A stretch of DNA of 64,000 nucleotides from positions 32,001 through 96,000 of the forward strand of contig CAXXTH010000017.1 in assembly GCA_963668025.2 (NCBI GenBank), in the 5' to 3' direction. Position numbers and translations under genes: made by a program. Below are positions 1 through 64,000 of the stretch, piece after piece; the first letter of the stretch is position 1; each line of letters opens with the position of its first letter. The notes under the pieces were generated by a model. It was not told the origin of the DNA. It worked only from the letters and a program-made list of their open reading frames with translations, and ran no database searches. Origin of the DNA: Candidatus Hydrogenedentota bacterium (lineage in GTDB: Bacteria > Hydrogenedentota > Hydrogenedentia > Hydrogenedentales > SLHB01).

Positions 1-1
1 G

Positions 2-283
2 TAAATCGATCCTAAAAGACTTACTTTTAACGCAAATTGTATGAGTTTTCTGGCCGTTGATATCAAAAGATAGAGTCTTCGTATTCGGAGTAGATACAAT
101 GACTACCGGATTTGCGATTTGTATGTCGCCTTGAGTAGAAACACTGACAGGCGAAATATCAGATCCTATCTGTATAGTGACGCTAGTTTTTGAATACGGT
201 ACATACAGATTTATCTGCAGTCCCTCTGCTTTTACTACTGACGTCGTAAAAGGGCTCTGAGTAATCTTTACTATGGTGCTCAT
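2..283 (-). CDS. Hypothetical beta-rich protein, runs off the window edge (not in ORF track)
   Basis: Manual translation from ATG at 283 with AAGGAG RBS: MSTIVKITQSPFTTSVVKAEGLQINLYVPYSK...SFRIDL, open to the edge; AT-rich like its neighbours. Confidence 0.65.
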   Translation of the reverse strand, partial: MSTIVKITQSPFTTSVVKAEGLQINLYVPYSKTSVTIQIGSDISPVSVSTQGDIQIANPVVIVSTPNTKTLSFDINGQKTHTICVKSKSFRIDL

Positions 284-324
284 ATCTTTTCTCCTTGCTG
301 CAAAGCCTGTGACTCAATCGGTGC

Positions 325-921
325 TCATACACTTTCGCTTCTAGTTTCGCATACGTCTCGTTCTGATGTAGGAAGTCCAATTCTCGACAAGTAAGCAGAG
401 AATCTCTGTGACACGTCTTCACGGAAAAGCGGAGCTATTCGGCAAACGAAATTGGTCTTTCGGAGTTGATGTAGGTACCTCACATTCACAGAAAAATAGT
501 GCTTGAAATCTATGATAGAATCTACTATTGTTTGTGAAAATGAGATAAAGTGATATCGAGGATTGTTGTTTTTACGAAGATTCTTGCCTGGTGTCTTGTT
601 CTTGTTTATCGTCTCCATCGGCATTTTGAGTTCCGATAAATGCTGACCTAAGTAAACATGTTCCGCGTTATAGAGCGGCGCAACAAGTACTGAAATAAGG
701 TATTTGTCAGCGCTATTTTTCTGTGGATTACGAGCCCATCGGAAACGATGATCTTGTTCCAGATCGCAGTCTTGTGTCAGCACGATTACCAGAGGAAACC
801 TGATCTTGGAGATCTCCAGATTCCCTTCGCTTTCCATAGCATATTCTATCATTTCCACATCTCGGAGGATGTCACCTTGGCAAATACGGGGCTTTCTGCC
901 CGTTCTAATCATTGTCGTCAT
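325..921 (-). CDS. Hypothetical protein with a possible PemK/MazF-like pattern
   Basis: 198 aa; motifs QGDIL...VIVLTQDCDL...VLVAPL...IIDF; downstream of the TIGR04255 gene. Confidence 0.7.
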   Translation of the reverse strand: MTTMIRTGRKPRICQGDILRDVEMIEYAMESEGNLEISKIRFPLVIVLTQDCDLEQDHRFRWARNPQKNSADKYLISVLVAPLYNAEHVYLGQHLSELKMPMETINKNKTPGKNLRKNNNPRYHFISFSQTIVDSIIDFKHYFSVNVRYLHQLRKTNFVCRIAPLFREDVSQRFSAYLSRIGLPTSERDVCETRSESV

Positions 922-1081
922 GAGCGATCCTCGCGTGAATCCTTATTCGCGTAGGCTTTCCGGTTCCATATTTATCCACCTCGATGTGCGCGTCGTAAGG
1001 AATAGGCCTGGTTTGCTCAATGCTTGATGTTGTAGATTTCTCCGTATAGTCAGTTTGTATTTCTATGATTTTGTCATGCAT
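905..1081 (-). CDS. Small 58-aa hydrophilic protein (not in ORF track)
   Basis: MHDKIIEIQTDYTEKSTTSSIEQTRPIPYDAHIEVDKYGTGKPTRIRIHARIAHDDND*; fills the gap and overlaps both neighbouring genes. Confidence 0.6.
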   Translation of the reverse strand: MHDKIIEIQTDYTEKSTTSSIEQTRPIPYDAHIEVDKYGTGKPTRIRIHARIAHDDND

Positions 1082-1838
1082 GCATCATCTTCCTAAGTCC
1101 AGCGGTAATACTATCCTCAAAAAGCCGTTGGATTTGCTCATGCGCAATATCTATCATCTTCGCTATATCGGGATAGTCCTGAAGGCCATGATAATAGGCA
1201 TCGATGTCCAAAACAAACGATGGACGACAAATACGCGCAGGATAATCTGGGTTTGCAGCGCCGAATTGAAATTTGATCTGTATATCATTGTCATCTCTGA
1301 ACTCTGCGATGTTAAAGAGACGGGTTACGATATCCTGTTGCGCGGAAAAACGCTCAAACAAACCCAAAAGCCGCGTATCAATGTACTCGCTCCACTTAAA
1401 AGGATCTGAATTTGCAGGTTCGATATTGTTTACATACCGAAGCCCAAAGCGAGCACCTTGCAAGGCCATACGTTCTTTGAATAGTTGCGCAAGAACAGAC
1501 AGGAAATCCTCTTTGAGTTCCTCAAAGGATGAGTATTTTGTGTATGTTACCAGTATCGTGGCGGAAGAGATGACGAGTCGCTTTTCATGATTAAGACCAT
1601 GGTAATTCCATTCAATGATCTCTTCTTGTTTGCCGTGGAACTCTTTCGTAGACAATTGCAGTTCGTGTTTCATGGCCTTTTTTTGTTCACTTATGGGGAA
1701 GCGCTTAACTGCAGCGTTCCCTATTTCAGGTGGAATTCTTTTCCTTAGCAGTTCATCTTCTGCTGCAAAATCTACACGAGCGATGACTTCTTTGAGAAAC
1801 GAATTGTTGTAGCACACGTCGTCATACATAAGGCTCAA
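1074..1838 (-). CDS. TIGR04255 family protein
   Basis: N-terminal YNNSFLKEVIARVDF, central RFGLRYVNNI, C-terminal FVLDIDAY and LFEDSIT; GGAGG RBS before TTG. Confidence 0.85.
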   Translation of the reverse strand: MSLMYDDVCYNNSFLKEVIARVDFAAEDELLRKRIPPEIGNAAVKRFPISEQKKAMKHELQLSTKEFHGKQEEIIEWNYHGLNHEKRLVISSATILVTYTKYSSFEELKEDFLSVLAQLFKERMALQGARFGLRYVNNIEPANSDPFKWSEYIDTRLLGLFERFSAQQDIVTRLFNIAEFRDDNDIQIKFQFGAANPDYPARICRPSFVLDIDAYYHGLQDYPDIAKMIDIAHEQIQRLFEDSITAGLRKMMHA

Positions 1839-2009
1839 TGCCTCCTATCTACCAATCTTCCCCATATCCGTTATGGAATAGGCTACTGTATTTCCACGTT
1901 CCACCTAGGTCGTCAAGCTCCACAACACTTTATAACTGTTTTTCCAAGGAATCAAATGTCAGATTGGACGCCCAGTACATCTCGACATTACCGTTCTTCA
2001 AACGGGATC

Positions 2010-3700
2010 ATTATTACCTCTTCTCCTTCAGCCCGTAGTCCATCACATGGATGAACCGGGCGGGGATGCAGCCGAACACGGGGATGCCGAGGCTCTTCCC
2101 GATGAAGGAGCGATATTCATCGGGGTCCGGTTCGGAAAGCGGTAGATGATGCCGCCACCGGACTTATTCTAGATCCAGCGCATCAGCTTCACGTCCGTTT
2201 CCCAGTCCCCTTGGAAACCTCGTACCGGCCAAAGTAGGAGCCATATACGAGCTGGTCGCCCAAGGTAGTTGGCCACAACGTGTCGCGTGTGGCGGCTTGT
2301 ACAGCCAGCTTCCACGCCGGACTATCCAGGTCTTCCATAAACGCTCGTATTCGACGGGCTTTTCTCTCCCCAGTCAATCCCTCGGCGCGCGCGATTCGTG
2401 ACGCTAGAACGCCCACTTCCATCTCACACCGCATGGATTTTTGGAACTCATCCCACGCGGTTAGAGAGGTCAAACCGCATTTTTGGATAGCGCCCGCAGT
2501 TATGTTGAAGAACGATGCGGCGAGCTTCCCGATATCCGATTCTGGCTTCAAGTAAGGGGAAGACAAGCGTTTAACGTCTTCCTTGCTCATGTACTCACCG
2601 GTGACTTCCATACTCCACATGGGCAAATCGTACTTGTATGAATCCACAAGCGCCCGCGAGGCCCGCACGAACCCGGGAAGCAGGCCACGAATCATGTACT
2701 CGATCTCGTCGGGGTGCAGCCGCGCATTGAGCGGGTCGCCCTTTCCGATGGCGTACATCCCTTCGTTCACCACTGCCGAGGCAAGCCGCCGCACCGACAT
2801 ATTCCAGGCGTTCCACGCCGCGTTGGATACGACGTTGGCGACCTGAGACCCTGGGCCGCTGAAGAGAGCGTTTAAATACCATTGAAATGCCGCGTTCCAT
2901 CCGGTGTTCTTGGCGGCCGCCGTGGCACGCATGGCTTGCGCGAGTTTCACCCGAAGGGGCCGATTCTCTCCAATCCGGCGCGGCACGAGGTTGTCTTGCT
3001 GGGAGAGTTCGTCCGAGATCGTGGAGATGTCGATCCCCCTGTTCTTCAGTTCCGTAACGAGCTGTTGCGCCTGCTTGGCCTGCCGTTGCTTCAATCCTCG
3101 TCGTTTCACGCGCGCCCGCGCTTTCTCCTCGGCACTCGTCTCGGAACTGTCCAGCACCCGTTGCACCCGTTTTAACTGGTCTGCAAGCGCTTTTGTAGGG
3201 GAATAGATCAATTCGTTCACAGCCCACAGTGCGCGTTGTTCCGGCGTCATGGTCTCGTCGTATGCGCTTCCGAGGGTATCCGCTATCTGCGAGCGCATGC
3301 CACGATATGCCTCGAACAGGGAGCTCATCCGCCGTACGTTGTCCAGGTCCCCCAACTGCTGGCTGGCCATCCGCGAGATGACACGCCGCAACGCGTAGTC
3401 TTCGGGCGGAGAGAGCAACTGGCCGGACTGAATCTTCTGCAATAGGCTATCCGAGGCCCCCGGCTGGCTTGCAATTTCGTTGCCGATACGCCGCATTTCT
3501 TCACGGTTCCACCCCTGGAATCGCTGCATATTCTCGTCCATGGCGGCAACAAACTGCCGTTCCTGCTGGGTCCGGCCAGGATTCTGTAGGTCTGGCCGCC
3601 CAACGGATAGCCCCGCGTCAAACCGCTCCTCGCTCTTCGCGCCTTATTGCGTTGAATAGGTTTGACTTCACCAAGCAGGTGAGCCTGCGTATTTCCTGTT
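2010..3700 (-). pseudogene. Decayed fragment of a phage giant (ejection/large polyvalent-type) protein gene; the 2189-3541 ORF is the longest surviving piece
   Basis: Motif YLNALFSGPGSQVANVVSN; in-frame stops upstream of 3541; continuation FPNRTPMNI in a shifted frame after a TAG near 2110-2170; boundaries approximate. Confidence 0.55.
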
Positions 3701-3724
3701 ACGAGATATCAAAGCATCTTTCCT

Positions 3725-3754
3725 TTGACAACTCTCCGCGCCAACAGGTAGCAT
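3725..3754 (+). promoter_or_regulatory. Putative sigma70 promoter
   Basis: TTGACA-N18-TAGCAT, 14 nt before ATG 3769. Confidence 0.45.
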
Positions 3755-3768
3755 CGCGCCTGTGCGCC

Positions 3769-6633
3769 ATGAAAACGAAACACTCTCCAGAAGGCCATGA
3801 AGGCCCTTCGCACGCCGCCGCACAAGCCCGCTGGGGCTTGTTCGCTGCGGTGTTGCTGTTCTTTTTCCTATCAGGCGCGTGCGGGCTTCTATATCAAGTC
3901 GTATGGACCCGCAAGCTGGTGCTCCTCTTCGGCACGACGGCTTATGCCGTTAGCACAGTGCTGGCGGTGTTTTTTATGGGTATGGGGGCGGGCAGCCTGT
4001 GGGGCGGGTGCCTGGCCGCGCGTACCAACCGCCCGCTGTTTCTATATGGCCTGTTCGAGATATTAATTGGCCTATGGGCCGTGGCGTTCATTTTTCTGGC
4101 GGGGCATGGCAGTGAAGCCGTGGCGGTGCTGTTGCGGCCTTTTGCGGCCTCGCGCGCCTTGGGCATCGTACTGCGCGGCCTGCTGGCCCTTGCATTTCTC
4201 ATCGCGCCCGTGACGCTGATGGGTGCGACGCTGCCGCTGTTGTCACAGTTTGTGGCGCGCGAGCGGCGCGTATTGGGCATGCGCGTCGGCGCATTGTATA
4301 CGCTGAACACCTTCGGAGCCGTAGCGGGATGCGCGTTCGCGGGCTTCTATCTCATCGAACATATGGGATATATGCGCGCCACGTTCCTAGGCGCGGCGGC
4401 CAATGCGCTTGTAGGTGCGGCGGCGATGGCGCTGGGACGTACGCCTGCGCCTGCCGTAGCGGCGGAATCGCCCGCATCCGCACCGGTGGAAACGCCCATA
4501 TCCAGCGGCTTGGCCAGGCTCGTGGCGGCGGCATTCGTCGTGTCGGGTTTTTGCACGCTTGCCCTTGAGGTGATCTGGACACGCCTGCTCGCCATTCTGT
4601 TCACGGGCACCACCTATGCCTTCACCGCCATGCTCGCCACTATTCTTTGCGGCATCGCGGTGGGCGCGGCGGTGGCTTCTCTCACGGTGGACCGCATTGG
4701 CCGTGGAAAGCGTGCGCCCTGGCTGCTGGGTATTGCGCTGCTGGGCGCGTCCTGCTGCTGCTTGTTTTCCCTTGGCTCTCGCGGATTCGCGGGCGCTTCC
4801 GAGATCTACAACCAGCTCAGGCTCGATGCGGGCTACGCTTGGAGCGGCGTGGTCTGGGCTAAATTCTCGCTTGCGTTCCGTATTTTGTTTCCGCCCACGT
4901 TTTTCCTGGGCATGACGTTCCCCTTCGCGGTGAAGGCCATCGCGGGCTATCGCGGCTCGATCGGGCATGATGTGGGGCGGCTCTATTTTCTCAACACCTG
5001 CGGCGGCATCGTGGGCGCGTTGGCGGGGGGGTATGTGTTGCTCCCGCTCGTGGGCGCTCATCGCGGTGTTATCGGCCTTGCCGTGTTGCTGGGGCTCATG
5101 GGCCTGGCCCTCACGCTGGCGGGCCTGTCATCGAATCATGCGATGCGCCGCGTGGTGCAAGGCGTATTGGCGCTGGGTTTGGCCATGTGTGCGGCGTGGT
5201 TTGGATGGAAGGCCGTTTCCGGGCCGAATGTGGGCTATGTCCTCACCAAAGCCAATTTCCCGGAACAGAATAAAGACATTTACTTCTCCGAAGGCACGGA
5301 AGGCACCGTTGCGGTCTCAGAAGAGCCGGGAACGGGCAACTACACGGACCGGGTGTTGTGGATCAACGGCGTGCAGGCCACGGCTTCCATCGAAAAAGGC
5401 GTTAAGATGAACCGGTTCCAGGGCGTGTTGCCGCTTCTGTTCAACCGCGACCCGCGTGAGGTGCTGCTGATGTGCTTCGGCTCGGGCATCACGGCGGGCA
5501 CGCTCGCCGCGTCCGGTTATGACCGTGTGGACGCCGTCGAGATCGACCCGCTGGTGTATGAAGCCGCGCCGCTCTTCTCACGCGACAACCTGGATGTCAT
5601 GACCCGGCCCAACATGCGCTTCTTGGTGGATGACGGGCGCAATTATCTCTTGGCTTCGCGCAGCCGGTATGATTTCATCACCTTCGAACCCATGCCGCTG
5701 GCCCTGGCGGGCGTTTCCACGTTCTACACGCGGGAGTATTACCAGCTCTGCCTCGAACGCCTGAATCCCGGGGGCATGGTGTCGCAGTGGATACCGCTGC
5801 ACAGCCTCAACATCGAGGTGGTGCGCTCGCTCACGCGGACCTTCACCTCTGTCTTTCCCGAATATTGCGCCTGGTTCGTGAACGCCGACTTGTTCCTGAT
5901 CGGCTCGGCGGAGCCGCTCGAGATCGACTATGCCGCCGCCGAAAAACGCCTGGCTCGCCCCGAGCTGCGTAGCGCCCTCGCTGCGGTGGGGCTGGATGAC
6001 ACGACGGAACTGCTTTCGTGTTTTGTCATGGGCAAAGAAGCGCTGGAACGGTTCGCCGGTGAAGGCCGTATCATGACGGACGACCGGCCCTGGGCCGAGT
6101 TCGAAGCCCCGCGCTTGATGTATGAGCGTACCGTGCAGGAGAGCCTGAAAGCGCTGCGGGCAGCCATGGAAAGCCCGGCGTCTGGCCTCTCCACCGAAGG
6201 CATGCCTTCCCTTGAGGCCGGGGCAGCCAAGGCCGCCGTGGAACGCCGTTTTCAGGCGAAAGTGGCCGGGTTGCAGGGATTGATGGCCTATTATGGCGGC
6301 TCGTTCGGCTCGGAGCCCGAGGAGGGATTCATCGAGGCCCTGCGCGTGGATCCCGGCGACCGGTCCGCTTTGTATTACCTGCGGGAATTGGCGCGCCAGC
6401 GCACGGAGCTGTTCATCCGCTGGGAAAAATATGACGAAGCCCAGCAGATGCTGGATGCGTTCATCCTCGCCGCCCCGCGTGAAATGACATTTCACCTGTA
6501 TCTGGGCGATGTGCAATATGCGCGCGGCGACACCGCCAGCGCGATGAACGAATACGCCCAATATCTGGCCCTGGGCGGCACAGAAGCGCGCGCGAAAGAA
6601 CGGGTCCGCGCGTTGAATGGCGCGGCACAATAA
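3769..6633 (+). CDS. Fused MFS-like membrane domain / spermidine synthase-like protein with C-terminal TPR-like region
   Basis: SGACGLLYQVVWTR and duplicated MGATLP/LYTLNTFGA membrane repeats; FGSGITAG, VEIDP and DDGRNYL SAM-binding motifs; start moved to ATG 3769. Confidence 0.9.
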   Translation: MKTKHSPEGHEGPSHAAAQARWGLFAAVLLFFFLSGACGLLYQVVWTRKLVLLFGTTAYAVSTVLAVFFMGMGAGSLWGGCLAARTNRPLFLYGLFEILIGLWAVAFIFLAGHGSEAVAVLLRPFAASRALGIVLRGLLALAFLIAPVTLMGATLPLLSQFVARERRVLGMRVGALYTLNTFGAVAGCAFAGFYLIEHMGYMRATFLGAAANALVGAAAMALGRTPAPAVAAESPASAPVETPISSGLARLVAAAFVVSGFCTLALEVIWTRLLAILFTGTTYAFTAMLATILCGIAVGAAVASLTVDRIGRGKRAPWLLGIALLGASCCCLFSLGSRGFAGASEIYNQLRLDAGYAWSGVVWAKFSLAFRILFPPTFFLGMTFPFAVKAIAGYRGSIGHDVGRLYFLNTCGGIVGALAGGYVLLPLVGAHRGVIGLAVLLGLMGLALTLAGLSSNHAMRRVVQGVLALGLAMCAAWFGWKAVSGPNVGYVLTKANFPEQNKDIYFSEGTEGTVAVSEEPGTGNYTDRVLWINGVQATASIEKGVKMNRFQGVLPLLFNRDPREVLLMCFGSGITAGTLAASGYDRVDAVEIDPLVYEAAPLFSRDNLDVMTRPNMRFLVDDGRNYLLASRSRYDFITFEPMPLALAGVSTFYTREYYQLCLERLNPGGMVSQWIPLHSLNIEVVRSLTRTFTSVFPEYCAWFVNADLFLIGSAEPLEIDYAAAEKRLARPELRSALAAVGLDDTTELLSCFVMGKEALERFAGEGRIMTDDRPWAEFEAPRLMYERTVQESLKALRAAMESPASGLSTEGMPSLEAGAAKAAVERRFQAKVAGLQGLMAYYGGSFGSEPEEGFIEALRVDPGDRSALYYLRELARQRTELFIRWEKYDEAQQMLDAFILAAPREMTFHLYLGDVQYARGDTASAMNEYAQYLALGGTEARAKERVRALNGAAQ

Positions 6634-6667
6634 AGCGGCTTAACAAACCCGCCGGGGGAGCATATCA

Positions 6668-7471
6668 TTGATTGTATTTCTCAAGGCCATTGCGCTGGGC
6701 ATTGTGGAAGGCGTCACGGAATTCTTGCCGATCAGCAGCACGGGCCATTTGGTGCTGGTCGAGGACTGGCTTGAGCTGGGGCTGGGCGAGGCATTCGCGA
6801 AGGCCTTCAGCGTCGCCATTCAATTGCCCGCTATCCTGGCAGTGGTGCTGTATTTCTGGCGAATGCTGTTTCCCTTCGGGAAAGGTGTTTCAGAGCGCAA
6901 CGCCACGTTCATGCTCTACGCCAAGATTATCGTTGCCGTGCTGCCCGCCATCGTGCTGGGGGTGTTGTTTGATGACCTAATCGAATCCTATCTCCTCTAT
7001 CCTCTTCCGGTAGCGCTGGCCCTGCTCATTGGCGGCATCGTGCTGATCTGGATCGAGTCGCGCCATGGGCGGGAACGCTGTACATCGCTCGCTGAGATGG
7101 GATTTCCCATGGCTTTTTACATTGGTTTTTTTCAATGCCTAGCCATGCTTCCGGGCACATCGCGGTCGGCGGCCACGATCATCGGCGCGATGTTATTGGG
7201 GGCGAGCCGCCCTGTGGCAGCGGAGTTCTCGTTTTTCCTGGCCATTCCGACCATGCTCGGGGCCACCACGGTGACACTGTACAAGCACGGAGGCCATTTC
7301 ACCTCACTGCAATGGGCCGTGCTGGCCGTGGGGAGCGCCGTGTCTTTCCTGGTGGCGTACGCCTCCATCGCCTTTTTGATGCGCTTTATCCAAAGCCACG
7401 ACTTCAAGCCGTTCGGTTATTATCGCATCGCCTTGGCGCTCATCGTACTGGCGGCATACCTGCTGGGATAA
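6668..7471 (+). CDS. uppP: Undecaprenyl-diphosphate phosphatase
   Basis: EGVTEFLPISSTGH and PGTSRS motifs. Confidence 0.95.
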   Translation: MIVFLKAIALGIVEGVTEFLPISSTGHLVLVEDWLELGLGEAFAKAFSVAIQLPAILAVVLYFWRMLFPFGKGVSERNATFMLYAKIIVAVLPAIVLGVLFDDLIESYLLYPLPVALALLIGGIVLIWIESRHGRERCTSLAEMGFPMAFYIGFFQCLAMLPGTSRSAATIIGAMLLGASRPVAAEFSFFLAIPTMLGATTVTLYKHGGHFTSLQWAVLAVGSAVSFLVAYASIAFLMRFIQSHDFKPFGYYRIALALIVLAAYLLG

Positions 7472-7596
7472 AGCGGCTTATTCAGAATGACAAACCGAAC
7501 AACAAAACAAAAGAGAACCAGACACGCTAATACCATTACCGATTCAATAAGCCGCATGGCGAATCCGCGATGAGTGGATGTAATCAAAGATGAGGC

Positions 7597-8223
7597 TCAG
7601 CCGCCAGGCGCCGAAGGTGCATCAGGCTCATAGGGAATGGATACGGGCTCGGATAGAAGTGCGAAGTCGTTCTTGGACAGCTTGCCGCTGACGAACGCCA
7701 CAATCATATATCCCCCGCCTTTGAGGGGCTTGATCACGCCGGAATCTTGATACGCCAGCAGCCCCATATCGAAGCGAGTCTGCCGAGACCAGTCAATGTC
7801 TTCCGCATGGCCATACCACCAAGCGCCAAGGTAGCCGTCGCCGCCATCCTTGGGCGCGGAATCCGCGATGGTCGAAAAAACCTCATGAGCGCCAAGGGCG
7901 TCATCGCGTGCGCCGAATCCATATCCCTCGATGCTGCCCACCATCCGCAAATCGAAGTCCGGCTTGCGGCAATAGACGGTTAAAATCCCAATAGGTTGGT
8001 TATCGGGCGGCATGTTGGCGGGGAGATATTCGACATTGGCCCGCACCATGCGCCCAGCGGCGCGCACATTCGACAGCTTGAATGGAAATTCTTTGGGCTC
8101 GATGGGCTTTGGCTCTTCCGAGCAGCCGCCGAGCAGGATCATGGCGCAAACGCATGCCATGGCGAGCAGACGGGCCGCATGCCTTGGGTTTCGGGTTTCG
8201 GATTTCAGTTCGTTGGAATACAT
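7597..8223 (-). CDS. Putative lipoprotein
   Basis: Hydrophobic stretch ending ILLGGC (lipobox); start uncertain. Confidence 0.65.
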   Translation of the reverse strand: MYSNELKSETRNPRHAARLLAMACVCAMILLGGCSEEPKPIEPKEFPFKLSNVRAAGRMVRANVEYLPANMPPDNQPIGILTVYCRKPDFDLRMVGSIEGYGFGARDDALGAHEVFSTIADSAPKDGGDGYLGAWWYGHAEDIDWSRQTRFDMGLLAYQDSGVIKPLKGGGYMIVAFVSGKLSKNDFALLSEPVSIPYEPDAPSAPGG

Positions 8224-8302
8224 GCCACCTGGAACCGCGCAACGCACACTTCGCCTCTTAACAAAATGCATGGGAGCCTTTCCTGTAAAAACAGCCGCCG
8301 GA

Positions 8303-9589
8303 TTACTGCTTCCGGGGCCGTGGATGATTCTTTTTATACCGCTTTCCCGTGGTCCAAATCACCAGCGCGCAACAGGCGTATGCCGCTTTGCCGGAGCCGC
8401 CGCATCCGCCGGTTCCGGGCTTCGATAGTGTAAGCTCCACGGCGGTCACTGTGATGGACGACACCGTGACTTGTTCGGATTCGCTTGTATACCCGTCCGC
8501 CGCAGCTTCCACATCGTGCTGGCCCGAAGAAACCGCATCGAATATGAAAGTCAGACTCGTGGCGTCCCTCACGCCCGCTACTCCCGAAAGGGTGCATGTC
8601 GGATTGACGCCGTCCGAAACAGGGTCGCCCGCTGAATCTAGGAGGCTCACCACGACCGTCCCCGGCCCGATGCTCTTCGTGAAGTAATCCGTCGTATCCA
8701 CATCGCCAGCCGTTTTATCGTCAATCTCGGTGGCATCGGCAGTGCCCCAATCGTTGGATTCGGCGCTTACTTCTTCATCCGTTACGTTTTGGACATACAG
8801 GCCCTCCGTATCATCGAACTGGTTGAGGCCTGTCTTCTCGATATTTTCGGAGTCGCCCAGCATGGGAACCGTTTCGCCCGACTGCTTATCGGCGGCGTAA
8901 TCCACATAAACCGCCGCGACGGTGGTGCTCTCAAAACGGCACCGGGTGATATTCACCCCAGACCCATAAGCCGCCACGCCATACGCATGGTTGATGATTT
9001 TACAGTCGGCTATGCTCGTTTTCATCCATTCGCCCCCGTACACTTCGACGGCGGTGGTGTCTCTCGCTGCCGTTCCCGTAATCGAGCATTGCCACAGCGA
9101 AGTGATTTTACCCGATGCGCCATACATCCGCACGCATGCCGTGTCGAATGCACCTGCGGAGCCTTTAACAGAAATGGAGCCTGCCGCCTGGATATCGAAG
9201 CCCAGCACATTTGAACTAGGCCCCATGGTGATACACGCGCCGTATCCCGGCAGTTCGATGACCGGCGTGTTCCATCCGATGAGATTCACGCCCGGCGCTA
9301 CGGTTATCCCGGAGATGGGCGCTTCATATGGCACAGTCACATTGTTTACGATGACGCTCCACCCAAGGGTGGCGGGATGATTTTCGGCCATGGACGCCGC
9401 GATGGACAAAGCATAGGGTATGCTTTGAAACGGCTGGCTGATGGTTCCGTAAACCGTGGCGTCTCCGTCAATTCCATCCACATTGTTGACGAAATATGTA
9501 TTTAGGTAAGTTTCCCCTGACGCCTGCCCCCCAGCGAATAAGGCGATCCCCACCCACACAGGAAGTAAAAAACGTATCCGTGCATCCAT
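8303..9589 (-). CDS. Secreted protein: pectin-lyase-like beta-helix, carboxypeptidase-regulatory-like domain, C-terminal GGCGG-hydrophobic-basic tail
   Basis: Signal peptide; GTISQPFQSIPYAL and SNDWGT motifs; VEAAADGYTS; tail TGGCGGSGKAAYACCALVIWTTGKRYKK. Confidence 0.7.
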   Translation of the reverse strand: MDARIRFLLPVWVGIALFAGGQASGETYLNTYFVNNVDGIDGDATVYGTISQPFQSIPYALSIAASMAENHPATLGWSVIVNNVTVPYEAPISGITVAPGVNLIGWNTPVIELPGYGACITMGPSSNVLGFDIQAAGSISVKGSAGAFDTACVRMYGASGKITSLWQCSITGTAARDTTAVEVYGGEWMKTSIADCKIINHAYGVAAYGSGVNITRCRFESTTVAAVYVDYAADKQSGETVPMLGDSENIEKTGLNQFDDTEGLYVQNVTDEEVSAESNDWGTADATEIDDKTAGDVDTTDYFTKSIGPGTVVVSLLDSAGDPVSDGVNPTCTLSGVAGVRDATSLTFIFDAVSSGQHDVEAAADGYTSESEQVTVSSITVTAVELTLSKPGTGGCGGSGKAAYACCALVIWTTGKRYKKNHPRPRKQ

Positions 9590-9802
9590 GTCGCATGCCC
9601 CTTATGCGTCGGCGCGCCTTGGGCGAAGCACTTCACGCCCAGCAACACGCAGGGCTTCCGCGCCCATCCATTCACAGCAGCACTTCCAACTCATCTTATC
9701 CCTGCATGGAAAAAGTGTCAAGGCGGCGCTTAACGGCGCTTTTTCACATCAGGTGCGCTGTTGTGTATCGCGTTTCATGGATAACAGGATGGTTCCCGGG
9801 CG

Positions 9803-9955
9803 CTATTCCCCGCTTTCGTTGCGATCACGCAGGCGGCCAAGCATGCCCCGGATGTCAAAGGCGCCACGTATGGAGACGTAGACCGTCACGGTGGAATACC
9901 AGACGACACATGCGATGGTGAGCAGCAGCCAGAAGTTTTTTAATAAGCTCATCAT
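9803..9955 (-). CDS. Small single-TM protein, probable symporter accessory subunit (not in ORF track)
   Basis: MMSLLKNFWLLLTIACVVWYSTVTVYVSIRGAFDIRGMLGRLRDRNESGE*; ATGA overlap with the symporter stop. Confidence 0.75.
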   Translation of the reverse strand: MMSLLKNFWLLLTIACVVWYSTVTVYVSIRGAFDIRGMLGRLRDRNESGE

Positions 9956-11493
9956 GCCGTTTTCCTCCACAGTTTAAGCAGCAGGCCGATCACCTTTTTA
10001 AGCAGCGGGCCGATCACCTTTTCAAGAAGCGGACTAATCACCGGTTTGAGCAGCGAGCCAATGATCATGGCTGCGGCGGCTCCCACGTAGGCCGAAATGC
10101 CGGTGTAATAGGAATAGGGTGCTTCACCGAGCCACGCGGTGGCGTCTTGTTGTTTGAGTATGAGGAACGACACGGGGATCACCGCGCCCACGATGATGGC
10201 CCCGCCCGCGCCCCAGCTATTGGCGCGCTTCCAGTAGCAGCATGCGATCAAGAGCGTGGACATGCTCGACAGATAAATGGTGCCCGTGATGGTGAGGTAA
10301 TCCCACACCGAGCCTTGCAGGGGATACCATAATCCGTACACCAGTAAAAACACCCCGATGCATCCCACGATGCAGCGGCTCCAAAGGAGCCCCTTGCGTT
10401 CGCTCCAAACTGTTTTGCGGAATGGAGCCAGGATGTCGTTGTAGATCACGCTGCCCCAGGTTAGCATGTATGAGGAATCGGTCGACATATCCGCCGCGAG
10501 CATCGCCGCGATGAGCAGGCCCATGAGGCCTACGGGCACGACGCTCGATAGGAACATAGGCATGGCGCGCATAGTGTTTCCGCTCACGGCATCCGGGGCA
10601 AGCGTGGCTAGAGCGGCTACGCCCCACAACACGGGAATCAGGAAACGGCATACGAAGAAGAAACTCGTGCGGGTGTATACCTTTAAACCGGTGGCCGTGT
10701 CTTTCGCTGCCAGCAAGCGCTGGACGGTGGTCTGCCAGGTGAGGACCGCGGCGAGGTTCACCAGCGCATTAAATAGCACATACGGCCAGCCCATTTCGCT
10801 GTTCACGAAGGGATTAAATCCGCCCGCGCCGTAATGGGTTTCCACAGTCTCCACCAGCGTGCCCCAGCCGATTGTGACGAGAATGAGAATCGTCACCGCA
10901 AGGAGCCCCACGCTCATGACAATAAATTGGAGAAAATCCGTGATTAATACGGAAAGCATGCCCCCGAGGATGGTGTAGACCGCCACGCCCACCAGCAACA
11001 CCGTCATGATGATTTCCAAATTATAACCGTCGGGATTCAAGCCCGCCACGAGCACGAGAAATTCGCCGCCCGTGCGCAGGAAGATGCCCATGTTGAGCAG
11101 GCCGCCCAGTACGATGACCACACCCGCCAGCCAGCGGATTTTTTTACCGAACTGGCGGTCAAACATTTCCGGCACCGTCATCACGCCTGAGTCGCGCAGA
11201 GGCCGCATGCAGAAGCCCGTCTTGCCCACCACGAACATCCAGAAGGCCATCAGAATGCCGGGCACGGCCCCCGAGAAGCCCTTGTCATACCCGTTCTGCG
11301 CGGTGTACATGCAGGTGACGATGCCGAACTCGGTGGCCGCCAGCGATGCGATGCCCAAGTACAGGTTCATTTCGCGCCCAGCGATGAGGAAATCCTCGAC
11401 TTTCCCCACATAACGGCGCACCATGATGCCCGCCGCCATCGTTCCCGCCAGATACAGTCCGATGATGCCGCCGTCTAACAGGCTCAAATGCAT
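9952..11493 (-). CDS. Sodium:solute symporter (SSS) family protein
   Basis: DFLIAGR, LITDFLQF and AAMLAADMST motifs; many TM segments. Confidence 0.92.
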   Translation of the reverse strand: MHLSLLDGGIIGLYLAGTMAAGIMVRRYVGKVEDFLIAGREMNLYLGIASLAATEFGIVTCMYTAQNGYDKGFSGAVPGILMAFWMFVVGKTGFCMRPLRDSGVMTVPEMFDRQFGKKIRWLAGVVIVLGGLLNMGIFLRTGGEFLVLVAGLNPDGYNLEIIMTVLLVGVAVYTILGGMLSVLITDFLQFIVMSVGLLAVTILILVTIGWGTLVETVETHYGAGGFNPFVNSEMGWPYVLFNALVNLAAVLTWQTTVQRLLAAKDTATGLKVYTRTSFFFVCRFLIPVLWGVAALATLAPDAVSGNTMRAMPMFLSSVVPVGLMGLLIAAMLAADMSTDSSYMLTWGSVIYNDILAPFRKTVWSERKGLLWSRCIVGCIGVFLLVYGLWYPLQGSVWDYLTITGTIYLSSMSTLLIACCYWKRANSWGAGGAIIVGAVIPVSFLILKQQDATAWLGEAPYSYYTGISAYVGAAAAMIIGSLLKPVISPLLEKVIGPLLKKVIGLLLKLWRKTA

Positions 11494-11576
11494 GCGGAAT
11501 ATCCCCTTTGGTTGATTTGCTTCGTTTATGTTCGATTATAATAATTGTGTTTACGCTCTTCCACCTATCACCATAC

Positions 11577-11780
11577 AAAATTTTGTAACACTTTAGCCAA
11601 GTGAAGCGGCATTGGATGGTTTCTGCCTTGTTCATTGCATCGCAACGAGATAGATGCATTATATTCCATATATCGACCGCTGGGGGCAGCGGTCCCACAC
11701 TTTTTTATAGTAATCAATGTGTGGGACCGGCGCCCTCGCCGGTCATGCTTCACCACTTGGCTAAAGTGTTACAAATTTTT
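11577..11780. repeat. ~200-bp intergenic palindromic element
   Basis: Perfect 22-bp inverted repeat 11582-11603/11754-11775 plus an inner 11-bp inverted repeat 11690-11700/11719-11729. Confidence 0.85.
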
Positions 11781-11794
11781 TCATGCTTTGGAAA

Positions 11795-12892
11795 TCACGG
11801 CTGGTATGCCCGAACCGCATCCATGAGCGTATTGGCCTCTTTCTCCCCAGGCGTTTGCCGCACATTATACAACACCCCGCCCGTCAATTCCCTGTTGCGG
11901 AGGGCGTCGCGGAAAGATTCATAGGGGACCGAACACACCAGCGGCATATCGCCAAGCTGGCGGCGCAACTGTGGCAGCACCTCAAACGCCAGCGGATATC
12001 CACGGTCATCCCCCAGATACACGGCTTTCAATCCGCGGACATCCCGGATGGCGTCCAGCAGGTGCCGGCCGTTTCCATGAATATGCACGACGCCGCCGTC
12101 GAACTCGGAAAAGATGCGTTCGAGCACGCCCCGGCCCCATTCATCAAAACACGCCGTCGAGGCCATGTGGAAAGGGTCCACGCTTTCGGAAACAATCCGG
12201 CCAGGAAGCCATTGCGCCATGTTGCTGCATGTCCCGCCGCATACGAAAGGCGCATTTTCGAAGAAAAAGGCCTGCACTTTTTTATTAAGCTCGAATGCAA
12301 AGTCCAATACAAGGCGCACCTGTTCCGGATGCTCCAGCATCTCGACATACGCGCGTGTCGCCCCAAAAAGTTCAAACAAAAAATTAATCCCGTTGATTAA
12401 AATGAAATGGCTAAGGCCAAATTTCCCGCTCGCTCCATCCGCAAAGATAGCGAGCTGCTTCTTGAAAAGGCAAAACCACTCCGCATCATCATCCAGGCGC
12501 AAATGGGGAAATTCGGCCCATTCATTCATGAAAGGCATCACCATGGACGAAATCCAGCCCGTTTCCGGATCGTAAATAAAATGGGGTTTCGCCCCTACCA
12601 TGCCCCCGTACAATCCTTGGTCCATTTCGGAGAGATAGGCGCTCGGCACCGAGTCATCGAAAATAGCTCGTTTTTCGCTCAAATAACGGTCCCAAAAAAT
12701 GGCCCGCTCCTCCAGCTCTGGGAATTCACATGGGCCTGCCGGATGGCTGGCGCGAAATTCTTCCAGCGTCTTGCTTGGGACCTGAAAAGAAGCCAGCACG
12801 ATAGGAGCGCGTTCATCCAGCCATTTTTTCAGCCGGGCGGCCGTCTCTTCCAGATAAGGGCAATACTCAAGATTTTTTTCAATTGTTTGCAT
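11795..12892 (-). CDS. Uroporphyrinogen decarboxylase-like (URO-D/MtaA superfamily) protein
   Basis: YVEMLEHPEQV, SVDPFHMASTACFDEWG and VVHIHGNG patterns. Confidence 0.7.
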   Translation of the reverse strand: MQTIEKNLEYCPYLEETAARLKKWLDERAPIVLASFQVPSKTLEEFRASHPAGPCEFPELEERAIFWDRYLSEKRAIFDDSVPSAYLSEMDQGLYGGMVGAKPHFIYDPETGWISSMVMPFMNEWAEFPHLRLDDDAEWFCLFKKQLAIFADGASGKFGLSHFILINGINFLFELFGATRAYVEMLEHPEQVRLVLDFAFELNKKVQAFFFENAPFVCGGTCSNMAQWLPGRIVSESVDPFHMASTACFDEWGRGVLERIFSEFDGGVVHIHGNGRHLLDAIRDVRGLKAVYLGDDRGYPLAFEVLPQLRRQLGDMPLVCSVPYESFRDALRNRELTGGVLYNVRQTPGEKEANTLMDAVRAYQP

Positions 12893-13198
12893 TGGTTTCC
12901 TCTAGCCTTTATGTGGGTGTAGCCAATCCAGAATCCCCGTCCGGTAAGGATAACGGTATTTATGACGTTTGGATATAGCGTATTCCGCCAATTTATTTAG
13001 CAGATTGAATCATCGCCGCCGCCGGGGGAAGAGGCAGAAAGCGTCTAGCGGCTTGCGATTGCGGGGATTTTAAAAACAGTAGTTTCTCGAGGAAATCCGT
13101 TTATTTTGATTTTTGGTGGCACTTTAGCTGCTTGAAGTAAAAGCATCGGGACGGTTTTTGAACGGAGAATACATAATAATCGCCGATGATGGAAAAAA

Positions 13199-13234
13199 TT
13201 TTTCTTAGACTTGATTTACAAGAGGAAACAAGAT
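13199..13234 (+). repeat. Solo degenerate copy of the repeat that flanks the GxxExxY gene
   Basis: ttagacttgatttacaagaggaaacaagat versus ttagacatgatttacaagatgaacaagat at 51592. Confidence 0.7.
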
Positions 13235-13394
13235 CATTCCGCTAAAGTATTACGAATTTCGAACCTCGCTGAATGCAGAGACGCCAAGCAAGCAAGTGGC
13301 TGGCATGAATGCCGTTTTCTGCATATGGACGCTTTGTATAAACGTTGCTATCCTGCCTGAATTTTCATCCGGCGGCACTACGTTGGACTGGCCC

Positions 13395-14357
13395 TTAGCA
13401 CGCCAGCACGATTTTCCCAAACGCCTTTTGTTGTATGACCGCGTCATGGGCGGCGGGCGCTTCGGCCAGCGGGAATTCTTTCCCGATCACCGGAATCAGC
13501 GCGCCTTGCGCCAGGAGGCGGTCGATGGCGTTGAAGGCTTCGGCAATCTCATGTTCGGGCACGCCGCGCGGGCCTAATCCCCGAATATCCGCGTTGCGCA
13601 TCATGAGGTCGCGGGCGTTGATCTCGACGGGTCCGCGGCTGCCCACGACGACCACCCGGCCACGCACGGCCAAGAGCTTACAGTCCGCGCCCAGGTTCAC
13701 ATTGGCGAGCATCTCGATGATGATATCCGCGCCTTTCCCGCCGGTGGCTTCGAGGATGGCGTCCTGATAACCCGCTTCGTGGTGGTTGAAGGCCGCATCC
13801 ACGCCTTGCTCGCCGAGCAGGCGCATGCCTGCTTCGGAGCCTGCCGTGCCGAACACGCGCAATTTCGCCGCCCGGGCGAGCTGGATGGCCGCGACACCCA
13901 CCCCGCCGCTCGCGCCATGAACGAGCACGGTCTCGCCCGATTGCGCGCCTCCCCGCGCGAACAGGGCGCGGTGCGCCGTGCCGTAAGGAACGCCTATTGC
14001 CGCGCCTTGCGCAAAGGATAACGCCGCCGGAAGGGGATGCACCTGCGCCGCGCGGCACAGGCAATATTCGGCGTATGTCCCGGTAAGCGCATGATGGACG
14101 TAGACTCGTGCGCCCGGCGCAGCGCCTTCCGCATCCGCGTCTACAGACGCGATAACGCCCGCGCCATCCATGCCCGGCGTATAAGGCAAGGCGGGGCTAT
14201 ATCCTTGCGCGCCCGAGCGCAAGTAGGTGTCCACGGGATTCACGCCCGCCGCATGGAGGCGGACTACGATTTCGCCCGCGCCCGCGGCAAGTTCGGGCAC
14301 ATCCTCGAACACCATGACCTCGGGTGCGCCTGTTTCATGTACGCGAATCGCTTTCAT
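13395..14357 (-). CDS. NADPH:quinone reductase (zeta-crystallin family)
   Basis: GVNPVDTY, PGMDGAG, VHGASGGVG and GKIVL motifs. Confidence 0.93.
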   Translation of the reverse strand: MKAIRVHETGAPEVMVFEDVPELAAGAGEIVVRLHAAGVNPVDTYLRSGAQGYSPALPYTPGMDGAGVIASVDADAEGAAPGARVYVHHALTGTYAEYCLCRAAQVHPLPAALSFAQGAAIGVPYGTAHRALFARGGAQSGETVLVHGASGGVGVAAIQLARAAKLRVFGTAGSEAGMRLLGEQGVDAAFNHHEAGYQDAILEATGGKGADIIIEMLANVNLGADCKLLAVRGRVVVVGSRGPVEINARDLMMRNADIRGLGPRGVPEHEIAEAFNAIDRLLAQGALIPVIGKEFPLAEAPAAHDAVIQQKAFGKIVLAC

Positions 14358-14436
14358 CGCACATTCCTCTCCCCTGCGGTTATGCCGCTTGCCGTTACTT
14401 ATGCAAAAAAGTATACACTCTAATACACTATCACAA

Positions 14437-14464
14437 TGTCATTCCCGCGAAAGCGGGAATCCAG
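14437..14464. repeat. REP-like palindrome TGTCATTCCCGCGAAAGCGGGAATCCAG
   Basis: ATTCCCGC-GAAA-GCGGGAAT hairpin; degenerate relative at 48542-48560. Confidence 0.75.
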
Positions 14465-14556
14465 AGTGCTTTCGCTGGGATGTCTATATATTGTTTTCTA
14501 GTTTATATATTCAAATACATAAATGGCTGCCATCTTCGCCATGTCCCATGCACCTT

Positions 14557-15498
14557 TTACTCCCCGTCCGCGTTTTTCAGTTCATTATAGAACTCGCTGA
14601 ACGTATCGCCATGCACGCCTTTCATGAAGGCCATGGCGGCGCGGGGGTGTTTGTTGAGCATGCCGGTGATGGCGTAGGGCGTCTCGTAGCCCCAGCGCAG
14701 CTTTTGCTTTAGCGGTTCGAAATAGCGCTGCACGAGATCAAGCACGGGCCGCACGTCGAATTTGGGATTGCGTAAAAATCCCATCATCAACTCGAGGGGG
14801 CAATTGCCAGCCGCCCGGCCGATGCCATAAATCGTGGCGTCCAGATAGGTGGCCCCATGGAGCAGGGCCTCGATGGTGTTGCTGAAGGCCAGTTGCTGGT
14901 TGTTATGGGTGTGGACGCCGAATTGCTTGCCTGGCAGGCGGGAAATGTATTTTTCACAGTAATAGCGCACCTGCTCGGAATAGAAATACCCGAAGCTGTC
15001 CACGAAATAAACCATGTCCACCTCCGCACCCGCGATCTGATCGAGCGCCGAGTCCAGGTCCACCTCGATGGCGTGTGAGACGGCCATGATGTTGATGGCG
15101 GTGGTATAGCCGAGATCCTTCACGTGCCGCGCGAGGCGGAGGGCCTCGTCGATGTCATTGATATAAGTGGCCACGCGCACCAGGTCCACGATGCTCTCCT
15201 CTGCGGGCAGGAAGCTGTCGTAATCCGTGCGGCCCACGTCGCACATGATGGCCACTTTCGTGTTGCAGGGATAGGCCACATCGCGCAGGTCATCTTCATC
15301 CGAGAAACGCCACGGGCCGAAATCGTCCGTGGAATACTGCTTTTTGTCGGCGCGGTAGCCCAGTTCGACATAGTCCACGCCTGCCCGGGCGAGGCCGTCG
15401 AAGACGTCTTTCACGAGCGCCTTATCGAAACGCCATTCGTTCATCAATCCGCCGTCGCGAATGGTGCAATCCAATACTTTCACTTCCGGCCGGTACAT
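14557..15498 (-). CDS. DRE-TIM / HMGL-like aldolase (4-hydroxy-2-oxovalerate aldolase-like)
   Basis: LDCTIRDGG, HTHNN and GIGRAAGNCPLE motifs. Confidence 0.88.
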   Translation of the reverse strand: MYRPEVKVLDCTIRDGGLMNEWRFDKALVKDVFDGLARAGVDYVELGYRADKKQYSTDDFGPWRFSDEDDLRDVAYPCNTKVAIMCDVGRTDYDSFLPAEESIVDLVRVATYINDIDEALRLARHVKDLGYTTAINIMAVSHAIEVDLDSALDQIAGAEVDMVYFVDSFGYFYSEQVRYYCEKYISRLPGKQFGVHTHNNQQLAFSNTIEALLHGATYLDATIYGIGRAAGNCPLELMMGFLRNPKFDVRPVLDLVQRYFEPLKQKLRWGYETPYAITGMLNKHPRAAMAFMKGVHGDTFSEFYNELKNADGE

Positions 15499-15564
15499 GG
15501 CGTGGGTTCTCCTATACTATATTGCTGTTTTGAAGACGGTGCGGCCTGTTCGCCGCACCCGTTC

Positions 15565-15610
15565 TAGCATGGCCGTCCCCGTCATGTGCATGGGCGGGAC
15601 GCCCATGCCA
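15565..15610. repeat. REP doublet (GTAGCATGG...CCATG family)
   Basis: tagcatggccgtccccgtcatg followed by the inverted copy catgggcgggacgcccatgcca; same family at 44825-44847. Confidence 0.7.
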
Positions 15611-15630
15611 GAAAAATGATCAAAACAAAT

Positions 15631-16635
15631 TCATTCGCTTGCCACTTCATCGCCGGACTCCAGTTTGTCATCTTCCGGGGCCTCCGGCGCAGGAAATAGC
15701 GGGCAATTTATACAGTGTTCTTGCGGTGATGAAAAAAGCTTGGCCTGCCTGCGTTTCATATCCTCTTGGAAAAAACCGCCCGCGCCGCGATGAAACGCTT
15801 GCAACATGCGGCCCATGCGGCGCTCCAGCGCCATTTTCAGATCCTGAAAAGCGGATGCAGGCGGCGCGCTGGGCGTATGCGCGGCGGAGTCCTGCGACGA
15901 TTCAGCCACATAATCGCGCAACACCCGCAGATCATTCCACAAGCCTAGCGATTCTTGCGCGGCCTTCAAATGTTTAATAAAGCTGCTCATCGGCTTGCCA
16001 TACAGCTTCTCATGGCATTCGCATGCATACCGCAGCTTTTTGAAACACACGCGCACCCGATGCAGATGCTCTTCGTCCGGCTGCTCTTCCCATCGTGTGT
16101 AAGCTTTATGCACGCGCTTGTGCAACTTGCCAATCGATTTGCGGGCATGTTCGAGCAAGCATTTCTTCGATGCATGGCGGCTCTCGTCTAGTTCCACCCG
16201 CATCCGCTCGAAATCCGGCGCATCCGCCAGCGCGCACGCTGCTTGCACTTGAGGCGCGGTTTCCTTGCGCAAACGGTCCATATATCGTATCGAGAATGTG
16301 GCCGCCCGCCGTATATCCCCCCTGAATTGCGGGCGGATGTGCTGGAGCAGCAGCATGCTGACATCCAGCTCGCGGGCTTTCCCCAAGAGCCGTGTGATGG
16401 CGGCCGCCCGCTCCGTGAAATCACGCCGGGCCTTCTTGGCATGCACAAGGGCCGTTTCGTTGAGGGCGCTCCGCAGCCGGCGCGACGCGACGCGGAGGTC
16501 GTGGATGCCGTCCACGTCCTGCCTGCGCGCGGCGCTGGCCAATTGGCGTATTTTCTCCGTGCAGACATCCAGCAAGCGAGCCGCTTCTTCCACCGCCACA
16601 ACACAACCTGTGGCGCTCTGCGCCTCTTCATCCAT
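15631..16635 (-). CDS. CHAD domain (polyphosphate-binding) protein
   Basis: IHDLRVASRRLRS, LGKARELDV, LHRVRVCFKKLRY and QESLGLWNDLRV motifs; start uncertain. Confidence 0.9.
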   Translation of the reverse strand: MDEEAQSATGCVVAVEEAARLLDVCTEKIRQLASAARRQDVDGIHDLRVASRRLRSALNETALVHAKKARRDFTERAAAITRLLGKARELDVSMLLLQHIRPQFRGDIRRAATFSIRYMDRLRKETAPQVQAACALADAPDFERMRVELDESRHASKKCLLEHARKSIGKLHKRVHKAYTRWEEQPDEEHLHRVRVCFKKLRYACECHEKLYGKPMSSFIKHLKAAQESLGLWNDLRVLRDYVAESSQDSAAHTPSAPPASAFQDLKMALERRMGRMLQAFHRGAGGFFQEDMKRRQAKLFSSPQEHCINCPLFPAPEAPEDDKLESGDEVASE

Positions 16636-17060
16636 GGCTGGCCCTTTCATGCTCGAAAAAGAACTCAAGCAACCAGCCTACCCGTCATTCACGGCGGCTG
16701 TCAAACACCTATTTCATGTCCCGGGAGAAGCGCTGAAGGGGTCTCGAAACCACCGGTTAGGGCATTTGAAATGTAGTGAACGGCTTGACTTACGAAATGG
16801 GCATATGCCATACTTCCCCGGATTGTGGAATGAAAAGGGAAAGGCCCTGGCAGGCCATATCGATACGCCAGGGCGGAGAATGGATTCCCCGAGGCGGTAT
16901 CGCCTATCTACATGGCCTTGGCTCCATCAATCATAATACCTGAAGGCGTGCTCGATCCATCTGGTGAAGATTGGTTTACATACACGGGAATACCGTAGCA
17001 AAAAAACGGCAATACCATCGCGTATAACGCTCAACAAAACGGGTGAAAGGAACAGTGAAC

Positions 17061-18056
17061 ATGGCTACCAAGATTGGCATCAACGGATTTGGCCGCATCG
17101 GCCGCAACGTTTTCAAAATCCTCATGGACAACCCCTCGTTTGAGGTGGTTGGCATCAACGACCTTACCGACGCCAAGACGCTTGCGCACTTGCTCAAGTA
17201 TGACAGCACGTACGGCGTATATGGCAAGAAAGTGGAAGCCGTTGATGGCGCTATCATCGTTGATGGCAAAAAGATCATCATCAGCGCGGAAAAAGACCCG
17301 GCCAATCTGCCTTGGGGAACTCTTGGCGCGGAGTTGGTGCTCGAGTCCACCGGCGTGTTCACGTCGAAGGAAGCCTGCCTGAAGCACATCGCCGCTGGCG
17401 CAAAAAAAGTCCTCTTGAGCGTTCCTCCTAAGGACGAAGTGGACGCCATCGTCGTGATGGGCGTGAATGACGACACGCTGAAAGCCACCGATCAGGTCGT
17501 CTCGAATGCAAGCTGCACGACGAACTGCCTGGCCCCGATGGCGAAAGTCATCCATGAGGCCTTCGGCATCAAACGCGGCCTCATGAACACCATCCATGCC
17601 TACACGAACGACCAGCGCGTGCTGGATATGCCGCACAAGGACCTGCGCCGCGCCCGCACGGCCGCGAATTCCGTCATCCCGACAACGACCGGCGCCGCCC
17701 GCGCGGTTGGCAAAGTGTTGCCGGCCCTCAAAGGCAAGCTCGATGGTTTCTCGATGCGCGTTCCCGTCATCGATGGCTCGGTCGTGGACCTGACGGCGGA
17801 ACTCGAAAAGAACGTCACGATTGCGGAAATCAACGAGGCCATCAAGACGGCGGCCGAAGGCCCGCTCAAAGGCATCCTGAGCTACTGCACCGATCCGATC
17901 GTGTCCTGCGACATCATCGGCAACACGCACTCGAGCATCTTCGACTCGCTCCTGACCATGGTCATGGACGGCAATATGGTGAAGGTCGTCTCGTGGTACG
18001 ACAACGAGATGGGTTACTCGAGTCGTTGCGTCGACCTGTTCAAGAAAATGGCCTAA
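17061..18056 (+). CDS. gap: Type I glyceraldehyde-3-phosphate dehydrogenase
   Basis: [22 protein letters not shown] and WYDNE motifs. Confidence 0.99.
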
Positions 18057-18066
18057 CACTTCCATC

Positions 18067-18101
18067 GGGCTCGCGCGGGACCACCGCGCGAGCCCTTTTT
18101 T
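18067..18101 (+). terminator. Rho-independent terminator after gap
   Basis: GGGCTCGCGCGG...CCGCGCGAGCCC followed by a T run. Confidence 0.85.
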
Positions 18102-18115
18102 GAGGTTGGAATGCT

Positions 18116-18889
18116 ATGGAAGAAAAGACAGAACAAACTGCTGCTTTCATGATCAGTGAAATTGGAAAACCTGACTCACTAGAGCGTAGGCGCAGTGATA
18201 ATGTTTTGGATTTTATAGTACAGCCGGCTTTAGAAGCAAAAGGATATAAGATTATAAGATCAGACCACATTTGTAAATTAGGCGAGATCACGAGGCAGGT
18301 AATAGACGCCATTCTAGAAGCTCCTTTCCTTGTAGCTGATCTCACAAATCATAATCCAAATGTATTCTATGAGTTAGCGGTAGCGCATGCATATGCCAAA
18401 CCGGTAATACAAATGATTCAATATGGTCAAGAGCTTCCATTTGACGTGTCGATGATGAGATGCATTTATTTTGATTATGCCGATTTGCGTAGCGCAGACA
18501 ATGCTAAAGCAGAAATAATGAAGTATATAGATGAAATTGTGCGGGGTGAATTCGGGGACCCAACACCTATTTCAGAAACCTATTTTGGAAAGGCCATTCG
18601 TGAAACTCCCAGTCAAGACAATGAGATTTTAGTGCATACATACGAATTATTACGTTCGGTATCTGAGAGACAAATTCAGTTAGAAAAGAGAGTTAATACT
18701 CTTTCTTCTTCTATAGACCAACTCGGAGTACTCCGGGGGAAAGATGGGTCGATTCATCTCCAGCCGAATTTTGAAATTCTTTCTGAGGGGCCATCATCTT
18801 TGGAAAGATTACTTAGATCTGATCACTCCTTTACGGGACTTGATGGATCTTCGTTGAGCAAGGCCTATGGGTCTTTGCATAGTGCTTAA
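18116..18889 (+). CDS. Nucleoside 2-deoxyribosyltransferase-like domain protein with coiled-coil tail; AT-rich insertion
   Basis: IRSD...VADLTNHNPNVFYELAVAHA...LPFDV motif. Confidence 0.8.
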   Translation: MEEKTEQTAAFMISEIGKPDSLERRRSDNVLDFIVQPALEAKGYKIIRSDHICKLGEITRQVIDAILEAPFLVADLTNHNPNVFYELAVAHAYAKPVIQMIQYGQELPFDVSMMRCIYFDYADLRSADNAKAEIMKYIDEIVRGEFGDPTPISETYFGKAIRETPSQDNEILVHTYELLRSVSERQIQLEKRVNTLSSSIDQLGVLRGKDGSIHLQPNFEILSEGPSSLERLLRSDHSFTGLDGSSLSKAYGSLHSA

Positions 18890-18939
18890 CAGAATGCACT
18901 TGTTAAAATGAATATATTGACTGAGGGAGAGACCTAACT

Positions 18940-20172
18940 ATGAACAAGCTGTCGATTCAAGACCTCGACCTTAAGGGCAAGAAAGTCCTGATGCGGGTTG
19001 ATTTCAACGTGCCCCAAAACGAAGACGGCACGGTGCGCGACGACACCCGCATCCGCGCCGCCCTGAAAAGTATTAATTACGTCCGGGAGCAAGGCGGCAT
19101 GGTGATCCTCATGTCGCATCTGGGCCGCCCGAAGAATCCGGATAAAGCAGAAACGCCCGAAGAGCGCGAGAAAATTATTAAAAAGAACAAGCTGTATGTA
19201 ATGGATCCCGTGGCGGACCGCTTGCGCGAACTCGTGGGCGGCAATGTAACGAAACTCGATGCCATCGTCGGCCCCGAGGTGGAAGCGGCCGTCGCGGCGA
19301 TGAAGCCCGGCGACATTATCCTCCTCGAGAACACGCGCTTCCACAAGGGCGAGGAAAAGAATGACCCGGAATTGTCACAACAGCTCGCCAAACTGGGCGA
19401 TGTCTATGTGAGCGACGCTTTCGGCACGGTCCACCGCGCCCACGCTTCAACGGAAGGCGTGACGAAATATATCAGCCCCTGCGCGGCGGGCTTCCTCGTA
19501 GCGAAAGAAATGGAGTATTTCCTCAAGGTGTTGAATAATCCGGACCGCCCGTTGCTGGCCCTGTTGGGCGGCGCGAAAGTGTCGGATAAGATCACCGTCA
19601 TCGAGAACCTGTTGAACTTGGTGAACACCTTGGTGATCGGCGGCGGCATGGCCTACACGTTCTTCAAGGCCCTAGGCATGGAGATCGGCAATTCGCTGCT
19701 CGACGAGAACGGCATCGAAGTGGCCAAGACGGTCATGGCCAAGGCCAAGGAAAAGGGCGTCGAGCTGCTCCTGCCCGTGGACCTCGTAGTCGCGACGGCC
19801 TTCGAAAACAACGCCGAAAGCAAGATCGTGGATGCGAACGCCATCGAACCGGGCTGGCAAGGGCTTGATATCGGCCCGAAGACCATCGAAGCCTTCTCGG
19901 CGGCCATCAAAAAGTCGAAGATGGTCGTGTGGAACGGCCCCGTGGGCGTCTTCGAGATGCCGAATTTCTGCAAGGGCACGCGGGCCATCGCGGAGTTGCT
20001 TGCGGCAAGCTCGGACATTACGAGCATCATCGGCGGCGGTGACACGGCGGCGGCGGTCACGCAGTTCGGCCTCGAGGACAAGATGAGCCATGTATCGACG
20101 GGTGGCGGCGCGTCGCTCGAGATGCTCGAGGGCAAGATTCTGCCCGGCCTTGCGGCGCTCACGGATAAATAA
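18940..20172 (+). CDS. pgk: Phosphoglycerate kinase
   Basis: RVDFNVP, SHLGRP, LLENTRF and STGGGASLE motifs. Confidence 0.99.
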   Translation: MNKLSIQDLDLKGKKVLMRVDFNVPQNEDGTVRDDTRIRAALKSINYVREQGGMVILMSHLGRPKNPDKAETPEEREKIIKKNKLYVMDPVADRLRELVGGNVTKLDAIVGPEVEAAVAAMKPGDIILLENTRFHKGEEKNDPELSQQLAKLGDVYVSDAFGTVHRAHASTEGVTKYISPCAAGFLVAKEMEYFLKVLNNPDRPLLALLGGAKVSDKITVIENLLNLVNTLVIGGGMAYTFFKALGMEIGNSLLDENGIEVAKTVMAKAKEKGVELLLPVDLVVATAFENNAESKIVDANAIEPGWQGLDIGPKTIEAFSAAIKKSKMVVWNGPVGVFEMPNFCKGTRAIAELLAASSDITSIIGGGDTAAAVTQFGLEDKMSHVSTGGGASLEMLEGKILPGLAALTDK

Positions 20173-20180
20173 GCGGACAC

Positions 20181-20205
20181 CGGGCCGGGGATTGTCCCCG
20201 GCCCG
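20181..20205 (+). terminator. GC-rich hairpin after pgk
   Basis: CGGGCCGGGGA-ttg-TCCCCGGCCCG; no clear U tract. Confidence 0.5.
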
Positions 20206-20288
20206 TTACATACATGCCCGGCGCTCGGGCGCGCGCTCCACCGGCGGCGTACTGGGCTTTGGGTGAATCGGAAGGAAAAAGGTGAACA

Positions 20289-20561
20289 ATGTCTACAGTA
20301 ACTAAAGAACGCAAGGCGGAAATCGTCACAACGCATGGCAAGCATGAAGGCGACACGGGTTCAGCCGAAGTGCAAATCGCCCTGCTGACGCAGCGCATCA
20401 ACGACTTAACGGAGCACTTCAAGGCCCACCCGAAGGATTTCTCGGGACGCCGTGGGCTTCTCAAGCTCGTTGGACACCGCCGCAGCCTGCTCGATTATGT
20501 GCGCGCGCAGGATGTTGAACGCTACCGCGCTATTGTGAAGGCGCTGGGCCTCCGCAAGTAA
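20289..20561 (+). CDS. rpsO: 30S ribosomal protein S15
   Basis: [13 protein letters not shown] and RRGLLKLVG motifs. Confidence 0.99.
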
Positions 20562-20745
20562 GTACACGGAGGCGGGATAGGCGTGGAGTGGCGCCGGTTG
20601 CCAAACCGGCGCCCGCCGCGAACCCTCCCGGCGTATACGGGACGCCAGAAAGGCGCTCCCTGGAAATGTGTGAAGAAGGAAGAAAAGGCAGTGAAGCACA
20701 GGGAACGTATCGAGAGACGTTCCGGCAACACTGGACAGGTGTGAA

Positions 20746-23043
20746 ATGGCAAACCAAGTCGAACGTCTCTCCGTAACCATAGGTGCAGATGAAATTGTTT
20801 TTGAAACGGGCCGTATCGCCCGGCAAGCCCATGGAGCCATATTGCTCACATGCGGCGAGAGCATGGTTCTTTCCGCTGTGTGCGTATCTCCGGATCTGCG
20901 CCCAGGGCAGGACTTTTTCCCTCTCACGGTCGAGTATCGTGAAAAGTGCGCGGCGGCGGGGCGCATTCCCGGTAATTTCTTCCGCCGTGAAGGCAGGCCC
21001 AGCGAGCGCGAAATCCTCGTATGCCGCCTGACGGACCGCCCCATGCGGCCCTTATTCCCCAAGGGATTTCTCAACGAAGTGCAGGTGTTTTCCACCGTGT
21101 TTTCGGCGGACAATGTCCACAACCCCGATGTCCTCTCGATTATCGGCGCATCAGCGGCGCTGCATATTTCGAAGATTCCCTTCAATGGACCCATCGGCGC
21201 CGTGCGCCTGGGCCTGATCGAAGGGGAATTTGTCGCCAATCCCCCCATGGCGGATATGGCGAACAGTGAATTCGACATTGTCATGGCGGGCACAAAAGAC
21301 GCGATCACCATGGTCGAAGGCCAGGCTACCGAGGTGGATGAAGACACCATGCTCGAAGCCCTCGAATTCGGCCACGAGCAGATTAAAAAGATCTGCGCCG
21401 CCATTGAAGAATTCCGCGCGCGCGTGGGCGTCGAGAAAATGGCGTACACAAGCCCCGAAAGCAATCAGGATGTGATCAACGATGTCGAGCACCACGCCGG
21501 TGGAGAGCTGACCCGTATCTTGTCTATTGCGGATAAGCACGAGCGCCAAGATGCCTTGTCCTCGCTCAAAACGGAGATGCAGGAACAATTCACCGAGCAG
21601 TACGGCGATGAATTGTATGAAGAGCGCAAAGAAGAGATCGTCGAGGTGTATGAAGACGCCATCAAGCGCGCCATGCGGCAGAAAGTGATCGAGACGAATA
21701 CCCGCCTGGATGGCCGCACTCCTACCGAAATCCGGCCCATTACGATTGAAGTAGGCGTTCTGCCCCGCACCCATGGCTCCGCCCTTTTCACGCGCGGTGA
21801 AACCCAAGCCCTCGTATCGACCACTCTCGGCACCAGCCGCGATGAACAGCGCTTGGATGAACTCACCGGCGAAGAATTCCGGCGTTTCATGCTCCATTAC
21901 AACTTCCCCTCGTATTCGGTGGGCGAAGTGCGGCGCATCAGCGGCCCGGGACGCCGCGAAATCGGCCACGGCAAACTCGCCGAGCGGGCGCTCGAATGCG
22001 TGCTGCCTATCGGTGAAGAATCCGAATTCCCCTACACCATCCGCGTGTTGTCCGATGTGACGGAAAGCAACGGCTCCAGCTCGATGGCCACGGTATGTGG
22101 CGGAACGCTGAGCCTCATGGATGCGGGCGTGCCGATTTCCGCTCCGGTGGCGGGTATCGCCATGGGCTTAATTAAAGAAGGCGATAATGCGGTCATTCTG
22201 AGCGACATCTTGGGCGCGGAAGACCACCTGGGCGATATGGACTTCAAAGTCTGCGGCACGCGCGAAGGCATCACGGCCTTCCAGATGGACTGCAAAATCG
22301 CGGGCGTCTCGAGCGAATTGATGAAGGCGGCTCTCGACCAGGCCCGTGCGGGCCGTATCCATATCCTCGACAAAATCGAGGAAGCCCTCCAAACGCCGCG
22401 TACGGAAATCTCGAAGTATGCGCCGCGAATCTACACCATCAAGATTGATGTCGATAAGATCCGCGAAGTGATTGGACCTGGCGGCAAAGTCATCCGCGAG
22501 ATCCAAGCCAAATCTGGCGCGGAGATCGACATCGAAGACGACGGCACGGTGAATGTGGCCGCAGTGGACTCCGAGAGCGCCAACTTGGCCCTCGATATGA
22601 TCAAGCAGATCACGGCGGTGCCCGAGGTTGGCCAGGTCTACAAAGGCGTCGTGGCGCGCATAATGAATTTCGGTGCGTTTGTCACGATCATGGGCAGCAA
22701 AGACGGCTTGGTTCACATTTCCGAACTGAGCGTCAATCACGTGCGTGAAGTCGAGGATGTCGTCCACATTGGCGACGAGATCAACGTCAAGGTCATCGAA
22801 ATCGACAAAATGGGCCGGTTGAATCTCTCGAAAGTCGAGGCAGACCGCGAACTCGGCATTATCGAGGAAGTGCGTGAAGGCGAAGAACGCCGTCCGCGCC
22901 CTGAACGCACGGAGCGCAGCAGCAGCGACCGTGGCGGTTCACGGGATCGCAACGGTCGTAGCGGCGGGAGCCGTGGCGGCAGTGGGGGCGGCGGTGGAAG
23001 CCGTGGCGGGCGCGACAGCGGCAGCCGGGATCGCCGGCGCTAA
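20746..23043 (+). CDS. pnp: Polyribonucleotide nucleotidyltransferase
   Basis: FFPLTVEY, RREIGHG and ESNGSSSMA motifs; KH and S1 domains; G/R/S-rich tail. Confidence 0.99.
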   Translation: MANQVERLSVTIGADEIVFETGRIARQAHGAILLTCGESMVLSAVCVSPDLRPGQDFFPLTVEYREKCAAAGRIPGNFFRREGRPSEREILVCRLTDRPMRPLFPKGFLNEVQVFSTVFSADNVHNPDVLSIIGASAALHISKIPFNGPIGAVRLGLIEGEFVANPPMADMANSEFDIVMAGTKDAITMVEGQATEVDEDTMLEALEFGHEQIKKICAAIEEFRARVGVEKMAYTSPESNQDVINDVEHHAGGELTRILSIADKHERQDALSSLKTEMQEQFTEQYGDELYEERKEEIVEVYEDAIKRAMRQKVIETNTRLDGRTPTEIRPITIEVGVLPRTHGSALFTRGETQALVSTTLGTSRDEQRLDELTGEEFRRFMLHYNFPSYSVGEVRRISGPGRREIGHGKLAERALECVLPIGEESEFPYTIRVLSDVTESNGSSSMATVCGGTLSLMDAGVPISAPVAGIAMGLIKEGDNAVILSDILGAEDHLGDMDFKVCGTREGITAFQMDCKIAGVSSELMKAALDQARAGRIHILDKIEEALQTPRTEISKYAPRIYTIKIDVDKIREVIGPGGKVIREIQAKSGAEIDIEDDGTVNVAAVDSESANLALDMIKQITAVPEVGQVYKGVVARIMNFGAFVTIMGSKDGLVHISELSVNHVREVEDVVHIGDEINVKVIEIDKMGRLNLSKVEADRELGIIEEVREGEERRPRPERTERSSSDRGGSRDRNGRSGGSRGGSGGGGGSRGGRDSGSRDRRR

Positions 23044-23070
23044 GCAGAACCGTCAAACCATGTAAATCGC

Positions 23071-23100
23071 GGGGGAGCCTCTCACACGAGAGGTTCCCCC
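23071..23100 (+). terminator. Hairpin after pnp
   Basis: GGGGGAGCCTCTC-acac-GAGAGGTTCCCCC. Confidence 0.55.
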
Positions 23101-23140
23101 TATATGCTTTCCATAACCGCTTTGCGCGCAGGGTTGAATC

Positions 23141-24406
23141 ATGCAACAGGCTATTCCCAATTCCACTGAAGGTGAAGTGCGCGTGCTTGCGAATGGCATG
23201 CGGGTCTTATTTGATGTGATGCCCCACGTGCGCTCGATCAGCGCGGGCGTTTGGATCCGCACCGGCTCGGCCAACGAGCGCGCCGAACAGGCGGGCATCT
23301 CCCATTTTCTCGAGCATTTGTTCTTCAAAGGCACCACCACGAAGACCGCACGGGAATTGATGGTGGCTATCGAAGGCCGCGGCGGCAGCATGAACGCGTT
23401 CACTACGCGGGATTATACCTGTGTATACGCCCGCACCCTCGATAGCCAGACGCAAACCGCCATCGAAATTCTAGGTGATGTGTTGCGCGATTCGCAGTTC
23501 TTTGATTTTGAAAAAGAACGCAGTGTCATCCTCGAAGAGATCGCATCCATCGAAGACGTGCCCGAGGACTACGCCCACGATTTGCTCATGGAGCGCGTAT
23601 GGCCCAACCACGCCCTAGGCCGCTCTGTGTCGGGCTACGATGACACGGTGTCCGCGCTCACTATCGAACAAGTCCGGGCCTATTTTGAGGCGTGGTACCG
23701 ACCGGAAAATATGCTCTTTACGCTCGCGGGCCGTTTTGATCCCGATGAAGCCTTTCAATGGGTGCGCGCCCAGTTTGAGGATCTGCCCGCCACGCCCGCG
23801 CCGGAAACATACGCGCCTCCCCTTTTTGGCGGAGGACTGGATACGGAAGTGCGCGATATCGCCCAGAGCCATTATTGCCTGGCGTTTCCTGGCCCGAGCG
23901 CGACGGACCCCCAGCGCTATGTCTATGAAATGCTCACCAACGCGTTAGGCGGCGGCTCGACCTCGCGGCTCTTCGAGCGCATCCGCGAACAGGAGGGGCT
24001 TGCGTATAGCATTTATGCGTTCCGCTCCAGCTACCGCCCTTGCGGCCTCGTGGGCTTATACGCCGCAGTGGCTCCCGAAACCTTGCGCCATGCGATAGAT
24101 ATTACCTGCGAAGAACTCCGCAAATTGCGGGAAACGCCCATGTCGGAACATGAACTCGAATTGAACAGGGAACAGCTCAAGGGCGGATTTTTGCTGTCGC
24201 TCGAGAGTTCATTTAACCGCATGTCCCGTTTGGCGAAATCCATGATGCATCACGGGCGCATCTTGAGTATCGACGAGATCATTGCGGGCGTCGACGCCGT
24301 GGCGTCCGATGAGGTCATGCGCCTGGCCCAGGCCATTTTCACGGCTTCCTCGTGTGCAGGCATCATACTTGGCCCAGAAAGCCAATCCGTTGAGGTGGCC
24401 CTGTGA
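23141..24406 (+). CDS. M16 family zinc peptidase
   Basis: HFLEH inverted zinc motif; [16 protein letters not shown]; usual position after pnp. Confidence 0.95.
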
Positions 24407-24861
24407 GCATCCGTGAGACTGTCGTCCGGGTCACCCGCGAACCCGGCTGCGAAGACATCCCCTTGCCCGCCTACGAGACGGAACACGCCGCCGGCATGGA
24501 CCTGCGCGCCGCCGTGGCAGAGCCGCTCACCTTGGCTCCCGGTGAGCGCGCCATCGTGCCCACGGGCATCCGCATCGCCTTGAATCCCGGCGTCGAGGCC
24601 CAAGTCCGCCCGCGCAGCGGCCTGGCGTTGCGCCATGGCCTCTCGATGGTGAACACGCCAGGAACCGTGGACGCGGATTACCGGGGCGAATTGCGCGTGA
24701 TCCTCATCAACCTGGGCCAGGAGCCGTTCACGATTCATCGCGGCGACCGCATCGCACAAATAGTCATTGCCCCCGTATGCAAAGCGATTTGGGAAGAAGT
24801 GGACGCCCTGGATGAGACTGTTCGCGGCGCGGGCGGTTTCGGGCATACTGGGCATCGGTGA
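24403..24861 (+). CDS. dut: dUTP diphosphatase
   Basis: [20 protein letters not shown] and [10 protein letters not shown] motifs. Confidence 0.98.
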
Positions 24862-24882
24862 GCAGGGGATAGACCAGTACCA

Positions 24883-26013
24883 TTAGGAACCTGCTTTGCT
24901 GCTAGCCTTTTTCAGCTCCATCTCTTGTTCGAGTTTAGCAATTATGTCCGGCCTACGAAATGACGGATGATATTGCCTAGCACTAACCGGCTCACATTTC
25001 AGAAATGAAATGTCAGGCATATAGTTTAACTGCGGTTCAAAGACATGAAGAATCGGATGCTCTGTAAGGTGACCATCTATAAGCAAGTCCCTTCGCGTAT
25101 GATATTCAAATATTGGCATCTTAATGGTTGAACGATGTGTCCGCCATAAATTCGCCACATATTTGGTACAAGACGCAACACCGAAGTATATAGTGTCCAT
25201 TGAATTATGGAGTTGCAATGCATTGATCTGGGTAACATCCCTTTCGGTAGTAATATCATACCGAAGACGATTTTTATATGGCCCCTCATATTTTGTCCCG
25301 TCAAGTAGCATTACCATGGTCCTGGAATCGAGTGGCCAGAAAATCTGAAACCCGGGCAATTGCAGCCCTAAAGTTCCTCTTGTCTTTATGTTATGTAAAT
25401 AGGTATTAATGAAAATTACTGGAGCGTCACTAAAAATGAAAGGTAACTCTGTCTTATTGAGTAGCAAATGTATATCTAGATCAAGAATTAAAGGTACACA
25501 TTCTAGTGCGGCTTGGATATTCCTTCCGACGGTGGCGCACATTTTCTCACTAATAGAAATGCAGCCATCGTCGATCTCCTTAATGATGTCTGCATCATCT
25601 TTTTCTTCGAGGGACTCTTTAAATAGTTGGAGGAGAGTATTCTCTAGAGCAGGTGCCACTTTCTCTGCTTGATGAACAGTTCGGGCGCGCTGAAAGAGCA
25701 ATGATTGCAGAAAACACATATAATCTTGCTCCGACCACAGAGGAGCACTCTCGTTCCAAGCAACCTGTAATATAGTGCGTATGGCTTTACTGTGTTTTCC
25801 TTCAATTAAAGCAAAGCTCTTTTCAAGCTCTTCTGAGCCATAAATATTCCTCTTCTTACATTGCCCTAGGATTGATGCTCCGGTTATGATTTTACCATCT
25901 TTGATCCGTAATAAGCAGATTCTTTTTTTATCGGTAGAGAATTGTTTTATATAAAACTGTGGCACATAATGCTGATTAGAGTGTGCTCCCATTTCTTGGA
26001 TCCTCTCTAACAT
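24883..26013 (-). CDS. DUF4238 domain protein; AT-rich insertion
   Basis: NQHYVPQFYIKQF and FIFSDAPV motifs. Confidence 0.8.
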   Translation of the reverse strand: MLERIQEMGAHSNQHYVPQFYIKQFSTDKKRICLLRIKDGKIITGASILGQCKKRNIYGSEELEKSFALIEGKHSKAIRTILQVAWNESAPLWSEQDYMCFLQSLLFQRARTVHQAEKVAPALENTLLQLFKESLEEKDDADIIKEIDDGCISISEKMCATVGRNIQAALECVPLILDLDIHLLLNKTELPFIFSDAPVIFINTYLHNIKTRGTLGLQLPGFQIFWPLDSRTMVMLLDGTKYEGPYKNRLRYDITTERDVTQINALQLHNSMDTIYFGVASCTKYVANLWRTHRSTIKMPIFEYHTRRDLLIDGHLTEHPILHVFEPQLNYMPDISFLKCEPVSARQYHPSFRRPDIIAKLEQEMELKKASSKAGS

Positions 26014-26135
26014 ATATGATTTTTACAACTATTGTATGTAATAAAACTTATTTACAGATATTAATGAACAATCGTGCTTGAACGAGAGAATCATCGCTAT
26101 TTATCTTAGTTCATGTATTTGCATTTCTACAAGAA

Positions 26136-26789
26136 TCAAATGTCCCAGAAGGCCTCGGCGATGCGCAGGTCTTCTTCCGTCTTGATGACGTGCCCCTCGA
26201 TGCGGCTCACGGGGAAAAAGCCTACGCGCCCCGCATAGGTGGCGGTTTGCTGGGCGTCTTTCGCGGCAAGATAGGTGGACCGCCTCCAGCCGGTGACGCT
26301 CCAGGTAATCCGCTGGATAGGCTTGAGCTCTTGGGAGTTGGTCTTCTGGTCGAACCTGAAATTCACCGGTTCGCCTTCCATGGCGCATTCGATTTGTTCC
26401 AGCACACAGCTCAACATCGCATCATAGCCGCCTGTTTCCATGGCCGACACAAACTCGGCCACGCGCGGCGCGGGCAGCAGTGGCGCGATGGAGTGGACTT
26501 GAAATACCCGTTCGCATGGATGCGCCATTAAGAACTCATGGACGAATTCCTCGCTAGTGGCAGTTGGACCGGCCAGATCCAAGGGCCGTTGGTGAAATTG
26601 GACGCCCTCTTGTTCGGCGATCTCGGCGAAGAGCTCGTGGTCCGCATTTACCCAAATTTCGGCGAAACAACCCGCCGCCTTGCATTTACGAATCGCCCGC
26701 GTGATCAGCGGCACACCGCGCAATTCCCGGAGATTCTTGCGGGCCAACCGCTGGCTGCCCATCCGGGCGGGAATCATGGCGATATTCAC
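26136..26789 (-). CDS. Acylneuraminate/Kdo-type cytidylyltransferase
   Basis: IPARMGSQRLARKN motif. Confidence 0.88.
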   Translation of the reverse strand: MNIAMIPARMGSQRLARKNLRELRGVPLITRAIRKCKAAGCFAEIWVNADHELFAEIAEQEGVQFHQRPLDLAGPTATSEEFVHEFLMAHPCERVFQVHSIAPLLPAPRVAEFVSAMETGGYDAMLSCVLEQIECAMEGEPVNFRFDQKTNSQELKPIQRITWSVTGWRRSTYLAAKDAQQTATYAGRVGFFPVSRIEGHVIKTEEDLRIAEAFWDI

Positions 26790-27436
26790 TTCGAGGATTC
26801 CTGTTCAGCCCGCTTCAACGCGATATACCGCGACACCATATGGAGGATAGCGCCGAACAAGTCTTCGATGATGCCGTATTCCTTTCGGGCGCTCTCGATG
26901 TGGATGCAACGCTGGCTCAGGCCTTTAAGCTGGCCGCCATCGAAACCGGCGCAACTATACGTGCGTCCGCCGTGGGTGTTGGCGTATTCAATTGCGCGGA
27001 GAATATTCGGGCTGTTTCCGCTCACGGACAGGGCAATGACCAGATCGCCGGGCCGCATATGGGCCTCGAGCTGGCGGGAAAAAATCTCTTCGAAGCAATA
27101 ATCATTGCCGATGGCCGTAATGGAGGAGACATTATCCGTGAGGGCCTGCACCCGCAGCCCCCGGCGTCCCGCAGCCGCCCCATGCACGCTCAGGTCACTC
27201 ACAAAATGGCTGGCCACGGCGGCGCTGCCGCCATTGCCAATAAGAAATACGGACTGGTCGCCCGCTGCGGCTTCTTCGATGGCGCTAATCAGGCCGCTGA
27301 CTGCTTGCGGCTCGATGCGCAGGACCGTCTCGGCGATATGCCCGCAGAAGCCTTGGATAAAAGCTTCCGGCGAATTGGTATCGCGAAATAACTGCGAAGC
27401 GGCGCTCATGCGCGATTCCTTATGGCAAGCAAGCAA
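26786..27436 (-). CDS. SIS domain phosphoheptose isomerase (GmhA-like)
   Basis: GNGGSAA, TAIGNDY and SVSGNSPN motifs. Confidence 0.88.
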   Translation of the reverse strand: MLACHKESRMSAASQLFRDTNSPEAFIQGFCGHIAETVLRIEPQAVSGLISAIEEAAAGDQSVFLIGNGGSAAVASHFVSDLSVHGAAAGRRGLRVQALTDNVSSITAIGNDYCFEEIFSRQLEAHMRPGDLVIALSVSGNSPNILRAIEYANTHGGRTYSCAGFDGGQLKGLSQRCIHIESARKEYGIIEDLFGAILHMVSRYIALKRAEQESSK

Positions 27437-27439
27437 ACA

Positions 27440-28645
27440 TCAGGTGCCTGACTCATGGTTTTCCTTTGAATGAATTTCCCGGATGGTGTATATAGCCTTC
27501 CGCTGGCTCTCATAATAAGTCCGCACACTGATCTCGCCCAGGAGGCCCATTCCAATCAATTGTATCGCACCCATGGTGCAAAACATGGAAATATAAATAT
27601 AGGGATTGCTCGTGATGTCATGATGCTTTGCGTCCACTATCTTCATCGTGAGGGTGTACGCGCCGGATATAAACGCAATAAACAGTGACAAAACGCCCCA
27701 CGCGCCGAACACCTGCATGGGTTTTGTGGAGTAGGATAATAAAAATTTCACGGTGATGAGATCGAGAACAACGCGCACGATGCGGGTATAGCTGTACTTG
27801 GATTTTCCAAAACGCCGGGGGCGATGGTTGACCTTCATCTCCGTTACCCGTGCGCCCGCCCAGCTCGCCAGGGCAGGAAGAAAACGGTGCATCTCACCGT
27901 AGAACTGAATGTGCTGGGCCATATTCTTTTGATAGGCCTTGAGCGTGCATCCATAATCGTGCAGGCGAACCCCAGTCATCCACGAGATTAACAAATTAGC
28001 CAGTTTTGAAGGAATCCGCCTGCTGATAAAATTGTCTTTGCGGGACACGCGCCATCCACTTACGACATCATACCCTTCGTCGATCTTCGCGACCAAGCGT
28101 TCGATATCGGTGGGATCATTTTGCAGATCCGCGTCCATCGGTATGATGAGGTCGCCTTTAGCTAGATGGAATCCAGCGGCCAGAGCCGCCGTTTGGCCAT
28201 AATTCCGAGTAAATTTTATAACATGCACATGATTGGGATCGCGCTCATATAGCTCACAGCATATTTCGTGGCTGCGATCCGTGCTGCCATCATCAATAAA
28301 GATAATCTCATAACTCTCGAAATGCGCTTGAATTAGCGTATCCGTAATCTCTTGATATAAGGCAACCAGAGATTCTTCTTCATTCAGGAAAGGCACAACA
28401 ATAGAAATATAATGGCCCTGGGGGGTGTGTGGCGGCTTCACTGCTTTCCACTCTTCGACTATCGGAGAACGATCGGTAGCATCTTCTGGCGCAAACGTCT
28501 TTTCGGTAACGGCGTTATCGGCAGGGCATACAGTTGTTCCCCGCCCATACCCCTTCTTGGGCTTGGCTGACTTCACCTCTTTAGGGTGGCCCACTGCTGT
28601 CTTCATGCGATAGCCTTGTCTTCGTGCGCTAATGATAGGAAACAC
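27440..28645 (-). CDS. GT2 polyprenyl-phosphate glycosyltransferase (ArnC/DPM1-like)
   Basis: IDDGSTD, DADLQNDP and HDYGCTLKAY motifs; two C-terminal TM helices; start uncertain. Confidence 0.9.
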   Translation of the reverse strand: MFPIISARRQGYRMKTAVGHPKEVKSAKPKKGYGRGTTVCPADNAVTEKTFAPEDATDRSPIVEEWKAVKPPHTPQGHYISIVVPFLNEEESLVALYQEITDTLIQAHFESYEIIFIDDGSTDRSHEICCELYERDPNHVHVIKFTRNYGQTAALAAGFHLAKGDLIIPMDADLQNDPTDIERLVAKIDEGYDVVSGWRVSRKDNFISRRIPSKLANLLISWMTGVRLHDYGCTLKAYQKNMAQHIQFYGEMHRFLPALASWAGARVTEMKVNHRPRRFGKSKYSYTRIVRVVLDLITVKFLLSYSTKPMQVFGAWGVLSLFIAFISGAYTLTMKIVDAKHHDITSNPYIYISMFCTMGAIQLIGMGLLGEISVRTYYESQRKAIYTIREIHSKENHESGT

Positions 28646-28768
28646 CCTCTAGAACAGGCTGCGTATCTCAAATCGGCACAGCCTTTTCCACTAAATGCGC
28701 ATTTACGATTTACTGCACCCGCATTATTGTAACTTAACTCGGACGTTCAGGCAAGAGTAGATTCTTCT

Positions 28769-28869
28769 GAAAGATCCCCCAAAATTCGACAAGAACACTT
28801 CCATAGACGGGTAACTCTATTCAATACAATTAATTGCGGTTATCACTCCCATTTTTTGGGGAACTCCTG
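28769..28869 (-). mobile_element. ~100-bp MITE-like derivative of the IS4-family element left end
   Basis: Reverse complement aligns with 40120-40222 and 61686-61788. Confidence 0.85.
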
Positions 28870-28971
28870 TGTGGAATGAGCTCCGGGCATATAGGTGTTT
28901 ATACCATGTTCGTGCCGCCACCATGAATACGGGTATGATGTGTAATCTTTCACGATAAGGAGAAATATCAG

Positions 28972-29466
28972 ATGGTAAACAAGGGTGATAGTGTGTTGGA
29001 ACCGGGCCAGCAAGCGCCTGATTTTGAGTTGAATTCGAATAATGGCGGAACCATCCGATTATCGGGCCTCGTGGGTAAGCCCGTGGTGCTTTATTTCTAC
29101 CCGAAAGATGATACGCCAGGCTGCACCATCGAAGCCAACGGTTTTCAGCGGCATCTGCAAGCGTTCGAGGATGCAGGCGCGGTAGTGCTGGGCGTAAGCC
29201 CAGACAGTGTGAAATCCCATTGCAAGTTTGCGGAGAAGTATGCGCTGGCGTTCCACTTGCTGGCGGATGAAGCACACCACGTGGCGGAATCGTATGGCGT
29301 ATGGGTCGAGAAGAAGCGTTGCGGCCGCACGTATTGGGGAATCCAGCGGGCGACATTCCTCCTCGACGCACGCGGAAAAATCACGCATCTTTGGCACGAT
29401 GTGAAGCCGGAAGGGCATCCCGAGGAGGTGCTGTCGGCATTAAGCGGCTTAACGTCTTCGGAATGA
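28972..29466 (+). CDS. bcp: Thioredoxin-dependent peroxiredoxin
   Basis: YFYPKDDTPGCTIEA motif. Confidence 0.93.
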   Translation: MVNKGDSVLEPGQQAPDFELNSNNGGTIRLSGLVGKPVVLYFYPKDDTPGCTIEANGFQRHLQAFEDAGAVVLGVSPDSVKSHCKFAEKYALAFHLLADEAHHVAESYGVWVEKKRCGRTYWGIQRATFLLDARGKITHLWHDVKPEGHPEEVLSALSGLTSSE

Positions 29467-29479
29467 ACACGGAAATAAA

Positions 29480-29518
29480 AATCCCGGAGAAGCCTTTGTA
29501 TCAGGCCTCTCCGGGATT
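29480..29518. terminator. Hairpin between convergent genes
   Basis: AATCCCGGAGA...TCTCCGGGATT with a flanking A run. Confidence 0.6.
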
Positions 29519-29533
29519 CGACAGGCATCAAGC

Positions 29534-30088
29534 TCATTGAAATCCTGGACTCGGATTAGGAACCAGGTCCGTTTCTTGGTAGTAGCTTACCCGAGGGAAT
29601 TGCTCAGGTAAATCGCCTACTTGGTTTCCATCGAAATCAAAATAATAAACCAGCGGCTTAGATTCCTTGTGGTGTAATATGAAGTTAGTAACTTTCTGAG
29701 CTTTATCCAGGCCTTCAGGATCATCTCGTGGAATAGCAGGATCAGTTGCGTACACGTCGAAGTTATAACTAACAATGACTTTGATAGGCCGTTCGAGAGA
29801 GTTTTCCATTGTAATATCTTTGATTTCAGAACCGGTAAATTCACGATACGCTTTGGCGTAGACTCCCCATGTGGGATCAATAGGATGCCCCATGCATTGA
29901 TAGAACATGGCTTCATCTTTATGTTGATATTCAAGCGGCTGGAACCGTTCAATTTCCTTTTCCGCGAGCGTGGAAGCCGCCGCCCTAATTTTTGCAATAT
30001 CGTTCGCCCCGAACTGCTTGCCGCCACATCCATAAAAGACCAATCCGATGGCTATGGCCATACAACAAATTCCCACCAACCGTTTCAT
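29534..30088 (-). CDS. Putative lipoprotein
   Basis: MKRL...VFYGC lipobox; GGAGG RBS. Confidence 0.75.
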   Translation of the reverse strand: MKRLVGICCMAIAIGLVFYGCGGKQFGANDIAKIRAAASTLAEKEIERFQPLEYQHKDEAMFYQCMGHPIDPTWGVYAKAYREFTGSEIKDITMENSLERPIKVIVSYNFDVYATDPAIPRDDPEGLDKAQKVTNFILHHKESKPLVYYFDFDGNQVGDLPEQFPRVSYYQETDLVPNPSPGFQ

Positions 30089-30153
30089 TAAAAAACCTCC
30101 TTGAACTTATTACGCGCACATCTGTGTAAAAAAAAACGTTGCCGGAAGCTTTA

Positions 30154-30729
30154 TTACGAATGGGGATTTTCCGGCCCGCCTCCTACATAGGCGACTTTTC
30201 CCGATTCATCTTCGTATTTCTGCCCTTTGTTCATGAAGCGCAGCCGTTCTTCAAAGAAGATGCGCTTGATGCTCGAAAGTGCCTTAGGCGGCAGATTGCT
30301 CGATTTGCGGATGCCTTCGTATATGGTCCAGCGGTTCTCCGCTTCGCTGGCCACCATGAGGGCGGCCCTGTCTCGATCTCGCGACGAGCCTTCTTTTTTA
30401 TATTCCCGTGTGCGCAAGATGGATAGCATGCCGTCGCTGCGTTCCCACGCATGGCCGGAATCCAGCAAAGCCATCACGAGAGAAGAGCGGGATATGCGGG
30501 TTCGGATTGCTTGCTGCACTGCTTCATCACTCACAACAATGCCATCTATATCCTGGAATGACGCCTGGCGGTCGCCTGCGAACACCGCTTTCTCGATGGA
30601 GCGAGCGGCTTCCCGCATCGCTTGTTCATTTATATCAGAGTAATCCGCCTTTGCATGGCTGAAGACGCCTTGGACGGTCGAGCAGCCAGCCGCCGCTACA
30701 AGCAGAACGAAGCAGGTGAAATATCTCAC
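30154..30729 (-). CDS. Lipoprotein, DUF1318/YdbL-like
   Basis: AAAGC lipobox; ENRWTIYEGI and GQKYEDESG C-terminal pattern. Confidence 0.65.
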   Translation of the reverse strand: MRYFTCFVLLVAAAGCSTVQGVFSHAKADYSDINEQAMREAARSIEKAVFAGDRQASFQDIDGIVVSDEAVQQAIRTRISRSSLVMALLDSGHAWERSDGMLSILRTREYKKEGSSRDRDRAALMVASEAENRWTIYEGIRKSSNLPPKALSSIKRIFFEERLRFMNKGQKYEDESGKVAYVGGGPENPHS

Positions 30730-30884
30730 GAATCAGGCCTCCTGTGTATGCCGCAGTAAAATCGCATCTATATACCCGGTGCAACAAGACGGAAGAACAC
30801 TCCCTTCTCGTTTCTGGCGCATCCGGAATGCACTGAAGCCACATGCGCGCATAAGCGCTATTATTGCCGCCAAGCAAATGCTTG

Positions 30885-32162
30885 TCAAGATGGAGGGGCG
30901 GCAGGGACTGGCGCATTGGCCTCCGGGGGTTGGGGAGCCGCATCCGGCGCAGGCGCCATGCTGGGATTATACACATCCACAATATCGACTTGCGTGGAGC
31001 GGACGATAAGATCATAGAGTTCTTCCACGTCTTCCTTATGCATGCGCGCGCAGCCATTGGACGCGCATGTGCCGATTGTTTCGGGATGAATGGTGCCATG
31101 AATGCCCAAATCTTTAGGCAATCCCTCGGCGATTGGAACTAACGGCATCCATCGTGTACCTAGTTCATTTTCGGGAGCAAGCGGAGCTACCATGCCCGCA
31201 CCCGGTTTGTACCAGGCGGGGTCTTTTTGTTTGTTGCCTATCCGGTAGCTCCCTAATGCGGTTTCCTGGCCTGGCTTGCCAAGGCCGCAATAATAACGCT
31301 TGAACAGTCCATCTTTATCCCGCAAGAACAGCCGGCATGTCGAGCGTTCGATGATGATTTGAAAATCTTTTGGGGTGTATTTCAGGCGCTGGCCGATGTG
31401 CAAGCGGGGCTCTTCAGTTCCTAAGTTATTGGCGCGCATCAGCATGCCTTGAGTCGTATTGAGCTGGTTGCCAATCGAGGTGATGCTATCCCCTTTTTTG
31501 ACCTCGTAAATCTTGCTTTCTGGGGTAGGCTCCGGGGAAAACACGAGCGACACGTTCGCTTTTCCTAATTCGTCCAGCGCATCATTCCAATCCGCGCTGT
31601 TCCAAGGGGCGTCTTGGACGGCTTGGGCGAATAACGCATGCGCCCCCAGGGTGTCGCCGGAAGCCATGGCTTTCCGGCCCTGTTCGACTAGTGCGGGAGC
31701 GCGCAAATCTGGCGGCGCTGTGTCGCGGACGCGCTGAAGAAGCGCCGCGGCTTCCTCGGCCCGCCCACTCTTCTCGAGCAAGCGGGCATAAACGACTTGG
31801 GCGCGGGCCAAGCTTGGGCTGGATGGAAATTCCTCAACCGCGCGCTTCAGGTTTGCAAGGGCTTGTTCCGTCTCACCAGCGGAACTCTGAATCTGAGCCA
31901 GCAGCATAAGGGCTTCGGGGGTTACGCCGGAACTTTTTACGATGGATTCGAGCAGCGGGCGCGCTTGCCCCCCATTTCCTTCCTCGATCCATTTTTGGGC
32001 TTGTTCGATATCCGAGGAGGCGGATGCGTCTGGGGCGCCCGTTTGAGGCTGCCGCATGGCATACCAGCGATACGCTTGATATCCGCCCAAAAGCAGTACG
32101 AACAGGCATAAAACAACGATAATGATTTTCACCAGATTGAGTTCTTTGGATTGAACGGCCAT
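30885..32162 (-). CDS. Membrane-anchored TPR-LysM-L,D-transpeptidase (YkuD)
   Basis: YEVKKGDS LysM motif; GIHGT...SNGCARM catalytic motif. Confidence 0.92.
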   Translation of the reverse strand: MAVQSKELNLVKIIIVVLCLFVLLLGGYQAYRWYAMRQPQTGAPDASASSDIEQAQKWIEEGNGGQARPLLESIVKSSGVTPEALMLLAQIQSSAGETEQALANLKRAVEEFPSSPSLARAQVVYARLLEKSGRAEEAAALLQRVRDTAPPDLRAPALVEQGRKAMASGDTLGAHALFAQAVQDAPWNSADWNDALDELGKANVSLVFSPEPTPESKIYEVKKGDSITSIGNQLNTTQGMLMRANNLGTEEPRLHIGQRLKYTPKDFQIIIERSTCRLFLRDKDGLFKRYYCGLGKPGQETALGSYRIGNKQKDPAWYKPGAGMVAPLAPENELGTRWMPLVPIAEGLPKDLGIHGTIHPETIGTCASNGCARMHKEDVEELYDLIVRSTQVDIVDVYNPSMAPAPDAAPQPPEANAPVPAAPPS

Positions 32163-33116
32163 TTAGATGCGTGATTCTCCTATCCGGGTCAGGTCCAGCA
32201 GCATCTCCGTCATGGTTTGGAACCGATGATCAGGCTGGCGGCGCAATGCCTTGAGGATTGCACGGTCCAGCACTGTTGGAATTTCCGGGTTGATTCTTGA
32301 GATATGCTCGAATTTATATCCATCTCTCCCGAGTATCTGCCTGCTGACTTCTTCGGGGGTTTTGCCATTGCAGGGATGGCGTCCCGAAAAAAGCTCATAC
32401 ATGGTAAGCCCATACGAAAAAATGTCTGAACGTGCATCCAAGCTTTTCTTCGCAAGCTGTTCCGGGCTCATGTATCGCCTGGTGCCGCCACGTTCTTTAA
32501 TCCAGCGGGAGCGCCAGCTCGTATTTGATTTCGATAATCCGAAGTCCACGATTTTTACTTTTTTCATATCGCGCGAGAAAAGGAAGTTCTCGGGTTTGAT
32601 ATCTCGATGCACGATGCCATTTTGATGCAGGAAATCAATTCCATGGCACAATCGGATGCATAGATTGATCATTTGGGGCATGGTCAGCTCGCGGGTATTG
32701 ATAAACTCCCGCAGATTATGGCCGTCAATATATTCCATCAGCAGGCAGCGGCGCACTTGCCCGTTCCGGTCTTCTTGCTCGATGATTTGCGGGAACATCT
32801 GAATGATGCATTCATGGCGCAGATTCGCCGCAATGCGTATTTCCTGGCCCAGATAGTCACGTTTGCGTTTCTTTTTGTCTAGATCATACCGGCGGTCGAG
32901 CACCTTGATGGCGATAACTTTGTCTTGCTGGCGATCGACGGCTTTATACACGGTGCCCATGCCGCCTGAACCAACCTGGGCTACAATTTCGTAGGGGCCG
33001 ACGTGTGTTAATTCAAACCCGGAGTCGGAGCCATCTTGCTGGATATGGGAGGCATTTTCATCTAGTTCCTCGATATCATCCTTTTTGCGAAAACGTAACA
33101 GATTTCTCAATTGCAC
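32163..33116 (-). CDS. Hanks-type Ser/Thr protein kinase (kinase domain only)
   Basis: GSGGMGTVY, AIK, HRDIKPEN, DFG and YMSPE motifs. Confidence 0.95.
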   Translation of the reverse strand: MQLRNLLRFRKKDDIEELDENASHIQQDGSDSGFELTHVGPYEIVAQVGSGGMGTVYKAVDRQQDKVIAIKVLDRRYDLDKKKRKRDYLGQEIRIAANLRHECIIQMFPQIIEQEDRNGQVRRCLLMEYIDGHNLREFINTRELTMPQMINLCIRLCHGIDFLHQNGIVHRDIKPENFLFSRDMKKVKIVDFGLSKSNTSWRSRWIKERGGTRRYMSPEQLAKKSLDARSDIFSYGLTMYELFSGRHPCNGKTPEEVSRQILGRDGYKFEHISRINPEIPTVLDRAILKALRRQPDHRFQTMTEMLLDLTRIGESRI

Positions 33117-33173
33117 AGCGCTTCATGACTCCTACAGTGGAATGAATTTATAAATAATTGCGTACCAAACGGA

Positions 33174-34133
33174 CTATCCGCTTTTAACGCCTTGAGCCCC
33201 TGTCGGAACAGCCACTTCCTGGATTATATCACGCAGAACCGCATGTGTCGTGACACGCCGCAAACGGCTTTCTGGATTCAAAATCAGGCGGTGCTCAAGG
33301 ACCGGCATAGCCAGCGCCTTCACATCATCCGGCAGCACATAACTGCGGCCTTGGACAGCCGCAAAGGCTTGGGCGGCCCGGTAAAGCGCCATGGATGCGC
33401 GTGGGCTGGCGCCCAGCGACAAGTGCGAAGACTCGCGGGTGCGATACACGATGTGTAATATATAGTCCCGCACCTTTTCATGCACGGTGATCTCCCATAT
33501 GGCGCGCTGCATCCGGCGGATGGTCTCCGCATCCGCGACAGGCCCCAAAGAATCCAACGGATGGGCCAGCCGCATTCGCTCCAGCATGTCCGCTTCCGCC
33601 ATGATGCTGGGATAGCCCATGGTAAGCCGCATCATAAATCGGTCGAGTTGGGCCTCCGGCAGCGGAAACGTGCCTTCATGCTCCACGGGATTTTGCGTGG
33701 CAAACACGATAAACGGTTGTTCAAGCTGGTGCGTTTTGCCATCGATCGACACCTGGCCTTCCGCCATGGCTTCCAGCAATGCCGATTGCGTGCGCGGCGT
33801 AGCCCGGTTGATTTCATCCGCCACGATCATCTGGGCGAACAACGGCCCGGGGCGGAATTCGAATGTTTGCGTTTTTGGACTATAAATGGACACGCCCGTC
33901 ACATCGGAGGGCAATAGATCCGGCGTGCATTGAACCCGGCTGAAAGAACACCCGGAAGAGATCGCCAGCGCACGGACCAGCACGGTCTTCGCTACGCCGG
34001 GCACATCCTCGAGCAAGACATGCCCTCCCGCAAGCACTGCGGAAAGGGCAGCTTTAATGACATGGGATTTGTCGAGCACCACTTGCTCAACGTTCCCGAT
34101 GATCGCTTTTATGGTTTCTCGAAATTCACCCAT
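33174..34133 (-). CDS. MoxR family AAA ATPase
   Basis: EDVPGVAKT, DEINRATPRTQSALLE and ATQNPVE motifs. Confidence 0.96.
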   Translation of the reverse strand: MGEFRETIKAIIGNVEQVVLDKSHVIKAALSAVLAGGHVLLEDVPGVAKTVLVRALAISSGCSFSRVQCTPDLLPSDVTGVSIYSPKTQTFEFRPGPLFAQMIVADEINRATPRTQSALLEAMAEGQVSIDGKTHQLEQPFIVFATQNPVEHEGTFPLPEAQLDRFMMRLTMGYPSIMAEADMLERMRLAHPLDSLGPVADAETIRRMQRAIWEITVHEKVRDYILHIVYRTRESSHLSLGASPRASMALYRAAQAFAAVQGRSYVLPDDVKALAMPVLEHRLILNPESRLRRVTTHAVLRDIIQEVAVPTGAQGVKSG

Positions 34134-34258
34134 TTCAGTCCGGTGCGGAGCACCCCCTTATCCAAAGCGATGATACTAGGCCTGCAAACGGAACGCAAGA
34201 AGAAGCTGAGGGGAGCCTTCGTAGTGGTTCATTGCAGAGGACGTACAAAGAAAGGCGC

Positions 34259-35620
34259 CTACTTTCCTTTTAGGGCCGCCTTGATGATGGTCCGGATGTC
34301 CGCCGCGCTGACCGAACCATCATCGTCCATATCCGCAGGCAAAAAATCGGCTTGCTGGCCAATGGTCTGGTTCACGGCGATCTGGATGTCCACGGCGTTG
34401 ATGCGCCCATCCGCATTCACATCATGAATCCCGACCAGCACGGTTCCATCTGTCGAATAGGCCAAAATAGACATCACCTCCGCACGGGTAAGATAACCAT
34501 CTCCGTTGGCGTCGAATAGATTGAATATTTCGGCGGGCGCATCGGGAAAAACCGTGGCGATCTCCGCATACTCCAACACGCCATCCGAGTCAGAGTCGCC
34601 CCGTATAAGCGCTTGCAACAATTCTTTCCGCATATCTTCGAATGGTGGAATCGGGTGGTCCGGCATATCAGCCAGCGTGATCACGTTGTCATCATTTCGA
34701 TCAAGCTGCGTGAAATATGTGGAGGTGAAGCTGGGTAATAGGGATTGAATATCGGCGAGTTCCACCGCGCCATCGCCATTGTCATCAGCCAAGGCTAGAT
34801 ACTCAATGAAAATTTCCCGGAAATCCCGTTTGCCTTCCGGGCAGTCCGCGCTCGTAATCACGCCATCGCCGTCTTGGTCGAGTGCGGCAAACCACGAATA
34901 ATCCCCTTCGGACGCCACGGCTTGGAATTCTTCTTCCGTCACCGCGCCATTCGCATCAACATCCATCTGATTTAACATTTGGCGCAAGCGGGCGGCGGAA
35001 CTGCATGGGAGAGGGGGCTCATCTTCTTGTGACAGCTTGCCATCCCGGTTCCGGTCAAGCTGGCGGAAAACAGCGGAAACGTCTTGGTTGCTATACGCCC
35101 GGAGTTCCGCGTATGTGGCCGCGCCATCGCCATTGGCGTCCGTGTCCATAAGCACACACTGTAACCGCGTGTCCGCGGGTTCTGGGAACGGCGGCGTATC
35201 GGCCCGTGTCAGTAGGCCATCGCCATCGCGGTCCATTCGTTGGAACTGGGCGCTGGAAAGGGAAGTATCTAGCATTTTCGCATCATCAAATGCCAATGCG
35301 GAATCCCCACGCAACTGGGCGAAGCGCAATAAGCGTAATAGACTCTCGCGAGGCGCGCATAGAACGGCTTGTGGGGCGTCATCCGGAGTGAGCACCTCAT
35401 CTCCGTTTCCATCCAAAAGAACAAACATCACTTGCGCCATGCCAGGCATCAACGCTTGCAGTTCTGGCATGGTCACCATGCCGTCACGATTGGCATCCGC
35501 ATCCACAAGAAGCTGGAGAGTCAGGCGCAGATATGCGCTCATATCCGCGGACGCGGATACGCTAGAAAACAGAAGAACGGCTGCCAGCGCCGGGAAACAT
35601 ATCCTGTGCAATCGAGCCAC
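34259..35620 (-). CDS. Secreted multi-EF-hand protein with C-terminal dockerin-like domain
   Basis: About 10 DxNxDG loops; paired DVNADGRINAVDIQ/DMDDDGSVSAADI; signal peptide from GTG 35620; the longer track ORF reads into the IS. Confidence 0.85.
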   Translation of the reverse strand: MARLHRICFPALAAVLLFSSVSASADMSAYLRLTLQLLVDADANRDGMVTMPELQALMPGMAQVMFVLLDGNGDEVLTPDDAPQAVLCAPRESLLRLLRFAQLRGDSALAFDDAKMLDTSLSSAQFQRMDRDGDGLLTRADTPPFPEPADTRLQCVLMDTDANGDGAATYAELRAYSNQDVSAVFRQLDRNRDGKLSQEDEPPLPCSSAARLRQMLNQMDVDANGAVTEEEFQAVASEGDYSWFAALDQDGDGVITSADCPEGKRDFREIFIEYLALADDNGDGAVELADIQSLLPSFTSTYFTQLDRNDDNVITLADMPDHPIPPFEDMRKELLQALIRGDSDSDGVLEYAEIATVFPDAPAEIFNLFDANGDGYLTRAEVMSILAYSTDGTVLVGIHDVNADGRINAVDIQIAVNQTIGQQADFLPADMDDDGSVSAADIRTIIKAALKGK

Positions 35621-35660
35621 TGTGGTTATCCCTGAGTCTGCGGCATACGTACCCATTCGT

Positions 35661-35688
35661 ATTATACCACGAGGGCCTCGATTGTCAA
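35661..35688 (-). promoter_or_regulatory. Consensus sigma70 promoter of the EF-hand gene
   Basis: TTGACA-N16-TATAAT with TG extension on the minus strand. Confidence 0.8.
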
Positions 35689-35750
35689 TAATATCCAGCG
35701 CTTTTCCAGGGCGGACGCATCTAATAATGCTGAATTCTGGATAATGTCTA

Positions 35751-36050
35751 TCAGCTTGTCCTGCCATTCTTTTTCCGTTTTTTGTTTTTGTCTTGTTCCT
35801 GGCGTGTCCGACGGATGATTTCGTTGGCATATTCCTCGGCCAGCTTACGGAATTGGTTGTAGCCATCAATGGCCTCTTGGAGGGCCTCCACCTCGTCGGT
35901 GGGAACGTAGTGCACCACGTTACGCCCGTTTTGCCATGTCTGATGGTTGTAGTGGGGCCGGCCGGCCATCGCGCAGATCTTGCCGCGTTCCATCCGCTCG
36001 ATGGCCGCCATCTTTTCTAACAGCCGCTGGATTTTGCTTGTTTGTTTCAT
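35751..36050 (-). CDS. Small IS-associated protein (DUF6788-like), divergent from the transposase
   Basis: MERGKI...HQTWQNGRNVVHYVP...AIDGYNQF; lies inside the TIRs; TGGACT-N17-TATCAT 6 nt before ATG. Confidence 0.75.
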   Translation of the reverse strand: MKQTSKIQRLLEKMAAIERMERGKICAMAGRPHYNHQTWQNGRNVVHYVPTDEVEALQEAIDGYNQFRKLAEEYANEIIRRTRQEQDKNKKRKKNGRTS

Positions 36051-36201
36051 GGCAATATGATATAGGAATATATATAAAAAGTCCAGCGTTTAGGAAGCGC
36101 GTCAAAATAACTTGACTATTTTTTCGCATTCAACGCAATTTTCATGGCGATAGGAATTACCGCTTCCTTTCCGAGTGGTGGGAGAAAATCGGTAAGTTAT
36201 T

Positions 36202-37392
36202 TTGACGCGACTCCTTAACTCAGGAGATAAAGCCGTGGGCAATGAGCATCATCCCGTTCCGAGACAGCGCGGCATCATGGAATACTTGGAGGAAATCCCC
36301 GATCCGCGTGTCCGCCGCAGGCGGTTCCATAAGCTGGCCGATATTCTGGTTATCGGACTTTGTTCGATGTTGACCGGCGGCGAGGGATTCAACGACATGG
36401 CGTTGTTTGGAAGGATCAAACGAGACTGGCTCAAGACCTTTCTCGAGTTGCCTCACGGCATCCCGTCGCACGATACCTTCAACCGGGTTTTCTCCGCCAT
36501 CGACCCCGATTGTTTTATGGACTGTTTTGTGCGCTGGGTCCAAAGGATTTGCCCTGCACTGCAGGGGGAAGTCGTTGCCATCGATGGAAAGGCGTTGCGC
36601 CGAGCCTTGGATGACGGCGATTCAATCCCGTATATTGTCAGCGCCTGGGCTTCGCAAAACGGGCTGGCCTTGGGACAGGTTAAGGTGGACGATAAGTCCA
36701 ATGAAATCACCGCCATCCCCGAACTGTTGCGGGCGTTGGCCCTTCAAGGCTGCATCGTGACCATTGACGCCATGGGATGCCAGAAAGACATCGCCGCCCA
36801 GATCATCGAGAAGAAAGCTGATTATGTCCTAGCCCTCAAAGGCAACCATGCTACGGTTCACCAAGAGGTCCAGGATTTCTTTGCCGACGCTGTTTTGCCC
36901 TGCGCTTCCGAACCCGCCACTACCGTTGCCCCCAACACCATGGCCTGCTCCAAAACGCTCGAAAAAGACCATGGGCGCATGGAAACGCGCCGCTACTGGC
37001 AATCCACCGACATTGACTGGGTGGCAGACAAAAAGCGGTGGAAGGGCTTGCGCAGCATCGGCATGGTCGAGTCGATCCGCTGCGTCAAAGGCAAAAACAC
37101 CATCGAACGCCGCTATTTCCTCACCAGCCTTCCTCGTGATATTGAGGCCTTCGCAAAAGCCGTGCGGGGCCACTGGGGTGTCGAAAACCAGCTCCATTGG
37201 TCTCTCGACGTGACCTTCCGGGAAGACCAAAGCCGCGCCCGGACCAAAAACGCCGCACAGAATCTGGCCACGCTGCGCCGAATCGCACTCAACCTCATCA
37301 AGAGGAACACGGAAGAGAATATTTCGCAACGACAAAAAAGGATATTCGCCGCACTTGATATGCCGTTTCTCCAGCAATTATTGGGATTTTAG
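36202..37392 (+). CDS. ISAs1 family transposase
   Basis: PSHDTF, AIDGK, KSNEI, TIDAMGCQ, LKGN and HWGVENQLHW motifs; real start may be 36277. Confidence 0.97.
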   Translation: MTRLLNSGDKAVGNEHHPVPRQRGIMEYLEEIPDPRVRRRRFHKLADILVIGLCSMLTGGEGFNDMALFGRIKRDWLKTFLELPHGIPSHDTFNRVFSAIDPDCFMDCFVRWVQRICPALQGEVVAIDGKALRRALDDGDSIPYIVSAWASQNGLALGQVKVDDKSNEITAIPELLRALALQGCIVTIDAMGCQKDIAAQIIEKKADYVLALKGNHATVHQEVQDFFADAVLPCASEPATTVAPNTMACSKTLEKDHGRMETRRYWQSTDIDWVADKKRWKGLRSIGMVESIRCVKGKNTIERRYFLTSLPRDIEAFAKAVRGHWGVENQLHWSLDVTFREDQSRARTKNAAQNLATLRRIALNLIKRNTEENISQRQKRIFAALDMPFLQQLLGF

Positions 37393-37502
37393 ATGCGTCT
37401 GCCCTGGCGCTTTTCCAGGGCAACCCTGCCCAGGTTCCACGCCTGCCTTTACATTATTTCCCATCCATGGCAGAATCGCGGCAGTGAGTAGGAGTGGCCT
37501 AG

Positions 37503-38405
37503 ATGAAACGAGTTTTATATATGGCGGGCGTGTCATGCCTGCTGGCGCTGGCGATTATCGCCTATGTTTATATTCTACCCGGCCCGCTAGATCTGTCGCT
37601 TGTGGAGCCGTTTCATCAGGAAGAGAATTATGTCCGGCTCATCGAGCGCGCCACGGCGCGGCCCGCGCCCGATGGCTGCTTCACCTTCTGTGTCACGGGC
37701 GACACGCGCAGCAATTTCGAGGTAGCCCGCATGATCATGACGCATGCGGCGGCGGAATCCCCCGCTTTCATCTTGAGCGACGGCGATATCGTGCGCAGCG
37801 GCGCGCCGGAGGAATTGGCCCATCATCATATGGCGCTGGTGCAAGCGGTTGCCCCAATACCGGTAATCCCCGCGCCGGGCAATCACGAACATGGCCCCAA
37901 TCGGGACTTCGCTCCCTTCAAGGCCATCTACAGCAATGACCAGTTCAGTTTCGATTATGCGGAATGCCGGTTCATTGGCATCAACAACACGGACGGCTTT
38001 CCCAGCATGGGATATGATGACTTGGCATACTTGGAGCAAGAACTCGCCAAACCCGGCGCGCGCCATGCCTTCGTCATTTTGCATGTCCCCCCGCTGTTTC
38101 TCGAAAAGGCCGTGGATTGCACCGATGGCCGGGGTTTCCGCTGGAACAGCAAACGATTCCGCGCGCTGATGTCGAAATATAAGGTGGATGGCGTTTTCGC
38201 GGGGCATATCCATGGCATCGCTTCTACTAATATTGACTGCACTCGCTATACCATCACGGCGGGTGGAGGCGCGCCGTTGACGGATCGGCTCAAGCCTGAG
38301 GATTGCGTGAACAACTACGTGGTGGTGCATGTAACGCCCGATGAAGTGAAAATGGAAGCGGTTCGGTTCGCTAACGCGCGATGGACGCGCACGGTGCTCG
38401 AATGA
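37503..38405 (+). CDS. Calcineurin-like metallophosphoesterase, N-terminally anchored
   Basis: GDTR, GDIV, GNHE and GHIH motifs. Confidence 0.92.
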   Translation: MKRVLYMAGVSCLLALAIIAYVYILPGPLDLSLVEPFHQEENYVRLIERATARPAPDGCFTFCVTGDTRSNFEVARMIMTHAAAESPAFILSDGDIVRSGAPEELAHHHMALVQAVAPIPVIPAPGNHEHGPNRDFAPFKAIYSNDQFSFDYAECRFIGINNTDGFPSMGYDDLAYLEQELAKPGARHAFVILHVPPLFLEKAVDCTDGRGFRWNSKRFRALMSKYKVDGVFAGHIHGIASTNIDCTRYTITAGGGAPLTDRLKPEDCVNNYVVVHVTPDEVKMEAVRFANARWTRTVLE

Positions 38406-39841
38406 AGTTCTCGGAAGAATATGGCCGCCTGCGCTCGTTTCGGGCCGCCGCCAAGGAGGCGCGCCAGCAATGCTCCGAGGAAGTGCTCCAATCCGTCTGG
38501 TACGACCAGTTGTTTCGCGAGGAGGGGCTTTGCACGCATGACGGCCAGCCGCTGCGCGTGCTGTCGCCAGGCTGGTGGAACCGCTCGGAAGGCCCTGATT
38601 TTAAAGGGGCGCAATTCCAGATGGACGGGCGCCTGATCACGGGCGATGTGGAGATCCATTGGGACCATGCCGCGTGGCGGCAGCATGGACACTACCTCGA
38701 TTCGCGCTACGACGATGTCGCGCTGGTGGTGGTGTTCACCTCGAATCCGCCGGAGGCGCTTCCCGCCACCTCCCAAGGCCGGAGCATTCCATGCCTGCTG
38801 CTGAGCCGCTTCCTGGATACGGATATTGGAATCCTTGCGGACAGCCTGCAAGATGATCATGCGGATGGGCCTCTCGTGGCCTCGGGAGGCTTAGGCCAAT
38901 GCGCCGCTTTCACCGAAGCATATGGCAAGGAGCGCGCCCAGCAACTCCTTTTCCTGGCGGGCGAATGGCGGATGCTGGCGAAAGCGCGGGGCATGCGCGA
39001 ACGCATGGACCATGCGGGCGGGAATCAGGCTATTTACGAGGCCTTCTTGTCCGCATGCGGATTCAGCCGCTACAAAACCCATTTCCGCGCACTAGCGAAA
39101 AACCTGCCCTACGAGCGGGTCCGCCAGCTTGCGCTGCGCGATCCACTGCTTCTGGAGGCCGCCTTGCTGCAACTTGCGGGACTTTTTCCCGAGGCGCTCC
39201 CGGAAGGCGCGGCGGGCCTGCCGCATTTTGCCCGCCTGCGCGGCCTGCGGCGCGATGAACTGGGCGGATTGAAAAGCTTGCCGTTGGACTGGAAGCGCAT
39301 CGGCGTGCGCCCGAATAACTACCCGGAGCGGCGCTTGGCGGGGGCGGCTTTGTTCCTGGCGCGAACCGCCCACGCGGGACTCGAAGAAAGCCTTCGGGCT
39401 ATCTGGACAGAGCCCATGACGCCTGCGGCGCGGAAACGGCGTTTCGAAGGCATGTTTGGAAAATCGCTCGGATTCTGGGCGTCGCATTGCTGCTGGACGG
39501 GCAAGCGGATGGCGAAGCCCGCCGCCTTGCTGGGGCCGGGGCGCATCTTGTCCATCATCGGCAATGTGTTCGTGCCGGTGGAATTGGCTTATGCGCGGCG
39601 CATGCGGGACCATATGGAGGAAGAGCAGGTGTTCGATTTTTTCGGATGGCTGCCCAAGGAAGAAGGCAACCATATCCTCAAAGCGATGCTGCCAAGGTTT
39701 TTTGGCGATGTCCAGCCGCCGAAACTGGGCTTTCGCACCCAGCAAGGCCTGATGCAATTGTATCAAGATTGGTGCGAACCGAATCCTTCCTGTCGCAACT
39801 GTTCGATTATCCCGCTGCTGGATATGGGGTATAGGGCATAA
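38402..39841 (+). CDS. DUF2851 family protein
   Basis: PGWWNRSEGPDF, GDVEIH, WRQHGH and RPNNYPERRLA motifs. Confidence 0.88.
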   Translation: MKFSEEYGRLRSFRAAAKEARQQCSEEVLQSVWYDQLFREEGLCTHDGQPLRVLSPGWWNRSEGPDFKGAQFQMDGRLITGDVEIHWDHAAWRQHGHYLDSRYDDVALVVVFTSNPPEALPATSQGRSIPCLLLSRFLDTDIGILADSLQDDHADGPLVASGGLGQCAAFTEAYGKERAQQLLFLAGEWRMLAKARGMRERMDHAGGNQAIYEAFLSACGFSRYKTHFRALAKNLPYERVRQLALRDPLLLEAALLQLAGLFPEALPEGAAGLPHFARLRGLRRDELGGLKSLPLDWKRIGVRPNNYPERRLAGAALFLARTAHAGLEESLRAIWTEPMTPAARKRRFEGMFGKSLGFWASHCCWTGKRMAKPAALLGPGRILSIIGNVFVPVELAYARRMRDHMEEEQVFDFFGWLPKEEGNHILKAMLPRFFGDVQPPKLGFRTQQGLMQLYQDWCEPNPSCRNCSIIPLLDMGYRA

Positions 39842-40119
39842 CACCGCTTTATTGCCAACCAACGTAGCAGAAGCCTTTTACCCAAGAATCGAGGGCGGAG
39901 CCATTGTTGCGCGGGCGAGACATCCGCGCATGTTCGAATAGGAGGCCTTCCAAAAATATGCCCCGTGTGAATCTACATCGCCATAAAGCCGAAAACGGGG
40001 ATTCAAACGAAATCCCCATAGCAGAGATTACATCGTTAATCATAACAAAAGCGCTGCTCCATGGCCTTGTTTTCATCCTATTCTTTGCCCGGCAATGGGA
40101 GAACTCCGCAGGTTATCTG

Positions 40120-40222
40120 CAGGAGTTCCCCCAAAAAAATGGGGGTGGTAACCGCAACTAATTATATTGAATAGAGTTACCCGTCTATAGAAGTGTCCTT
40201 ATCGAATTTTGGGGGATCTTTG
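40120..40222 (+). mobile_element. ~100-bp MITE-like derivative of the IS4-family element left end
   Basis: Begins caggagttcccccaaaa; 56-nt core matches the 61732-61787 copy at 55/56. Confidence 0.88.
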
Positions 40223-40330
40223 GCATTCCATATTCGCATTCTTGCGCCCATGAGGCGCTTGCCCGTATACTGACGGCTCTTCATGGACTCATTTTCGAAT
40301 AGGCGTGATAAACCCCTGATAGGAGGCGCT

Positions 40331-40666
40331 GTGTTACCAAAAGGACTTGGAAATCTGGGCAATCTGGGCGGCATGATGAAACAGGCCATGCAGATGAAAG
40401 CCAAGATGGAAGAAATGAAGGAGAAGCTCGGTTCGGAGATTATCGAGGCTTCCGTGGGCGGCGGCATGGTTTCGGTGGTCATGAATGGCCGCTTCGAGGT
40501 GATTAAAGTCGCCATTGACCCCGAGATCATTGATAAAAACGACCCAGACACCCTCGCCACCATGGTGCAAGCGGGTTTCAATGAGGCCGTGCGCAAGGTT
40601 CAGGAGCTTATCCAGGAAAAGATGAAGGAAGCGGCGGGCGGACTCGATATCCCAGGGCTTTTATAG
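40331..40666 (+). CDS. YbaB/EbfC nucleoid-associated protein
   Basis: MMKQAMQM...SVGGGMVSVVMNG; AGGAGG RBS before GTG. Confidence 0.93.
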   Translation: MLPKGLGNLGNLGGMMKQAMQMKAKMEEMKEKLGSEIIEASVGGGMVSVVMNGRFEVIKVAIDPEIIDKNDPDTLATMVQAGFNEAVRKVQELIQEKMKEAAGGLDIPGLL

Positions 40667-41598
40667 TGCGCATCGTTTTCTTTGGAACACCGGAACTGGC
40701 CGTGCCTTCGCTTGCGGCCATCGCAGGGCGCTTCGGCGTCATAGCGGCGGTGTGCCAGCCCGATAGCCCCCAGGGGCGCGGGCGGAAGCTCGAGGCGCCT
40801 CCCGTGAAAAAATGGTGCATCGAACATGGCGTCCCCGTGGAACAGCCTGTAAAACTCAATGACGGGGCTTTCGAGGCCTGGCTTCAATCACAGTCGCCGG
40901 ATATCTGCGCCGTGGCGGCTTATGGCCGCATGCTCAAGCAGCCGCTCCTTGATATTCCGCCGCTGGGCTTTCTCAATTTGCATCCAAGCCTGCTGCCCAA
41001 GTATCGCGGCGCTTCGCCCATTCAAACCGCTTTGCTCAATGGCGACGCCACGACGGGCGTAACCATCATGCGGGTCATTTTGGCGATGGATGCGGGGGAT
41101 ATCCTGTTGCAGGAAGAAATGCCCATTACGCCGGATGACACCTGCTTAAGCCTGTCGGAACGGCTGGCGGCGCGCGGCGCGGAGTTGTTCGTGGAAGGCA
41201 TCGAGTTGGTGGCGTCGGGCAAAGCGGTTTTCACGCCGCAAGAAGAGAGCAAAGTGGTGCATTGCCGTTTGTTTGAAAAGGGCGATGGACTGATCCAGTG
41301 GCGTCAATCCGCGCCAGAGATTCACAATCTCGTACGCGCGGCCATTCCGTGGCCCGTGGCGCATACGCCCTTTCGGGGCGAGCCGCTGCGCATATGGCGC
41401 ACGGAGGCGCTTGATGAGCCTGCGGCGTATGCGCCCGGCGCCATCGTGCGTGTCGAAAAGGAGCGCATCGCCGTGGCGACGGGAAATGGTGTGTTGGCTA
41501 TCCGCACCCTGCAAGCGCCGGGAAAGCGGGCCATGAATGTGGATGAATTTCTTCGTGGCCGGGCGGTATCTCCTGGCGAACATTTTGGAGACGCCTGA
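40666..41598 (+). CDS. fmt: Methionyl-tRNA formyltransferase
   Basis: FFGTP, NLHPSLLPKYRGASP and MDAGD motifs. Confidence 0.98.
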   Translation: MRIVFFGTPELAVPSLAAIAGRFGVIAAVCQPDSPQGRGRKLEAPPVKKWCIEHGVPVEQPVKLNDGAFEAWLQSQSPDICAVAAYGRMLKQPLLDIPPLGFLNLHPSLLPKYRGASPIQTALLNGDATTGVTIMRVILAMDAGDILLQEEMPITPDDTCLSLSERLAARGAELFVEGIELVASGKAVFTPQEESKVVHCRLFEKGDGLIQWRQSAPEIHNLVRAAIPWPVAHTPFRGEPLRIWRTEALDEPAAYAPGAIVRVEKERIAVATGNGVLAIRTLQAPGKRAMNVDEFLRGRAVSPGEHFGDA

Positions 41599-41600
41599 CC

Positions 41601-42935
41601 TTGGCCGAGGATGAAGTACGCGATACAGCGGTCCGCGTGTTGTTGCGGGTGTTTACGCATGGCGCGTTTATAAACGTAGCCGTAGACAAGGCCCTTAGAC
41701 GCCGTGAACTGTCGGAACGCGGACGCCGTTTCATGACGCAGCTCGTGTATGGGACAGTCCGGCATAAACTGCTATGCGACTATATCCTCCAACCGCTGTT
41801 GCGGCAGCCTATGGAGGAGCTTCCGCCCGCTATACACACCATTCTCCGGATGGGCGTCTACCAGGCGTTGTTTTTAAACCAAGTGACCTTTCCCGCCATG
41901 GTGCATTCGAGCGTCGAGCTGGCGAAACATCATGGCCATATCGGCACAGCTCGGCTCGTAAACGCCGTACTCAAACGCACGCCGCAATGCTTGGATGATG
42001 TGCATTTCCCAGACCCGGAACGCGATAGGCTGGCGTATCTCAGCGTGCGGTATTCCATGCCGCGATGGCTCGTCGAACAGTGGAGCGCCCAATTCGGCCC
42101 CGAAGAGGCGTCCGCTCTCTGCGCGGCGATGAACGAACAAGCGCCTACGGCGTTGCGCGCCAACCGGCTCCGTATTACGGTGGAAGAATTATGTGCGGGC
42201 CTCACCAAAGCTGGATATGAAACCGTAAAGCGTACGCCGGTACCAGAAGAGGTGACGGTGCTGTCCGGGATGCCGCCCGCGCGGGCCAAGCTTTTCCGGG
42301 ATGGGGCCTGCATGCTGCAAGATCCGGCCTCGATGCTGCCGCCGCATCTGCTGGAACCCCAGCCGGGCGATTGGGTATTGGATCTGTGTGCGGCTCCGGG
42401 CGGTAAATCGGCGCACCTGAGCGAACTGGCGGGCGGCCAGGTGCGGGTGGCGGCGCAGGATGCGCATTTCCGCAAGTCAGCGCAGATTGCCGAAAATATC
42501 GCGCGCATGGGCACGCCGAATGTGTTCCCGCTATGCGCCGATGGGCTGCATCCGCCTTTTACCGAAGGTTTTTTCGACCGTGTTCTCGTGGATGCGCCGT
42601 GCAGCGGCCTCGGCACGCTGCGGCGGCACCCTGATTTGAAGTGGCGCACGGGGCCTGAGGAATTTGAAACACTGGGCGTGGCGCAAGAAGCGTTGTTGCG
42701 CTCTGCTATCCGGCTCTGCAAAAATGGCGGGCTTATAGTATATTCGGTATGCACTTTTTCCCAGCGGGAAACGGAGCATGTGTTCCGCACTATCGCCGGT
42801 GAAGGGTTTGTGCAGCCAGAAGATGGACCTAAATGGTTAGAAGAATGGAAAATCGGGCCGGGACAGTATCAAACGCTGCCGCATCGCGCGGGTATGGACG
42901 GATTCTACTTGATGCGGTTGCGGAAATCGTTCTAA
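41601..42935 (+). CDS. rsmB: 16S rRNA m5C967 methyltransferase
   Basis: NusB-like N-terminus; DLCAAPGGK, DAPCSGLG and YSVCT motifs. Confidence 0.95.
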   Translation: MAEDEVRDTAVRVLLRVFTHGAFINVAVDKALRRRELSERGRRFMTQLVYGTVRHKLLCDYILQPLLRQPMEELPPAIHTILRMGVYQALFLNQVTFPAMVHSSVELAKHHGHIGTARLVNAVLKRTPQCLDDVHFPDPERDRLAYLSVRYSMPRWLVEQWSAQFGPEEASALCAAMNEQAPTALRANRLRITVEELCAGLTKAGYETVKRTPVPEEVTVLSGMPPARAKLFRDGACMLQDPASMLPPHLLEPQPGDWVLDLCAAPGGKSAHLSELAGGQVRVAAQDAHFRKSAQIAENIARMGTPNVFPLCADGLHPPFTEGFFDRVLVDAPCSGLGTLRRHPDLKWRTGPEEFETLGVAQEALLRSAIRLCKNGGLIVYSVCTFSQRETEHVFRTIAGEGFVQPEDGPKWLEEWKIGPGQYQTLPHRAGMDGFYLMRLRKSF

Positions 42936-44014
42936 ACATCACGATCTTCATCCTCCGCTTTTTCCTGTGGATATGGAAGTGGAGCTTCGCGGCCTTGTTT
43001 CTCGTAGGCGTCATGGCGGCCGCGGGGTATTTCGTGTTCATACGGGCCGTGGCGGGGGGCGAATATGTCACCGTGCCGGATATCACGGGGAAACCGGTTG
43101 TCGAGGCGTATTCGGTCTTATATGAGAAAGGCCTTGAAGTAGGCAAACAGACCGAGATACTCAATAAGGAAGTGCCCAAAGACTACGTCATTGGCCAGAA
43201 TCCTCCAGCAGGGAAAGTGGTGCGCGCTGGACGTAAAGTTTCGCCCACGATTAGCGTAGGCCCTGATCTCGAACAAGCGCCGAATTTGATCGGGCAGAAT
43301 TTCCAGGACGCCTTGAACCAGCTTTCCCAACAAGGCCGTTTTGTACTCGCTTCGCAGCCCGCGAGCATACCCAGCGACCAGCCTCGAGGCGTCATCATCG
43401 GCCAGGATCCGCCCGCTGGCAAGCGCATCCCACGCGGTGCGGAGTTAAATGTGTTGGTCAGCGGCGGCGCGGGCGCGGGCAGCCTTATGATGCGCAATCT
43501 GGTAGGCATGCCCCTCGAAGAGGCCAAAACCGTGCTGACGCGCTCGGGCCTTGTCCCCGTTGTGATCCGGGTGGACCGCTCGGACGTTCCGTATGATCAG
43601 ATTCTTGAGCAGCTTACTTCGCCCGGCAGCCTGGTGTCGCAGGGAGATGAAATCAAGCTCAAAGTGCGCACATCCGCGAATGTGCCTGACGCATGGCGCG
43701 AGGTGATCATCAATTATGCGGTGCCTCAAGGCCTGTATGACCAGGAAGTGCGTATTGACCTCATTAATAACGAGGGCGTAGTCTGGACCTTATTCCCCCG
43801 CTCGAAGCATTATGTGAATGGCTCGCCGCCTCGCTTCAACGCCGGCGAGCGGATCACGGAAGATGGCCAGCCGTTGCGGTTTTCTTTCAAAAACCAGACG
43901 ACCGTCAATATCTATCTCAATGGGCGGCAGGTCCGTTCCATGTTTTATGAAGGAAATGCAGATCCAGTCGTGACGAACTTTGATCAAGCTAGTGGAGGAA
44001 ACAATGGCGTCTAA
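42845..44014 (+). CDS. Membrane-anchored protein with three PASTA domains
   Basis: VPDITG, APNLIG and MRNLVG repeats with GQxPPAG; start uncertain, overlaps rsmB. Confidence 0.88.
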   Translation: MENRAGTVSNAAASRGYGRILLDAVAEIVLNITIFILRFFLWIWKWSFAALFLVGVMAAAGYFVFIRAVAGGEYVTVPDITGKPVVEAYSVLYEKGLEVGKQTEILNKEVPKDYVIGQNPPAGKVVRAGRKVSPTISVGPDLEQAPNLIGQNFQDALNQLSQQGRFVLASQPASIPSDQPRGVIIGQDPPAGKRIPRGAELNVLVSGGAGAGSLMMRNLVGMPLEEAKTVLTRSGLVPVVIRVDRSDVPYDQILEQLTSPGSLVSQGDEIKLKVRTSANVPDAWREVIINYAVPQGLYDQEVRIDLINNEGVVWTLFPRSKHYVNGSPPRFNAGERITEDGQPLRFSFKNQTTVNIYLNGRQVRSMFYEGNADPVVTNFDQASGGNNGV

Positions 44015-44651
44015 GATCAAAATTGCCCCTTCGATTCTCGCATCGGACTTTGGACGCCTCGGCGAGGAGATCGAGGCGGTTATAGAAGCAGGCGCGGACC
44101 TCATCCATGTGGATGTTATGGATGGCCATTTCACGCCCAATATCACCATCGGGCCGCCTGTGGTGGCCTGTCTGCGCAAACACTGTTCCGTGCCGATGGA
44201 TGTCCATCTCATGATCACGGACCCCGAAACCTATGCGCCCGAATTCGCGAATGCCGGGGCGGACATTATTACGTTCCATGTCGAAGCGGCGCGCCATCCC
44301 CACCGGGTCATACAGAAAATCAAGGATGCAGGCTGCAAGGCGGGCATTGTGTTGAATCCAGGCACTTCCCATGATGAGATTGAATACCTTGTGGACTATG
44401 TGGATATGGTGTTGCTGATGACGGTCAATCCCGGTTTCGGCGGCCAGCAGTTCATCCCCGAGATGCTCTCGAAGATCCAATGCGTCCGCGCCATGATTGG
44501 TGATAGGGATCTCGAAGTGGATGGCGGCATCGACGCCACGACCGCTCCTGATGTCATCCAGGCGGGCGCAAATGTCCTCGTCGCAGGCTCCTATGTGTTT
44601 CGCAGCCCTTCCTATATCGAAGCCATTGACAGCCTGCGCCCACGGGAATAA
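44004..44651 (+). CDS. rpe: Ribulose-phosphate 3-epimerase
   Basis: APSILASDF, HVDVMDGHF, MTVNPGFGGQ and VDGG motifs. Confidence 0.98.
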   Translation: MASKIKIAPSILASDFGRLGEEIEAVIEAGADLIHVDVMDGHFTPNITIGPPVVACLRKHCSVPMDVHLMITDPETYAPEFANAGADIITFHVEAARHPHRVIQKIKDAGCKAGIVLNPGTSHDEIEYLVDYVDMVLLMTVNPGFGGQQFIPEMLSKIQCVRAMIGDRDLEVDGGIDATTAPDVIQAGANVLVAGSYVFRSPSYIEAIDSLRPRE

Positions 44652-44768
44652 GGATGATTCTGATATAATCAAGGATACATGCATTTGTGGCGGAAAATGA
44701 ACCGTGATAGGCCACAAGGTGAGAGGAAATCGCAGCGAGACATGGCCGCAACTAAACGGCCTGCTTTT

Positions 44769-45037
44769 GAACCGCGAATGGACGCCATGAACGCCAATGG
44801 ATTTTTCTCCATGCTTTAACTCCCGTAGCATGGGTGTCTCGCCCATGTGATGAGTAAGTTGTAGGGTGGGGCTTGCCCCACCGTTCAACGGAGGAGACCA
44901 TCAAAGCATCTGGTAAGGATTGTAAAGCGTAAGAAGTTGATGTACTTTGGTTTACACGGGAAATTTCCACAAGAAAACTGCATTTTTGGGATAGTAGTGC
45001 AAAAAACGTTTTTGCGCCTCTTGCGCCTTCCGTGGCC
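44769..45037. repeat. Cluster of different REP-like motifs
   Basis: 44769-44799 (accgcgaatggacgccatgaacgccaat), 44825-44847 (gtagcatggg...cccatg), 44861-44882 (gtagggtggggcttgccccacc), 45010-45037 (ttttgcgcctcttgcgccttccgtggcc). Confidence 0.65.
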
Positions 45038-45071
45038 AGCAGTTCGCTAAAAAAGGTTGAGCTCAGCTCCT

Positions 45072-45653
45072 ATGAATACACGGCATCCCAAAAGCGTCCG
45101 CCGACAGGTATTGTCACTGCTATACGAGCGTTATATGCAAAATCCGCTCGAAATGCTTTCGCCCGCTGATATGCTGGAAGCAGGGGAATTTGTCCGGGAA
45201 GAGTTATTATCCAATGCGCATTATCTGCATGATCGCGGCTTAGTGGAATTGCTCATGGGATATAATCCGCCGGCGTTTGCGGCGGCGCGCATTACGGCAA
45301 GCGGCATTGATCTCGTCGAAAATCGCTTCGAGTTTGATCTCCGGTTTCCCCCTTCGATGGAAGAGTTGGAGGCGGCGGGTGCGGAGATTCCTGCATTGCT
45401 CGAAAGCTTGGCGCAAGAAGCGGAGTACGCCGCACTCGATGGAGAACAGCGGCAGGCGCTCATCCGGGATGTGCAGTTCTTGCGGGAAGAAGTGGCGCGG
45501 CCTGCGGCGCGCTGGCGCATGCCGGTAATTCATGCGTTTCTAGATTGGATTCGCGGGCATTTTGCGGACGCGGCCGAACCGGTGGAAGAGTCGCTGCCTT
45601 CCCTCGAGCTTCTCCGCCAGGCCATCGAAGGCCTATCGATTAATCGGTATTAA
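45072..45653 (+). CDS. Hypothetical protein, possible winged-helix N-terminus
   Basis: VRRQVLSLLY...YLHDRGLV...ITASGIDLVE pattern. Confidence 0.65.
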   Translation: MNTRHPKSVRRQVLSLLYERYMQNPLEMLSPADMLEAGEFVREELLSNAHYLHDRGLVELLMGYNPPAFAAARITASGIDLVENRFEFDLRFPPSMEELEAAGAEIPALLESLAQEAEYAALDGEQRQALIRDVQFLREEVARPAARWRMPVIHAFLDWIRGHFADAAEPVEESLPSLELLRQAIEGLSINRY

Positions 45654-46596
45654 GCACGCCCAGCAGGTCATCGATTCGTCCGCTGCTTTCGCGCACGCGC
45701 TGTATCACATGTTCCCGTTGTTCCGGCCGCAAACCGAGCAGCTCTAAGGATAACTGCATATCCGGCATCAGTATTTCCACGTCCGCCCTATCTCCCATGC
45801 CGGATTCATACGCCAGCACATTGGCCAGCGCCGTAACATGGACAAGCTCCGCATGCGCCACGCTGCGTTCCGGTTCGTGGTGCCTCCGGATCGCTTCAAC
45901 GACAGGCAGCGGCAAATTCCAATGCTCTCCCAATGCGGCCCCTGCGGCGCAATGATCGAGTTTTAATACACTGCGTTCCGCTTGGCATACAGGAATGCCT
46001 TCCTTTACCACGAGCTGGACCGCTTGTTCGTATGCGGCTGGGTAAAGCAGGCCGAGGGCGACTTTCCCAATATCGTGAAGGAGCCCCGCGCTAAAATAAC
46101 CGTTGATGGGAGGCAGGTGCAGCACGCGCGCGATTTGCTCCGCGGCCATTGCGGCAGCCAAGGAATGCCGCCAAAGCTGCGTTAAATCAAAAGCGCCCGG
46201 GGCATGCTTTAGTGTTTGGAACGCTGTAGCGGTAAGAGCGATATCGCGCACTTTCGAGAAACCGAGAACCACGATGGCATCCGTCGCGCTGGATATGCGG
46301 CGGTAGAAGCCATAATATGCTGAGTTGGCCATGCGCAGCAGCGTCGCGGACAAACTCTGGTCTGGAATGATATGGCGCGCTAAATCGAGCGCGGAAGCAT
46401 CTGGATCCGCGGCGGTGGCCACCACCTGCAATACGACGCTTGGCAGCGTGGGCAGATTATGAATCTGGCCAAGGGCCTCTCTTGCCTCGCGGTCTTCGCC
46501 TATCGGATGGTGGTTCACGGCCTTCATCCTCACGCCAGCAAATGCATTGCGCCGGTTATATTTGCTTAAGGCTGCCGATGTATTGCAGAAGTCCAA
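45640..46596 (-). CDS. HDOD domain protein
   Basis: LPTLP, LRMANSAYYG, LWRHS, GLLHDIGK and HWNLP motifs; start uncertain. Confidence 0.92.
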   Translation of the reverse strand: MDFCNTSAALSKYNRRNAFAGVRMKAVNHHPIGEDREAREALGQIHNLPTLPSVVLQVVATAADPDASALDLARHIIPDQSLSATLLRMANSAYYGFYRRISSATDAIVVLGFSKVRDIALTATAFQTLKHAPGAFDLTQLWRHSLAAAMAAEQIARVLHLPPINGYFSAGLLHDIGKVALGLLYPAAYEQAVQLVVKEGIPVCQAERSVLKLDHCAAGAALGEHWNLPLPVVEAIRRHHEPERSVAHAELVHVTALANVLAYESGMGDRADVEILMPDMQLSLELLGLRPEQREHVIQRVRESSGRIDDLLGVLNTD

Positions 46597-46838
46597 TCAC
46601 GATATCGAGCAAAAAGGCAACATCCGTGTTTTGTTCGCTATCCGTTTCCGCGCGGCGAGGCGCGGTGCAAAACTGCATATGCCGTTTCATCATGCTCCCG
46701 GATTATCCTATATCTAGTGTTATTCAGCATAGAACTTCCACCTGCGCCTGTCAACTTGCCCGCAATGCGGGAAGAATCAACCCGCCATAGGAGGTGAAAT
46801 GACGCCAAAGCCCAGGCACGTATGCTAAAAATAGGGCA

Positions 46839-48422
46839 TTATGATGCAGGCGGCGCTTGTTCGGAAGGGCCCCAGCTATTGCCCGTGGCCCGTTCGAGCG
46901 AGGCGTTGGCTACGGCGTAATCGCGCAAGGCTTGCACGAGATTGGTCTCCGCGCTGGTGAGAGCCAATTCCGCATCCAAGGTTTCTGATGGCGTGCCTAC
47001 GCCTTCCTTGAAGCGCAACTGGGCCAGCCGCAAGCCTTCCCGGGCCAATTCCACGGTGCCTTGTTCGCTCGGGATTTTCACCATGGCGTCTTGGAGCTGG
47101 ATATAGGATTGCGTCACATCCAGTTCCACGATGTGTTCGAGATCCAGTAATTCATGGCGCAATTTCTCGATCTGGGCCTTCGATTCGGCGCGCTCGAAAT
47201 GGCGGCGTCCGCCAGAATAAAGTTCCCATTCCGCGCCTACCGTCAAGGTCCAGCCATCCGCGACAGAGAAACTGCCCCCATGGGTGTCGCTGTAACCCGC
47301 CGTGGCGGCCACCTGGGGTTTGTATTGGCCGTTCACCCTGCGCAAATTCTGTTCGGCGGCTTTGACGCCCGACTCGATGGCGGCGATCTCCGGCCGCTGC
47401 TTATACGCCAATTCGACCATTTCCTTGACGTTCATAGCCGCAGGCATCCATTCGAGTTTGGGATTTATAGATACGGGCGTATCTTGCGGCAGATAAAGGA
47501 TGCGGCGCAGGTTCGTCAAGGCGAGACTATGCAGATTCTGCGCGGTTGCGAGGCTTGCCTCGCGGTTTCCTAGTTCCGTTTTCGCACGAAGCACATCAAA
47601 ATTGCTGGTCATACCCTCATCGAACATCTGCTGCGCATCCGACAAGGTGCGTTCATACGTATTCACGCTTTCATCCGCCACCCGGACAAGCGCTTCGGCG
47701 AGGACGACATCATAGAATGCCTGCTTGGCTTGGTACTCGATTTCCGCGAGTGTGGCTTTGCTTTGCCATTCCTGCGACTGGGCCAAATATTGCGACGCCT
47801 TGATGGCCGCCCGAATTTGCCCTCCCGCGTAGAGGACTTGCTGGACGTTCATTTGGCTGGTGATGAGATCGTCATCCGGGGTCGTGTCCGGGGTTAATCT
47901 CGCGGATAGTTTCGACATAGCGGAACTCAACACGATGGGGCCGCCGACATCCACTAGCGTGTTTCCAGTCTCAAGCTGGATCCCGCTGCTCATCGAGCTG
48001 CCTAACGCGCTAAATGCTTTCATCAGCAGAGTGGTTTTTGGAGCGACATATTCCGTATGCGTGCGCGCGAGGCTCCCAGTTACCTGGGGGAACATAGCGG
48101 AGCGGGCCTGGCCGATACGGGCCTTGGCGGCGTCCACTTCATCTTGAGCCATAAATACGGCGGCGTTTTTACTCAGCGCCATTTCCACGCACTGCCGGGC
48201 GCTAAGCTCAACCGTTCCTGGAGGTGGAGCGGTTTCCGCCGGGACGCTTGAATCGGACAAGTGTTTTTCGATGGCGATGATGACATCGTGATAAGAATGC
48301 AACGGATCAAGACCAGATCCGCTCCCGCCCGCCACGGACTCAGGGGAGGGCTGGGCTTCAACAGTGGTCTGTGCATAAGCGGCGAAGGGCAAGCACGCTA
48401 GTAAAAGCAAGCAATACTTCAT
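46839..48422 (-). CDS. TolC family outer membrane protein
   Basis: Signal peptide; two OEP repeats (ARSAMFPQ / YKPQV, ETLDAE). Confidence 0.9.
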   Translation of the reverse strand: MKYCLLLLACLPFAAYAQTTVEAQPSPESVAGGSGSGLDPLHSYHDVIIAIEKHLSDSSVPAETAPPPGTVELSARQCVEMALSKNAAVFMAQDEVDAAKARIGQARSAMFPQVTGSLARTHTEYVAPKTTLLMKAFSALGSSMSSGIQLETGNTLVDVGGPIVLSSAMSKLSARLTPDTTPDDDLITSQMNVQQVLYAGGQIRAAIKASQYLAQSQEWQSKATLAEIEYQAKQAFYDVVLAEALVRVADESVNTYERTLSDAQQMFDEGMTSNFDVLRAKTELGNREASLATAQNLHSLALTNLRRILYLPQDTPVSINPKLEWMPAAMNVKEMVELAYKQRPEIAAIESGVKAAEQNLRRVNGQYKPQVAATAGYSDTHGGSFSVADGWTLTVGAEWELYSGGRRHFERAESKAQIEKLRHELLDLEHIVELDVTQSYIQLQDAMVKIPSEQGTVELAREGLRLAQLRFKEGVGTPSETLDAELALTSAETNLVQALRDYAVANASLERATGNSWGPSEQAPPAS

Positions 48423-48779
48423 GGCGCGAGTCTTCCTTTGTCCTCGTTGATCTGACGTTTCCACGATAGCACACCCGGAAGAAACATTCAAACGTTTGTT
48501 TGCATAAGGCTGGCTAATGGCCGCCCCCGTCATCTGATGGGATTCCCGCGCACCGGGAATATGAGCCGACTGTATGGGAATAAAGGTTTTAACGCCTTAT
48601 GTTGACACATAGAGAGGCAAAGAAAGCCTCTTATATCGGGTATGGAACGCGGGATATGCCGGGCTGTACCGTCTGCCACGGATGCGAGGGAATCCAAGAG
48701 GTGTTTTTATGTGAATGGAGTGGTATGTTTACATGACGCGCCGCCGCATCTATCATGCATAACAAGAGGTATAAGGGAC

Positions 48780-50273
48780 ATGGAAGTATCAGACACGGAA
48801 GCATCGGGGCCCAAATATAAGGGCAGCCGGATAGAACAGAGCAACCGCGAGGTGGCCGAACTGGCCAGCCGCGAGTATAAATATGGCTGGGTGACGGATA
48901 TTGAATCCGATACCATCGAACGCGGGTTGAACGAGGACGTGGTCCGCCTGATCTCCCTGAAAAAGGAAGAGCCAGAATGGCTCCTCGAATGGCGATTGAA
49001 AGCCTTCCGCCATTGGCAGAGCATGCACGAGCCGAATTGGGCCAACGTCACGTATCCGCCTATTGATTACCAGCAGCAGCGCTACTATTCCGCACCCAAG
49101 AACAAGAAGCCAGGCTCCATGGGCGAAGTGGACGCGGAATTGCTCGAAACGTTCAACAAGCTGGGCATTCCGCTCGAGGAGCAGAAACGCTTAGCGGGCG
49201 TTGCGGTGGACGCGGTTTTCGACAGCGTATCCGTGGCCACGACCCACCAGGAAATTTTGTCGAAAAAAGGGGTCATTTTCTGCTCCTTTTCCGAAGCAGT
49301 GAAAAATCATCCAGACCTGGTGCAACAATACCTCGGCTCCGTGGTGCCTTATGGCGACAATTTTTTCGCGGCCCTCAATTCGGCGGTGTTCAGCGACGGG
49401 TCTTTCTGCTACATCCCGAAAGGCGTAAAATGCCCGATGGACCTGTCCACGTATTTCCGCATCAACGCCGCCGAGACAGGCCAATTCGAACGCACCCTCA
49501 TCATCGCAGAGGAAGGCGCTTCGGTGAACTATCTCGAGGGATGCACCGCACCCATGCGCGATGAAAACCAGCTTCACGCCGCCATCGTGGAATTGATCGC
49601 CATGGATGATGCAAGCATCAACTACTCGACGGTGCAGAATTGGTACGCGGGCGACGCGGAAGGCAAGGGCGGCATTTATAATTTCGTCACCAAGCGCGGC
49701 ATCTGCAAAGGCAGAAACTCGCATATCTCGTGGACCCAGGTCGAGACAGGCTCGTCCATTACGTGGAAATATCCGGGATGCATCTTGCAGGGTGACAATT
49801 CCGTGGGCGAATTTTATTCGGTGGCATTGAGCACCAAGCGCCAACAGGCCGATACGGGCACGAAGATGATCCATCTCGGCAAGAATACGCGAAGCACGGT
49901 CATCTCGAAAACCATCTCGGCGGCCCATGGGAATAACAGCTACCGGGGCCGGATTCAAGTGATGCCGAAGGCCGAGAATGCGCGTAATTACACGCAATGC
50001 GATTCGCTATTAATTGGCGATCAATGCGGCGCGCATACCTTTCCGTATATCGATGTGCGCAACCCAACGGCCAAAGTCGAGCACGAAGCCTCGACCTCCA
50101 AGATTAGTGACGACCAATTGTTTTACTGCAAGCAGCGGGGCATTGGCACCGAAGACGCCATTTCGATGGTGGTGAATGGATTTTGTAAGGAAGTATTCGA
50201 GCATTTGCCCATGGAGTTCGCCGTCGAGGCCACAAAACTGCTGGGCGTGAGTTTGGAAGGGAGTATCGGATAG
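48780..50273 (+). CDS. sufB: Fe-S cluster assembly protein SufB
   Basis: [25 protein letters not shown] and HEASTSKI motifs. Confidence 0.98.
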
Positions 50274-51029
50274 ATGTTGGACATCCGTAATTTACATGCG
50301 TCCGTGGAAGGCAACGAAATTCTACGGGGTATCAGCCTCAAAGTGAATCCAGGCGAAGTACATGCCATCATGGGGCCGAACGGGTCAGGCAAGAGCACGC
50401 TGGCCCAAGTGCTCGCGGGCAACGAAGCGTATGAGGCCACGCAGGGCGAAGTCGAGTTCCTGGGTGAAAACCTACTTGAACTGCCTGCGGAAGAACGTGC
50501 GCGCCTGGGCTTGTTCCTGGCGTTTCAATATCCGATTGACATCCCCGGCATATCGAACGCCTATTTCCTGCAAGCCGGGTTAAACGAGATTCGTAAGAGC
50601 CACGGCCTCGAGGAACTCGATGCCCTCGAATTCCGGGAAATCCTGCAAGAGAAAATGCGCATGGTGGAAATAGACCCCAAGTTCGCCGAACGGCCCGTGA
50701 ATGACGGATTCTCCGGCGGTGAGAAAAAACGCAACGAAATCCTCCAGATGGCCGTGCTCGAGCCAAAGTTATGCATTCTCGACGAAACGGACTCGGGCCT
50801 GGATATCGACGCCTTGCGCATCGTGTCGGAAGGCGTCAATAAGTTGCGCGACGGCTCACGCGGATTCATCGTCGTGACGCATTACCAGCGTTTGCTCAAC
50901 TATATCGTGCCAGACGTGGTGCATGTGCTGTACAAGGGCCAGCTCGTCAAGACCGGCGGAAAGGAACTCGCCATGGAGCTTGAGGAAAAAGGATACGACT
51001 GGGTGAAAGCCGAATTGGCAGGCGTGTGA
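50274..51029 (+). CDS. sufC: Fe-S cluster assembly ATPase SufC
   Basis: [17 protein letters not shown] and LDETDSGLD motifs. Confidence 0.98.
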
Positions 51030-51037
51030 TGAAAAGA

Positions 51038-51180
51038 TTTTTTAGACATGATTTACAAGATGGACGAGATTTTTAAAGATGGTGTTCAGTTAATGGATTT
51101 GGCGAAGAGATGAATCGTTTAGAATGAATCATTTGAAATTGCTCATCTTTGTCTTATCTTGTAAATCCTGTCCAAAAAAA
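51038..51180. repeat. Inverted-repeat unit 1, upstream of GxxExxY
   Basis: ttttttagacatgatttacaagatggacgagat ... atctttgtcttatcttgtaaatcctgtccaaaaaaa. Confidence 0.9.
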
Positions 51181-51193
51181 GAGAGATAGAACA

Positions 51194-51580
51194 GTGGACA
51201 TTAACGAGTTGACCAAGCTAGTGATTGGTTCCGCCTATACTGTCCATAATGTTTTGGGCCCCGGCTTTCTGGAGAAAGTATATGAAAACGCGCTTCTAGT
51301 CGAATTGTTGGAGATAGGGTTATCGGCAAAACAGCAGGCGGATATACCAGTTTACTATCGAGGGAAAAATGTCGGAGACTTTGTAGCGGACTTGGTTATC
51401 GAAGAAAGGCTTATTTTAGAACTGAAGGCCGTGCAATCTCTTTCCAAAGAGCATGAAGTCCAGTTGGTCAATTACCTCAACGCGACAGGAATTGAGAATG
51501 GATTGCTCATCAACTTCGGACCTTCTGTCACGGTAAAGCGTAAATTCCGCCGATATGAAGCAGTGGAAGACATCAGATAG
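51194..51580 (+). CDS. GxxExxY family protein (PD-(D/E)XK-like)
   Basis: LGPGFLEKVYENAL, ADLVIE..LELKAV, QLVNYL and GLLINFG motifs; GTG start. Confidence 0.93.
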   Translation: MDINELTKLVIGSAYTVHNVLGPGFLEKVYENALLVELLEIGLSAKQQADIPVYYRGKNVGDFVADLVIEERLILELKAVQSLSKEHEVQLVNYLNATGIENGLLINFGPSVTVKRKFRRYEAVEDIR

Positions 51581-51587
51581 GGTGGTG

Positions 51588-51767
51588 TTTTTTAGACATG
51601 ATTTACAAGATGAACAAGATTTCTGAAGATGGGAATCTTAGAAATGATATGGAGATAAGTGTTAGATAAAACATACAGTATGAATAATAAAATATGGACT
51701 AATGAGGATGCTGCAAGTAAAAATCTTAGATTTATCTTGTCCATCTTGTAAATCATGTCTAAAAAAA
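51588..51767. repeat. Inverted-repeat unit 2, downstream of GxxExxY
   Basis: ttttttagacatgatttacaagatgaacaagat ... atcttgtccatcttgtaaatcatgtctaaaaaa (32/33 complementary). Confidence 0.92.
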
Positions 51768-51791
51768 TGTTCAACCATATAGGTTAAGCCA

Positions 51792-53111
51792 ATGAGTCAA
51801 ACGGAAGTATCGAAAAGTGGTTATACCAACGCCCTAGATGCCGCGGTGTCGTTCGAGGCCCCCGAGTGGGCGCAATCGTTTCGCGCACAGTCACGCAAGC
51901 GGTTCGATTCGCTCGAATGGCCCCACCACAAGCTCGAGGCGTGGCGTTTCACCAATGTGAATCCCATTGTGCGCACGCCGTTTCAATCGCTTCTTGAGCC
52001 TACCGCGCACAAACTGTCACGCGCGGATATCGCCCCGTGGCTGTTCGGCGAAGCGGACTGGACGGAGCTGGTGTTCGTGGACGGGTTTTACGCCCCCGAG
52101 CTGTCACGCATACCGGATACGGCGAAAGGTTTGCGCGTATCTTCGCTCCGCCAGGCCCTATCAACAGACAGCTCGCTGGCGCGCGGGCAATTGGGCGTAT
52201 GCCTCAATTGCGGTGCAGGCGTGTTCGCCGCGCTAAATGGCGCGTTCACCCTGGATGGGGCTGTCGTGCATATCGAGCCGCATGCATCCATCGCGGTGCC
52301 CGTGCATGTGCTGTACATCAGCATGGGGCGCGATGAACCTACGGCCCGCCATCCGCGCAATCTGGTGCTGGCCGATGAAGACAGCGAGGCCACGCTCATC
52401 GAGCATTATGTAGACCTAAACTCGGGCCAGCCCTATTTTAACAATGCGGCAAGCGAACTCCAGTTGGCGGACTCGGCGCGATTGTGTTATGCCAAGCTGC
52501 TCGAGGAGGGCCCGCAAGGGTATCATATGGCCACGACGGCGGTGCGCCAGGCGCGTTCGAGCGTGTTTACGGCATTTTCGTTCGCTTTGGGCGGCCAAAT
52601 CACCCGCAACGAAATATCCGTCCGCCTCGAAGGCGAGGGCGCGGAATGCGGCCTTCATGGCTTATACTTGGCCGATGAAGGCCAGCTCGTGGACCATGCG
52701 CTCTCCATCGAACACTTGGCTCCCCGATGTACGAGCCGCATCCACTGCAAAGGCGTGCTCGATGGCAAGAGCCATGCGGTCTTTAGCGGGCGCGTTTACG
52801 TCCATCGCGGCGCACAGAAGACGGACTCGAAGCAGCTCAATCAAAATCTGCTTCGCTCCGACAAAGCCATGGTGGACACGAAGCCGTTGCTCGAAATTTT
52901 CGCGGATGACGTGCAATGCACCCACGGGGCCACCGTGGGCCAGCCGCCAGACGAACAGATCTTCTACTTCCAGACACGCGGCATGAGCCGCGCCATGGCC
53001 ATCGGCATGCTGGCTTATGGTTTCGCCGATGAGGTGGTCCAGGAAGCGCCTATTGCGCGCCTGCGGGAACGCCTGGATAAGCATGTGTTTGACAAATATA
53101 GCCCGAAATGA
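51792..53111 (+). CDS. sufD: Fe-S cluster assembly protein SufD
   Basis: EAWRFT and KPLLEIFADDVQCTHGATVG motifs. Confidence 0.96.
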   Translation: MSQTEVSKSGYTNALDAAVSFEAPEWAQSFRAQSRKRFDSLEWPHHKLEAWRFTNVNPIVRTPFQSLLEPTAHKLSRADIAPWLFGEADWTELVFVDGFYAPELSRIPDTAKGLRVSSLRQALSTDSSLARGQLGVCLNCGAGVFAALNGAFTLDGAVVHIEPHASIAVPVHVLYISMGRDEPTARHPRNLVLADEDSEATLIEHYVDLNSGQPYFNNAASELQLADSARLCYAKLLEEGPQGYHMATTAVRQARSSVFTAFSFALGGQITRNEISVRLEGEGAECGLHGLYLADEGQLVDHALSIEHLAPRCTSRIHCKGVLDGKSHAVFSGRVYVHRGAQKTDSKQLNQNLLRSDKAMVDTKPLLEIFADDVQCTHGATVGQPPDEQIFYFQTRGMSRAMAIGMLAYGFADEVVQEAPIARLRERLDKHVFDKYSPK

Positions 53112-53117
53112 GGCAGG

Positions 53118-54395
53118 ATGATGGGCGTGATTATAGAAACAAAAAAACAGACTATTCCCCGGCCGCGCTCCCTCTCGGAAGCGGATGTCGAACGCATCCG
53201 GTCGGAATTCCCTATATTGGGATACCTCAAGGACGGCAAGCCGATCATTTATCTCGACAACGCCGCCACGAGCCAGAAACCCCATCGGGTGCTCTGCGCC
53301 CTAGATAAATACTATCGGACGCAGAACGCCAATGTACACCGGGGCGTGCATTTTTTGAGCAGCATCGCCACGGACGCCTATGAATGCGCGCGGAAAAAAG
53401 TCGAGCGGTTTATCAATGCGCGGCTTTCCTGCGAGATTATTTTCACGCGAGGCACGACCGAGGGCATCAATCTGGTCGCCCATAGCTTTGGGCGCAAGCA
53501 CGTGGGGCCAGGAGATGAAGTGCTCATTTCCTATATGGAGCACCACTCGAACATCGTGCCGTGGCAGATCCTGTGCGAACAGCAAGGTGCGAAACTGCGC
53601 GTGATCCCCATGACGCCGCAAGGCGAACTCATCATGGAGGAATACGAACGCCTGCTGAATCCCCGCACGAAAATCGTGGCGGTGACGCACGTATCGAACG
53701 CCCTCGGCACGATCAACCCGATAAAAGAGATGGTGCGCATGGCGCATGCCCAAGGCGTTCCATTCCTTGTCGATGGCGCGCAATCCACGCCCCATCTCCC
53801 GATAGACGTGCAGGATTTGGGTTGCGATTTCTTTGCCCTATCAGGCCACAAGATGTGCGGCCCCACGGGCATTGGCGTTCTTTATGGCCGCGCGGAACAC
53901 CTCGAAACGATGCCGCCTTATCAAAGCGGCGGCGACATGATCTTGTCCGTGAGTTTCGAGAAGACCATCTACAACTCCTTGCCCTTTAAATTTGAGGCCG
54001 GCACACCTGATATTTCGGGCGCTATCGGCCTTGGCGCGGCTATCGAATATTTGAACAGCATCGGCATGGACCGCATCGCCGCATACGAAGAAGAATTGGT
54101 GCGCTACGGGACCGAGCTGCTGTCCTCGATAGAGGGCGTCCATTTGATTGGAACCGCCGCGCACAAAGCGGGCGTGCTTTCGTTTGTGATGGACGCGGCC
54201 CATCCCCATGACATCGGCCAGATATTGGACGATGAAGCCATCGCCGTACGTGCGGGCCACCATTGCGCCCAGCCCGTCATGGAATTTTACGGCGTGCCCG
54301 CCACCGCGCGCGCGTCGCTGGCCTTTTACAACACCAAACAGGAGCTTGACGCCCTGGCCGCGGGGCTTCAGAAAGTGAAAGAGATTTTCGACTGA
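53118..54395 (+). CDS. sufS: Cysteine desulfurase SufS
   Basis: YLDNAATSQKP, SGHK and RAGHHCAQP motifs. Confidence 0.97.
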   Translation: MMGVIIETKKQTIPRPRSLSEADVERIRSEFPILGYLKDGKPIIYLDNAATSQKPHRVLCALDKYYRTQNANVHRGVHFLSSIATDAYECARKKVERFINARLSCEIIFTRGTTEGINLVAHSFGRKHVGPGDEVLISYMEHHSNIVPWQILCEQQGAKLRVIPMTPQGELIMEEYERLLNPRTKIVAVTHVSNALGTINPIKEMVRMAHAQGVPFLVDGAQSTPHLPIDVQDLGCDFFALSGHKMCGPTGIGVLYGRAEHLETMPPYQSGGDMILSVSFEKTIYNSLPFKFEAGTPDISGAIGLGAAIEYLNSIGMDRIAAYEEELVRYGTELLSSIEGVHLIGTAAHKAGVLSFVMDAAHPHDIGQILDDEAIAVRAGHHCAQPVMEFYGVPATARASLAFYNTKQELDALAAGLQKVKEIFD

Positions 54396-54850
54396 TGAGC
54401 AGCAACCGGGCACTATACGAACAGGTCATCCTCGAGCACAATAAGAAGCCGCGCAATTTCCGCGAGATGCCTGAGGCGACCTGTAAAGCCAAAGGGCTAA
54501 ACCCGCTGTGCGGGGATCATTTCACGATCTACCTCAAGCTCAATGGTGATGTGATTGAGGACGTGAGCTTCCATGGCGCGGGATGCGCCATCTCGAAATC
54601 CTCCGCGTCCGTCATGACCACCCTGCTCAAAGGAAAGACCAAGGCGGAGGCGGAAGCCCTGTTCGTCAAGTTCCATTCCATGATCACCGCCAATCCCGAA
54701 GACATCATCGACGAAGAAAAACTCGGCCGCATAGCCGCCTTCGCGGGGGTCCGCGAGTTTCCCGTGCGCATCAAATGCGCCACCCTCGCCTGGCACGCCA
54801 TGCTCTCCGCCATTGATGGCAAAGGCGAGGAATCCACCAGCACGGAGTAG
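54395..54850 (+). CDS. sufU: SUF system NifU-like protein
   Basis: NPLCGD, GCAIS and RIKCATLAW motifs. Confidence 0.96.
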   Translation: MSSNRALYEQVILEHNKKPRNFREMPEATCKAKGLNPLCGDHFTIYLKLNGDVIEDVSFHGAGCAISKSSASVMTTLLKGKTKAEAEALFVKFHSMITANPEDIIDEEKLGRIAAFAGVREFPVRIKCATLAWHAMLSAIDGKGEESTSTE

Positions 54851-54995
54851 ATGATTTGCGACAAGGTCCACACAGAGATGCAGACCTTTAGGAGGTATAG
54901 TAAGCCCGTGACTAGTTATGTATTTATCTAGTAAATTTGGCCGTTCTTGTTGGGGGACCGAATTGGGCTATCCACCGAAAGACGCGGGGGCTAAC

Positions 54996-55643
54996 ATGCA
55001 AAATGTATCCAGAGATATTATAGAAATTCTGCAGTATCTTCTGCCTGGGTTCGTTTGCGCATGGGTCTATTATGGTCTGACTTCACATAAAAAACCTTCT
55101 GAATTTGAGCGTGTAGTGCAAGCATTGATCTTTACTTTAATGATTCAGTCTTTGGTTTTTATAGAATCAATGGCGCTTTTCTGCATCGGGAAGCACACTA
55201 TCATTCTTGGTTCTTGGAGTACGAAAGTAGAATTGGTGAATGTGACAGTATTAGCCATAGTGTTCGGGGGAACGATGGCTTTCTTTGTCAATAATGACAT
55301 TCTACACGGAATCGCGCGGAAACTCCGAGTTACCCAAGAGACATCATTCCCCTCCAACTGGTTCCACGCGTTCTGCACTCACAGAACACCATATATTGTA
55401 CTTCATTTGGTTGACGAAAGGCGTGTATATGGACTGCCATATGAATGGCCATCGGATCCAGCAGAAGGCCATTTCGTTATAACAAATCCTTTTTGGTTAA
55501 CCGACAATACGGATCTAATCGATGGTAAGGAAGATAGAAGTGAAATGAGAAAGATGTCTGGTGTAGAATCGATATTGATAAACGTCAAAGACGTGAAATG
55601 GGTAGAGTTCATGGAAGCTACGGAGAGTAACAATGGGACATAA
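54996..55643 (+). CDS. DUF6338-like membrane protein; AT-rich insertion
   Basis: LLPGF motif, three TM helices, beta-rich C-terminus (LHLVDERRVYG..EWP, ILINVKDVKWVEF). Confidence 0.75.
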   Translation: MQNVSRDIIEILQYLLPGFVCAWVYYGLTSHKKPSEFERVVQALIFTLMIQSLVFIESMALFCIGKHTIILGSWSTKVELVNVTVLAIVFGGTMAFFVNNDILHGIARKLRVTQETSFPSNWFHAFCTHRTPYIVLHLVDERRVYGLPYEWPSDPAEGHFVITNPFWLTDNTDLIDGKEDRSEMRKMSGVESILINVKDVKWVEFMEATESNNGT

Positions 55644-55755
55644 GGTGCCGAACAAATTGCCGGGCAGAGGACTCAATGAAGGGATCAATGTCCCTTCCGC
55701 CCCTCCCCCTCCGCCGCCGCCGCCTCCGCCTCCTGCACCGCCCCAAAAGGGTTGA
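55633..55755 (+). CDS. 40-aa poly-proline peptide (not in ORF track)
   Basis: MGHKVPNKLPGRGLNEGINVPSAPPPPPPPPPPPAPPQKG*; GGAG RBS; overlaps the upstream stop; Pro codons are mixed (CCT/CCC/CCG). Confidence 0.6.
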   Translation: MGHKVPNKLPGRGLNEGINVPSAPPPPPPPPPPPAPPQKG

Positions 55756-56052
55756 GTCGGTTCAGAATCAGACTCACAAAAGGGTAAGATGCTCCAGAAG
55801 ATGGGAATTGTTATGCCTATTTTACTTCTGTAAGTAAGTCAATATACGAAGATGGACAAACGGCGTACATGCTATATTGCTCAAAAAAGAATACTCATTG
55901 TAGTTGATAGTACCTATCAACCAGCATATCGAGTCAGCATCCCGTCTTTTCCTTTTTTGACGTAGCCTTTCGCGGATGCTAGCATGGCTCCTCGCGCGTG
56001 GTAGCGTACAATTTATCAAACGATATCTGAAGAGCCATAAGGACTTATCGTC

Positions 56053-57114
56053 ATGACGACTGCCACGGCCATCCAGCAGGCGGCGACCCTCGAGGAAACG
56101 CGGGCGCTGATGATTGCTAAACTAAACCGCTTCATGCCGGAAGCGGAGATTACGCTCAAGGCTGAACTGGCCTTCGAGATCAACCGCCTCAAACGGGAAC
56201 GCAACGCGGTGATCCTCGGCCACAATTACATGGAGCCCGCGCTGTATGCGTCCGTGCCGGATTATATGGGCGATTCCCTCGAATTATCGCGCATTTCCGC
56301 GTCCACTAGCGCTGATATCATCGTATTCTGCGGTGTCCAGTTCATGGCCGAAACCGCCAAAGTGCTCAGCCCCGGGAAGACCGTCCTCATTCCCGCCGAG
56401 AAGGCGGGCTGCTCGCTGGCGGAAGGCATTAGCGTCGAAGAGGTGCGCACGCTCAAGCAGCGGTATCCGGGAGCGCCGGTGGTCAGCTACGTAAACACCT
56501 ATGCCGATGTGAAAGCCGAATCCGATTATTGCTGCACCTCGGGCAATGCGGGCGCGGTGGTCCGCCATCTGCTTGATAAGGGGCATCAACACATCATCTT
56601 CCTGCCCGACGAATATCTCGCGCGCAATACGGCTCTCGAACTGGGCATTGCATTCGTGCAAGGCTGGGCGGGCGAAGCTGTCGGCGCGGAACGCGCCATC
56701 ATTGGCTGGAACGCCCACTGTGAAGTCCACGAATTGTTCACGGTGGATGATGTCCGCACGGTGCGCCGCCAATTCCCCGAGGTGACCATTCTCGCCCATC
56801 CCGAGTGCAAGCCGGAAGTAATTGCCGAAGTGGATGTCTCCGGCAGCACGAAGAAAATGCTCGAATATATCCGGCAATCGGACGCCCAGCAATTCATGCT
56901 GCTCACGGAATGCAGCATGGGCGACAACATCGCCGCCGAGAGTCCGGACAAAGACATGCTGCGCTTGTGCAGCCATCGCTGCCCGTACATGGCGCTTATT
57001 ACGCTCGAAGACACCCTGGATGCACTGCGGAATACGCAGTACCAAATCGAGCTGCCCAGCGCGATCATCGAGCGCGCCCGCAAGCCGATTGACCGCATGC
57101 TATCGATTGGCTGA
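56053..57114 (+). CDS. nadA: Quinolinate synthase A
   Basis: GHNY, FCGVQFMAE, AGCSLA, YVNT, AHPEC and CPYM motifs. Confidence 0.97.
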   Translation: MTTATAIQQAATLEETRALMIAKLNRFMPEAEITLKAELAFEINRLKRERNAVILGHNYMEPALYASVPDYMGDSLELSRISASTSADIIVFCGVQFMAETAKVLSPGKTVLIPAEKAGCSLAEGISVEEVRTLKQRYPGAPVVSYVNTYADVKAESDYCCTSGNAGAVVRHLLDKGHQHIIFLPDEYLARNTALELGIAFVQGWAGEAVGAERAIIGWNAHCEVHELFTVDDVRTVRRQFPEVTILAHPECKPEVIAEVDVSGSTKKMLEYIRQSDAQQFMLLTECSMGDNIAAESPDKDMLRLCSHRCPYMALITLEDTLDALRNTQYQIELPSAIIERARKPIDRMLSIG

Positions 57115-57123
57115 AAACGGCGG

Positions 57124-57948
57124 TCATGCGTTCTCGGATGCGTCCCACGCGGCGGGATCGAGCTGGTAATACGCGCGGAGGCCCGCATACACCTTGGGAT
57201 GCTCCGCGCGGAGCAGGCGCGGTTTCTCGAAGAAGGCCTCGGTGGATACCGCGATGAACTCGGCGGGATCCGTGGCGGCGTATGCGTCCAGCATCTCGTG
57301 GGAAAACCGCCCGGCGTGCGTGCAGAAAGCCTCGTACTCGTTCCGCATGCGTTTCGCCCATTCGCCCAAAGGGCCATCTTCTTCGAATAGCGAAGCGCCC
57401 GTTTCCTCATCGAGCTGGTGGGCGAATTCATGCAGCGCGACATTGGTTCCATCCTGAATAGTGGTGTTGGTGCGTTGCACCTCGTCCCATGCCATCACCA
57501 CCGCGCCACTCCGCCAGGATTCGCCCAAGATCTCCTCGTCTCCATCTTCATGCATACCCGCCAGGCCTGCGGTGCGCTCCGCGAAGGCATGTGGATATAC
57601 CAGAATCGAATATAAGCCAGGGTAATCTGTTGGCTCGCGGTTGAGTTCGAGCAGGCAGGCATGGGCGGCGATGGTCACGCGGCTTTCGTCCGTGAGGGTG
57701 AATCCGCCGCAGCCTTCAAACGATTTCCCGGCAAGAAAAAGCAGTATCCGCTGATGCAGGCGTGGACGCAGTTCCGCTGGCATGCACGCATACGCCGTCA
57801 GGTTGCGCTCCAGGATGGCCTCCCACTCGAGTGGGAAAGGAGCGCCGAACGCCCGCTTCCGCGCCTTTCTGCGTTTCAACCATTCAGTAAGCAGGATATA
57901 CGCCATCCATCCCACAAGCAGTACAAAAGCGGAGAATACAAAAAGCAC
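57124..57948 (-). CDS. M90 family zinc peptidase (MtfA-like)
   Basis: NVALHEFAHQLD and YAATDPAEFIAVSTEAFFE motifs. Confidence 0.92.
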   Translation of the reverse strand: MLFVFSAFVLLVGWMAYILLTEWLKRRKARKRAFGAPFPLEWEAILERNLTAYACMPAELRPRLHQRILLFLAGKSFEGCGGFTLTDESRVTIAAHACLLELNREPTDYPGLYSILVYPHAFAERTAGLAGMHEDGDEEILGESWRSGAVVMAWDEVQRTNTTIQDGTNVALHEFAHQLDEETGASLFEEDGPLGEWAKRMRNEYEAFCTHAGRFSHEMLDAYAATDPAEFIAVSTEAFFEKPRLLRAEHPKVYAGLRAYYQLDPAAWDASENA

Positions 57949-58025
57949 GACGCGTTCTCCCTACATGTCAACAAGCTGGCTGCTTGTATGTTCATGTATG
58001 TTCTCGAGAATTTCATCTCGGGCGC

Positions 58026-58637
58026 TTACAGTAATCCAACGCAAAGCGCCGTGGCTAACGCGGCCACTTCATCCGTGCTATAGACGCCGCCTATCGCTTT
58101 ATCGTAAAGCAGATCCATGGTGGCGGGGAATTCCTCGTCGCCGCTCCGGTACACAAGCGTGACATCGATTCGCCCGATGGCGTGGATGCGCGCGCTGGCG
58201 TCGCCTATATCGTGAGGCTCATGGGGATAACGCGCTAAAGCCTCCCGTAGGCGTTCCGTGTCGTTTCCATATGTCTTCAACAACATTTCCGTGGTGCGCT
58301 GGGCGAGGGCGGAAACGTAAAACAATCCGCCGGGCAAATCACGGAAGGTGATGTCCTCATCCAAGGGGCGCACTTCCCGCTCCGTTTCGAGATAACGTAA
58401 AATCAAGTATGCCGTGGTGGCCGAGACTTTTTTCCCGTCGTCCGCCGTGATATCGAGCGAACCGGGAGCAACGTGCAGTTTCCGGCCCAGAAAAACGGCC
58501 TCGATGCGGCCATTCGCATCGAGCACTAATCCGCCACGTGCCGCCGCGCGGGGCAAATCCACGTTAGCCATGCGCTCGCGCAGCCGTTCGAGGGCCTCCT
58601 GCTTAGCCTCCGCCTGGTAATTGGGGGGATGATTCAT
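58026..58637 (-). CDS. DUF3786 domain protein
   Basis: LILRYL, ITFRDLPGGLFY and GDEEFPA motifs; ATGA overlap with the upstream gene. Confidence 0.85.
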   Translation of the reverse strand: MNHPPNYQAEAKQEALERLRERMANVDLPRAAARGGLVLDANGRIEAVFLGRKLHVAPGSLDITADDGKKVSATTAYLILRYLETEREVRPLDEDITFRDLPGGLFYVSALAQRTTEMLLKTYGNDTERLREALARYPHEPHDIGDASARIHAIGRIDVTLVYRSGDEEFPATMDLLYDKAIGGVYSTDEVAALATALCVGLL

Positions 58638-59329
58638 GAGTTTTCCTTGTCTATTAAGTGATTGCACCGGATTTCCCGTTCCGCCAAGGCGCGGCCCGCG
58701 CCCGTGTGAAAAGCTTGGCGCGCCCACGCCGCGCCGTCGGCCTCCAGTGTTTCGCTTCCTTCCATCAGCCGCGCCAGGCGGGCGGCGTCGGACACAATAC
58801 TGGCCTCCGGGGTCTCCGGTGCGTTGTTGCGGCATGCGGCCAGCGTGTCCCGGATGGCCTCGGCCAATCCGGTCTCGGCGCGCTGGCGTTCCAGGATGCG
58901 CCCGGCGCGGCATCCTTCTGGCTCATCCAACTCGAGCAACACCGCCGCTGATTTCACCACCGGCGCGTTGCCTCCCTCGATGGCTAGAATCTCTTCCGCG
59001 CGGTCGAGGGTATTCAGGGCGCGTTCGATACGGCGGCGGTCATCGCCGAGTGCGGTCTTCATCTCGACGATCAGCCGATCCCGAAGCGAACCGTCTTCGC
59101 TGTCCTTTTGCGCAAGCGCGCCGAGGCATTCCTTGGCCGACTTGCACCACTTCGCGCAGCCCAGGTCGAGGCGCGGATTGCGCACGGAATGGCCGCAGCC
59201 GCGGCAGGTGTGCGCGGGCTCATCCTTCCAGAATTCGATTTCGGCGGCGCACCATGGGCATGCCATGAGGAATATATCTTCAGGTTTCCAGTTGCGTTGG
59301 TCCTGTCCAGGACATCGAAGATGAGGCAT
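58634..59329 (-). CDS. Cys-rich N-terminal domain fused to a degenerate HD-like domain
   Basis: RCPGQD...CPWC...EFWKDE...CRGC...GCAKWCKSAKEC; the HD position reads AAVLLEL. Confidence 0.75.
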   Translation of the reverse strand: MPHLRCPGQDQRNWKPEDIFLMACPWCAAEIEFWKDEPAHTCRGCGHSVRNPRLDLGCAKWCKSAKECLGALAQKDSEDGSLRDRLIVEMKTALGDDRRRIERALNTLDRAEEILAIEGGNAPVVKSAAVLLELDEPEGCRAGRILERQRAETGLAEAIRDTLAACRNNAPETPEASIVSDAARLARLMEGSETLEADGAAWARQAFHTGAGRALAEREIRCNHLIDKENS

Positions 59330-59407
59330 GGCGCTCTCCTTATTGTGCCTATGCAATTCCGTTTTTTTCACTACAAGACACAAAGGAAAACACCATTTTT
59401 TCTCTAC

Positions 59408-60202
59408 CTATGCCGCGCCGGGCAGGATGGACTCGAACGTCTTGCCGAATATCCACTCCATCTGTTCGGGGGTGAAACCATGTTTCTCGAAGATCCGCTT
59501 GCTCAGTTCATACGTGGGCTTGAGGGGCAGTTGGGGGTGGTCCGACCCAAACATGATGCGCTTTGGCCCGAGTTTCTTGAGGACGAACATAAATTGCTCC
59601 TCGAAAGGCGTCTCGAAGAAATACGTGAGCGCGGCGGAGACATCCAGGTAGACGCGGTCGTTGGCGGTGGCCACGGCGAGGGCGTCGAGGTAACGGAAGC
59701 CGCCCGAGTGGGTCATGATGATCTTCGCCTGGGGCACGCGCTTGCAGAGGACATCGATATTCATGGGCATTTGCACGGCGAGAGGCGTGGGTTTCCAGAG
59801 ATAGGCGTCCACGGCCACGGGCAAATCGAGTTCGGCGGCTTTCTCGACCAGGGGCACGATGCGCGGATCCGCGGCGGAAACGCCTTGGAATCGGGGATGG
59901 AGTTTGAGGCCCTGGAGATTATAGCGGTGCACATCTTCTTCGAGGCGTTTAGGCGCTTCAGGTTCGAGGGGGTGTATGGCCGCAAATCCGATGAATTTAT
60001 CCGGGTGTTTGGCGCAGCATTCGGCCACGAAGGCGTTCTCAACACTTTTGATATAGGGCACATCCACCGCTTCACCGAGAAGCACGGCCTTGTCGACCTC
60101 GCACGATGCAAGGTTTTCCAGCATGAATTCGAGGGTGGCGTCATAGCGGCTGCCCATGCCGTCGCGGTCGGGGTGGACGTGGGTGTGTACATCAATGATC
60201 AT
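59408..60202 (-). CDS. Amidohydrolase_2 family protein
   Basis: IDVHTH, GLKLHP, THSGG and FGSDHP motifs. Confidence 0.92.
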   Translation of the reverse strand: MIIDVHTHVHPDRDGMGSRYDATLEFMLENLASCEVDKAVLLGEAVDVPYIKSVENAFVAECCAKHPDKFIGFAAIHPLEPEAPKRLEEDVHRYNLQGLKLHPRFQGVSAADPRIVPLVEKAAELDLPVAVDAYLWKPTPLAVQMPMNIDVLCKRVPQAKIIMTHSGGFRYLDALAVATANDRVYLDVSAALTYFFETPFEEQFMFVLKKLGPKRIMFGSDHPQLPLKPTYELSKRIFEKHGFTPEQMEWIFGKTFESILPGAA

Positions 60203-60235
60203 GGCGTGAATCCTTCGCGTTTGTTGGCTCAATTA

Positions 60236-60293
60236 TGGCCACAAAAAGCGCAAGCGACACAAAATCTTGTGCGTTTTGCGCTTCTTGTGGCCA
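60236..60293. repeat. Intergenic palindrome (GCCACAAAA family)
   Basis: tggccacaaaaagcgcaagcgacacaaaa / tcttgtgcgttttgcgcttcttgtggcca; related half-site at 45010-45037. Confidence 0.75.
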
Positions 60294-60306
60294 AAAAATA
60301 TTCCCT

Positions 60307-61467
60307 TCAGTCTCCGTGTGGAGCATGCGGTTTTGGCTTACCGCCCGCGTATTCGATGTGGCAGCAGCCTTGGCAAATACAGAAGAGCGACTTTCGGACG
60401 CGCTTGCGAAAGGCGCGCATTGATTCGTTATTCCATAAGCTGGCGATGGAATTCTCACGCACATTGCCTACTTTATGAATAAAACACGGATATACATCGC
60501 CTTGCGCGCCCACGTAGAGATTGGTCCATGCGGAGTGGCAGGTGAACAGGCTGACATCGGAGCCGCCATTATGGTAGCGGAGGATCTCGCGCTGGGGCAT
60601 GTCGGGCAGGCGCAGTTCGATGCCCGCTTCTTCGGCGGCTTCGCGCGTGCGCACGAGGGCCTTTTCGAGCCGCACCGGGTGGATATGGGGCAGCGCCGAC
60701 TCGGCGGGACACAGTGTTTCGGGATTTATTTCGCCCAAACCTTCGAGGCTGGGAAACGTGACTTCCATGGTGAGGTTCAGCGCGTCCACGCCGATGGGTG
60801 CCAGAAGTGCGGGCAGTTCGGGCAAGATATCTAAATTTTCTTCTTGGATCACGGCGGTGACGTGGAGCATGGGGCATGGCTTGCCCGATTCCCGCCGGAA
60901 ACGCGCCAAAGCCTTCAAGCCGTTCATGGTTTGCTCGAAGGCCCCTTCGCGCCCCCGGATGGCGTCATGGCGCTCTCCAATCCCATCGATGCTGACGCCC
61001 AAAAAACACAAGCCACGGCCCGTAAGGTGGCGGGGCGCCAGCTCAACGCAGAACCGCGCGCGGTCCTCATCGAGGAGCGTGCCGTTGCTGATGACATGCG
61101 TGCGGCGGCGCTGGCTGGCATAGGCGAGGATGTCCGCGAAATCTTTCCGCACCCATGGCTCGCCGCCAGTGAAGGTGATGAGGCTCCATGGGCTTGTCTG
61201 ATCAACGAGCCCGCGCCACTCGTCCCCCGAGAGTTCGGCGTCCGCTTGATCTCCGGCGGGATGCCGTTCAAACCAATCCTTATACTGGCACATGCGGCAG
61301 CGTAGATTGCAGCGGCGCGTAACCTCGAAGAAATAGTGCCATGCGGGAAAAGCGTGTCCCGTAGGAACAAAATAATACGGAAATGCGCTATGCAGGCGCA
61401 TGAACCACCGGTAGAGCCGGGCGGAACTCCATTGAAATAAACGTTTTTTAAAAGCCATGGCCTTCAT
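60307..61467 (-). CDS. Radical SAM protein with SPASM/twitch domain
   Basis: CNLRCRMC, TGGEP, GDVYPC and CICQGCC motifs; start uncertain. Confidence 0.92.
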   Translation of the reverse strand: MKAMAFKKRLFQWSSARLYRWFMRLHSAFPYYFVPTGHAFPAWHYFFEVTRRCNLRCRMCQYKDWFERHPAGDQADAELSGDEWRGLVDQTSPWSLITFTGGEPWVRKDFADILAYASQRRRTHVISNGTLLDEDRARFCVELAPRHLTGRGLCFLGVSIDGIGERHDAIRGREGAFEQTMNGLKALARFRRESGKPCPMLHVTAVIQEENLDILPELPALLAPIGVDALNLTMEVTFPSLEGLGEINPETLCPAESALPHIHPVRLEKALVRTREAAEEAGIELRLPDMPQREILRYHNGGSDVSLFTCHSAWTNLYVGAQGDVYPCFIHKVGNVRENSIASLWNNESMRAFRKRVRKSLFCICQGCCHIEYAGGKPKPHAPHGD

Positions 61468-61685
61468 CCGTATGTTGCCAATTTTGGGGAGTATACACGA
61501 TGCCATCCAAGAATGCCCCACGTTGCCGAGGCCGCGAGATGAAGCGTAAGGCGGCAACATGATAATAGGGCCATTTATTCAAGTATACGGTTTTCCCCGC
61601 TGCAAAATCACAAATCCTAACTCTACAGGGGGTGCCCTGGATTCATATTCTAAGTGCCTTTTTTTATTTCCACCTTGTTGAAAAA

Positions 61686-63171
61686 CAGGAATTCCCCCAA
61701 GAAATGGTGGTTTATAACTGCAACTAATTGTATTGAATAGAGTTACCCGTCTATAGAAGTGTCCTTGTCGAATTTTGGGGGATCTTTCGTCAAGTTGAAA
61801 CGGCCTCCCTGGTGCGAGAGAATCTTGGTGTGAAAAGCCACAACTCCAACGCAATCAAGGAGGACCGCGGATGAATGCTACCAGAGTTGCTCGAAACTTG
61901 CGAGTTCGCATAGGGCGATTTTCGGGGGATCTCTCGAAAGGCCTTTGTGTAGCGGCCCAACGCTTCGTTTCCCAGATGGTGTACGGCATTCAGGCTTCCG
62001 AATCGGTGCTGCTCACGGAGATAGGCCGAACCCTGGGGGAGGACATTCCCCTGCGCAAAACGCACAACCGGCTATCGAGGAATTTGCAGCGGCCCGAGTT
62101 GGAAGAAACCATCCAGGAAAACGTGCTGCGCATGGCATCGAGCCGGGTGGCGCAGGACACGCTGCTCCTTATTGACCCTTCGGATCTTTCCAAGAAGTAC
62201 GCCCAAAAGATGGAGTATATGGCCACGGTGCATGACGGCAGCGCGCACGATTTGGCCCAGGGGTATTGGACGCTTCACATCGCCGGGTGCGGGGTGGATT
62301 CCGATGGCATGATTCCATTGTATCAGCGGTTATGGTCCGCCGATGCGCCGGGCTTTACCAGCGAGAATGACGAGATTTTGCGCGGGATAGATGCGGTGGC
62401 GGCGCACGTGGGCCGCCGTGGCTTGTGGGTCATGGACCGTGGCGGAGACCGCATCCACCTGCTTGATGCCTTGCTGGACCGCCAGCTACGGTTTCTTTTC
62501 CGACTGGTGGGCAACCGGAATGTGCTTCACAAAGGACAGTTGATGCTGGCGGAGGAAGCCGCGGGCAAATGCCCCATGATGCACTCCCAAACCATAGCAC
62601 GCATCGAAGAGGGAGAAGAGAAGGTGTACACCTTGCATTTTGGATATTGCGGAATCCGCCTGCCCGAACGTCCAGAACCCCTGTATTTACTGGTGATTCG
62701 CGGTTTTGGAGCCAAACCCCTCCTGTTGCTGACCAATGAGCCTCTGTCCAAAAGCTACAAATGCCTGTGGCGCATGGTCCGCGCCTACCTCAAACGATGG
62801 AGTATCGAAGAAACCATTCGCTACGCCAAGACCTGCTATGACCTCGAGAACGTCCGGGTGCTGAACTACCAAGGCCTGCAAAACTTAATGCCGCTGGTGT
62901 TGGCCGCGATGTATTTCGCGGCCTGCGTGCTCGACAACGATTCCCGCTTACGGGTGATGGCTGGTTTTGTAGAAAAGGCCGCCAAACGCCTCTTCGGCAT
63001 CCCTGATTTCAAGTACTACGCCCTCGCCGACGGATTGCGCGCCATCCTCACACGCTGCCCGGGAGCCCCCGTGACGCCCTGTACAATCTCCCAAACAGTC
63101 CCAGATGGCCCTGTTTGCATTCGATTCCTCATGAAAGCAGTTCCCCTATGAATATTTTGGGGGAACTCCTG
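61686..63171 (+). mobile_element. IS4-family insertion sequence
   Basis: TIRs caggaattcccccaag / ttttgggggaactcctg; no TSD seen. Confidence 0.85.
61871..63151 (+). CDS. IS4-family DDE transposase, possibly frameshifted near the C-terminus
   Basis: IDPSD, MDRGGD and YLKRWSIEETIRYAK (YREK) motifs. Confidence 0.9.
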   Translation: MNATRVARNLRVRIGRFSGDLSKGLCVAAQRFVSQMVYGIQASESVLLTEIGRTLGEDIPLRKTHNRLSRNLQRPELEETIQENVLRMASSRVAQDTLLLIDPSDLSKKYAQKMEYMATVHDGSAHDLAQGYWTLHIAGCGVDSDGMIPLYQRLWSADAPGFTSENDEILRGIDAVAAHVGRRGLWVMDRGGDRIHLLDALLDRQLRFLFRLVGNRNVLHKGQLMLAEEAAGKCPMMHSQTIARIEEGEEKVYTLHFGYCGIRLPERPEPLYLLVIRGFGAKPLLLLTNEPLSKSYKCLWRMVRAYLKRWSIEETIRYAKTCYDLENVRVLNYQGLQNLMPLVLAAMYFAACVLDNDSRLRVMAGFVEKAAKRLFGIPDFKYYALADGLRAILTRCPGAPVTPCTISQTVPDGPVCIRFLMKAVPL

Positions 63172-63207
63172 GCGCTTTTTACACTTGACAAAAAACAGAT
63201 TAACAGA

Positions 63208-63715
63208 TTATCTTGTATCCACGTCCAAAATCCAAGGCTCATAAAGCAACGGCTCATAACAGCGGCGCAGGTGCTTCTGTAGCCAGCCCGCGCAGGCTTC
63301 CCCGTCCGCCAGTATAAATGCCCGCCGCGCCGAGGAGGCGCTCATGATCTTGCTCATCCCCCAGCAAGCCCGGGTTCACCGCGTCGTAACGGACCGCGTC
63401 AATGTGCGCATAGCGCGTGTGGCCCGCCAGCACTGATAAAAATAGCGTGCCCAGCACATCCCTCTTGCGCGGCGCATTATTGCTGGCGGACGCCAGCGGA
63501 CAGTCCTCCACCCACGCTTCAAAAAGCTCCGCCGTCTTGAGAAAATCGATAAAGAACGCCAACTGGCCAAACGGCGTCGTTGCCGCCTCCCGGTCCCATT
63601 CCACATGCACCCGGCCCCCGTAGCTATCTACGAAAATCGGCGCCTCCAAAGACAACCATTCCTCCTCTCCCAATGGGGGAGCATCTTGCTGTTGCGATTC
63701 TGTTTCCATGTTCAT
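63208..63715 (-). pseudogene. IS1380-like transposase remnant (frameshifted and truncated)
   Basis: GGRVHVEWD...TPFGQLAFF...LSVLAGHTRYAHI; frameshift in a G run near 63360, then ...EPWILDVDTR*. Confidence 0.8.
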
Positions 63716-63897
63716 TATCTTGAACTACTTCCAGCTCGACACTCAAGATTCAACTGGCGTTTTTAGGTTGAATAGCCCATCTGGCTTGGATGGGATGCAG
63801 CGGTGAAGAACCGCTTTTTTTTCGCGTAGAAGCAGTTGAATGAGTTGAGGATGCGCCGGTGCGGGGAGTTTTTTCTTCGCATCGGCGCTTTTTTTTG

Positions 63898-63933
63898 TTG
63901 ACTTCTGGTACGGAAGTATATATACTTCCGTAC
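63898..63933 (+). promoter_or_regulatory. Promoter overlapped by a perfect 26-bp palindrome
   Basis: TTGACT-N17-TATACT; gtacggaagtata|tatacttccgtac at 63908-63933, directly before ATG. Confidence 0.75.
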
Positions 63934-63999
63934 ATGGAAGGGAAACCTGTCACGAACTCGGCGGGACGCAAGGTCCAGGCGCGCCTGGCGCGTCTGGGG
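63934..63999 (+). CDS. Start of a probable leaderless small gene, runs off the window edge
   Basis: MEGKPVTNSAGRKVQARLARLG...; ATG 7 nt after the -10 box. Confidence 0.45.
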   Translation, partial: MEGKPVTNSAGRKVQARLARLG

Positions 64000-64000
64000 C

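Follow-up and report, generated by a model that had tools for sequence, protein, structure and literature searches.

The stretch of DNA analysed here, called the window, is 64 kb long. Within it, an AT-rich insert of about 760 bp (51030-51791) separates sufC from sufD, and it consists of a hairpin unit, a GxxExxY/PDDEXK_3 gene and a second hairpin unit. All the genes concerned lie on the + strand: sufC, the GxxExxY ORF, sufD, sufS and a NifU-like gene. The GC content falls across 51000-51800 from about 0.55-0.63 to 0.30-0.44. Besides the suf genes, the ORFs at 47-56 kb include an outer-membrane efflux protein and a DUF6338 protein. The parts of the insert, its borders and a further arm-like sequence are as follows.

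50274-51029, + strand: sufC (ABC ATPase), the left border; ORF list, PF00005 ABC_tran at 4.4e-23
51038-51070, + strand: arm L1, with a 5' T run and 9-nt units; inverted-repeat search, nhmmer arm model at 28.7 bits
51071-51155, no strand: spacer 1, the AT-rich interior of hairpin unit 1, with degenerate unit-like repeats; sequence and fold
51156-51180, - strand: arm R1, a diverged inverted copy with a 3' A run, ending 13 nt upstream of the gene start; 24 nt at 92%, nhmmer 26.2 bits
51194-51580, + strand: GxxExxY/PDDEXK_3 gene, 128 aa, GTG start, D66-E76-K78 core; family profiles, alignment and model
51588-51620, + strand: arm L2, a direct copy of L1 (41/45) beginning 7 nt past the GxxExxY stop codon; nhmmer 30.5 bits
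51621-51733, no strand: spacer 2, the AT-rich interior of hairpin unit 2; sequence and fold
51734-51766, - strand: arm R2, inverted, 32/33 complementary to L1 and to L2; nhmmer 29.0 bits
51792-53111, + strand: sufD, the right border; PF01458 SUFBD_core at 5.9e-76
13203-13223, + strand: weak solitary arm-like sequence in AT-rich intergenic DNA, with no partner arm; nhmmer 10.1 bits, E 0.23

R2 pairs with L1 and with L2 over 33 nt at 97% each, and R1 (51156-51179) pairs with both over 24 nt at 92%. The starts of L1 and L2 are 550 bp apart. An earlier, sequence-only reading of this DNA had reported these arm coordinates, the two match counts and the spacing, and the inverted-repeat search and a recount reproduced all of them. 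It had also called the two spacers unrelated, and the comparison agreed: they share no similarity, and neither holds a GxxExxY remnant. The solo arm that it placed at 13199 does exist, but it is weak. Together, the pattern scan and nhmmer give four arms and this one weak solo copy in the window. A 26-nt arm pattern, with up to 3 mismatches allowed, had 3 matches in the 64-kb window and none in 100 shuffles; a two-unit pattern matched the window arms only, with none in 50 shuffles. The window arms are not a chance match. When folded as RNA, unit 1 reaches -42 kcal/mol (z -3.2), against -60 kcal/mol (z -7.4) for unit 2.

The protein encoded between the two units matches PF13366 PDDEXK_3 (1.9e-40, 138.3 bits against a cut-off of 22, profile positions 2-116 of 117) and TIGR04256 GxxExxY (5.3e-40, 136.4 bits against a curated cut-off of 35), the latter as the sequence-only reading had proposed. 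These two were the sole Pfam and NCBIfam matches, with no HUH/Y1 (IS200/IS605 TnpA-like) transposase. The residues D66, E76 and K78 are invariant across an alignment of 34 sequences and correspond to the PD-(D/E)XK core, D ... E-x-K. The predicted model (pLDDT 88) has an alpha-beta core, and a Foldseek search with it matched lambda exonuclease as well as Cas4 and Hjc. Among PDB entries it comes closest to Cas4 SSO0001, at E 8e-5, and to the Holliday-junction resolvase Hjc, at E 8e-4 and with an rmsd of 3.9 A across 100 columns. What it shares with Hjc and Cas4 is the minimal PD-(D/E)XK core, a likeness at the level of fold only (TM about 0.45-0.59), and a PDB sequence search with the window protein gave no match. 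Judged from the model, the protein is a minimal PD-(D/E)XK protein of predicted restriction-endonuclease-like fold, nearest to Cas4 and Hjc. Tandem two-domain forms make up 15 of 150 cluster representatives, a hint of a dimeric unit; the homodimer co-fold scored 0.00, which we counted neither for nor against a dimer.

The GxxExxY/PDDEXK_3 family is large, with 17,315 cluster representatives at 50% identity (E up to 0.001), and the literature searched assigns it no function. The available part of a 2012 superfamily survey gives the function of PDDEXK_3 (PF13366) as unknown, and in the part available of the paper naming GxxExxY, the gene appears just as a neighbour mistaken for cas4. We found no ground for calling it a defence gene: PHROGs returned nothing for the window protein, and PADLOC returned one marginal, partial match (E 0.0033). 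The gene is AT-rich relative to its host. Its closest homologues have 89% identity and the next 70-74%, while the closest SufD reaches 58% only. The module is best read as horizontally acquired, a view suggested in part by a GxxExxY sequence far closer across hosts than SufD.

The arms are by no means confined to this locus. Arms of the window type, here called type A, share the common core TTAGACAGGATTTACAAGAT, built in 9-nt units, and we scanned genomes with the pattern TTRGACNKGATTTACAAGA. It matched at least 117 genome loci in at least nine phylum-level groups. At the two degenerate positions of the pattern, 119 of the 122 arms among the matches listed have A and 116 have G, which marks the arms as homologous rather than as chance matches. 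What the sequence-only reading took for a local REPIN-like pair is thus one member of a hairpin family that crosses phyla. Most of the 117 loci listed are short, complete, gene-less hairpins between ordinary housekeeping genes. One hairpin site, after the transketolase gene, recurs in L009, L011 and L047, and a second, which L030 and L069 share, separates thyA from the homoserine dehydrogenase gene. Such shared sites suggest that hairpins can be old and immobile, and perhaps useful to the host. A Pfam search of 142 ORFs neighbouring the arms showed no recurrent transposase or integrase, the ORF list has no transposase around the sufC-sufD insert, and none of 12 precisely bounded hairpins, a small sample, has a direct target duplication of 3 nt or more. 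The sequence-only reading had likewise seen neither transposase nor target duplication, and the idea that the arms are terminal repeats of a known transposase finds nothing in these neighbourhoods.

The only gene that recurs beside the arms in the 117 loci listed is GxxExxY. With tblastn it was found in five of them (L010, L018, L046, L049 and L110), so about 5% of the arm loci listed have the gene and about 95% do not. For each of the five, some 60 bp or less separates the gene end from an arm, and the fetched DNA has no copy elsewhere, for type-A gene loci that were chosen via the arm itself. In the MAGs richest in arm loci among the matches listed, no arm locus has a GxxExxY gene inside 2 kb. 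Two architectures occur. L010 has the hairpin-gene-hairpin order of the window, and in L046 and L018 the gene sits inside one hairpin (arm-gene-arm). The contact can extend into the reading frame: the stop codon lies inside the arm at L046 and L110, and 72 of the best 120 homologues have C-terminal tails (RQD, RQDLQD or QDSQD) that are translated arm, with a near-fixed distance from protein core to arm. An N-terminal extension translated from the opposite arm is found in 3 of the 120 homologues, and likewise in the long form of the window ORF. About 14 of 150 diverse representatives have translated arms, a figure that is not a rate, as the motif anchors fitted few sequences. Overall, gene and hairpins are physically coupled across the protein clade and across phyla, which supports their belonging together.

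A gene-centred sample, small at 8 plasmid records, extends the association to other clades. At five of the 8 loci (L119, L120, L122, L123 and L124), distant GxxExxY genes are bracketed by inverted arms that differ in sequence but share one periodic design; at a sixth, repeats lie just on the downstream side, and for L118 and L121 a bracket is not clear. The gene is bracketed by its own arms in Bacteroides (30 nt, 90%), Bernardetia (28 nt, 86%), Sphingomonas (25 nt, 92%) and Treponema (16 nt, 88%). Gemmatirosa has hairpin-gene-hairpin with 11-nt units, and hairpins occupy both gene flanks there as they do in the window and in L010. Of the four further arm types tested, three are dispersed. The Gemmatirosa arm is present at no fewer than 39 + 28 places, an undercount; the Bacteroides arm, which is of the CACAGAGGA type, turns up in 16 records from Bacteroides, L126 having gene-less hairpins; and 9 Sphingomonas records contain the Sphingomonas arm. 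For the Bernardetia arm, the 600-kb replicon that carries it yielded no further copy. This single copy, together with L118 and L121, indicates that there may be arms without dispersal and genes without clear arms. The five type-A loci represent one protein clade (47-66% identity) that spans five host groups, and a Bacteroidales locus (L049) has type A arms whereas a Bacteroides locus (L120) has type B. In these comparisons arm type follows the protein clade and not the host. Flanking repeats at homologues and co-variation of repeat and protein, both raised by the sequence-only reading, are in this way supported.

We consider it about an even bet (probability near 0.5) that 51030-51791 is a selfish module that pairs a minimal PD-(D/E)XK nuclease with palindromic repeats cognate to it. 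The module would have been horizontally acquired, become lodged in the sufC-sufD spacer, and be co-transcribed with the operon. The nuclease would recognise its own arm type, either when the repeats are in duplex form or when they are extruded into a hairpin or cruciform. Breaks made by it could then lead to copying of the module, and in trans of gene-less hairpins, to new intergenic sites, in a manner that would leave no target duplication. The hairpin-gene-hairpin order may have arisen by recombination of the gene and one hairpin with a resident hairpin, which we propose as the reason why two similar arm pairs enclose unrelated spacers. In function, the nuclease and its hairpins would be analogous to RAYT/REPIN, but with another protein fold. 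That analogy was drawn by the sequence-only reading, and the association and the co-variation support the likeness, whereas recognition, cleavage and spreading by GxxExxY are something that we purely infer.

RAYT genes are flanked by palindromic repeats that are scattered, mostly gene-less, through intergenic DNA; the repeat type goes with the gene lineage, and there is no target duplication. The present system shares each of these features: a small nuclease-type gene between copies of a palindromic repeat, mostly gene-less copies elsewhere, repeat type going with gene lineage, and absent target duplication. Dispersal in many copies within the gene-bearing genome, a RAYT-like feature, applies to Gemmatirosa (at least 67 places), Bacteroides and Sphingomonas, and not to Bernardetia; for type A, the 64 kb of the window have the four arms and the weak solo copy. 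The differences are that the protein here is of PD-(D/E)XK type instead of an HUH/Y1 transposase, that the arms are tandem 9-11-nt units instead of a single REP stem, that one arm type spans at least nine phylum-level groups, and that the GxxExxY gene is typically co-directional inside operons. MITEs and TIR transposons, for example Correia elements, also have gene-less intergenic copies with the same inverted termini as the gene-bearing form. However, target duplications are absent here (0/12, a small sample), no DDE or known transposase is nearby, GxxExxY is the only enclosed gene, and the termini are periodic unit arrays. Integron cassettes resemble the module in having a promoterless ORF followed by an imperfect palindromic site, and a circular cassette crossing with a resident site would yield hairpin-gene-hairpin. 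They differ in that no integrase is present near the locus or, among the 142 ORFs scanned, near the arm loci, and in that single cassettes lie here in housekeeping operons, not in arrays at attI. By eye, the outer ends of the units are in the wrong order for the attC core motifs, and with no integrase the attC site was rejected. Also rejected were a CRISPR array, the repeats being without spacers, and arrays of DnaA boxes or Fur boxes, whose consensus does not fit the arm sequences.

Of the alternatives, the one that survives best, which we still hold to be unlikely, is that the hairpins act at the RNA level. They would be processing sites of the RNase III type, stabilising stems or translational insulators that accompany the gene, so that a promoterless foreign ORF could be expressed within a host operon at little cost; hairpins that stand without the gene would be what remained after its loss through recombination between flanking hairpins. 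The gene is co-directional with both neighbours at 9 of the 10 loci with usable neighbour calls, and so probably depends on host transcription. The arms lie directly next to the RBS and run over the stop codon, and the direct arm copies in hairpin-gene-hairpin permit a deletion that leaves one hairpin. Hairpins with no gene are commoner at tandem (41) and convergent (16) intergenic sites than at divergent ones (7). A precedent is the intervening sequence (IVS) of 23S rRNA in Coxiella and Leptospira (S23p), which, like the module, has an ORF flanked by inverted repeats and lies within an essential transcription unit. The IVS is located in a helix of the rRNA, from which RNase III excises it, and its ORF product is a four-helix-bundle protein. 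The available text of PMC4990558 describes it as a selfish insert of a few hundred nt, 428 nt in Coxiella, with an ORF within inverted repeats and co-transcribed in an essential unit. By contrast, the present insert lies in the spacer of an mRNA operon, its ORF encodes a nuclease, and the G-U test gives no signal of an RNA strand. Across 19 tandem-gene hairpins, a small sample, the sense strand has no excess of G-U pairs (25 vs 25, p 0.42) and no stability advantage, and we counted the missing G-U strand bias for a reading at the DNA level. Nor are the hairpins intrinsic terminators: the T run comes before the stem and the A run after it, a scan found no terminator in the units, and the counts of the promoter/terminator scan equal the shuffle expectation. 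No Rfam family matches. Over 50900-51900 of the window, Rfam gave only miRNA-model noise (20 bits against a gathering threshold of 130); among 20 arm loci, the hairpins matched generic miRNA-hairpin models only, all below gathering, and the sole match above it was an unrelated tRNA in L084. The suggestion of the sequence-only reading that the spacers form small RNAs is not backed by these searches. An action on RNA would also leave unexplained how the module reaches new sites and why arm type follows the protein clade.

Rather improbable, in our view, is that the hairpins spread by other means and that GxxExxY is a free-standing homing-type endonuclease, cutting empty hairpins and being copied into or beside them by repair, with the arms as homology. 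Free-standing homing endonuclease genes are, like this one, small AT-rich nuclease genes that lie between conserved genes and move horizontally, and the greater similarity of GxxExxY than of SufD across hosts fits such a gene. The arm-gene-arm loci L046 and L018 exist alongside arm-arm hairpins that share their sequence, much as filled homing sites exist alongside empty ones, and the lack of target duplication agrees as well. On the other hand, the commonest layout in the clade is a complete hairpin beside the gene and not a split one (window, L010 and the translated tails), an independent agent of hairpin spread is absent among the 142 neighbouring ORFs, and the arm homology is only about 30 bp. 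We know of no homing genes with dispersed hairpin repeats of their own. Finally, it is very improbable that the hairpins and GxxExxY are unrelated passengers of permissive spacers, or that host repeats colonised spacers made by the gene: the many listed arm loci with no gene, the variety of unrelated intergenic sites and the hairpins conserved at orthologous sites speak for it, but all five genes found abut an arm, the core-to-arm distance is near-constant in 72 of 120 homologues, the bracket recurs with different sequences in five other lineages, and in the window, L010 and Gemmatirosa there are hairpins on either side of the gene.

Returning to the selfish module, a wider and more tentative possibility, about which we are doubtful, is that GxxExxY proteins are the mobilising enzymes of an unrecognised palindromic-repeat superfamily. 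Each clade would read its own arms of 9-11-nt units and spread itself together with gene-less hairpins, over at least nine phylum-level groups, as the PD-(D/E)XK counterpart of RAYT/REPIN. Full-text literature searches returned no description of the association of gene and hairpin, and the arm strings, searched as text, returned unrelated primers only. For annotation, operon-internal inserts such as those at sufC-sufD and fabD-fabG could be flagged as foreign modules and not as operon members. If the wider proposal is true, a protein of 125 residues would harbour a new transposition or homing chemistry. If the protein acts on the arms, it could be a compact, sequence-programmable, structure-specific nuclease, and the nuclease-plus-cognate-repeat lifestyle of RAYT/REPIN would have had a second, independent origin. 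A link to the nuclease would explain a class of conserved intergenic palindromes found from Acidobacteriota to Bacteroidota, and the link to the hairpins offers the GxxExxY family a testable role.

Between sufC and sufD, the suf operon carries a 762-bp gap occupied nearly end to end by foreign-looking DNA, and the GC content falls from about 0.55-0.63 around this insert to 0.30-0.44 inside it. The features of the locus are listed below.

Features of the suf locus and its insert (genes called from ORFs and family matches)
within ORF 48642-50273, + strand: sufB
50274-51029, + strand: sufC
51038-51070, + strand: arm L1, left arm of hairpin unit 1, direct copy with L2
51156-51179, inverted: arm R1, right arm of unit 1, a shorter, 92% complementary copy
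51194-51580, + strand: GxxExxY gene, best start GTG, 128 aa, PF13366 and TIGR04256
51588-51620, + strand: arm L2, left arm of unit 2, direct copy with L1
51734-51766, inverted: arm R2, right arm of unit 2, 32/33 complementary to L1 and to L2
51792-53111, + strand: sufD
53118-54395, + strand: sufS
54395-54850, + strand: NifU-like gene

The ORF in the insert matches both PDDEXK_3 (PF13366, 1.9e-40) and TIGR04256 'GxxExxY' (5.3e-40) over the full length. Unit 1 (L1, an 85-nt spacer and R1) is followed by 13 nt, the gene, 7 nt and unit 2 (L2, a 113-nt spacer and R2). L1 and L2 are identical at 41/45 positions, with starts 550 bp apart. Internally the arms repeat every 9 nt; the left arms are bordered on their outer side by a T run, the right arms by an A run. 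The two spacers are mutually unrelated, and their comparison revealed no gene remnants in either. The repeats, including the divergence of R1, agree with the description in the sequence-only reading; the solo arm it placed near 13199 exists at 13203-13223 as a real yet weak arm-like sequence. Because the arm pattern matched three times in the window versus none in 100 shuffles, and two-unit patterns within the 64 kb occurred at this insert only, a chance origin of the arms is excluded.

The host is probably a divergent Candidatus Hydrogenedentes member; the closest relative of its SufD reaches at most 58% identity. For the GxxExxY protein, by contrast, a single relative stands at 89% and many more at 70-74%, and names among them include Pirellulales and Thermoguttaceae. 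Together with the GC drop, this sequence contrast argues for horizontal acquisition of the insert. Elsewhere in the window, a DUF6338 gene (54918-55643, 2.9e-13) lies in lower-GC DNA directly 3' of the NifU-like gene and is possibly a further foreign insert, one that follows the operon's last gene. A DUF4238 gene (24883-26013, 3.3e-39) is found where the GC of the window is at its lowest, in an island at about 25000-26180 (down to 0.29).

We scanned genomes with a pattern built to cover all five window arm copies. It matched at least 117 loci, about nine of which are chance matches inside genes; the window's own genome is absent from those listed. Among the matches listed, the two degenerate positions of the pattern were near-uniform (A in 119/122 arms, G in 116/122) and the adjoining unit was likewise conserved, so the arms are homologous. 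The taxa given in the titles of the records are Acidobacteriota (many Pyrinomonadaceae, Blastocatellia), Planctomycetota, Verrucomicrobiota including Kiritimatiellia, Chloroflexota, Bacteroidota, Desulfobacterota-type 'Deltaproteobacteria', Nitrospinaceae, Sumerlaeota and Latescibacterota. The arms, first read as REPIN-like units of the suf operon, belong to a hairpin family crossing phyla.

The typical member is a gene-less hairpin of 60-100 nt with a short loop, in which each arm starts with TTAGACAGGATTTACAAGAT followed by more GATnnACAR units. Such hairpins occupy the spacers of ordinary housekeeping genes; they often take up the whole spacer and abut the stop codon upstream. At L013:2001-2004 and L017:2001-2004, the TAG of the arm motif TTAGAC itself supplies the stop of the upstream housekeeping ORF. 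Pfam searches of 142 neighbouring ORFs gave transketolase, thymidylate synthase, riboflavin genes, transporters and others, with no recurrent transposase or integrase. By orientation, the spacers were tandem in 41 cases, convergent in 16 and divergent in 7, with 9 loci unclassed. No Rfam family matched either the window units or 20 canonical arm loci. Several hairpins recur at one site across genomes, downstream of the transketolase gene (L009, L011, L047) and between the homoserine dehydrogenase gene and thyA (L030, L069), suggesting that hairpin copies can persist for long. In a Chloroflexota MAG (L012:1990-2290), a VapB antitoxin gene lies 2 nt from an arm, the sole other small mobile-type gene seen adjoining one.

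Using tblastn, we found GxxExxY genes at 5 of the 117 arm loci listed (L010, L018, L046, L049 and L110). Every one of them adjoins an arm, and no copy lay away from arms in the fetched arm-locus DNA; among the matches listed, GxxExxY is the one gene family that turns up repeatedly next to arms or between them. The Thermoguttaceae locus (L010) repeats the hairpin-gene-hairpin layout of the window. In the Blastocatellia (L046) and Kiritimatiellia (L018) loci, the order is arm, RBS, gene, arm, so that a single hairpin holds the gene in its loop. In the Bacteroidales MAG (L049), about 16 head-to-tail arm copies (1905-2403, period about 31 nt) separate a cas1 gene (879-1883) from the GxxExxY gene (2477-2863); having no spacers, this is a tandem array of arms and not a CRISPR.

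Gene and arm can also overlap. In L046 (2001-2003) and L110, the GxxExxY ORF stops at the TAA in the outer end of the arm, and other GxxExxY ORFs likewise take their TAA or TGA from an arm unit (e.g. L119:1912-1914). In the protein database, with no DNA used, 72 of the closest 120 homologues (53-89% identical) carry C-terminal tails such as RQD, RQDLQD or QDSQD. Such tails are the in-frame arm translation (AGA CAG GAT TTA CAA GAT), one 9-nt unit giving three codons, and start a few residues past a conserved K-R-K-F-R motif. Two homologues have an NPV-type tail from the opposite arm, and three have an N-terminal extension translating it; the long form of the window ORF likewise begins this way (MSYLVNPVQ...). 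Read from these sequences, the gene-arm junction is conserved across a very large clade, an outcome that independent colonisation would not yield.

More distant family members have other arms. A tblastn search of plasmid records gave eight records at 34-50% identity to the query. Where these are annotated, housekeeping genes in the same orientation flank the gene (radA and an FAD-dependent protein gene; ade and a mannose-1-phosphate guanylyltransferase gene; fabD and fabG). Once the window and the arm loci are added, both neighbours share the gene's direction in 9 of the 10 loci where neighbour calls are usable. Inverted arms of short tandem units, differing by lineage, bracket the gene in 5/8 plasmid records; they are paired repeats of the kind that the sequence-only reading proposed to look for beside other GxxExxY genes.

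Arms of other lineages
Bacteroides: CACAGAGGA-type units, 30 nt at 90%
Bernardetia: 28 nt at 86%
Sphingomonas: CGCGAAGG-type units, 25 nt at 92%
Treponema: 16 nt at 88%
Gemmatirosa: hairpin-gene-hairpin, GGACTGAAGAA units, stop codon inside the first unit

The Prevotella locus has periodic repeats downstream only, and the Fusobacteria and Persicobacter loci are without a clear inverted bracket. The Fusobacteria plasmid (L118:1440-1930) has direct copies of a roughly 20-nt CAGATTTAATCCGTGTACCTA before and after the gene, not inverted arms. Three of the four other arm types checked are themselves dispersed. The Gemmatirosa hairpin occurs at at least 39 and at least 28 places on two 1-Mb replicons, the Bacteroides arm in 16 Bacteroides records (with gene-less hairpins of 100-130-nt loops in a 24.8-kb B. 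finegoldii record) and the Sphingomonas arm in 9 Sphingomonas records; the Bernardetia replicon carries no second copy of its arm. Bacteroides-type arms at 94% identity also occupy 32 and 38 places in Gemmatirosa NZ_CP007129.1 and NZ_CP007130.1 (H30, H34), making this a second arm type common to different phyla.

In a tree of 13 proteins, a small sample whose type-A loci (those with the window's arm type) were, except for the window, picked via the arm itself, the five type-A loci from five host groups form one clade at 47-66% identity. The Bacteroides and Bernardetia proteins pair at 55% and have similar arms. Within Bacteroidales, L049 has type A, Bacteroides type B and Prevotella yet another. 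Arm sequence thus goes with protein clade in this sample, the co-variation that the sequence-only reading proposed to look for.

The protein family comprises 17,315 representatives at 50% identity (E up to 0.001). Across 34 sequences, D66, E76, K78 and about twenty further positions do not vary. The window protein had no PDB match by sequence; its confident AlphaFold model (pLDDT 88, pTM 0.81) has Cas4 SSO0001 as best PDB neighbour (E 8e-5), then the Archaeoglobus fulgidus Holliday-junction resolvase Hjc (E 8e-4, 100 columns aligned at rmsd 3.9 A); lambda-type exonucleases come next. The protein is a minimal PD-(D/E)XK nuclease, probably active, and structure-specific activity is plausible. 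Tandem two-domain proteins of 250-390 aa account for 15 of the best 150 representatives (P0241, P0242, P0244, P0247, P0250 and ten others), which suggests that the single-domain protein works as a dimer.

In the main rival explanation, the hairpins work for the gene as RNA, in processing or insulation like the intervening sequences of rRNA, and solo hairpins are scars. We compared sense and antisense folds of 19 complete hairpins between tandem genes, a test of low power. G-U pairs numbered 25 versus 25, mean fold energies were -37.1 and -38.1 kcal/mol, and the sense strand was more stable in 8 and less in 11 (p 0.42), giving no sign of selection on a one-strand RNA. Intrinsic terminators were ruled out by a scan and by the placement of the T and A runs. 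A third reading is that GxxExxY homes into pre-existing hairpins. Coincidence is unlikely, given that all five genes abut an arm, that 72/120 homologues retain the arm-tail junction and that other clades bear other arms of the same design (5/8 plasmid records).

No direct target duplication flanked 12 precisely bounded hairpins, some flanks merely prolonging the palindrome; the sequence-only reading had likewise seen no target-site duplication at the suf insert. In open full text, which leaves subscription journals and database family descriptions beyond reach, we found no functional study under the family names and no relevant match to the arm strings.

The arms and the GxxExxY gene form a conserved physical module that sits in operon spacers, co-directional with its neighbours. 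As a nuclease gene paired with dispersed cognate palindromes, the module is of a known kind, that of RAYT and REP, but here the fold is another, the arms are unit-periodic and one arm type spans phyla. The analogy drawn at the outset holds for the module, for arm type by clade and for the dispersed gene-less arms; for the mechanism, it leads us to infer that the nuclease acts on its own arms. The hairpin-gene-hairpin form, near-identical in its arms and unrelated in its spacers, would arise when a gene with one hairpin recombines with a resident hairpin. By analogy with RAYTs and REPINs, nuclease action on the arms may underlie the spread of both the module and the gene-less hairpins.
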